DNA from: Patescibacteria group bacterium
Lineage (GTDB): Bacteria; Patescibacteriota; Patescibacteriia; SG8-24
Direction of reading: 5' to 3'
Assembly (NCBI GenBank): GCA_034716415.1
Contig: JAYEJB010000043.1
Span: forward strand, 705-64,704
Length of the DNA: 64,000 nt
Shown: positions 1 to 64,000 of the stretch, piece by piece
Position numbering within the stretch: the first letter of the stretch is position 1
How the letters are laid out: each line of letters begins with the position of its first letter
The notes under the pieces: model-generated
What the model was told of the DNA's origin: nothing
The model's input: only the letters and a program-made list of their open reading frames with translations
Databases searched by the model: none
Program-made: the position numbers and the translations under genes

Positions 1-230
1 GAGGAGCGGAGCGACGCGGCAATCCCGTTCTTAGTATGCTCGCGCACAGCCGAGGAAGGTCCTACCTTTCTTGTCATTGCGAGCGAAGCCACGTCGTTCG
101 CGAACGATATGGCGAAGCGCGGCAATCCCGCCCCCCCTTTTTGTCATTGCGCCCCGCCCATGGCGGGATCCAGCCTTCTTTGATTAAAGATATGTGGCGG
201 GAAGCGAAGCGCGGCAATCCCGTTTCAATA
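1..230. repeat. MITE-like palindromic repeat, family 1 (TTGTCATTGCGAG / GCGAAGCG..GGCAATCCCG modules), compound copy truncated by the window edge
   Basis: Contains ttgtcattgcgagcgaagc, gcgaagcgcggcaatcccg and the ccccgcccatggcgggatcc...gatatgtggcgggaag module. The same modules recur at 5669, 11086, 17051 and 25413. Confidence 0.5.
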
Positions 231-280
231 TCATGAACCATGAAAAAACCGATGCAGTGCATCGGCTCTTGGCGGCAAAG

Positions 281-598
281 TCACTTCCGCTTGGTGAAAC
301 GAATGGTCGGAAGCGTGAAATTCAGGCCCCAGACCTCATCGGTGGCGGTGAGGTCTTCTTCTCCGAGGTTCATGGGTTCTTCTTCCCCGAGCACATCTGC
401 AATGGCTTTTCGCTGTTCTTCCGACAGGATGGGGTTAAGGTTGTTGATCTCGCGCGGACGTCGGAAATTGCGGCAGACCTCGATCGCTACGATGCGGTTT
501 TCTTTCCACACCGCTCGATATTTTAGATCTGAATGTAGAAACAGCTGAAACAGCCGGTTCGACTTGCTGTCAGTCATGCGACACCTCTTTGTGTGCAA
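281..598 (-). CDS. hypothetical protein containing a RelE/ParE-like motif (YRAVWKENRIVAIEVCRNFRR); coding strand ambiguous
   Basis: ORF track. The motif resembles the C-terminal YRxxY...V.I..V.HR motif of RelE/ParE toxins but sits near the N-terminus of this ORF. A plus-strand ORF, 194..526, overlaps it. Confidence 0.2.
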   Translation of the reverse strand: MHTKRCRMTDSKSNRLFQLFLHSDLKYRAVWKENRIVAIEVCRNFRRPREINNLNPILSEEQRKAIADVLGEEEPMNLGEEDLTATDEVWGLNFTLPTIRFTKRK

Positions 599-677
599 TA
601 TCTCAAATTACCACTGATTCATCCGTCGGTCAAAAAGAAAACGCGCTCCGTGCGCGTTGATAATACAATCGACCGCG

Positions 678-1094
678 TCAGGCTTTCGGGAACCTGACGT
701 TTTTTGCCTCGAAGATGATGTAGCGTTCTTGCGGATCGATCGGCCAATCCCAATCGATTTCCACGCCGATATCGGTGTCGAGTTCGACCCCAAGGACATC
801 TTTCAATCGGAGAAGCTGCTCGAGTGTAGTAAGCGCCTTGGACATGACGGCGAATCTGACGCCTCGCTCGATCCAGTCTTCCTCGAGATTACATGCGCCC
901 GGAAAGATTTGCGCTATTCCTTTTGCGAAATAACCGTTCATCATTACCTCCTGTTCCGGCGGGAACAGTCGAAGACCAGCCAGAATGGAATAAATATACT
1001 TACTTTCTACACAGATGTCAACCTTGAATCCACCCCAAAATAAGGGTACAATCCAGGCATATGTCAGGAGGCAAAGTGGTGCGGAACACCTCAT
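678..1094 (-). CDS. hypothetical protein (likely shorter, starting at the MMNGYF methionine near 950); an overlapping plus-strand ORF 657..1043 makes the strand ambiguous
   Basis: ORF track. A terminator-like hairpin aacgcgctccgtgcgcgtt at ~643-661 lies just downstream on the minus strand. No family recognised. Confidence 0.2.
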   Translation of the reverse strand: MRCSAPLCLLTYAWIVPLFWGGFKVDICVESKYIYSILAGLRLFPPEQEVMMNGYFAKGIAQIFPGACNLEEDWIERGVRFAVMSKALTTLEQLLRLKDVLGVELDTDIGVEIDWDWPIDPQERYIIFEAKNVRFPKA

Positions 1095-2524
1095 ATCTCG
1101 TGATGGCTTTCGTGGGTCAGAAAGTGCTGACCTTCGTTTATTTTACGGTCATCGCGCGGACAGTCGGCGTGGAAGGTGCGGGTCGCTATTTCTTGGCGGT
1201 CAGCTTCACTACGATGTTCTCGATTTTCGTGGATCTGGGGCTCGCTAACGTCCTGGTCCGCGAGATCGCCAAGTTTCCGGATAAGGCGAAGAGCCTGCTA
1301 GCGAACGTGCTGGGCATCAAACTGATGCTCGCGGTCCTGACTGTCGCCGCCGCGCTCGTCACCGCCCGCCTGCTCGACTACCATCCGCAGACCACGCTTA
1401 TGATCTCCATCGCCTGCGCGGTGATGGTGCTCGACTCCATGCATCTCGTGCTCTACGCCGCGATGCGCGGCTTCCAGAATCTCAAATACGAGGCGGTCGG
1501 AGTCGTGACCGGGCAGATCGTCATCATCACGGTCGGCAGCACGTTCCTGTACCTCAAGATGCCCCTGCATTTCCTGGTCGTGGCTCTCCTCTGCGGCAGT
1601 ACCTGGAACGTGATCTGGGCGGTCTGGTCGTTGAAGCGCCGTTTCGGTGTCCTACCCTCGTTCCGCATCGACCGTCCGATGGCCAGGTTCCTGTGGGGCG
1701 TCACCATACCGTTCGCGTTTGCCGGCATCTTCTCGCGCGTCTACAGCTACATCGATTCGATCATGATCTCGAAACTGATCAGCGAAGCCGCAGTCGGACT
1801 CTACGGCGTTGCCTATAAGATCGCTTTCGCCTTCCAGTTCATGCCAATGGCGTTCGCGGCCGCGCTCTACCCCGCGATGAGCGAGCAGTACGTGACTGAC
1901 CGCAAGAAACTCGGCGCGCTCCTGACCGTCTCGATGAACTATCTGATGCTCATCGCCGTGCCGATCGCGTTCGGTGTCGCCACGCTCGCCGAAGAGTTCA
2001 TTCTCATGCTCTACGGTCCGGAGTTTCTCGGGTCGGTCATGCCACTGCAGATCCTGATGTTTTCGCTCATCTTCGCTTTCCTGTATTGGCCGGGTGGGTC
2101 GCTCCTGAATGCCACTGACCGTCAGGCTTTGAACACCGCAGTCATGGGAACCACGATGGTCCTTAATATCGTCCTCAATGCGATACTCATTCCACGCCTG
2201 GGAATAGTCGGAGCCGCGTTTGCCGCTCTCGCCGGCAACGCCCTGTTGTGGGCCGGTGCCATGTGGTTCTCACGTAAGGTGGTGCGTGTCGACAAGCGGG
2301 CCTTCTTCAAGATGGCGTTCAAGACGCTCTTCGCGGGCATCGTCATGTCGGCCGCGCTCGTGGCGCTACGGGACCGCACGCACGTCGCACTGCTCGTTCC
2401 GCTCGCCGCGTTCGTCTATACCGGCGCGCTGTTCGCGGTCGGCGGTGTGACGCTCAAGGAAGTCCGCGTCATCCTCGATGTCCTAAGGAAGAAGGGTAGG
2501 GGAGTAAGCGATCTGATCCCATGA
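1061..2524 (+). CDS. Wzx-like oligosaccharide flippase (MOP/polysaccharide biosynthesis protein family), ~12 TM
   Basis: 487 aa polytopic membrane protein with a typical Wzx/MATE-like hydrophobic profile, heading a glycosyltransferase cluster. The true start may be the MAFVGQ methionine near 1103. Confidence 0.7.
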   Translation: MSGGKVVRNTSYLVMAFVGQKVLTFVYFTVIARTVGVEGAGRYFLAVSFTTMFSIFVDLGLANVLVREIAKFPDKAKSLLANVLGIKLMLAVLTVAAALVTARLLDYHPQTTLMISIACAVMVLDSMHLVLYAAMRGFQNLKYEAVGVVTGQIVIITVGSTFLYLKMPLHFLVVALLCGSTWNVIWAVWSLKRRFGVLPSFRIDRPMARFLWGVTIPFAFAGIFSRVYSYIDSIMISKLISEAAVGLYGVAYKIAFAFQFMPMAFAAALYPAMSEQYVTDRKKLGALLTVSMNYLMLIAVPIAFGVATLAEEFILMLYGPEFLGSVMPLQILMFSLIFAFLYWPGGSLLNATDRQALNTAVMGTTMVLNIVLNAILIPRLGIVGAAFAALAGNALLWAGAMWFSRKVVRVDKRAFFKMAFKTLFAGIVMSAALVALRDRTHVALLVPLAAFVYTGALFAVGGVTLKEVRVILDVLRKKGRGVSDLIP

Positions 2525-3690
2525 GACCGATATTGCTGGTGACAATCGAATATCCGCCGCAGCGTGGGGGCATCGCCACGTATTTGGCGCACATCGCCGA
2601 GAATTTGCCGCACGGCAACATCATCGTACTCGCGCCGGAGATGAAGAGTACGCACGAGTACGACATGAACGCCGGAGTGCCGATCTACCGCTACAAGATG
2701 CTGTGGAAGTATATGCGCCCGCGTTGGCTCCTGGCGTTCTATTGGACTTGGCGGATGTGCCGCAAGGACCGGCCGTCGATGGTGATGGTGAGCCATCTGC
2801 TGAACATGGGTAAGGTCGCGCTCGGCATCAAGCGGGTCCTGGGTATTCCCTACGGTGTCATCCTGCACGGTTATGACGTAGCGCAAGCCAAATCCACGAC
2901 CTACGGGCGGCGTCTGGCCGCGCGGGAGATACTCGGCGGAGCGTCGCTCGTCGTCTGCAACAGCGTGTATACGGGTACGTGGGCCCAGTCGCTCGGCGTG
3001 GATGAGTCGCGCATCGCGTACGTGAATCCGCCGCCGTGGTTGCCGCTCGACACGAAGGCCGATGCGGGAGAGGTCGCCCAGTTCAGGAAAATACATGAAC
3101 TCGACGGCAAGTTCACGCTGTTGTACGTCGGCCGGCTGGTGAAACGAAAAGGCGTCGATACGTGCATCAAGGCGGTGGCCAAACTGCGCGCCGAGGGCTG
3201 TGACGTCAAGTACATCGTCATCGGAGACGGTCCGGACAAGGGGCGGCTCAAGAAGATGGCCATGGACGCGAACGTCGCGGACCATGTCGTGTTCACCGGC
3301 ATGATGAATCCGAATAGGCTGTCGATCCCGTATACCGCGTGCGACGCGTTCGTCATGGTTCCGAGGAGCCTCGACGGCGGCAATATCGAGGGCTACGGCA
3401 TCGTCTATCTGGAGGCCAATATCTTCGGCAGGCCGGTCATCGGTTCCAGGACCGGCGGGGTTCCGGAAGCGGTGATCGACGGGGAGACCGGGTTGTTGGT
3501 CGAGCCGGGTGACGTGGACGGTCTGGTGAAGACGGTCAGGAAGCTCATGAACGACGAATCCCTGCGGAAGAAGCTCGGTGAGGGCGGTCGGGCACGGCTC
3601 GAAAAGGATTATGGCGACAACCGGCAGGCGCGGCGGTTCCTGGCGGCCGTACGGCGCGCCATCGGCGTGACTAAGGAGTATGAAGAGTGA
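2521..3690 (+). CDS. glycosyltransferase family 4 (GT-B, RfaG-like)
   Basis: C-terminal EANIFGRPVIGSRTGGVPE...DGETGLLVEPGD motif typical of GT4 retaining transferases. A 4-nt overlap with the upstream gene implies an operon. Confidence 0.8.
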   Translation: MRPILLVTIEYPPQRGGIATYLAHIAENLPHGNIIVLAPEMKSTHEYDMNAGVPIYRYKMLWKYMRPRWLLAFYWTWRMCRKDRPSMVMVSHLLNMGKVALGIKRVLGIPYGVILHGYDVAQAKSTTYGRRLAAREILGGASLVVCNSVYTGTWAQSLGVDESRIAYVNPPPWLPLDTKADAGEVAQFRKIHELDGKFTLLYVGRLVKRKGVDTCIKAVAKLRAEGCDVKYIVIGDGPDKGRLKKMAMDANVADHVVFTGMMNPNRLSIPYTACDAFVMVPRSLDGGNIEGYGIVYLEANIFGRPVIGSRTGGVPEAVIDGETGLLVEPGDVDGLVKTVRKLMNDESLRKKLGEGGRARLEKDYGDNRQARRFLAAVRRAIGVTKEYEE

Positions 3691-4390
3691 AGCGCCGACA
3701 ATCAGCATCGTCATTCCGGCTTATCAGCATGCACGCGAGCTGCCGGCGTGCCTTCGGAGTATCCTGGAGCAGACGTATACGGATTATGAGATCATCCTGG
3801 TCAATGACGGCAGCACGGACGGCACGGAGAAGGCGCTCGAGCCGTTCATGGATCGCATCACCTACATCAGTCAGGAGAACAAGGGCGGCAACGCGGCCAG
3901 GAACAGGGGATTCATGCAGGCGGCGGGGCGGTATCTACTTTTCTGTGACGCCGATATCGTGATGCGTCCCGACTGTCTTTCGAAGATGCTACGCGCGCTC
4001 GAGACGACCCCGGACGCGTCTTATGCCTATTGTTCGTTCCGTTACGGCTGGAAGAAGTTCCGGTTGTGGCCGTTCGATGCCGACAGGTTGCGCCAGCTGA
4101 ATTATATCCATACCACCTCGCTCATCCGACGGGAGCATTACCCCGGATTCGACGAATCGATCCGTAAACTGCAGGATTGGGATCTGTGGCTGACGATGCT
4201 CGCGGAGAATCATGTCGGAATCTGGATTTCCGAATACCTGTTCACTGCCATTCCGCACAAAGGCGGCATCAGCACCTGGGTGCCGGGCATCTTTTATCGC
4301 ATCCCATGGCGCAAGCTAGGGATCCGCATGCGTTCGGTCGAGAAGTTCCAGGAAGCGGAAGTGATCATCAGGAAGAAACATGGGTTATGA
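3680..4390 (+). CDS. glycosyltransferase family 2
   Basis: N-terminal ISIVIPAYQ...ILVNDGSTDGT GT-A signature followed by a DxD-like CDAD motif. Confidence 0.75.
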   Translation: MKSEAPTISIVIPAYQHARELPACLRSILEQTYTDYEIILVNDGSTDGTEKALEPFMDRITYISQENKGGNAARNRGFMQAAGRYLLFCDADIVMRPDCLSKMLRALETTPDASYAYCSFRYGWKKFRLWPFDADRLRQLNYIHTTSLIRREHYPGFDESIRKLQDWDLWLTMLAENHVGIWISEYLFTAIPHKGGISTWVPGIFYRIPWRKLGIRMRSVEKFQEAEVIIRKKHGL

Positions 4391-4478
4391 GCTTAAAAGC
4401 TAAACAGCTAAAAAGTCTAAAAGAATCGATTCCTTATAGCTTTTCAGCTTTTGGACTTTTCAGCTTTTAAGCTTCGAT
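4390..4478. repeat. AT-rich palindromic repeat, family 2 (AGCTTTTAAGCT-type), ~89 bp imperfect palindrome between two GT2 genes
   Basis: The left arm gcttaaaagctaaacagctaaaaagtctaaaag is the near reverse complement of the right arm cttttcagcttttggacttttcagcttttaagc. The right arm is ~90% identical to 54144..54165. Confidence 0.55.
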
Positions 4479-5345
4479 ATGGATCTATCGATCGTCATAC
4501 TCAACTGGAAGGTGAAGGAGCTGTTGCGGCAGTGTCTGCTTTCGGTATATCGGTATACGAACGGACTCGATTTTGAAGTCATCGCAGTCGACAACGATTC
4601 ACGGGACGGTAGTGTGGAGATGGTGATGAAGGAATTCCCGCAGGCGCAGGTCATCGCGAACAACCGGAATCTCGGTTTCGCGGCCGGCAACAACCCGGGC
4701 ATCGAAGCGGCACGGGGTGAGTTCGTGCTTCTGTTGAATCCGGATACCGAGCTGATGGATAACGCGTTCGAGGCGATGGTTCGCGTCATGCGTGCCAATC
4801 CTGATGTGGCGGTGCTCGGGCCGACGCTGTTGAATACCGATCGCTCCTTGCAACCGTCAGTGCGGGGCTTCCCCACACCGTTGTCGCAGGTGCTCGTCAT
4901 GCTCAAGCTTCATAATTTCTTTCCCAGGCTCAAGCCGGTCATGGAATATTTTTCCAGCGGATTCGACTACCTCGCGCCGTCGAGCGTCGATCAGGTCATG
5001 GGTGCGGCGTTCATGGTCAGGCGGTCGGTGTTCGAGAAGCTGGGACTGCTGGACGAGCGGTTCTTCATCTGGTTCGAGGAGGTCGATTTCTGCAGACGTG
5101 CGGTCGACGCGGGTTATGGTGTGATGTACACGCCGAAAGCGCGTATCGTACATCATGGCGGTGAGAGTTTCGGGCAGGTGTTCGGTCCGAAGAGACAACA
5201 TTATTTGAATTCGAGCCTGCTGAAGTATATGCGAAAGCATTTCGGTCTTGTTGCGGCGATCGGGCTGGCGATACTCTATCCGGCATCCATGACACTGGCC
5301 TGGCTCGCTGAATTTTTCGGACTCAGCGGTACGGGGCGAAGATAG
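4479..5345 (+). CDS. glycosyltransferase family 2 (rhamnosyltransferase-like)
   Basis: LSIVILNWK...VIAVDNDSRDGS GT-A signature, followed by FAAGNNPG and a DxD-like EEVDF motif. Confidence 0.75.
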   Translation: MDLSIVILNWKVKELLRQCLLSVYRYTNGLDFEVIAVDNDSRDGSVEMVMKEFPQAQVIANNRNLGFAAGNNPGIEAARGEFVLLLNPDTELMDNAFEAMVRVMRANPDVAVLGPTLLNTDRSLQPSVRGFPTPLSQVLVMLKLHNFFPRLKPVMEYFSSGFDYLAPSSVDQVMGAAFMVRRSVFEKLGLLDERFFIWFEEVDFCRRAVDAGYGVMYTPKARIVHHGGESFGQVFGPKRQHYLNSSLLKYMRKHFGLVAAIGLAILYPASMTLAWLAEFFGLSGTGRR

Positions 5346-5350
5346 TTCAT

Positions 5351-6952
5351 ATGAACGACAAGGTCAGACTATTTCTCTTACTGGTCAGCGGATACGTGTT
5401 GTTGGAGCTGTTGTCCTGGATCGGCTATAACGATCCGATGTGGAGCAGCCTGTTCTTTTTTATCGTCGTCTTGGCGGTCGCTGTCTTGGCCTGGTTCAGG
5501 CCGGGTCTCGCCGTGGTCGTCGTGCTGGGAGAGCTGTTTGTCGGTTCACAAGGCGGTTACATGCTCACTGTCGGACCGGCGAACGTGGACGGGGCGATAT
5601 TATCTTTAAGAATGGGGCTATTTTTAGCCTTATTCGGACCATGGCTCGCGAGAACGGCATTAGGTCTTTTGTCATTGCGAGGAGCGGAGCGACGAAGCAA
5701 TCCCGACGAGATTGCCGCGGTCCCCCGGATCAAGTCCGGGGTCCCTCGCAATGACAAGGGGTTGGGATGGTATTACGTCATGAAGGAGACAAAGCTGCTG
5801 TGGCCGTACGTGGCGCTCCTCATGGTGTTCGCGTTCGGCGGACTGCGTGGCTTGCTGGCCGGCAACGGATTCGGTAACGTCTTTTTCGACGCCAATGGTT
5901 ACGCGTTCTTCGCGCTTTTTCCGGCGTTCATGGGAGGCTTGCGAGACCTGAGGGCGCGTCGTTTGATGTGGTACGTGCTCGCGGCTGCGGTCACCGTTTC
6001 AGTCGCCAAGGCGCTCGCTGTAATGTATTTCTTCTCGCACCGTCTTTACTACGTCGCAGCGAACATGTACTTGTGGGTCAGGGACACCAGGGTCGGGGAG
6101 GTGACTTTGACGGTCGCCGATTTCCATCGCGTGTTTTTCCAGTCGCATCTTTATGTTCTTGTGGCGATATTTACGGTCTTCCTGTTCGCGGCCAGCGCCA
6201 AGTCAATCAGAAAACCGGGTTTCTGGATCCCGTTCGGGTTGCTGGTCTGGGGAATTATCGCCATGGTACTGGGTCTGTCGCGTAGTTTTTGGTTCGGCGG
6301 ATTCATCGCGGCGCTGACGATGATTGGTCTGCTCATATGGACGAAGGCCGGGAAGGGCCTATGGGGTCGCATGGCGATCGTCGCGCCGGCTTCTCTTGTC
6401 CTGGCGATCGGTATCATCGCCGGAATCTACGCCTTCCCGTTTCCTACCAAGACCGGTGACCTGTCGTTCATGTCGATGTTGAGCGGGCGCGCGTTTTCAT
6501 TAGCTGGTGAGGCCGCCGCGAACAGCCGCTGGACCTTGCTGAAGGAGATGTGGCCGGCCGGCATGGAACACCCGATATTAGGGAGCGGTTTAGGCACCAC
6601 GGTCACATACAGGACCGAGGATCCGCGCCTCTTGGTCGACAACCCGACCGGCGAGTACACTACGTTCGCGTTCGAATGGGGCTACCACGACCTATGGGTC
6701 AAGTTCGGCGTGCTGGGCCTGCTGGTCTACGCCTGGCTCATTGCGGTCATTTTGACGCCGTATTTCGTGTCGTTGAAGATGTGGAAACGCGAAAGCGGCG
6801 CGAATCGCGCGGATGCCATCGTGTTGATAGGTATTATCTCCGGCATGGTAGCCATGCTCGCGACCAATGTTTTCAGCCCATACCTGAACCACCCGCTGGG
6901 AATCGGCCTGCTGATGGCTGTGGCGGCGATTGGGTATAAGAGAGGGGACTAA
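5351..6952 (+). CDS. O-antigen ligase/polymerase-like polytopic membrane protein carrying an in-frame copy of the family-1 MITE
   Basis: 533 aa with >10 TM segments, in the glycan cluster. Residues ~107-136 (LSLRGAERRSNPDEIAAVPRIKSGVPRNDKG) are encoded by repeat copy 5669..5757. Confidence 0.5.
   Translation: MNDKVRLFLLLVSGYVLLELLSWIGYNDPMWSSLFFFIVVLAVAVLAWFRPGLAVVVVLGELFVGSQGGYMLTVGPANVDGAILSLRMGLFLALFGPWLARTALGLLSLRGAERRSNPDEIAAVPRIKSGVPRNDKGLGWYYVMKETKLLWPYVALLMVFAFGGLRGLLAGNGFGNVFFDANGYAFFALFPAFMGGLRDLRARRLMWYVLAAAVTVSVAKALAVMYFFSHRLYYVAANMYLWVRDTRVGEVTLTVADFHRVFFQSHLYVLVAIFTVFLFAASAKSIRKPGFWIPFGLLVWGIIAMVLGLSRSFWFGGFIAALTMIGLLIWTKAGKGLWGRMAIVAPASLVLAIGIIAGIYAFPFPTKTGDLSFMSMLSGRAFSLAGEAAANSRWTLLKEMWPAGMEHPILGSGLGTTVTYRTEDPRLLVDNPTGEYTTFAFEWGYHDLWVKFGVLGLLVYAWLIAVILTPYFVSLKMWKRESGANRADAIVLIGIISGMVAMLATNVFSPYLNHPLGIGLLMAVAAIGYKRGD
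5669..5757. repeat. MITE-like repeat family 1, 89-bp copy inside a CDS (in frame, no stop)
   Basis: ttgtcattgcgaggagcggagcgacgaagcaatcccg...cggggtccctcgcaatgacaa, with terminal inverted repeats ttgtcattgcgag/ctcgcaatgacaa. Confidence 0.6.
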
Positions 6953-6971
6953 AATGGTAAGCTCGACTATA

Positions 6972-6989
6972 GATTAAAGACCTAACCCC
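6972..6989. repeat. half-copy of the hairpin repeat family 3 (gattaaagacctaacccc)
   Basis: Matches the right arm of the hairpins at 7985..8042 and 9979..10043. Confidence 0.4.
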
Positions 6990-7030
6990 ATCGTCGCTGT
7001 TCAATCTCGATATATCAATAATCTATCAAT

Positions 7031-7825
7031 ATGTCCTCGAGTAACCCATTTATTTTTACCTCTTCGAAAATCTATTTAAAGTTGCTGCTGCTGTCCGCTA
7101 GTATTGTGTTGACCGGTGTGGGTTGCGTTTCCTTTGAGCGGTCTGCCGATATAGGCAGCAGGACGGCTGACAATCAGCAACAATGGACCGCAGTAGAATT
7201 CTGTACGAATATGAGTTCGGAAATAGAGGGTCGGGCGGCTTCCCTGCAGGTTGCGGATGAGCTTAGGCCGTATGTTGACGCCTGGCAGGCAATCATCATG
7301 AATCATTACGGCCTCTCCGAGTCGGAAATGGGCAACATGTTTCTCCTGGCAGACGTCATTCATTTCCCAAAACAATCTTCGGGCAGGATGACCGTGAGCA
7401 TAAGATATGTGGTGAAGGCTGGCGACGTCTATTTCAAACCGCTATCGCTTGACTTTGAAGCTAGAGCTGACGAGGTCGGTCAGATGACGGGCGCTCAAAT
7501 CAAAGACTATCTGATAGGCAAGTATGTCGCGCAGAGTCTAGATGCAGAAGACCCAACCCAGCAGATAATCGTAATGGATGGCATCAATTTAGGGCTCGCC
7601 AAATCCGCGATTAATCAGGTGAGTCAGAAGTCCTGCGCACAATACGCGACGCTCCTCAAGAGCTGCGATGCGGTAGTCAAACCGATCGACTTCATTATTA
7701 AGCCCGGATTGAACAAGGCGTGGCTGTCGGCTGGCGGTCGCAGCGGCGACCAATGTTATTCTGCGACAGTCGATCTTTTTTCGAGCCAGGTGGACTGCGG
7801 TAGACCGACTCCGTGCAGCATTTGA
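7031..7825 (+). CDS. hypothetical lipoprotein (signal peptide with LTGVGC lipobox)
   Basis: 264 aa with an N-terminal hydrophobic segment followed by Cys. No family recognised. Confidence 0.45.
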   Translation: MSSSNPFIFTSSKIYLKLLLLSASIVLTGVGCVSFERSADIGSRTADNQQQWTAVEFCTNMSSEIEGRAASLQVADELRPYVDAWQAIIMNHYGLSESEMGNMFLLADVIHFPKQSSGRMTVSIRYVVKAGDVYFKPLSLDFEARADEVGQMTGAQIKDYLIGKYVAQSLDAEDPTQQIIVMDGINLGLAKSAINQVSQKSCAQYATLLKSCDAVVKPIDFIIKPGLNKAWLSAGGRSGDQCYSATVDLFSSQVDCGRPTPCSI

Positions 7826-7984
7826 TGCAAGTTGAATTGAGTTCTGAACGCGTCCAAGACAGGCAACCAACAAGAAAAACTCGCCTTGCGCGGGCTTTTT
7901 TTATCGTTTAATGAGGTGGGTATAGGGTCAGAGTGTACTAAATACACAGTAATCAGTTCGCTGAACGGGAGCTAACAATAATCT

Positions 7985-8042
7985 GGGGTCAGATCTTTAA
8001 TCTTTAGTTTTTCCGTTGATTCAAGATTAAAGACCTGACCCC
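7985..8042. repeat. ~58-nt imperfect palindrome (hairpin repeat family 3), copy 1
   Basis: ggggtcagatctttaatctt tagtttttccgttgattc aagattaaagacctgacccc. A second copy is at 9979..10043. Confidence 0.6.
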
Positions 8043-8290
8043 GAAGCAGGTTGGCCTGCTGATGACCGTTGCGGCAATAGGATACAAAAACAGGAACTAA
8101 GTTCGAATCCTAGTCTCGTAGCCAAAGCATTGCGGTGCATATGGACCCAGTAGGGTGCCCTAAATATGGGGCTGTCATATGGACCGGAGTGCTATGACCA
8201 ACCGAAAACCCGGGGTGTAGACCTCGGGTTTTTGCATTGACAGTTGCTAGTCAAAATGCGAAGGTCTTATTGGCTAACTGTACATGAAAT

Positions 8291-8560
8291 ATGGTGCTTA
8301 GAACTCAAATCGCTAAAATTAGCAGATACATAAAGGGTCTTTGGTTCAATGCACGCACGTCAAATCTGCGAGCAGTTTTTGATGATGATTTGGATCAGCT
8401 TATTGATTCTCTGGGTTTGCGCGATCAGTTTGAATCTGGAAACATTCGATGCGGTTTCTGTAATGAAGTAATTACGTTCGATAATTTGCGCGCATTGACC
8501 AAGATCAAGGATGAAATTGTGGTAATTTGTGATAAAGCACAGTGTATTGATCGAATATGA
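8291..8560 (+). CDS. hypothetical small protein with a C-terminal zinc-ribbon-like CxxC...CxxxxC motif
   Basis: 89 aa with CGFCNEV...VICDKAQC. It lies in a segment that is clearly AT-rich relative to the flanks, and its stop overlaps the next start (ATGA). Confidence 0.5.
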   Translation: MVLRTQIAKISRYIKGLWFNARTSNLRAVFDDDLDQLIDSLGLRDQFESGNIRCGFCNEVITFDNLRALTKIKDEIVVICDKAQCIDRI

Positions 8561-16499: not shown

Positions 16500-17046
16500 A
16501 CTTTGGAATCGAAAGGTCGCTTCGACCCGTCTGATGAGGTGAGATGTGTCTGGCCGGATCGAGTCACTAAGTGATTTACGCCAAGGCGTAAATCGAACCT
16601 GTGATTCGTAAGGCCGGATACGCTCGCTCATCAGACAGGTCGAAAACAAAAGCATCGTACCTGTGGGAGACTGGCACGATGCTTGCGTAGTCCCGTTTGA
16701 CGGGACTACTGAACCACGCACTGTGGCACCAACAATATAACATGGTGCCATAATTAAGCCAAGAAATTATGGCAAGAAGAAGAATACGCGCTGCCTGGCG
16801 GCAGTTCGTCGGCGCACTTTCTGATGTGGTAATGGCCCGCTGAATGATGAGGGCCGCCAGGTCACCGCCGATGATAGAGATCTCATCCCGGCAGCAACTT
16901 TATTGTGATCAATGTCCGTGGAACACTATGAGAGAACGCGGCAACGCATTCGTCCCCGCGTTCATGGCGCAGAGTTGCATCGGGATACAAGCTACATAGA
17001 CGGCGATAATAAAAGATTTCCGCGTCTCCCTCGCGGAAATCTTTTT
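16500..17046 (+). ncRNA. candidate structured RNA or long structured 3' UTR (series of >=6 stem-loops ending in a terminator)
   Basis: ~105-nt imperfect palindrome 16533..16637 containing gatttacgccaaggcgtaaatc. Further hairpins are gcatcgt..acgatgc, agtcccgtttgacgggact, tggcacc..ggtgcca and tgccataatt..aattatggca. Terminator at 17015..17046. Strand is uncertain. Confidence 0.25.
17015..17046 (+). terminator. rho-independent terminator (gatttccgcg tctccct cgcggaaatc + TTTTT)
   Basis: Perfect 10-bp stem, U-run after it and an A-run before it. Confidence 0.6.
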
Positions 17047-17050
17047 ATCA

Positions 17051-17290
17051 TTGTCATTGCGAGCGGACGCGTCTGCCTATCGGTAGGAAGCAATTCCGTC
17101 GGTTTAAGCCTGATTCACGGGATTGCTTCGTCGCTTCGCTCCTTCCCGCCACATATCTCTAATTCAGAGAAGGCGGGACCCCGCCATGGGCGGGGCGCAA
17201 TGACAAAAGGGGTGAAGAGGCGGAGAAAGACGACGAAGCAATTCCGTCGGAATCGCTTCGTTCCCAGGCTCGCGAGCCGGAGCCCTCATA
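17051..17290. repeat. MITE-like repeat family 1, compound copy downstream of clpB
   Basis: ttgtcattgcgagcggacg...gaagcaattccgtcgg...cgggattgcttcgtcgcttcgc...cttcccgccacatatctctaattcagagaaggcgggaccccgccatgggcggggcgcaatgacaa plus a second gcaattccgtcggaatcgcttcg unit. Confidence 0.6.
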
Positions 17291-17300
17291 ATGATATTGA

Positions 17301-19919
17301 TTACGAAATCGTCAGCTCGTTTTTCCGTACATCCACGATCACCTTCCCACCATCCGGGAACTTGCCCTCGACTATCATCATGGCGATGGGGTCGAGCACT
17401 TCACGCTGGATGACGCGCTTCAGCGGCCGGGCGCCGAATGCGGGATCAAAACCCTTTTTGGCAAGCAGCTTCTTGGCCGTGTCAGTCACGTCAATCTCGA
17501 TGTGCTGTTCAGCGAGGCGTTTGGCCACACGCGCGAGTTGTAGGTCGGCAATCTGCACTATCTGTTCCTCTGTGAGCGCTCCGAACACGATGACATCATC
17601 GAGCCGGTTCAGGAACTCCGGCTTCATGTGTTCCTTCAGGAGATCCAGGATCTTACCGCTGATACTGTCGCCCTCATCCTCTCCGTCACCGAAACCGATA
17701 GTACTCAGGCGTTTGTCCGATTCCAGGATCATGTCTGAACCGATGTTCGAGGTCATGATGATGACCGTGTTCTTAAAGTTGACCTTGCGGCCCTTACTGT
17801 CAGTGACGTGCCCTTCGTCCAATATCTGCAGGAAGGTGTTCCAGACGTCCGGGTGCGCTTTTTCGATTTCGTCCAACAGGACGACCGAGTACGGACGGCG
17901 CCTGACGAGCTCTGTCAGCTGTCCGCCCTCCTCATGGCCAATATACCCCGGAGGTGAGCCAAGCATGCGCGATACAGTATGTTTTTCACCATATTCAGAC
18001 ATGTCGAGCCGCACCAGCGCGGTCTCGTCGTCGAACATGAATTCTGCGAGAGCTCGAGCCAGCTCGGTTTTACCGACACCGGTCGGACCGAGGAACAGGA
18101 ACGAACCGATCGGGCGATTTTCCTCAGATACACCGGCTCGTGAACGTCGAATCGCGTTTGAGACGGCCTTAATGGCTTCATTCTGGCCGACAACACGTCT
18201 CTTGAGCTCATCTTCCAGTCTTGCCACTCTTGCGGCCTCCTCCTGGAGCATCTTGCTGACCGGGATACCGGTCCAGCGGGCGATGACGCCGGCGACATCC
18301 TCTTCCGTAACCTCCTCCTTAAGGAAGCGGCTGTCTTTCTGGAGAGAACGTAGGCGGTCCTCGGAATTCCGCAACGCCTCCTCGAGCTCTGGAATGAGCC
18401 GATGGCGGATTTCGGCGGCCCGATCGACATTGCCGTCCCTGACCGCGATCTCCTCTTCCTGCTTGAGTTCGTCCATCTCTTTCTTTTTCGCGCGGATCTC
18501 CACGATGACTTCCTTCTCGTTCTTCCATTTCAGGTCAAGTGAATCGCGTTTTTCTTTCAGTTCGGCCAGCTCCTTTTCGATATCACCGCGTCGAGCGACC
18601 GAATCCCTATCTTGTTCCTTTTCGAGCGCCTTCTTTTCTATTTCAAGGCGTAACACATCGCGTTTCAGCCGATCGAGTTCTTGTGGCTCGCTGTCGATCT
18701 CCATGCGGAGTGCGGAGCCGGCCTCATCAATGGTATCCACCGCCTTATCCGGCAGGAAACGATCCTGGATGTATCGCGAAGAGAGGTTTGTCGCGGCGAC
18801 AATCGCCGGGTCAGTGATGCGGACCCCGTGATGCAATTCATAGCGGTTCTTGATGCCGCGCAGGATCGATATCGCATCATCGACCGAGGGCTCAACGACC
18901 AAGACCGGCTGGAACCGGCGCTCGAAGGCCGCGTCTTTTTCGATGTGCTTTTGGTATTCCTTGATGGTCGTCGCGCCGACAGCACGAAGTTCACCGCGCG
19001 CCAACGCAGGCTTCAACATGTTCGATGCGTCTAACGGGGAACCGTCCGCTGTTCCTGCCCCGACAAGTGTGTGCAGTTCATCGATGAATAGAATGATCTT
19101 ACCGTCGGACGACTCGACTTCCTTGATTACAGCCTTAAAACGATCCTCGAATTCACCGCGGAACTTACTGCCGGCGACAAGCGAGCCGAGATCAAGCGAC
19201 ACGATTTCCTTGTCCTTCAGCAATTCCGGCACGTCGCCTTGCACGATACGTTGCGCCAGACCCTCGACGATGGCGGTCTTTCCCGTTCCCGCCTCGCCGA
19301 TCAGCACCGGATTGTTCTTGGTACGACGCATCAGCACTTGCATGACACGGCGGATCTCGTCATCGCGACCGATAATCGGATCGAGCTTCTCCTGGCGCGC
19401 CAATTCGGTCAGGTTCCTGGAATATTTATCAAGAGCTTGGTACTTCTGCTCCGGTTCGGGCGAATCGACTTTCTGCGAACCGCGGATATCCACCAACACT
19501 TTCATGACCTTGTCATGTTCGACGCCGTACTTATGTAACAGCGCCTGCGCCTCCGAGCTTACCGCCAGAATACCCAGCAGAAGGTGCTCGGTAGAGATGT
19601 AGTCATCACCGAATTCTTTGGTCTCGTTGTCGGCCTGACGCAAAGCCTTCAGCGTCGCTGGATTCAGCGCCAACTGGGCGGTCTCCCGTTCCATCTGCGA
19701 TTTCGGTAACGCGGCCACGGCTTTTTGCACTTCCACCAGCAGGGAGGGGGAATCGACCTCCAGTTTGTCGCAGACCGATCTTACGACACCACCCTCTTGA
19801 TCCAGGAGAGCCTCTAAAATATGCAAAGGATTCAGCTCCGGATTGCCGTTCTCGAACGCCGATATCTGCGCTGATTCGAGCGCTTCCCGGGATTTGGTGG
19901 TGAAATTTTTTGGGATCAT
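17301..19919 (-). CDS. clpB: ATP-dependent chaperone ClpB
   Basis: Two AAA+ modules (GEAGTGKT and GPTGVGKT Walker A) with a long coiled-coil middle domain between them. The plus-strand ORF 16912..18831 is antisense noise. The ATG at 19919 is preferred over the GTG at 19973, which lies inside the CIRCE. Confidence 0.9.
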
Positions 19920-19966
19920 AATTTTGGGATTTGAGGGTCTGAAAATCGGAGTGTTCAAGGTTATAC

Positions 19967-19993
19967 TTAGCACTCTCGATAGACGAGTGCTAA
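19967..19993. promoter_or_regulatory. CIRCE element (HrcA operator) TTAGCACTC-N9-GAGTGCTAA upstream of clpB
   Basis: Perfect match to the CIRCE consensus with 9-nt spacer tcgatagac, ~50 nt upstream of the clpB ATG. Confidence 0.65.
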
Positions 19994-19997
19994 TAAT

Positions 19998-20025
19998 ATT
20001 GTACTCACTCTAATTACTGTGTCAA
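19998..20025 (-). promoter_or_regulatory. sigma70-like promoter (TTGACA-N16-TACAAT on the minus strand) abutting the CIRCE
   Basis: Minus-strand reading ttgaca cagtaattagagtgag tacaat ttattagcactc. Confidence 0.45.
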
Positions 20026-20093
20026 TGGGGCCTGGCCCCGTTTTAGGCTGAGGGGGGGACACTTCTCAAGTATGAAAAAACGGGATTATCTCT

Positions 20094-20118
20094 AAAAAAG
20101 AGACCGCCGAAGCGGTCG
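20094..20118 (-). terminator. rho-independent terminator downstream of the TrpF-like gene (gaccgc cgaa gcggtc + U-run on the minus strand)
   Basis: 6-bp GC stem. The A-run 20094-20099 provides the U-run on the minus strand. Confidence 0.45.
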
Positions 20119-20129
20119 AAGTGGGGAAG

Positions 20130-20921
20130 TCAGCGCAGGCTGTTCTGATTGAACAGCCCGAACCCACGCGAGAGATAGATGATCGTCTGAAATTCGTCCA
20201 GCTCATCATTTTTATCGCGCAAGCCGCCCTCAGCGTCGATGCTGATTCTGTGCCGGAGCTTGGAAAAGGATCCCAGGCGAACGCACATATCACTAGGGCG
20301 AATACCACCCGCCAGACCGACATGCGTCCACGGACAGGCCTCCCTGATCGCCGCAATGCACTCGTGCGCGAATACCGAATCGAAGCCTTTGCCGAGACCT
20401 CCGCTCGAATCGATCAGCGTGTCCGTGGCGATTTCCGGGTCGTATGAATCGCGCAATCGTTCAGCGATCACTTTCGGATCACCGTCCGCAGCGGCGATGA
20501 CATGCCGGTTGAGCTGGATGACGTAGTGGAAACGTTTACCGCACATCGCGCGCGCCCGTTCCAACTCTTCATTCAGCGGCCAGGTCATGTTGAGCTGGAA
20601 ACCGTGCAGGAGAGGAGTGCAGAGGTCGTGCACCGTCGCCAGTTCATCCGCCAGCCCTTCGCGCGTCTTGCTGTTGAAATGCGCCAGGTTGACCACCCGC
20701 GCGTCGTCCACGAATACGTCGTTCAGACGCTCGAGCGGGGGGTAGCGCTTTGGAAATTTGGCCGGCAGACCCTTCAACGTCTTATGGCTCACCAGCAAGC
20801 CCGCCATAAGCAGATATCCGGTCGGATCTTCCACGAAACGGAGGAGTCGACCGATTTGCTCGTGCGACGTAAAGCCGGTTACGCCGATGTAAGGACCTGC
20901 ATGCAGTCTACTTTCATCCAT
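20130..20921 (-). CDS. phosphoribosylanthranilate isomerase (TrpF)-like TIM-barrel protein
   Basis: The C-terminal third aligns by eye with TrpF: LIDSSGGLGKGFD ~ VLDNGQGGSGQRFDW; HVGLAGGIRPSD ~ VLLAGGLGADN; IDAEGGLRDKND ~ NSAVESQPGIKD. No other trp genes are in the window. Confidence 0.4.
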   Translation of the reverse strand: MDESRLHAGPYIGVTGFTSHEQIGRLLRFVEDPTGYLLMAGLLVSHKTLKGLPAKFPKRYPPLERLNDVFVDDARVVNLAHFNSKTREGLADELATVHDLCTPLLHGFQLNMTWPLNEELERARAMCGKRFHYVIQLNRHVIAAADGDPKVIAERLRDSYDPEIATDTLIDSSGGLGKGFDSVFAHECIAAIREACPWTHVGLAGGIRPSDMCVRLGSFSKLRHRISIDAEGGLRDKNDELDEFQTIIYLSRGFGLFNQNSLR

Positions 20922-21002
20922 TATTTATCCTTTCAGTGATGGCAGGAGTATGCTCGATGAGCAGTATAAGTCAATCCCGTTTCATGCTAAAATAAGAATG
21001 AT

Positions 21003-21794
21003 ATGTATGGATTCAAGCGGATAAAGATATTGGGAATACCGGTCGATGCGGTGACCCAAGATAAGGCGGTCGAAGTAGTTGCTGACTTTTTGCACGATAA
21101 AGCCGGGCAGAAGGTCTTCACACCTAACCCGGAGATGCTAGTCATGGCGCGGGACAGACCATTATTCAGGGAAGCCTTACAGTCATCAGACCTGTCCATC
21201 CCGGATGGAGCCGGGCTCCTTTGGGCCGCGCGCCTGCTCGGGAAGGATTTGCCGACGCGCGTCACCGGCACGGACATGGTTTCGCGTGTCTGTGGCCTGG
21301 CCGCGGAGGACGGATACGGCATTTTTATGTTGGGTGGGCGACCGGGCGTCGCCGAAAAGGCGGCAGACAGACTAAGAGCCGAGTTTCCGGGATTGCGCAT
21401 CGTCGGCGCGATGAGCGGTGGCCAGGTGAAGTATGACGAAGAGGGAGCACCGATCATGGATTACGGTACCGAACGCGCACTGAATCTCGCTGTGCCGGAT
21501 ATCCTGTTCGTGGCTTTCGGACATGGCAAGCAGGAGGAGTGGATCCACACGCATCTTCAAAAGTTTCCCTCGGTTCGGGTGGCACTCGGCGTCGGGGGTG
21601 CGTTCGATTTCATCTCCGGCGAGTCTAAGCGGGCGCCGGATTTTATGCAGCGGATCGACCTGGAATGGCTCTGGCGGCTCGTCTTGCAGCCTTGGCGTAT
21701 TGGGCGTATTCTGACAGCCACGGTCGTTTTTCCGCTTTTGGTGTTAGGAGAACGGCTGGGAATCGTAAAAACCGAGCTAAAAAGCCTATCGTGA
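21003..21794 (+). CDS. WecB/TagA/CpsF family glycosyltransferase (GT26)
   Basis: ILGIPVD...KVFTPNPEMLVMA...IPDGAGLLWAARLLG...FMLGGRPGVAEKAA...LGVGGAFDFISGESKRAP. Confidence 0.75.
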   Translation: MYGFKRIKILGIPVDAVTQDKAVEVVADFLHDKAGQKVFTPNPEMLVMARDRPLFREALQSSDLSIPDGAGLLWAARLLGKDLPTRVTGTDMVSRVCGLAAEDGYGIFMLGGRPGVAEKAADRLRAEFPGLRIVGAMSGGQVKYDEEGAPIMDYGTERALNLAVPDILFVAFGHGKQEEWIHTHLQKFPSVRVALGVGGAFDFISGESKRAPDFMQRIDLEWLWRLVLQPWRIGRILTATVVFPLLVLGERLGIVKTELKSLS

Positions 21795-21838
21795 TGATGC
21801 TTTTAAGCTGTTGAGCTTTTAAACTTTTAAACTCTGAT

Positions 21839-23353
21839 ATGGTACGCATCAGGTTTGCGCCGTCACCGACGGGATTTCTGCACGTGGGAGGCTTACGCAC
21901 CGCGCTTTATAGCGAGCTGTTCGCCAGGAAGCATGGTGGCGTCTTGATATTGCGGATAGAAGATACGGATCAGGCACGGACCGTTGAAGGAGGCATCGAA
22001 AATATCATTAAAACGCTCGAGTGGGCGGGGATTCAGGTGGATGAAGGGCCGTACATCGATAAGGATGGCAGGCTCGCGCAAAAGGGTGACTTCGGGCCGT
22101 ATATCCAATCGGAGCGCACGGATATATATAAGGAGCAGGTCGAGAAGCTTTTGGAGGGCGGGCACGCTTACCGATGTTTCTGCTGTACGGACACCCTGGC
22201 GAAGATGCGTGAAGAACAGCAGAACGAGGGTGGGCGCACGATGTACGACGGGCGCTGTAAGAATCTGACCGAGAATGAAGTCGCCAAGGAACTGGAGAAG
22301 GGGACTGAATACGTGGTGCGTCTCAAGGTGCCGGACACGGGCGTGACCGCGTTCGACGACGAGATCCGGGGACGGATCGAATTCAGCAACAGTCAGATCG
22401 ATGATCAGGTATTGATGAAGTCCGACGGATTTCCGACCTATCATCTGGCGAACGTCGTCGATGACCACCTGATGGGCGTGACGCATGTGGTGCGCGGCGA
22501 GGAATGGTGTCCCTCGACCCCCAAGCATGTCCTGCTTTATGAAGCGTTCGGCTGGGACAAGCCCGTATTCGCGCATGTACCGCTGTTGTTGAACACGGAC
22601 AAGTCGAAGCTCTCCAAGCGGCAGGGGGACGTCGCGGTCGAGGATTATCGGGATAAAGGTTATCTGCGGGACGCGCTCATAAATTTCGTGGCGTTGCTGG
22701 GCTGGAACCCGACTGCGGACCGGGAGATATACTCGAAGGAAGAGATGATCAAGGCGTTCGATCTGCGCAAGATCAACAAGGGCGGTGCCGTCTTCAACGT
22801 CGAAAAGTTGGATTGGATGAACGGAGAGTATCTGAAGAAGCTCACTGACGGCGATTTGGCGGAAGCCGCGCTGCCTTTCTATGTCGATGCCGGTGTTTTC
22901 GTCGTGCAGGCCGGGAAGTTGATATCCGAAAACATGGGTGAGCCGCTGGAACTGGGCTATCTCGAACAAGTGGTGCCGCTGGAAAAAGAGCGCGTCAAAA
23001 AGCTGAGCGACCTGCCGCAGGCGACGGACTTTTTCTTCCGCGATCTGCTTGAATACGAGGTAGACATGCTACCATGGAAGAAATCGACCGCTGACGTCGC
23101 TCGGGTGAGATTGCGGACCCTAGTTGACCTATTGAAGGAAATGCCGGACAAAAATTTCAAGAACGCGGAAAAGTTGGGCGACGAGGTGCTGAAATACATC
23201 GCCGACAGGGGATACACCAACGCGGAGACACTGTGGCCCATGAGGGTGGCGTTGACCGCCAGCAAGGCCTCACCGAGTCCGTTCGAGGTTGCGGCGGTCC
23301 TGGGTAAGGAGAGGACCATCGCGCGCATGAAGCACGCATTATCGATGTTGTAA
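21839..23353 (+). CDS. gltX: glutamyl-tRNA synthetase
   Basis: RFAPSPTGFLHVGGLRTAL (HIGH-like) and KLSKRQG (KMSKS-like). Confidence 0.9.
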   Translation: MVRIRFAPSPTGFLHVGGLRTALYSELFARKHGGVLILRIEDTDQARTVEGGIENIIKTLEWAGIQVDEGPYIDKDGRLAQKGDFGPYIQSERTDIYKEQVEKLLEGGHAYRCFCCTDTLAKMREEQQNEGGRTMYDGRCKNLTENEVAKELEKGTEYVVRLKVPDTGVTAFDDEIRGRIEFSNSQIDDQVLMKSDGFPTYHLANVVDDHLMGVTHVVRGEEWCPSTPKHVLLYEAFGWDKPVFAHVPLLLNTDKSKLSKRQGDVAVEDYRDKGYLRDALINFVALLGWNPTADREIYSKEEMIKAFDLRKINKGGAVFNVEKLDWMNGEYLKKLTDGDLAEAALPFYVDAGVFVVQAGKLISENMGEPLELGYLEQVVPLEKERVKKLSDLPQATDFFFRDLLEYEVDMLPWKKSTADVARVRLRTLVDLLKEMPDKNFKNAEKLGDEVLKYIADRGYTNAETLWPMRVALTASKASPSPFEVAAVLGKERTIARMKHALSML

Positions 23354-24699
23354 TGCCGTATCAGAAAGCACAAATGATGTCAGGGAAGGCGATTTTGATG
23401 TTCCTGATCGTCGTTTTTTCGTTCATCGGTTTTGCGCCGTCGCCGGTCTCGAATATTGCGTTTGCTGAAGGGGAAGAGGATTCCGAGGAGGTCAATAAAA
23501 GCGGTGAGCCTGAAGAAACCACTGTAGCGCCGCCGCCCGAGGAGAATGACGATAGCGATAACCTACGAAAGGAGATAAACCGGCTGAATGATGATGTAGA
23601 AAAGAAGAAGAAGGAGGCCTCGCAGATTAATGGCAAGATAAACCAGTATAAGAGCCTGGTGGCGAACAAGAAGATCGAATCCGCGTCGTTGGAGGATCAG
23701 ATGGCGCTCCTGGACAACCAGATCGCCAAGACCGAAGTGGGGATCGAGATTTCAGAGAAAGAGATTCGGTCGCTTGAACTGCAGATGAAGAAGGCTGATG
23801 AGCAGCTCGCGGAGATGGAAGAGAAGATGGATTCGGAAAGAGGCCTCTTGGGATCGATGGCCAGGGAGCTGTACCGACGGCAGACCGGCAAGAGTATATT
23901 AGAGATCCTGTTGTCGCACAGTACGTTCTCGGATTTTTTCAGGGAGTTATACGCGATTGCGTCTCTGCAGCGTAGGGTCAACGATACCCTGGGTCGCATT
24001 CACGTTTTGCACGCGGAACTGGAGGATGAACAGCATGCGCGCGAGGAAAGGAAGGCGGATGTCAGCAAGAAGATGCTGAGCCTTGAAGTGGAGCGTCGGA
24101 AGCTCGACGACGAGATGGGGCTGAAAAATAATATCCTCGTAGAGACGCGGTCGTCAGAGCTCGAGTATCGATACTTGTTGGCGGAGCTGAAACGCGAGCA
24201 GAATGAGGCGAGCAACGAGATAACGTATCTCGAACGCGTGCTGCGCGAGAAGATTATCCTGTCCGACCGGGTCAAGGACACCAACACCGTGCTGTCATGG
24301 CCGATCGAGCCGAGCCGGGGCATTACCGCGATCTTTCATGATCCGGATTATCCGTTTCGCCACATATTCGAACATCCGGGTATAGATATCCGTGCTTATC
24401 AGGGAACGCCAGTCAGGGCGGCGGCCGGCGGTATCGTGGCAAGAGCCAAGAACGCCGGGCTCGGCTACAGCTACATCATGGTCATACACAATAACGATAT
24501 CTCGACCGTGTATGGACACATTTCAAGGATTGTCGTGAGAGAAGATACGTTCGTTGAGCGGGGTGAGATCATCGGGTACTCGGGCGGAGCACCGGGGACA
24601 CCGGGTGCCGGACGACTGACGACCGGACCCCATCTGCACTTCGAGACGCGACATCGCGGCATACCGGTCAATCCGATGAATTACCTGTTGGGGTTCTAG
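23353..24699 (+). CDS. M23 family metallopeptidase with an N-terminal coiled-coil region (EnvC/murein hydrolase activator-like)
   Basis: C-terminal GIDIRAYQGTPVRAAAGG...HLHFETRHRGIPVNP. The N-terminal ~280 aa is Q/E/K/L-rich coiled coil behind a signal peptide. Confidence 0.75.
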   Translation: MPYQKAQMMSGKAILMFLIVVFSFIGFAPSPVSNIAFAEGEEDSEEVNKSGEPEETTVAPPPEENDDSDNLRKEINRLNDDVEKKKKEASQINGKINQYKSLVANKKIESASLEDQMALLDNQIAKTEVGIEISEKEIRSLELQMKKADEQLAEMEEKMDSERGLLGSMARELYRRQTGKSILEILLSHSTFSDFFRELYAIASLQRRVNDTLGRIHVLHAELEDEQHAREERKADVSKKMLSLEVERRKLDDEMGLKNNILVETRSSELEYRYLLAELKREQNEASNEITYLERVLREKIILSDRVKDTNTVLSWPIEPSRGITAIFHDPDYPFRHIFEHPGIDIRAYQGTPVRAAAGGIVARAKNAGLGYSYIMVIHNNDISTVYGHISRIVVREDTFVERGEIIGYSGGAPGTPGAGRLTTGPHLHFETRHRGIPVNPMNYLLGF

Positions 24700-24710
24700 G
24701 AGAATAAAAA

Positions 24711-24735
24711 CCCTCAGCGAGTCGCTGGGGTTTTT
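24711..24735 (+). terminator. rho-independent terminator after the M23 gene (ccctcagcga g tcgctgggg + TTTTT)
   Basis: Hairpin followed by a U-run, 12 nt after the stop. Confidence 0.5.
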
Positions 24736-24738
24736 GTA

Positions 24739-25320
24739 TCAGTACATCCTTTTGATGAGAGTGACCGACTCTTCGTCCATCACGGTCGGTTCTCCAAGAA
24801 TGGAATACAACTCTTTCATCGAGAGTGTCCGGTGCTTGCGCAACAGTGTGATAAGAACGATGAACGCCGTTCGGTGAGCCCGGATGATTTCATTGGCGCG
24901 CCAGTAGCCGATTCTCATCAGCCTGATCACTTGCGGTGTCTGACGCCTCTTGAGCATCCTCTGGAAGGGGGGTGCCGAGGTACCCTCCTTGAAGTCCCAA
25001 ATCATGGCTGTTTCCGGGTCTGCGCTGTTCAGGGTCAGCCATTCAGCTATCCGGAATGCTTCGCTAAGGTCAGGCTCGTTGCCTTCGAGACGAACGGTAT
25101 CGAATCTCGACAGGGCGCCCGCCAGTCCGGCTAAGGTGACTGACAGGTGATCCCACTCGAAAGGCGGGGAATTGAAATGAAAATTGGCCGACATGACACC
25201 GCTGTCCCGATATGTGCATACGACCCTGTTGACGCGCGTGAAGAACGGAGAATACCAGGCTACCAGGACATGTGCGGCCTCGTGGGCGAGGATCTCCTCG
25301 GAATGACACTTGTTCGACAT
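24739..25320 (-). CDS. stand-alone FtsH-like (M41) zinc-protease domain protein with no AAA+ module or TM segment
   Basis: HEAAHVLVAW ~ HEAGHALVG. The downstream part, ...TLAGLAGALSRFDTVRLEGNEPDLSEAFRIAEWL and the C-terminal helices, aligns by eye with the FtsH protease domain. Confidence 0.4.
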   Translation of the reverse strand: MSNKCHSEEILAHEAAHVLVAWYSPFFTRVNRVVCTYRDSGVMSANFHFNSPPFEWDHLSVTLAGLAGALSRFDTVRLEGNEPDLSEAFRIAEWLTLNSADPETAMIWDFKEGTSAPPFQRMLKRRQTPQVIRLMRIGYWRANEIIRAHRTAFIVLITLLRKHRTLSMKELYSILGEPTVMDEESVTLIKRMY

Positions 25321-25412
25321 GATAAAAATCCTTTCGGAAAAGAGCTTACGAGTTTACCGTATCGCATATGATTGGTCAAGTATCAAAAAAGAGGTAGTCG
25401 CATAACTCCTTT

Positions 25413-25527
25413 TTGTCATTGCGAGGGAGATTCGCAGGCGACCGTGGCAATCCCGTCGGGAATGGATAGGATCGCTTCGTCGGCTGCGCCTGTCTGCCCG
25501 GCGGGCAAGGCCTCCTCACAATGACAA
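25413..25527. repeat. MITE-like repeat family 1 copy
   Basis: ttgtcattgcgagggagattcgcaggcgaccgtggcaatcccgtcgggaatgg...cctcctcacaatgacaa. Confidence 0.6.
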
Positions 25528-25580
25528 AAAAGTTTCAAAGACACCGGCGTTTGCCGGTGTCTTGGATATGCATCAGGTCA

Positions 25581-44755: not shown

Positions 44756-45898
44756 TTAGTCCACCAGAATCCGAGGCAGTGTCGGGTTGATCCTCGTCAC
44801 CACTTCATAGTTGATGGTTCCGATCCTGTCAGCAAGTTCTTCCGCGGTTATCTCCTCCCGGTTCTGTCTACCTAGTATCACCACTTCGTTCTCGACCTTC
44901 ACTCCGCGCATGTCGGTGACATCGACGACGCACATATTCATGCAAATCCGACCAAGCACCTTAGCTCGCTCGCCGTGAATGAGGACGTTGCCCACCGATG
45001 ACATCTTCCTGTCATACCCGTCCCAGTATCCTACCGGCACGACCGCGCCGATAGTGTCCCTGGTCACTCTTTCGGTCAGTCCGTAACTCACCGGGGTCCC
45101 CTTCTTGATCTTCTTGACCTGCGCGACCGAGCTTTTCCAGGTCATCGCCGGCTTGAGTCGAATCTTTTTCCCCGAATCCAGCACAGCGCGCCGCGTGACT
45201 CCGGATGACCATAGGCCGTATAGGGATATTCCGGCACGCACGATATCGAAATGGGTCTCCGGATACATCAGGATGGCCGCACTACAGGCCGTGTGAAGCA
45301 TCTCGGGCGGACGTCCGGCTTCAGTCGCCATCCTGACCGCGTCCCTGAACTTACTCAACTGCTTCATGGCATAGCTCGAATCGTTCGTGTCTTCAATGTT
45401 CGCGTAATGCGTGGACATCCCCTCAAGCTTCAGGTTCGGTTGTTTGGCGATGAAACGTATGAACGAAGACATCTCTTCGGGGCAGACGCCCTGTCTTGAG
45501 GTTCCGGTCTCCACTTTGACATGAATCTTGGCCGGATTACGTTTCGAAGCCGCGTGCGACAGGCCAGACACGGTCTCCCTGTCGTAGACCACTTGACTGA
45601 ATCCCTGGCGAACCACCCTCGCGAGAGCCTTCGACGGCGTAAAACCCATGATCAATACCGGCTTCTTGTTCGAGACAGCTGACCGTACGGCTTCGGCTTC
45701 CGGCAGTGAATCCACACCGAACCAGTCCGCAACACTTCCGACCGAGCGAACCGTCTCCTTGATTCCATGTCCGTAGGCGTTCGATTTGACCACGGCCATG
45801 AAACGCGTACCGGAACCGATGCAACGCTTCAACTCACCGGCGTTATGCCGGAGCGCGGATTTTGATACTTCGACCCAAGTGCGGGTTGATGGGTTCAT
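44756..45898 (-). CDS. alr: alanine racemase
   Basis: PLP-site AVVKSNAYGHG. ~380 aa. Confidence 0.85.
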   Translation of the reverse strand: MNPSTRTWVEVSKSALRHNAGELKRCIGSGTRFMAVVKSNAYGHGIKETVRSVGSVADWFGVDSLPEAEAVRSAVSNKKPVLIMGFTPSKALARVVRQGFSQVVYDRETVSGLSHAASKRNPAKIHVKVETGTSRQGVCPEEMSSFIRFIAKQPNLKLEGMSTHYANIEDTNDSSYAMKQLSKFRDAVRMATEAGRPPEMLHTACSAAILMYPETHFDIVRAGISLYGLWSSGVTRRAVLDSGKKIRLKPAMTWKSSVAQVKKIKKGTPVSYGLTERVTRDTIGAVVPVGYWDGYDRKMSSVGNVLIHGERAKVLGRICMNMCVVDVTDMRGVKVENEVVILGRQNREEITAEELADRIGTINYEVVTRINPTLPRILVD

Positions 45899-45907
45899 AT
45901 TTTTCTT

Positions 45908-46203
45908 TCTGTGGCGGGGCAGGGGCCCCTCCTGCGTAGTTGACCGGTCTTAGGGAGCTTCGCTTCGCTCTGGTGAAATCCGTGCAAGTGAGGTGTGGTT
46001 TCTGTGGCGGGGCAGGGGCCCCTCCATCCAGACTGACCGCTCCTAGGGAGCTTCGCTTCGCTCTGGTGTTGTGGCGGACCAGGGGGTCCTCCGCTGATAC
46101 TGACCGCTCCTAGGGTGGTTCGCATTGCTCTGGTGTTGTGGCGGACCAGGGGGTCCTCCGCTGATACTGACCGCTCCTAGGGTGGTTCGCATTCGCTCTG
46201 GGA
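45908..46203. repeat. tandem direct repeats, 4 x ~68 bp: units 45908-45975, 46001-46068, 46069-46135, 46136-46203
   Basis: Units (t)tgtggcgg[ggcaggggcccctcc|accagggggtcctcc]...ctgaccg(g/c)tc(t/c)tagggagcttcgcttcgctctggtg. Each carries a short palindrome, aggggcccct or ggaccagggggtcc. Confidence 0.7.
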
Positions 46204-46249
46204 ACTTCGTGCCAAGAGTGACGTGCTTTCTATGGTTCCCGGGTACATT

Positions 46250-46363
46250 CCTGTGTACAAGTCATACGACTTGCACACAGGAAGAACCCGGCAACTACTG
46301 CTCGGCTGACCGGCTTGCACACAGGAAGAACCCGGCAACTGGTGTTCGGCTGACCGACTTGCG
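46250..46363. repeat. perfect 14-bp-stem hairpin (cctgtgtacaagtc atac gacttgcacacagg) followed by 2 x ~44-bp direct repeats (cttgcacacaggaagaacccggcaact..tg.tcggctgaccg)
   Basis: Read directly from the sequence. Confidence 0.65.
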
Positions 46364-46369
46364 TAATGG

Positions 46370-47686
46370 CTAGCGTTTCTCTATTACCTTCTTGCCATTC
46401 ATGAACGGCACAAGGACTTCCGGAATCGCGATGCTTCCGTCTTCTTTCTGATAGTTCTCCATGATGGCCACGAGCGCCCTACCGATCGCAATGGCGGTGG
46501 CGTCGTTCATGTGTGCGTGCTGTGTCTCACCGTCATTCCTGCGCACGCGCGTCCCGAGACGCCTAGCCTGATAATCCGTCATCAGATCGGCGGTGTGCGT
46601 CTCACGATACGCGTCCTGTCCGGGCATCCAGCATTCCATATCGATCTGTCTGGCATCCGGATCACCCATGTCTCCCGTGCAGATGGCGACTACTTGGTAC
46701 GGCAATTTGAGCGCCTGAAGCACGTGTTCCTGGATCGCAATGAAGAAGTCCTGCTCACCACAGGATTTCTCCGGCAGGGTGAACGATTCTATCTCGAGCT
46801 TGTCGAACTGGTGCAGGCGGATGATGCCGCGGATGTCCTTGCCGTACGATCCGGCCTCGCGCCTGAACGCCGGCGTGAACGCCGCATAGCGGAGAGGTAA
46901 ATCGTTCTCACGCAGTATCTCGTCCATGTGCATCGGTCCGAGCGTGTGTTCCGCACTGCCGATGAGATACAGGTCGTCGGACGCAATGTGATAGCGCTCC
47001 TCCTTGGGTTCCAACCTGGCCATACGCGCGAACACCTCCGGTCGGATCATCAACGGCGGCACGACCGGAATGAACGGTGTGTCCGGCACGTCGAGCTTGG
47101 CTTTCTTGATGATCTTACCCAGCGTCTTGCTGTCCGTAAGGACCGACATGACGAACTGCATCAGCGCGAACTGCATCAGGGCCAACCCCCCTTTCAGATA
47201 GACGAACCGGCTGCCGGTCACCTCTGCGGCGGACTTGGAGTCGATCACACCCAGCGCCTCACCCAACTCCACATGGTCTTTCGGATCGAACTTGAATTTC
47301 GCGGGCTTACCCACCTGACGAATCACCTTATTGCCCGATTCGTCCGGCCCGACCGGAACATCATCGAACGGTACGTTCGGCACGGCAAGAAGCAACTGTT
47401 CGTATCGGTCGACGGTCTCCTCCAGATCCTGCCCGGCGATCTTGAGACCTTCCTTGAGCTCACGCATCTCCGCTATCGCCTCTTTCTTTTCCTTGTCATC
47501 CTTCAACGATGCGATCTTTTCGCCGGCGATGTTCTGCGCGGCGCGCTTGGTCTCGACAGTGGCGATGAGCTCGCGCCTTTTCTCGTCGAGCTCAAGCAGA
47601 CGATCGATGTCGACCTCTACGCCTCGATTTTTCGCCCCCTCCTCGACCTTGTCGGGATTCTCTCTGATGAACTTGATATCTAACAT
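46370..47686 (-). CDS. serS: seryl-tRNA synthetase
   Basis: N-terminal coiled-coil arm and the class II core (motif 2 FRREAGSYGKDIRGIIRLHQF, motif 3 region). ATG at 47686 chosen. Confidence 0.9.
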   Translation of the reverse strand: MLDIKFIRENPDKVEEGAKNRGVEVDIDRLLELDEKRRELIATVETKRAAQNIAGEKIASLKDDKEKKEAIAEMRELKEGLKIAGQDLEETVDRYEQLLLAVPNVPFDDVPVGPDESGNKVIRQVGKPAKFKFDPKDHVELGEALGVIDSKSAAEVTGSRFVYLKGGLALMQFALMQFVMSVLTDSKTLGKIIKKAKLDVPDTPFIPVVPPLMIRPEVFARMARLEPKEERYHIASDDLYLIGSAEHTLGPMHMDEILRENDLPLRYAAFTPAFRREAGSYGKDIRGIIRLHQFDKLEIESFTLPEKSCGEQDFFIAIQEHVLQALKLPYQVVAICTGDMGDPDARQIDMECWMPGQDAYRETHTADLMTDYQARRLGTRVRRNDGETQHAHMNDATAIAIGRALVAIMENYQKEDGSIAIPEVLVPFMNGKKVIEKR

Positions 47687-47938
47687 ATGTACGTGTTGTT
47701 TCACTTGAATAATAATGCCATTTTCGGCCTAATGCCGCAATCTGAGTAGTCGAGAAGCTCAAAAGCCTAAAAGGACATTATTTAAATACCTCCCGCTAAG
47801 GAGGCTGATTCTGTTCGAATTACGCGCGAACCTAATCAACCCCCGTCACAGGAGGTCGAGGACGACATGACGGTCGTCTGATCCGATTTTCGCATTATCA
47901 TTTCCATGCTTGAACCGTATCGTACCATATCCGCGATG

Positions 47939-48388
47939 TCAAATATCCAAAGCCCGGCATATCGCCGATGTCGAATAACGTTTCCGCTCGAACGCGTCCA
48001 GCTGGATGATCTGCGGGCGTGTCACGAGCCGTCCGATCTGCGCCATTATCTTTGGATGGTCCACATTCTGATCATGTCCGAGGCATATCACGTCTGGCGC
48101 CAACTGCTCGACCATCGTCCATGCCCCGGCAGGATCGCCCGGCACTACCTCATCGACGCACTCGAGTGCCGACAGCATGGACATCCGCTCCTCCAATCGG
48201 TAATACGGTGCTCTCCCCTTCTCCGCCTGCACCCTCTCATCCCGAGTGGCAACGACGATGAGCCGGTCACCACGCTGTCGAGCCGCCTTCAGGAACATGA
48301 GATGTCCGGGATGCAGCAGATCGAAAACCCCGAAAACCACAACGACTTTCGGCCTCGTCTCTCCCGCGCCGCTCTCCAATCCCGACAT
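47939..48388 (-). CDS. cytidylyltransferase-like nucleotidyltransferase (TagD/RfaE-domain-II/FMN-adenylyltransferase-like)
   Basis: VVVFGVFDLLHPGHLMFLKAA (HxGH nucleotidyltransferase motif). 3 nt downstream of lysS. Confidence 0.55.
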   Translation of the reverse strand: MSGLESGAGETRPKVVVVFGVFDLLHPGHLMFLKAARQRGDRLIVVATRDERVQAEKGRAPYYRLEERMSMLSALECVDEVVPGDPAGAWTMVEQLAPDVICLGHDQNVDHPKIMAQIGRLVTRPQIIQLDAFERKRYSTSAICRALDI

Positions 48389-48390
48389 AC

Positions 48391-49890
48391 CTATTCTTCT
48401 GATTCGCTGCCGTGCTCATCAACCGGCCTCATGGTCGGAAACAGGATGACCTCCTTCAGACTGTGCGAGCCGGTCAGTATCGCGGTCAGTCGGTCGATAC
48501 CCATGCCGAATCCCGCCGTCGGCGGAAGCCCCACTTCCAACGCTTCGATATAATCCTCATCCATGCGCTGCGCCTCCACGTTACCCCCCTCACGCAGTTT
48601 TTCCTGTTCCTCGAATCTCTGCCTCTGATCTATCGGATCGTTCAGCTCGGAAAACGCATTGCATAACTCATTACCCTTCGCGAGCACGAGCTGGAACCGT
48701 TCGACGTACCTGTCGTCGCCCCAGATCTTCTTCGCGAGCGGCGACAACTCGATCGGGTGGTCGATGATGAACGTCGGATTGACGATGTTGGGCCGGACGA
48801 ACTTCTTGTAGATGTTGTCCATAATGTCACCGCGACCGTCCGCGTCCTCGACGGAGACATCGTTCTCTTCGGCAGCTTTGGCAAGCGTCTCACGATCGGC
48901 GTAAGCCTCGATGTCCGGTCCGCCGTACTGGAGAATCGCGTCACGAAACGCGATCCTGGGATACGGCGGCGTAAAATCGATGGTCTCGCCTTCATATTCG
49001 ACCGTCATCGAGCCGTTCACCTTGTCGGCCAGAAGCGGCAGTAGTCTCTCAGTCAACTGCATCAGGTCATTGTAGTCCGTGTATGCCTGATAGAACTCCA
49101 CTTGCGTGAATTCCGGATTATGCATGTGGTCGATACCTTCGTTGCGGAAACAGCGCGCGATCTCGAACACCTTATCGAACCCTCCGACAACCAGACGCTT
49201 CAGATACAACTCCGGCGCGATGCGCAGATAGAGGTCGATATCGAGCGTGTTGTGGTGCGTAATGAACGGGCGCGCGGTTGCGCCGCCGGCCAAGGGCTGT
49301 AGAATCGGCGTCTCGACCTCCATGAAACCCTCACCATGAAAAAAGTCGCGAATCGTCTGCACGACCAGGCTGCGTTTCCGAAAATTCAGCCGCACCTCCT
49401 GATTGGCGATCAGGTCCAGGTAACGCTTCCGGTAACGCACTTCGGTGTCAGCCAAGCCGTGCCATTTGGCCGGCAAGGGCCGCAGTGCCTTGGTCAGTAG
49501 TTTGATCTCCGAAGCTTCGACGCTCCGTTCACCGCGCTTCGTCACGAACAGCGTGCCGGTCACCTGCAGGAAATCACCATGATCGATGTTCTTCTCGAAC
49601 ATTTCGTATTCGGAGGCCCCGAGCTTGTCGCTCTTCAGATGTGTCTGGATCTTACCCGTACCGTCCTCCACATCCGCGAAGCTCGCTCCGCCGTGGCCCC
49701 TGACGGCCGTGACTCTACCAGCCAACGTCACTGTCCCACCGGACTTCTCGAGTTTCTCGAAATCCGAAAGCACCTCCTCGACCGTATGCGACCGAGAAGT
49801 CTGGGACGGATAGGGATTCAGCCCCTCCGCGATTATGTTGCGTAATTTTTCGAGTCGGACCGCCGACTCTTCGAGTGGTGCGTCTGCCAT
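48391..49890 (-). CDS. lysS: lysyl-tRNA synthetase (class II)
   Basis: N-terminal OB anticodon-binding region, then class II motifs ([10 protein letters not shown], ...[21 protein letters not shown]). Start moved to MADAPLEE. Confidence 0.85.
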
Positions 49891-49891
49891 A

Positions 49892-50353
49892 TCAGCTGAC
49901 TTCAAGAATCGAATACATGATTTTTCCGGCCGGCACCTCAACTTCGACTTTATCACCGACCTTCTTTCCGATGAGCGCCTGGCCGAGCGGTGAGTCGTTC
50001 GAGATGAGGCCCTGGATCGGATCGGCTTCGGTCGCCCCGACCACGGTCATGACCTTCTCCTTATCCCCGTACTTGACCTTGACGCTCGAACCGATACCCA
50101 CGGTATCACCGTTCGTCTTTTCGACGATCTGCGCGTGGCCGATCTCACTCTCAAGCTGGATGACGCGACCCATCACCCAACCCATCTGGTCCTTGGCGTC
50201 GTGGTATTCCGCGTTCTCCTTGAGATCCCCAAGCTCCTTGGCTTCCTCTATCCTTTTCGCTACTTCCGGTTTCTTGACGGTCTTGAGGTGCACTAATTCC
50301 TCCTTGAGTTTCTTCAGGCCCTCTTTCGATACGTATACTGGTTTGTCCGACAT
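49892..50353 (-). CDS. greA: transcription elongation factor GreA
   Basis: [13 protein letters not shown] (coiled-coil finger) and the C-terminal FKBP-like domain. Confidence 0.85.
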
Positions 50354-50390
50354 AATAAAAAATCGGTCAGATAACTACTGATCACTATTG

Positions 50391-50419
50391 AGGATACGAC
50401 CCGTCCAGAAGGGTGTCAA
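50391..50419 (-). promoter_or_regulatory. sigma70-like promoter for greA (minus strand TTGACA-N17-TATCCT) with an AGCTTTTAGCT motif immediately upstream
   Basis: Minus-strand reading agcttttagctccatgcggggttgacacccttctggacgggtcgtatcct. Confidence 0.35.
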
Positions 50420-50604
50420 CCCCGCATGGAGCTAAAAGCTAGAGAGTGAAAAAGCGAAAATTGAATCTCGATAACGGAACAGCGTGATAGCGGGACGCTG
50501 GAAGCGGGGGGTTATAAATAATAACTTCCCGCCTCCTGCTTCGTGCCTCCCGCCCTTCACACTTTCTGACTTTCCGACCCCAACCTGCTTTCCCCACTTC
50601 TGTC

Positions 50605-52578
50605 TTATTCCCGTTCCCCAAAATACCAAGCCATGATATCGCGAGCGACCGGTGCGGCCGCGACCGAACCCTCGCCACCTTCTTCGATCACTACGGTCAC
50701 GACGATCTCCGGATTCTCATAGGGTGCGAATGACGTGAACCAGGCATGAGGTTCTTTGGCACTGCTCCACTGCGCCGTTCCGGTCTTTCCGGCGACGCTG
50801 ACCGGCAGGAGCGAAAGCGACCTGGAACTGCCGTAAAGGACGGAATGGCGCATACCCTTGGTGACAGCGGCGATATGTTCGGCCGGCACGACCTGAGTGT
50901 TGACAATCTCTACACCCCTGACTTCGCGGATGCCGTCCCGGGAGGTCACGGCCGATACGACCCTCGGCCGAACCAGCTCACCTCCATTCGCGAAAACCGA
51001 TGTCATCGATGATATCTGCAACGGCGTGACCAAGATGTCACCCTGACCGATGGCTAGGTGATACGTATCGCCGACATACCACCGCTCTCCCTTAACCTCT
51101 TCCTTCCACTCCTTGGACGGCAGGAAACCGCCACCCTCGCCCGGCAGGTCGATACCTGTCCTGTTACCGAGTCCGAACTCGCGCGCGTATTCCGTTATCC
51201 TCGCGACACCCAATCCTTCCCTATCCTCGAATCCGCCGCCTATTATATAGAAATACGTGTTGACCGATTCCGATATCGCCTTAGCGAGATCCGTCAGTCC
51301 GTGTCCGCCGAACTTCCAATCGGGAAAGAACCACCTGCTGACCGCGATTCCACCGGACGACATGAATGTCGTCGTCGGCGTTACGACACCTTCCGCGAGC
51401 GCCGCCGCGCCGACGACCAGCTTGAACGTCGAACCTGAAGGTAGGGATGCGCCTAGGGCGCGCGGAAAGAGAGGGTCGTTCTCGTTCTCGGTCAGAAGCG
51501 CGAAGTCTTCCGTGGAAATACCCCGGGCGAAAAGGTTGTTGTCGAACGCCGGCTCGCTGATCATGGCCAGTATCTCTCCGGTGTCGGGCTTCATGACTAT
51601 TACGCTGCCACGCGCCTTGCCATACCTGCGCAGCGCGGCGACCAGAATATCTTCTGCCTTCGATTGGATCTCGAGATCGACCGTCAGCTCCAGACTTTTG
51701 CCCGGTGTGCCATCTTCTTCCGCTATGATGTTCTTCTTCCGACCCAAAACATCTACTTCCACCCTCCGCCGACCATACAGCCCGCGTAGCTCGCTCTCGT
51801 AGCTGCGCTCGAGTCCTGTCCGGCCGATCCGGTCGGTGGGCAAATAGTCTATGTCAGCGCTCTCAAGATCCTCCACCGTCACGCTCCCGTCGAAACCGAT
51901 GACATGTGACAGCGACAAGGTACGCTCACCGAACGGATATTCCCGCCTTGTCTCTTTAACGAGCTGTACGCCGGGCCATGTGGCGGACATCACATCGATG
52001 AGCACTGCCTGCTCATGACCAATATCCTCCGCGACATGCACTCCAAGCGACGACCTGGAATCGAATCCGGACAGTTCGTCCTCGATGTCCCTCGGGTTGA
52101 TCTCCAATATCTCCGAAAGCCGGCCGAATATCTCTCTGCGCCCGGATTCGTCCGGTGGCAGGTCTGACTGCACGATGGCCGCGGAAAAGACGGGTACATT
52201 ACCCACGAGCTGGACCCCGTTCCTGTCATAGATGATCCCCCTCTCCGACGGTACCCACTCGATACGGCTCCTGTTCCCTTCAGCCAGCCCCGCGTAGTGA
52301 TCACCGCGTACGATCTGTACATGGACTGCGCGTGCGACAACCACCAATAGCGATAATACGATGACGACGAATGCCACCCGCACCAACCGCATATTGACGG
52401 TGGTCCCGATATATCTCCGTCTTCCGTCACCTTCCGTATCATTACCCGCTGAATCCTGGAACGTATCATCGACAAAACCAGGCGTACGGCCGCGGCTGAC
52501 ACCGCCCATATCGCCGCCCACTTCACCGAGAGGGAAACAGGCCGACGTGTCGGTTATGTTGTTCCGGTCATCGGACAT
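50605..52578 (-). CDS. mrdA: penicillin-binding protein 2 (peptidoglycan D,D-transpeptidase)
   Basis: N-terminal TM. Transpeptidase SxxK (STFK), SxN-like and KTG (GKTGTAQ) motifs. Downstream of mreBCD. Confidence 0.85.
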   Translation of the reverse strand: MSDDRNNITDTSACFPLGEVGGDMGGVSRGRTPGFVDDTFQDSAGNDTEGDGRRRYIGTTVNMRLVRVAFVVIVLSLLVVVARAVHVQIVRGDHYAGLAEGNRSRIEWVPSERGIIYDRNGVQLVGNVPVFSAAIVQSDLPPDESGRREIFGRLSEILEINPRDIEDELSGFDSRSSLGVHVAEDIGHEQAVLIDVMSATWPGVQLVKETRREYPFGERTLSLSHVIGFDGSVTVEDLESADIDYLPTDRIGRTGLERSYESELRGLYGRRRVEVDVLGRKKNIIAEEDGTPGKSLELTVDLEIQSKAEDILVAALRRYGKARGSVIVMKPDTGEILAMISEPAFDNNLFARGISTEDFALLTENENDPLFPRALGASLPSGSTFKLVVGAAALAEGVVTPTTTFMSSGGIAVSRWFFPDWKFGGHGLTDLAKAISESVNTYFYIIGGGFEDREGLGVARITEYAREFGLGNRTGIDLPGEGGGFLPSKEWKEEVKGERWYVGDTYHLAIGQGDILVTPLQISSMTSVFANGGELVRPRVVSAVTSRDGIREVRGVEIVNTQVVPAEHIAAVTKGMRHSVLYGSSRSLSLLPVSVAGKTGTAQWSSAKEPHAWFTSFAPYENPEIVVTVVIEEGGEGSVAAAPVARDIMAWYFGERE

Positions 52579-52581
52579 ACA

Positions 52582-53106
52582 TCAACGCAGTGCCATGGGA
52601 TCGGACAGTCGTTTCCTGAAGCGCCCCGACATTAACCGGATGACGGCGCAGATCAGCAGCTGAATCGGCAGCGCGATCATGACAGCGATGAAGGCACTCT
52701 TCAGTCCCGGCGGCACCATCGCCTGACCGGCCAATAGCCGACCTGACGCGTTGATCAGAAAGACGACGGTGTGGAATATCAGGAACGCGCCGGCGTTGGC
52801 TCCCAAATACGAAAAGAAAGACAGATGCGTGAGCACGGTCGAGAGCGACAGCACCACGACGGCCGAGACGACGATCATGGCCAGGATGTACGTTCCGAAT
52901 GCCACGGGTGAAAGAGTGTCCATGACCGCACCCGCCAGCACCGCGGCGACCACAGCCGGTGTCGCCCGCAACCCGACGGCCAACGAGACGATCAGCACCA
53001 AAGGCAGATTGATCAATGACACCGGATGACCGAACGCCGTAAAAAAAGACGCGTGCAGGACGGCCAGTACGAGCACCGAGGCGAACTGGAATACTTTGCT
53101 CTTCAT
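52582..53106 (-). CDS. mreD: rod shape-determining protein MreD-like membrane protein
   Basis: 174 aa, 5-6 TM. Position between mreC and pbp2. Confidence 0.5.
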   Translation of the reverse strand: MKSKVFQFASVLVLAVLHASFFTAFGHPVSLINLPLVLIVSLAVGLRATPAVVAAVLAGAVMDTLSPVAFGTYILAMIVVSAVVVLSLSTVLTHLSFFSYLGANAGAFLIFHTVVFLINASGRLLAGQAMVPPGLKSAFIAVMIALPIQLLICAVIRLMSGRFRKRLSDPMALR

Positions 53107-53912
53107 AGGCCGTCCTCCGCGATCACTACCTGCACGAACACGGGATGCTCCGAGAACGCGAACGGCGTCACAGTGGCAGACTGGAACGGGTCCTGCGTAT
53201 CAATATTAATCTTGTCTATGATCCCGACAGCAAGCCCGCGCCGCACGCCCGGTTCGATCCCTGACGTGATGACCGCGTCACCGACCGCAAGATTCTCGTG
53301 TTGCGGAATGAGGAAGATGGACATGCTGAGTCCACGATCTCCTTCGAGCACCCCCAAAGTACCGGTGCCGTTCTGGATGGACACCGCGAGTCTGCTCTGT
53401 GAATCCGTCAGCAACGATACGGTGGCCCTCTCCCGTCCTACCGAACTGATCTTACCTATCATGATTCCGTCACCGGCGATCACGGGATGCCCCTTCGCTA
53501 TACCGTCGTCCCGACCGCGATCTATCACCAGCCCCCTGAAAGTCTCGTCAGAAGATTCGGACACGACCCTCGAGAGGACCGCGCGGTCATCGCCCCGCTC
53601 CCGGAACGACAAGGCCGCCTTAAGTTCTTCGTTCTCCAGCACCACCGAACGGAGTTTGGCGTTCTCCGCCATGATACGATCGAGTTCGGTGACGACATCA
53701 GCCGCGCAGGCGCAGTTGTCCGCCGCCTCGCCGGTCAGCGCATCATCAAGAGCTACGCCGGCACCATACGCCGGAGCCGCTACCTTCATCAGCGCGGAGC
53801 TCACGACACCCGAGACAACCGGGACCACCCCCACCAGGTGCAACACGACCAAAACGGCGGCCACAACAGCCACTGCAACCATCTTGTCGCTTCGATTACG
53901 GAATCGAGACAT
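53103..53912 (-). CDS. mreC: rod shape-determining protein MreC
   Basis: TM, coiled-coil (ENAKLRSVVLENEELKAAL), then beta domains (GDAVITSG, PRGLAVG-like). Confidence 0.7.
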   Translation of the reverse strand: MSRFRNRSDKMVAVAVVAAVLVVLHLVGVVPVVSGVVSSALMKVAAPAYGAGVALDDALTGEAADNCACAADVVTELDRIMAENAKLRSVVLENEELKAALSFRERGDDRAVLSRVVSESSDETFRGLVIDRGRDDGIAKGHPVIAGDGIMIGKISSVGRERATVSLLTDSQSRLAVSIQNGTGTLGVLEGDRGLSMSIFLIPQHENLAVGDAVITSGIEPGVRRGLAVGIIDKINIDTQDPFQSATVTPFAFSEHPVFVQVVIAEDGL

Positions 53913-53924
53913 GTTTTTGGGAGA

Positions 53925-54170
53925 CTAGGAATCTGAATCCTAAGAGCTAAACGGCTTAAAAGCCTAAAAGCTTTTTTAGAATGAACCCATAACGAGTTTC
54001 ATGCCCTTCGATGCGTAGCTGTAGGCTTTATGCCCGCCCGTCTCTCGCCAAGTTCTGGGCAGGGACAAGCCCTGCAACTACGGCAAACCGACGAAAAACG
54101 CGCCATGATTTCAATTTAATAACTTTTCAGCTTTTTAGCTGTTAAGCTTTTGGACTTTTAAGCTCTTTAT
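53925..54170. repeat. family-2 AT-rich palindromic repeat arms flanking the mreC-mreB spacer (gagctaaacggcttaaaagcctaaaagc ... cagctttttagctgttaagcttttggacttttaagctc)
   Basis: The right arm 54128..54165 is ~90% identical to 4446..4467. The left arm is a partial inverted copy. Confidence 0.5.
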
Positions 54171-54172
54171 CT

Positions 54173-55240
54173 TCAATACGCGGCAATCATGTCCTTTTGT
54201 GTCTCCTGTGAAGACGGCAAGGCGACGGTCTGCAGAAGATCGGGATTGTCGAGCAGGATGCCCGTGCCGCGCACCACGCAGGTCAGCGGATCGTCCGTAA
54301 TACGGACCGGGATAGCCGCAGCTCTGGAAATGACGGTATCCATTCCTTTCAATAAGGCGCCCCCACCCGAAAGAACGATGCCCCGTTCATAGATGTCGGC
54401 GACCAATTCGGGCGGCGTCATCTCAAGCGCGGCTTTGATGCTTTCCGAGATAGACTTCACTGACCGCGACAGGGACTGACGGATCTGCGCGTCGCTGACC
54501 ATTATCTCCTTCGGCAATCCGGTGATCATGTCTCGTCCGCGCATTTCAATCTCCAACGGCTCATCGAGCTCCATCGCCGAGCCGGTCCTCATCTTGATGT
54601 TTTCGGCCACACGCTCTCCGAGCAGGAGGTTGAAATTTTCGCGGGCGAAATTGACGATGCTCTTGTTCATCTCGTCGCCGGCTATACGCAACGACCTCCA
54701 GGTCACGACCCCACCGAGCGAGATGACGGCGATCTCCGTGGTCCCGCCGCCGATATCCACCACCATGTTGCCGAGCGGTTCGGTGATCGGCAACCTCGCT
54801 CCGATAGCGGCCGCCATCGGCTCCTCTACCAGGAAGACCTCACGCGCACCGGCGTTCAAGGCGGCGTCCTCGACCGCCTTCCTTTCCACCTCAGTCAGAT
54901 CAAGCGGCACACCGACCACGACCCTCGGTCGCGGCATCAGCGAGAAGCCGTCCTTAAGGATCCGCTCGATGAAATACTTGAGCATCTTTTCCGTGACCTC
55001 GAAGTCCGAGATGATCCCCGAAACGAGTGGTCGCACCGTCACGATATGCGACGGCGTCTTGCCGACCATGTCCTTGGCGGACTGACCGACAGCGACGATC
55101 TGACCTGTCCGCGTATTCAAAGCCACCACCGATGGTTCGTTGATGGCGATTCCCTTGTCCTTACAATAAATCAGAGTATTGGCTGTACCGAGATCGATAC
55201 CGAGATCTTTGGAGAATTTTCCGAATATGCTACTGAACAT
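54173..55240 (-). CDS. mreB: rod shape-determining protein MreB
   Basis: Actin-fold phosphate-1 motif GIDLGTANTLIY and the motifs further downstream. Confidence 0.9.
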   Translation of the reverse strand: MFSSIFGKFSKDLGIDLGTANTLIYCKDKGIAINEPSVVALNTRTGQIVAVGQSAKDMVGKTPSHIVTVRPLVSGIISDFEVTEKMLKYFIERILKDGFSLMPRPRVVVGVPLDLTEVERKAVEDAALNAGAREVFLVEEPMAAAIGARLPITEPLGNMVVDIGGGTTEIAVISLGGVVTWRSLRIAGDEMNKSIVNFARENFNLLLGERVAENIKMRTGSAMELDEPLEIEMRGRDMITGLPKEIMVSDAQIRQSLSRSVKSISESIKAALEMTPPELVADIYERGIVLSGGGALLKGMDTVISRAAAIPVRITDDPLTCVVRGTGILLDNPDLLQTVALPSSQETQKDMIAAY

Positions 55241-55364
55241 CTTTTTTGTTCATCAATAAAACTGACCCTTGAATCGCGGTCAGTATAGAAAGATAATGCT
55301 TAAATGTAAAGGTGTTCAAGGTGTAGTTTGAGAGTCGAGGAGTCGGAGTGTGTCCCTTAGACCC

Positions 55365-64000: not shown

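Follow-up and report, generated by a model that had tools for sequence, protein, structure and literature searches.

In a Patescibacteria group bacterium, a gene for a polytopic membrane protein contains, within its reading frame, an 89-nt sequence that recurs between genes elsewhere in the same 64,000-nt stretch of DNA (here called the window), which raises the question of what this repeat is and whether the gene that received it is still one working gene. A first-pass annotation of the window had labelled the repeats MITE-like and had left the choice between a loop insertion tolerated by the protein and two genes taken for one. Considered as a whole, the locus is quite probably an intact Wzy_C gene that holds a tolerated in-frame copy of a hairpin repeat of the CGTC-REP type, related to the repeats associated with Ssn nucleases.

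The repeat can be recognized by its 13-nt ends, TTGTCATTGCGAG/CTCGCAATGACAA, for which 13 matches were found on both strands of the 64-kb window when up to 2 mismatches were allowed. Shuffled sequences gave a chance expectation of 1.77 for TTGTCATTGCGAG and none of 100 shuffles reached 13, bearing out the first-pass description of a dispersed repeat with shared terminal inverted repeats. Copies are confined to the first 27 kb, with none beyond (Table 1). The loci reported earlier were all recovered, some with other boundaries: the copy given a start at 11086 begins at 11078, the interval 17051..17290 resolves into a pair that ends at 17206 and a degenerate second pair, and the supposed 15-nt fragment at 11824..11838 is indeed repeat sequence, though of a whole single unit that begins at 11794. 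That earlier list also missed an exact 12-mer, TGTCATTGCGAG, at 26933-26944, inside the ORF 26892-27392. The nested palindrome, GCAATCCCG/CGGGATTGC, and the ~60-nt module were both found as described, the module in three copies at 141-204 (nested in the unit 141-222), 11078-11142 and 17142-17206 (reverse strand). Pfam likewise identified the neighbours of the repeats as fmt, def, priA, lexA and clpB, in keeping with the spacers first named, and the pair at 25413..25527 is located 3' of a CAP-domain gene, 54 nt from its stop codon. Copies in the window carry the tag TGTC and the tail CCC(G). In two syntenic relatives (L002 and L003) there are no such repeat ends at all; the def-fmt spacer, 247 nt with its repeat in the window, is 1 nt in L002, and the priA-def spacer is 112 nt with its repeat versus 4 nt. 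By the evidence of these sequence comparisons, the repeat is real and specific to its lineage relative to the syntenic relatives.

Table 1. Repeat units and pairs of the window, and the gene that encloses one of them.
Feature	Position	Strand	Remarks
Three same-orientation units	1-27 (truncated by window edge), 71-130, 141-222	+	cluster 1..222
O-antigen-ligase-like polytopic membrane protein gene, 533 aa	5351..6952	+	Pfam PF04932 (Wzy_C), E 4.3e-8
Intragenic complete head-to-head pair, 89 nt	5669..5757	.	perfect 13-nt ends
Left unit of intragenic pair	5669..5705	+	TTGTC tag, ATTGC stem half, loop GAGGAGCGGAGCGACGAA, GCAAT stem half, CCCG tail
Right unit of intragenic pair, inverse orientation	5709..5757	-	side hairpin replaces usual loop
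Complete pair, nested module in left arm, def-fmt spacer	11078..11198	.	fold z -8.3
Lone right-type unit, 31 nt 3' of priA stop codon	11794..11838	-	whole single unit
Complete pair, nested module in right arm	17051..17206	.	fold z -7.3
Degenerate second pair after 17051..17206	~17221-17292		9 nt from clpB stop codon
Complete pair between two minus-strand genes	25413..25527	.	fold z -4.3

At 5669-5757 stands one copy of this dispersed hairpin repeat, made up of a head-to-head pair of two units of ~35-50 nt. Each unit follows the formula (C/T)GTC - ATTGC - GAG...GAA - GCAAT - C, with a stem of only 5 bp (ATTGC/GCAAT) and a loop of 9-25 nt. The left unit of the intragenic pair, which shows 96% complementarity to 17118-17143, has the same formula as the units of the family at large, and the side hairpin of the right unit (CCCCGGA-TCAAG-TCCGGGG at 5720-5744) has analogues in the family members L033, L053, L058 and L077. 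Among 124 genomic family members, 88 have C and 28 have T before the GTC tag, and at position +1 94 have G and 26 have A; a C directly follows GCAAT in 101 of 102, and the tail CCA is present in 61/102 left arms and 58/102 right arms. Pairs have their tags outermost and their arms are mostly unequal in length. The idea of a single co-evolving hairpin was dropped because the arms of one element are no more alike than arms of different elements, and the two arms of a pair are thus interchangeable units, not one co-evolving inverted repeat.

The intragenic pair is predicted to fold as a branched hairpin, both as DNA (-31 kcal/mol, z -6.5) and as RNA (z -6.8), and for one unit on its own no folding is predicted (z ~0). 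A hairpin of this strength within a gene could impair the expression of 5351..6952.

This class of repeat reaches well beyond the window. Units with the ATTGC stem come from 10 phyla or more as well as from viral contigs, and the 11-nt ends of the ATTGCGAG...GAAGCAAT class are nearly identical across at least 10 bacterial phyla, among them Patescibacteria, and across many viral contigs. Further in-frame intragenic copies were seen in uvrA (L041) and guaA (L036). Literature searches by nucleotide strings, by translated peptide motifs or by Patescibacteria together with MITE returned nothing relevant.

The perfect 13-nt terminal inverted repeats, the sizes of 89-160 nt and the differences in presence and absence from syntenic relatives would all suit a classical MITE, that is, an insertion sequence of the DDE-transposase kind, shortened by deletion, whose terminal inverted repeats allow it to be moved by cut-and-paste or copy-and-paste transposition. 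The MITE-like label had to be given up, since 123 family members, inspected for direct repeats of 2-9 nt at offsets 0-7, symmetric or asymmetric, have no target-site duplication, which was the check that the first-pass annotation had proposed. Complementarity of the flanks beyond the ends is in weak excess (4.0 versus 2.7 complementary positions of 12), comes mostly from Y/R positions adjoining the tag, and extends to long complementary flanks in 4 of the 124 elements. Clustering of the genes that neighbour the 124 elements revealed no recurrent transposase, only ABC ATPases, short-chain dehydrogenases and similar common families, and the lone units, the same-orientation clusters and the independent unit types that make up a pair also argue against a classical MITE, which we consider very unlikely.

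It could instead be proposed that the repeats are functional structured RNAs (terminators, mRNA stabilisers or small RNAs) that are selected site by site and are not mobile, the intragenic copy being a regulatory hairpin. No Rfam model reached its gathering score in the window or in any of 16 family loci, and 5600-5830, scanned permissively with E up to 10, yielded nothing meaningful. In favour of such RNAs are the strong folding z-scores, the UUCG-type side hairpins of some members and the position of intergenic copies in operon spacers or 9-54 nt 3' of stop codons, and many REPs have been argued to be transcribed (PMC3733652). Set against these, it is the stem and tag sequences that are conserved and the loops and spacer that vary, both orientations occur, the same sequence recurs across 10 or more phyla and among viral contigs, and syntenic relatives do without the repeats. 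Structured RNAs are therefore an improbable account of the repeat as such; a secondary role would agree with the RNA evidence, but an independent origin at each site would not.

The gene itself was approached through its homologues, 239 of which were found for the protein of 5351..6952. Among at least 120 listed, most are of 500-550 aa and nearly all cover >85% of the query as a single protein; more than 100 homologues span the site of the insert. When the protein was aligned with 19 homologues, both flanks of the insert proved to be conserved, and the 113 invariant columns of these 20 sequences lie on both sides of it. The insert sits in a short, basic, length-variable loop between two transmembrane helices. 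Translated in silico, it supplies residues 107-136 in frame (...LSLRGAERRSNPDEIAAVPRIKSGVPRNDKG...), and GAERRSNPDEIAAVPR is the type of peptide predicted from in-frame reading through the repeat. The closest orthologues in the alignment (P0002, P0003 and P0004) lack it, a comparison that had also been suggested at the outset. Relative to the nearest orthologues the gene has a net gain of 78 nt (26 codons), which would amount to the 89 nt of the repeat plus a loss of ~11 nt in a loop already of variable length; variation of this loop from one orthologue to another blurs the exact insertion junction.

An insert of 89 nt is not a multiple of 3, and this invites the suspicion that the gene is a pseudogene inactivated by the insertion, with a frame open by coincidence, or that 5351..6952 is really two genes. 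The repeat is open in two of its three forward frames, so that read-through by chance would not be very unlikely, and a very stable RNA hairpin (-53 kcal/mol) lies within the ORF. Nevertheless, the frame runs unbroken through 533 codons with no stop codon, as the first-pass annotation had stated for the read-through of the repeat, and none of the 113 invariant residues is lost on either side of the insert. The N-terminal 106 residues belong to the same protein in all homologues, the gene is 83% identical to P0002 with no other lesions, and the AlphaFold2 model folds with a pTM of 0.82. The gene thus remains one ORF with its family-invariant residues all intact; a pseudogene or a pair of genes is unlikely, and the two-gene option raised earlier can be set aside in view of the single-protein homologues.

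The other option, a tolerated loop insertion, gains from the conserved flanks, from the relatives without the insert and from the AlphaFold2 model, where residues 123-134 have a pLDDT <50 and form a coil after the helix 86-115. The insert is hydrophilic (GRAVY -1.10, with K+R 7 and D+E 4), and counting the helices from the N-terminus puts its loop on the K/R-rich side. Most likely, then, it is translated as a hydrophilic disordered loop, probably facing the cytoplasm, and is tolerated rather than useful.

As to the agent of spread, CGTC-type repeats have since 2025 been linked to Ssn proteins, small GIY-YIG single-strand nucleases (Nat Commun 2025, PMC11893778). SsnA binds CGTC-type hairpins in single-stranded DNA and cuts them, the GTC just before the palindrome being critical for cleavage and the C just after it for binding, and the repeats concerned are known as NTS and Ssn-related motifs, or SRM (PMC11893778). 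In the ATTGC class the GTC and the following C are nearly invariant. The published SRM search pattern gave 0 matches in the window and in 0/124 family pairs, and it did match the positive controls, Neisseria (L132, 8 matches) and Azospirillum (L133, 4 matches). In metagenomes, YGTCAT units flank 78 of 80 ssn loci. In a metagenome scan with proteobacterial Ssn, the units in the ssn flanks belong almost entirely to the ATTCCCGC class; its sole ATTGCGAG pair (L204) is part of an insertion interrupting a copy of ssn and was therefore rejected as a cognate. Units with the same 5-bp stem and long loop flank or enclose the ssn genes of Bacteroidota and cyanobacteria (L219, L220, L222-L224). At one locus, L327, an ssn homologue (98 aa, PF01541 E 9.5e-15) lies inside the spacer of a ATTGCGAG-class pair, with more pairs on both sides, and the ATTGC-class sequence TTGTCATTGCGAGGAGCGGAGCGACGAAGCAATCCCG is a candidate single-stranded target of its product; at another, L354, an ATTGC-class unit is found ~60 nt upstream of ssn. 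Both loci are in repeat-dense regions, and these two are the whole basis of the cognate link.

Neither the 64-kb window, from an incomplete genome, nor 120 genomic family loci hold an ssn, RAYT or other transposase gene, and a local search for GIY-YIG genes by regex and with YhbQ/YazA-type queries found nothing. In the loci inspected from other Patescibacteria (L124 and L128), the small GIY-YIG genes adjoin RNase P RNA or tRNA genes and not this repeat.

What moved the repeat, like the translation of its intragenic copy, we infer. By analogy, the units would fold in single-stranded DNA and would be recognized by an Ssn-type GIY-YIG nuclease acting in trans, for which the two loci elsewhere give support, with the GTC tag needed for cleavage and the C after the stem for binding; the units would then spread without target-site duplication. 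Intergenic copies are placed, like other REPs, just 3' of gene ends, and any activity they have is probably that of RNA or DNA hairpins. A possible but tentative extension of this scheme is that ATTGCGAG...GAAGCAAT, broadly the units with YGTC, a 5-bp stem and a long loop, may represent a major and undescribed Ssn-associated branch with cognate GIY-YIG nucleases of its own, which would be carried inside a repeat pair in the manner of an insertion-sequence gene. If this were true, the branch would be a promiscuous single-strand-DNA element that spreads horizontally and repeatedly writes loops of 25-30 residues into housekeeping proteins.

The wider meaning of the locus is that protein-coding palindromes, hitherto a matter of Rickettsia and other Proteobacteria, extend to the reduced genomes of Patescibacteria, and 5351..6952 offers a clean, checkable example, with close orthologues that lack the insert and an insert that falls in a loop. 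It also draws attention to one class of CGTC-tagged hairpin sequence that is spread over most bacterial phyla and (pro)viral contigs. The ATTGC class escapes the published search motifs, and censuses of Ssn repeats and the annotation of the many short "hypothetical proteins" to which the repeats give rise are therefore incomplete. Such repeats create spurious small ORFs and apparent insertions in proteins, and recognizing them prevents their being misread as new domains or split genes.

Several known systems bear comparison with the repeat. Integron attC sites are defined by the end motifs GTTRRRY/RYYYAAC and Xer/dif sites by the dif core; origins from attC, Xer/dif or tRNA-like sequences were dropped, GTTRRRY/RYYYAAC or the dif core being absent from the sequence. 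REPIN-RAYT systems consist of REP doublets with a GTAG tag that are moved by a Y1 HUH transposase, a single-copy enzyme that acts in trans, and singlets are the remnants of doublets. The present repeat resembles them in its inverted pairs of palindromic units that form a larger hairpin, in the lack of a target-site duplication and in the occurrence of singlets, but its tag is (C/T)GTC and not GTAG. Eight RAYT/TIRYT sequences (from the supplement of PMC3733652) used as tblastn queries gave no match in the window. Within the 0.93 Mb around the 124 elements, the search for RAYT gave only one marginal match (E 0.003), ~4 kb from its element.

A closer likeness is to the Rickettsia palindromic elements, which, as reportedly found by Ogata et al. 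in 2000 and 2002, insert in frame and add a peptide at the surface or in a loop without destroying the protein; RPE-1 from the same authors is said to be longer, at ~150 nt, and confined to Rickettsia. The palindrome of the window likewise stands in frame in a coding gene, a likeness that is drawn from descriptions of the RPEs, including the one in PMC3733652.

The closest relatives appear to be the CGTC-tagged REPs, a superfamily that includes RPE-4 and RPE-6 of Rickettsia and dRS3 of Neisseria (Di Nocera, De Gregorio & Rocco 2013, PMC3733652). As surveyed there, they have an unpaired terminal tag CGTC (with the variants TGTC and CCTC), a stem of 8-9 bp that starts with AT, a loop of 4-5 nt and a 3-nt tail with the consensus CCA; they form mostly head-to-head pairs with a variable spacer, are mostly intergenic near the 3' ends of genes, have no adjacent transposase and are present in many phyla, with occasional in-frame intragenic copies that code for 20-30 residues, notably in uvr genes (PMC3733652). 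The repeat of the window shares with them the YGTC tag, the AT start of the stem, the CCA-type tail, the head-to-head pairs, the mostly intergenic sites near the 3' ends of genes, the in-frame copies, the lack of a transposase and the wide spread among phyla, whereas the ATTGC-class stem of 5 bp and loop of 9-25 nt set it apart from CGTC-1 to CGTC-4. Patescibacteria are not among the phyla of that survey, whose authors note that unusual classes may have escaped detection (PMC3733652). On the form of its unit, YGTC-ATTGC-GAG…GAA-GCAAT-C, the repeat is therefore placed, by analogy, in the CGTC-tagged REP superfamily as a hairpin repeat of the REP/RPE type. In-frame insertion is already known for related families in Rickettsia and other bacteria, and the Patescibacteria case adds a member to them.

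The first-pass annotation described a dispersed repeat family in the window, and this was confirmed: the repeat ends TTGTCATTGCGAG / CTCGCAATGACAA gave 13 matches at ≤2 mismatches, where 1.77 were expected, a count that 0/100 shuffled windows reached. The copies, located by reading through the sequence and by placing the internal GCAATCC/GGATTGC boxes on it, were confined to the window's first 27 kb, with none in the other 37 kb (27001-64000), and Pfam bore out fmt, def, priA, lexA and clpB as their neighbours. The copies listed earlier do exist, but a supposed 15-nt fragment at 11824..11838 is part of a longer single unit. The ~60-nt module noted in three copies was found in all of them, always nested right behind TTGTCATTGCG of the unit, and consists of two GC-rich hairpins, CCCCGCC-CATGG-CGGGG and TCCCGCC...GGCGGGA (also written CCCCGCC..GGCGGGG, TCCCGCC..GGCGGGAAG). 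An isolated 12-mer encodes ..GVIARF.. in a hydrophobic stretch, the rest of the repeat not adjoining; since an exact 11-mer is expected only ~0.03 times in the window, it may be a repeat remnant. A second family, unrelated to this one, is made up of short intergenic arrays of an 8-nt-period motif, some of them forming inverted pairs.

Repeat features of the window
Position	Feature	Remarks
1-27, 71-130, 141-222	cluster of three units	same orientation
5669-5757	complete pair	inside ligase gene
11078-11198	complete pair	
11794-11838	single unit	
17051-17206	complete pair	
about 17221-17292	degenerate pair	
25413-25527	complete pair	
26933-26944	isolated exact 12-mer TGTCATTGCGAG	inside ORF 26892-27392
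141-204, 11078-11142, 17142-17206	~60-nt module	
4372-4479, 21786-21839, 54109-54178	arrays of AGCTTTTN / complement	8-nt period
45906-46202	tandem repeat	four copies of ~67-93-nt unit, 61-87% identity to reference copy
46267-46354	tandem repeat	two copies of 44-nt unit, 91% identity

One pair lies in frame in a gene for an O-antigen-ligase-like membrane protein (ORF 5351..6952, 533 aa, Wzy_C domain), which had been suspected of being two genes. This was rejected, as the best 120 of its 239 homologues (the top one, in a Patescibacteria MAG, matched at 100%) were mostly 500-550 aa long and nearly all spanned >85% of the query, and a 20-sequence alignment held 113 invariant columns that lie to either side of the insert. 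The ORF is a single gene, conserved around the insert. The other suggestion, a tolerated loop insertion, gained support. The insert maps to a variable loop: its site, between WLARTxxxL and xWxxxMKExxLLWPY, is a short, basic stretch of variable length in every homologue, with 26 fewer residues in the closest orthologues, P0002 (83% identity) and P0003. The window DNA carries 78 nt more at the loop than loci L001 and L002, and 57 nt more than L003. Given these length differences and the variability of the loop, the puzzle of an 89-nt element that keeps the frame would resolve as an 89-nt gain plus a ~11-nt loss inside an indel-tolerant loop. The element itself is open in 2/3 forward frames. In an AlphaFold2 model (pTM 0.82), helix 86-115 runs into the insert's first residues with coil beyond, and pLDDT falls below 50 at residues 123-134. 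The 30-residue peptide (GRAVY -1.10; K+R 7, D+E 4) is probably translated and tolerated, and its loop, on the K/R-rich side when helices are counted from the N-terminus, is presumably cytoplasmic.

Judged from synteny, the window copies are lineage-specific gains. The order glycosyltransferases, ligase, fmt, def, priA is common to the window and its two nearest relatives, L002 and L003, in which the 11-nt repeat end has zero copies; the repeat-bearing fmt-def and def-priA spacers measure 247 and 112 nt in the window, versus 1 and 4 nt in L002. The relatives also lack the ~3.1 kb that separates ligase gene and fmt in the window (7031-10090; ORFs 7031-7825, 8291-8560 and 8557-9597), fmt lying directly behind the ligase gene there. 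Within this stretch, 48 nt ending in TAA (8053-8100) share 75% identity with the ligase gene's last 48 nt (6905-6952) and so appear to be a 3' remnant, left by a paralogous or displaced copy.

When one genome per species was scanned with the pattern GTCATTGCGAG-N35-65-CTCGCAATGAC, at least 120 loci were returned, and the matches listed, a lower bound, came from Alpha-, Beta-, Gamma- and Deltaproteobacteria, Bacteroidota, Chloroflexota, Planctomycetota, Cyanobacteria, Patescibacteria (including Berkelbacteria), Zixibacteria, Margulisbacteria, Moduliflexus and Rickettsiales. A separate scan of IMG/VR viral contigs with this pattern likewise gave matches whose number is a lower bound. The plan common to 124 elements is YGTC, ATTGC, GAG, a variable segment (either CGNAGC or GAGCGAAGCGAC, or itself a small hairpin), GAA/GTG, GCAAT and C, followed by a variable 10-38-nt centre and the mirror image. 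The base 5' of GTC was C in 88 and T in 28, that 3' of GCAAT was C in 101/102, and the tail was CCA in about 60%. A single co-evolving inverted repeat was rejected, as arm similarity was no greater within elements (0.252) than between them (0.238); with arms of equal length in only 27/102, the element is a pair of interchangeable units. Whole pairs had folding z-scores of -4 to -8, and no folding was predicted for single units. Elements were depleted in long open frames (18% vs 61% of random positions), clear in-frame members being found in uvrA of a gammaproteobacterial MAG (L041 2835-2921, where VIASKAKQSHSTGSANNGIATSPLAPRNDN is inserted between the ABC halves) and in guaA of another MAG, within the glutamine-amidotransferase domain (L036 4466-4543). 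The earlier label "MITE-like" was dropped, as 123 elements showed no target-site duplication at any offset and no transposase was found nearby. No Rfam family matches the repeat.

Chenal et al. 2025 reported that SsnA, a 94-aa GIY-YIG nuclease, binds and cuts CGTC-type hairpins only as single-stranded DNA, that the bases directly 5' of the palindrome are important for cleavage, as is the C directly 3' of it for binding, and that ssn genes have repeats on their flanks (PMC11893778). This association was reproduced here: CGTC-type units flank the ssn homologues of Neisseria and Azospirillum, units of a CCTC-tagged class flank that of S. meliloti, and YGTCAT units occurred in the flanks of 78/80 ssn loci in a metagenome scan. 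Units of exactly the ATTGC-family formula, with other 5-bp stems, flank or enclose homologues from Bacteroidota and one cyanobacterium, as in Spirosoma (TGTC ATCCC GAGGAACGA GGGAT C), a Mucilaginibacter-like genome (TGTC ATCTC GAGCGAGCGTAGCGACGA GAGAT C), Mucilaginibacter (enclosed in a pair) and Planktothrix. ATTGC-class units themselves adjoin ssn in two loci. In L327, which held the one gene found when eight Ssn-type queries were searched by tblastn in the window and 240 family loci (2.08 Mb), a left ATTGCGAG unit lies 40 nt upstream of the gene for a 98-aa GIY-YIG protein (PF01541, E 9.5e-15), a right-unit GATTGCCGCG box right behind its stop codon, and more complete pairs on either side; in L354, a unit lies about 60 nt upstream of another homologue. 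The repeats may spread as single-stranded DNA hairpins, through an Ssn-type nuclease acting in trans, and intergenic copies could have a role at gene ends, as RNA or DNA hairpins.

In L204 (616-1060), ssn of the ATTCCGGGG class is present as two tandem copies. The first is broken after ..FYVYLLA by a ~170-nt insertion that carries a ATTGCGAG-class pair in full (674-760), so one class of repeat had inserted into a nuclease gene belonging to another class. A further small GIY-YIG clade is more distant, at about 35% identity to Ssn; in plasmid-collection records of Sphingomonas and Methylobacterium (L134, L136) it is flanked by other hairpin repeats, including a CCTCATCCTGAGG... type that is probably widespread in Rhizobiales. 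It may be that several repeat classes are each paired with a nuclease clade of their own. The Patescibacteria small GIY-YIG genes examined had a context unrelated to the repeat. Those of L124 (2501-2761) and L128-L131 (2501-2755), 84-87 aa, lie in long noncoding stretches and directly adjoin RNase P RNA-like sequence (GGAAAGTCCGGAC...) or tRNA genes, and the ~1-kb contigs that hold many of their relatives suggest elements of a multi-copy, homing type. Hairpins of the form CCCGCC..GGCGG, resembling the ~60-nt module, occur in noncoding DNA 3' of the L124 gene (about 2950-3000 and 3500-3560), in and beyond the RNase P RNA-like sequence.

The label that replaces "MITE" is that of a CGTC/TGTC-tagged REP-type hairpin repeat. 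Di Nocera et al. 2013 defined the CGTC-tagged REP superfamily, which includes Rickettsia RPE-4/RPE-6 and Neisseria dRS3, by a CGTC, TGTC or CCTC tag, a stem beginning with AT, a CCA tail, head-to-head pairs, an intergenic location close to gene 3' ends, the lack of a transposase, and in-frame intragenic copies that encode 20-30 residues, with uvr, rec and pol genes as frequent hosts (PMC3733652). The ATTGC family shares every defining feature except the dimensions, with a 5-bp stem and a 9-25-nt loop in place of the published 8-9 bp and 4-5 nt (PMC3733652). The search pattern for the Ssn-related motif (SRM) likewise misses these 5-bp-stem classes, with zero matches among them and positive controls matching. 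In-frame hairpin repeats were already known from Rickettsia and other Proteobacteria; what is new is the Patescibacteria host, the Wzy_C target and a 5-bp-stem ATTGC class that escapes the published definitions.

Follow-up and report, generated by a model that had tools for sequence, protein, structure and literature searches.

A tandemly amplified, hairpin-bearing repeat element in the serS-alr spacer of a patescibacterium: a probable lineage-specific insertion

Patescibacteria have small, tightly packed genomes. In the patescibacterial DNA analyzed here (64 kb in total; hereinafter the window), the genes for seryl-tRNA synthetase (serS) and alanine racemase (alr), both on the minus strand, are separated by a 471-bp spacer (45899-46369) that an earlier note described as consisting almost entirely of direct repeats. 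The question is what these repeats are, and whether they serve the genes downstream or are an element that came to lie between serS and alr.

The repetitive nature of the spacer is borne out by Tandem Repeats Finder (TRF), by an independent repeat search and by comparison with shuffled sequence. Besides four head units of 67-93 bp, the spacer contains a long, strong hairpin and a 44-bp unit repeated 2.2 times (Table 1). TRF detects a 67-bp period (2.5 copies at 46032-46201, 93% matches, score 303) and a 44-bp period (2.2 copies at 46267-46362, 90% matches, score 164), and the repeat search returns four 70-nt units starting at 45906, 45999, 46066 and 46133, that is, spaced by 93, 67 and 67 bp, along with two 44-nt units at 46267 and 46311. 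The head-unit and 44-bp motifs are found nowhere else in the 64-kb window, and their observed counts were reached in none of 100 shuffles. The order of subtypes, A,A,B,B, is as originally proposed, whereas the uniform period of about 68 bp is not: the A-type period is 93 bp because a 23-bp linker, diverged from the one that follows B2 but homologous to it, lies between A1 and A2. Units B1 and B2 are 97% identical, and A1, A2 and the B units are distinguishable at 71-87% identity. Homology with the copies in other genomes (loci L014 and L027, discussed below) runs to 45899, so that the array directly adjoins the alr ATG rather than starting 10 bp away from it.

The alignment of these copies shows that the complete element is about 190 bp long and consists of a head hairpin, a linker, a long hairpin and a tail, with modules tandemly amplified in the window; the full element corresponds to 46126-46310 of the window and to 9802-9992 of L027. 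The tail segment is present in a single copy in L027 compared to 2.2 copies here. On the plus strand, the head starts with ATTTTTCTRTGG, followed by a 7-bp GC hairpin and then CTGACCG...TTCGC..GCTCTGG; the head is followed by a linker of roughly 30 nt, the long hairpin and a tail that ends in ..CTCGRCTSACCG. Five CTGACCG motifs and one TTGACCG, all in one orientation, are found within a stretch of 420 bp, and all three TTTCTRTGG sites of the window fall inside the array; no other cassettes of the form TTTCTRTGG-hairpin-CTGACCG with different stems were detected in the window.

Table 1. Features of the serS-alr spacer and the flanking genes (window coordinates)
Feature	Coordinates	Strand	Description
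alr (alanine racemase)	44756..45898	minus	NCBIfam TIGR00492 at 1.8e-94; directly downstream of the array in the direction of transcription
76-codon ORF through the repeats	45895..46125	minus	stop codon TGA shares the sequence ATGA with the alr start; considered spurious
Head unit A1 (A subtype)	45899..45975		A-rich end (minus strand CACAGAAAGAAAAAT) adjoins the alr ATG
Head hairpin of A1	45913..45932		GGCGGGGC-AGGG-GCCCCTCC; 7 pairs, one conserved mismatch
Equivalent head hairpins	46006-46025 (A2), 46073-46092 (B1), 46140-46159 (B2)
Diverged linker copy between A1 and A2	45976..45998		aligns with the post-B2 linker and the L014 linker
Head unit A2 (A subtype)	45999..46068		most similar to the L014 copy (84-89% identity)
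Head unit B1 (B subtype)	46066..46135		without linker
Head unit B2 (B subtype)	46133..46202		all B-diagnostic positions common to the L027 copy
Linker	46203..46235		46208-46235 (CGTGCCAAGAGTGACGTGCTTTCTATGG) has 28/28 identity with L027
Long hairpin	46235..46295		about 27 pairs; formed by part of the 44-bp unit copied in inverted orientation
Tail units, 44 bp x2.2	46267..46362		C1 46267-46310, C2 46311-46354, then a partial third copy
serS (seryl-tRNA synthetase)	46370..47704	minus	NCBIfam TIGR00414 at 1.9e-121; upstream of the array; alignment with relatives suggests that the true start is probably the ATG at 47686 (MLDIKFIR...)

Both kinds of hairpin are conserved in structure. The two internal palindromes previously reported exist, one in each unit, and represent a single 7-bp hairpin with an apical stem that is GGGGC/GCCCC in the A units and GGACC/GGTCC in the B units. 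This head hairpin is predicted by RNAfold on both strands; in the alignment of six copies from three genomes, 100% of its cells are paired, and at two pairs both partners differ between subtypes A and B. Taken singly, the head units show no folding advantage over shuffled sequence (z about -1). A second head hairpin (GCTCC-TAG-GGAGC) was considered and rejected, with only 70% of cells paired and the stem broken in the B units and in L027. The long hairpin, initially described as a perfect 14-bp stem, actually has 16-nt arms that are 94% complementary, in which 9 + 6 bp flank one mismatch (a G-U wobble on the minus strand), and extends to about 27 pairs; its predicted folding energy is -43.5 kcal/mol on the minus (gene-sense) strand and -38.4 kcal/mol on the plus strand (z = -8.7 and -9.5). 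Between the window and L027, five of the 24 consensus pairs are changed on both sides with pairing kept, and the only wobble lies on the gene-sense strand in both. Overall identity of the element between these genomes is 71%, equal to that of alr, ddl and serS DNA (66-73%), in contrast to 52% for an ordinary intergenic region. This identity, the perfectly conserved 28-nt linker block and the hairpin pairs in which both partners have changed together show that the element is constrained.

Examination of related genomes identifies the spacer as an insertion. The earlier note suggested comparing the same spacer in relatives for variation in copy number; what is found instead is that the array is absent. 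In five relatives with 74-78% identical Alr, only 3-38 bp lie between serS and alr (3 bp at L001-L004, 37-38 bp as called at L005 and L006, and roughly 13 bp at L007 after correction of a truncated alr call), compared to 471 bp in the window. For the same reason, a conserved alr/ddl leader was rejected.

Two further copies were found in other genomes, both at one locus, the orthologous spacer between a DUF2207 gene and a CoA-binding gene. L014, which comes from the same JGI sample as two of the relatives, carries an A-type head and linker (84-89% identity), 6 nt upstream of a CoA_binding_2 gene whose recorded N-terminus includes 11 extra residues translated from the element. L027 carries a full-length B-type copy with head, linker, long hairpin and tail (77.7% identity over 157 bp by BLAST; 71% over 191 bp in global alignment), inverted relative to the flanking genes so that the head lies beside the stop codon of the upstream gene. 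At the core diagnostic columns, L014 shows the A state at every position and L027 the B state. Orthologous sites are empty in other genomes, with spacers of 86 bp (L025), 56 bp (L026) and 10 bp (L028 and L029); conversely, L007, with its empty serS-alr site, belongs to the same metagenome-assembled genome (MAG) as L027 (GCA_975965465.1). The two filled DUF2207/CoA-binding sites could reflect common ancestry followed by loss and inversion rather than two independent insertions. Neither the 64-kb window nor the roughly 30 kb covered of the L007/L027 MAG contains an additional copy, so that each has one locus; as only three loci of the family are known, the terms 'dispersed' and 'mobile' rest on few observations. 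A scan with the pattern TGTGGCGGNNCAGGGGNNCCTCC of a collection of genome contigs that does not include the source genome yielded four single matches in unrelated taxa, approximately the chance expectation; among the 13 loci obtained with this pattern from metagenome contigs, L014 is the only real homologue. Viral contigs scanned with the head, the tail, the 44-bp unit and the conserved linker gave no matches, and neither did a blastn search of phage genomes.

Alignment of the three genomes defines ATTTTTCT... and ...CTSACCG as the ends of the element; the two do not complement each other, and no terminal inverted repeats were detected, the only inverted repeats being the internal arms of the long hairpin. 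Comparison of filled and empty sites at both serS|alr and DUF2207|CoA-binding reveals no clear target duplication, although the genomes with empty sites are no more than about 70% identical; nor is a conserved target apparent in the left flanks TCAT, GCAT and ACAG (three sites only). No transposase or integrase family, including any Y1_Tnp-like one, was matched among the 50 window ORFs scanned. Several known kinds of repeat were considered and rejected. The conclusion that the array is not CRISPR was correct: the units of 67-93 bp and 44 bp follow each other head to tail without unique spacers, and there is no cas family match among the 50 ORFs. Template and variable repeats of a diversity-generating retroelement, or a retron, are not indicated either (no reverse transcriptase among the 50 ORFs; unit differences not adenine-specific). 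The reported link to the family-1 palindromic elements of the window reduces to one 14-mer, GCTTCGCTTCGCTC, which does occur, exactly once, in such an element (11175-11188); the similarity ends there, and derivation from this family was rejected.

Strict and relaxed scans for sigma-70-like promoters in the array found none on either strand, with no hexamer pair above 6/12, and no terminator-like site was detected on the minus strand in 45600-46700, which includes the region between serS and alr. The best promoter-like sites are upstream of serS (TTGACA-17-TACGGT at 47942 and TTGCGG-17-CATTAT at 47740). The array hairpins are followed by A-rich or mixed sequence and not by a U-run, so that an intrinsic terminator was rejected, as was, by eye, a sigma-54 promoter in the linker, where TGGCACG occurs without the -12 GC; the A-type linker does not contain this motif. 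Rfam 15 gives no matches at gathering score in the whole window, and the spacer yields only sub-threshold noise from eukaryotic snoRNA and miRNA families; a riboswitch, T-box or tandem aptamer was rejected given the lack of an Rfam match and the absence from relatives. As a separate observation, upstream of serS there is a conserved Ser-rich leader ORF with alternative hairpins, one of them at 47,788-47,805, that looks like an attenuator.

We consider it reasonably probable that the array arose when a small, structured, non-coding repeat element of a new family inserted in this lineage, and that it is co-transcribed within a serS-alr-ddl operon. Among the options originally listed, a satellite-like expansion of the end of a mobile element comes closest, the array being an internally amplified copy, or a cluster of copies, of the approximately 190-bp element. 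The family, with at least two subtypes (A and B), is common to a clade of Uhrbacteria-like Patescibacteria, and the insertion would have fallen precisely into the gap from the serS stop codon to the alr start codon. Enlargement would then have occurred by tandem duplication of modules (the head fourfold, the tail 2.2-fold), likely through slipped-strand mispairing or unequal recombination, and a second insertion is possible in addition because both subtypes are present. Given that the element contains no recognizable promoter or terminator, signals located ahead of serS most likely drive its transcription, as part of a serS-alr-ddl-ftsQ-like mRNA. Within this transcript, the hairpin of -43 kcal/mol and its four short GC-rich counterparts would act as RNase barriers or cleavage sites, as in BOX, ERIC, Correia and REP elements, and the ancestral translational coupling of serS and alr would have given way to a separate start of alr translation at the A-rich, unstructured end of the element. 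By analogy, the hairpins would probably affect mRNA processing and break the coupling between the two genes, and the array is probably a tolerated, co-transcribed passenger rather than a dedicated regulator of alanine racemase. The anatomy of the element, its insertion, the existence of a family with subtypes and the conservation of structure are shown by the sequences; we infer co-transcription and RNase effects from these analogies, and any mechanism of mobility likewise.

The family appears to be previously undescribed and would be analogous to the pneumococcal BOX and mycobacterial MIRU elements. Similarly to BOX of Streptococcus pneumoniae (boxA-boxB(n)-boxC), in which boxB forms tandem arrays, it is a modular, non-coding intergenic repeat with one internal module in a variable-number tandem array, stem-loops predicted upon transcription, and spurious ORFs, which in BOX occur on either strand (PMC3049150, PMC2649163). 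BOX is co-transcribed with neighboring genes (PMC3049150), as the array would be; there is no sequence relationship, and the phylum is different. BOX elements exceed 100 copies per genome and possess terminal inverted repeats, whereas no such repeats were detected in the array, which is found at one locus per 30-64 kb. MIRUs, which have 77/53-bp units, lie in the co-transcribed senX3-regX3 intercistronic region and occupy sites that are empty in other species (PMC3184786, PMC4213456), share with the array tandem units of 40-100 bp in an intercistronic operon spacer oriented with transcription (the L027 copy, however, is inverted), length variants of one unit (93/67 bp in the array), GC-rich internal inverted repeats and an empty site in related species. 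A MIRU ORF overlaps both neighbors, whereas the 76-codon ORF of the array overlaps on the alr side only, with no ORF start on the serS stop, and is probably meaningless. Reports of MIRUs are confined to the M. tuberculosis complex and M. leprae (PMC4213456); the present element, from a patescibacterial MAG, is set apart from them by host and differs also in its long hairpin module and in the inverted occurrence at another locus.

Like ERIC in enterobacteria and Correia/NEMIS in Neisseria, the element is 100-200 bp long and intergenic, occurs in either orientation and is variably present in related genomes. The long mRNA hairpins of these elements are RNase substrates (RNase E for ERIC, RNase III for Correia) that alter expression of the flanking cistrons (PMC3049150, PMC2649163); they form from terminal inverted repeats, with TA target duplications, whereas here the hairpin is internal and neither feature is seen. 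With REP/BIME/REPIN and the IS200/IS605-derived PATE, the element shares short GC-rich imperfect hairpins with a conserved mismatch, conserved flanking single-stranded motifs, the lack of terminal inverted repeats and of any clear target duplication, and hairpins near both ends of the full-length copy. However, REP/BIME/REPIN are high-copy palindromes of 21-65 bp in alternating orientation with a cognate RAYT, in contrast to the direct orientation at one locus in 64 kb; no RAYT or Y1 transposase was seen among the 50 ORFs scanned and copy number appears low. PATE inserts 3' of a fixed 4-5-nt target; no conserved tetranucleotide emerges from the three left flanks given above.

The array might instead be a cis-regulatory 5' module (a promoter, leader or translation-initiation cassette) whose multiplication tunes alr-ddl and possibly frees it from serS control. 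At two of the three loci (the window and L014), the head is flush against the start codon, 0-6 nt from the downstream ATG and in the same orientation, ending in an unstructured A-rich stretch, as a cis-acting leader would also show; furthermore, conservation equals that of coding DNA, promoter activity is reported in the MIRU-containing senX3-regX3 spacer (PMC4213456), and BOX modules can stimulate downstream genes (PMC3049150). This reading is nevertheless unlikely, as was the structured leader or promoter of alr-ddl put forward initially: the element is absent upstream of alr in all five relatives, is inverted in L027 with the head next to a stop codon, has no sigma-70-like promoter or Rfam match, and carries its GGAGG 24-29 nt from the ATG, inside a stem.

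A free-standing gene for a structured non-coding RNA of about 190 nt, partly duplicated in the window, appears rather improbable. The compensatory changes in both hairpins, the 28-nt single-stranded block perfectly conserved between genomes, the orientation independent of flanking genes and the wobble on the gene-sense strand in the window and L027 are all compatible with such a gene; internal module duplication and presence or absence at orthologous sites would be atypical of a housekeeping RNA, no promoter or terminator flanks the element on either strand, L014 retains only the head and linker, and neither the folding of single head units nor Rfam lends support.

It is still more doubtful that the units are DNA sites for a sequence-specific protein (a regulator, a nucleoid or partition protein, or a recombinase) that reads CTGACCG and TTTCTRTGG beside hairpins or cruciforms. 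The uniform orientation of the CTGACCG motifs, the confinement of TTTCTRTGG to the array and blocks conserved in sequence beyond what structure alone demands fit this possibility, whereas the compensatory stem changes indicate a single-stranded fold and not duplex recognition, the units are far longer than typical operators or iterons, and no candidate binding protein is encoded nearby (50 window ORFs scanned). The array of protein-binding sites envisaged in the earlier note is neither supported nor excluded.

An assembly artefact, that is, a chimeric or mis-resolved repeat in a short-read MAG, is very improbable. Copy-number errors are common in tandem repeats, and B1 is nearly identical to B2, but homologous units are present in two independent assemblies from other samples (L014 and L027), the junctions with the intact serS and alr are clean, and the A1, A2 and B units can be told apart; at worst, the copy number is wrong. 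The suggestion that the repeats encode a 76-aa protein translationally coupled to alr via ATGA, for which the overlap of the ORF stop with the alr start and the MIRU ORFs overlapping their neighbors (PMC3184786) could be invoked, can practically be dismissed, as the ORF has no homologue among 1.84 billion representative proteins and no Pfam match, the concatenated open-frame translation of the units has no match (E <= 10) in a word-indexed database of 5.8 billion proteins, the 67-bp period shifts the frame from unit to unit, and the element is inverted in L027.

Returning to the repeat element insertion, we found no description in the literature of small non-autonomous repeat families in Patescibacteria; the serS-alr locus shows that such elements do occur in these bacteria, can wedge into a 3-bp junction of essential, translationally coupled genes and can expand into minisatellites. 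For genome analysis, assembly errors and length differences between strains are likely to occur at the array in these MAGs, and gene callers extend or invent ORFs within the element, as in the L014 CoA-binding gene. Speculatively, and with low probability, the hairpin cassette might be the substrate of an unrecognized hairpin-dependent (single-strand, HUH-like) transposition system of Patescibacteria or, alternatively, an orientation-tolerant RNA module that rewires operons; the 28/28 linker block, the compensatory stems and the coding-level identity are compatible with either. If the latter were true, the cell-wall genes alr and ddl would be uncoupled from serS, which is apparently under a Ser-codon attenuator. 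The conserved 28-mer and the two covarying hairpins provide a handle for locating the rest of the family and for asking what mobilizes it in organisms with very few recognized transposases.

In all contigs coding for the next-closest Alr proteins (74-78% identity), the gene order greA-lysS-cytidylyltransferase-serS-alr-ddl-(335-aa ORF)-ftsH is kept, and serS and alr nearly adjoin: the gap is 3 bp in L001-L004 (TGA-CAT-ATG), about 13 bp in L007 after correction of a truncated alr call, and 37-38 bp as called in L005 and L006. No part of the repeat array that separates the two genes in the window is present in the examined serS-alr loci of these relatives, and therefore the 471-bp spacer is an insertion or expansion specific to the lineage of the window, not a conserved alr leader or serS 3' UTR. 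The spacer is richer in G+C than the window as a whole (59% vs 55%). Alr of the window is identical (100%) to a protein of an NCBI MAG named 'Patescibacteria group bacterium', and its more distant matches are named Candidatus Uhrbacteria. serS is preceded by lysS and a cytidylyltransferase-like gene; ddl is followed, where ftsQ had been called, by an ORF of 337 aa that has no match in Pfam.

Features of the window referred to in the text
Feature	Position	Strand	Remark
serS	46370-47704	minus	NCBIfam; longest ORF, GTG start
alr	44756-45898	minus	NCBIfam
ddl	43664-44746		downstream of alr
serS-alr spacer	45899-46369		471 bp
70-nt head units (A1, A2, B1, B2)	starts 45906, 45999, 46066, 46133		spacing 93, 67, 67
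44-nt tail units	starts 46267, 46311
serS upstream spacer	47788-47942	minus	stretch with conserved features in order
Candidate promoter	47942	minus	TTGACA-17-TACGGT
Leader ORF	47907-47836	minus	MEMIMRKSDQTTVMSSSTSCDGG, then stop
Hairpin, then T-rich tract	47805-47788	minus
Second promoter-like block	47740	minus	TTGCGG-17-CATTAT
8-bp-period T-tract arrays	4390-4479, 12859-12894, 13393-13434, 21786-21839, 54109-54178, about 47745-47770		AGCTTTTC / CTTTTAAG
Family-1 palindromic elements	1-210, 5649-5715, 11058-11200, 11827-11860, 17128-17256		MITEs in the earlier note

Tandem Repeats Finder, the repeat search and the shuffles agree that the spacer is filled with repeats, as the earlier note had described, although four details of that description change. 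By Tandem Repeats Finder, the spacer has a 67-bp period with 2.5 copies (93% matches, score 303) and a 44-bp period with 2.2 copies (90%, score 164); the repeat search recovers the four head units, the two tail units and a 16-nt inverted repeat with 94% complementarity. Patterns derived from the units have no further occurrence within the 64-kb window, and the observed counts are matched by no shuffle. The order A,A,B,B of the head units stands, but A1 is parted from A2 by a 23-bp linker, a diverged copy of the one that follows B2. The hairpin said to have a perfect 14-bp stem exists, with about 27 pairs in all (dG -43.5 kcal/mol, z = -8.7), but the stretch in question consists of 9 and 6 bp around one mismatch, which on the gene-sense strand forms a G-U wobble. 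The two palindromes quoted for the head units are alternative stems of a single hairpin, and the array, placed 10 bp from the alr start, in fact reaches it, since homology to copies elsewhere extends to 45899, adjoining the ATG. In folding, only the long hairpin is set apart from shuffled sequence; a single head unit does not improve on it (z about -1).

The insertion is a member of a sequence family: two related genomes have it at a different locus, with both orientations represented and orthologous sites that are empty. A pattern fitting all four head hairpins gave only chance matches in the species-representative genome collection; in metagenome contigs it matched 13 loci, one of them a real homologue (L014), from the same JGI sample as L001 and L004. 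This copy, one head unit plus linker, is 84-89% identical to A2, lies downstream of a DUF2207_C gene, stops 6 nt short of the start codon (ATG) of a CoA_binding_2 gene and has the same orientation to the downstream gene as in the window. Homologues of the CoA-binding protein led to L027, a contig of GCA_975965465.1, the MAG that also includes L007 with its empty serS-alr junction. The orthologous DUF2207/CoA-binding spacer of L027 holds a complete element, inverted relative to the flanking genes, which is 77.7% identical to the window over 157 bp (BLAST) and 71% over 191 bp (global alignment). The corresponding spacers of other contigs are short and empty (86 bp in L025, 56 bp in L026, 10 bp in L028 and L029). 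Head, linker, long hairpin and tail occur once each in L027, whereas the window has its modules amplified in tandem; thus the array is one element of ~190 bp with modules multiplied in place. No match to the element was detected among phage genomes and viral contigs.

The spacer between the DUF2207 and CoA-binding genes seems, in general, liable to acquire repeats. Upstream of the head and linker in L014, the remainder of the spacer (1352-1458) is made up of three direct repeats of 26-40 bp that end in CTAAGCGGGAA and carry a small GC hairpin each; this further hairpin-cassette cluster sits where L027 and the window have their long hairpin and tail modules. The spacers of L025 (880-965) and L026 (553-608), empty of the element, contain simple purine-rich repeats of their own (GAGAGAAGCGAGAGAAGTGAAAGAAGG; GCACGAGAGCACGACAGCTCGACAGC). 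The CoA-binding gene of L014 (1527-1994, P0121) is recorded as 155 aa with a TTG start within the repeat element (MRRGPCPATENMPMSD...), compared with 138-141 aa in its orthologues, so that the gene call extends into the element.

Subtypes A and B are distinguished at core diagnostic positions comprising four stem positions, two further substitutions and one indel. L014 shows the A state at every one of these and L027 the B state, and therefore both subtypes are older than these copies. Their presence together in the window suggests more than simple duplication in situ, namely a second insertion beside the first or gene conversion. Both hairpins are structurally conserved. In six copies from three genomes, every cell of the head hairpin (GGCGGNNC-loop-GNNCCTCC) is paired (100%), two pairs are changed on both sides and the covariation score is reached by no shuffle; the A/B difference of this hairpin may still be a single evolutionary event. 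A second candidate head stem, 70% paired, is unsupported. Between the window and L027, both partners have changed in 5 of the 24 consensus pairs of the long hairpin with pairing kept, and 28 consecutive nt of the linker show no difference. The 71% identity of the whole element is on par with that of alr, ddl and serS DNA (66-73%), compared with 52% for the serS upstream spacer of the same two genomes, and therefore either purifying selection acts on the element or it is younger than the divergence of these genomes. Both are expected of a repeat family that needs its recognition features kept.

The proposal that the array serves as a leader or promoter is unsupported: relatives' junctions are empty, and no sigma-70-like promoter was found in the array on either strand, even under relaxed criteria (best 6/12). 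The promoter scan places the stronger candidates upstream of serS (9/12 and 7/12 for the two blocks in the table). Rfam gave no match at the gathering score in the whole window, with only sub-threshold eukaryotic noise in the spacer. Neither a homologue nor a domain was found for a 76-codon ORF that ends in a TGA overlapping the alr ATG, and it was rejected as a gene; protein search with the concatenated translation of units in open frames matched nothing. The third suggestion of the earlier note, a satellite-like expansion of mobile-element sequence, proved essentially right, given the amplified modules and the element at another locus. The reported link of the tail motif to family-1 elements (TTGTCATTGCG ... 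GAGCGGAGCGACG..GCAATCCC..GGGATTGCTTCGCTTCGCTC..TAATGACAA) comes down to a 14-mer, GCTTCGCTTCGCTC, in common with A-type head units and nothing beyond it.

The element is, or was, probably mobile, and its amplification might have proceeded by slippage or unequal recombination. Transposase, integrase, reverse transcriptase and Cas families have no match among the 50 window ORFs scanned. No terminator-like site is present on the minus strand between serS and alr, the first being located after the 337-aa ORF, at about 42,440; because the array has no promoter or terminator of its own, it would be transcribed as part of a serS-alr-ddl mRNA. Its hairpins could act there as barriers to RNases or as cleavage sites, the ~27-bp stem being of the kind cut by RNase III in Correia elements (PMC2649163, PMC3049150). 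Translation of alr would be uncoupled from serS termination and have its own start at the A-rich, unstructured end that the element provides (CACAGAAAGAAAAAU-AUG).

Several other features of the neighborhood were observed. Alignment of relatives puts the real serS start at ATG 47686 (MLDIKFIR...). In relatives, ftsH lies between the 335-aa post-ddl ORF and DUF4342/DsbA-like genes, and comparison of 42062-43654 with L001 7246-10782 shows it absent from that position in the window, where the ORF at 42641-43654 is directly followed by an 82-aa ORF and a DsbA-like gene. The serS upstream spacer has counterparts in L001 (3272-3400), L005 (1204-1330), L006 (2026-2100) and L007 (2262-2400). The candidate promoter precedes a conserved ORF of 20-23 codons in which a run of at least three Ser codons is invariant and overlaps an ACCUCC segment (..VMSSSTSCDGG-stop in the window; ..VSSSASG-stop, ..VSSSTSG-stop and ..GSSSSSSGGGG-stop in relatives). 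Then come GGGGGU(UGA), GCCUCC/GGGAGG and the T-rich tract; RNAfold gives pairing of segments 2:3 and a 3:4 terminator hairpin as alternatives, and the position of the final hairpin is kept in relatives while its sequence is changed. This looks like a candidate ribosome-mediated, Ser-sensing leader-peptide attenuator, which would act on serS and, in relatives, on the tightly coupled alr-ddl. A simpler reading, which the second promoter-like block beyond the hairpin allows for, takes the hairpin as a plain terminator of the upstream lysS operon. Short arrays of a T-tract motif with an 8-bp period also occur in the window. Some immediately precede genes (a GT2 gene at 4479, gltX at 21839, serS) and one separates convergent genes; they may represent another repeat family, or else phased-bend or UP-like elements.

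Among known systems, BOX and MIRU are the closest functional and architectural analogues, with ERIC and Correia alongside. Pneumococcal BOX is modular and co-transcribed, with a tandemly variable internal module and spurious ORFs (PMC3049150), and mycobacterial MIRU fill an intercistronic spacer with tandem units (77/53 bp), have empty sites in a related species and show ORF overlap with their neighbors (PMC3184786, PMC4213456). ERIC and Correia elements have in common that they are co-transcribed, occur in either orientation and are RNase targets. By sequence or host, the element belongs to none of these four families. MITEs are defined by terminal inverted repeats, whereas the two ends of the element show no such relation to each other; target duplication is not visible either, and in combining a hairpin and conserved flank with neither of these features it resembles REP/BIME and IS200/IS605-derived elements, although what defines those groups was not established for it. 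No literature on such elements in Patescibacteria was found. The family appears to be undescribed, and we file it as a new one among small structured intergenic repeats or intercistronic minisatellites; the phenomenon itself is familiar from other bacteria.
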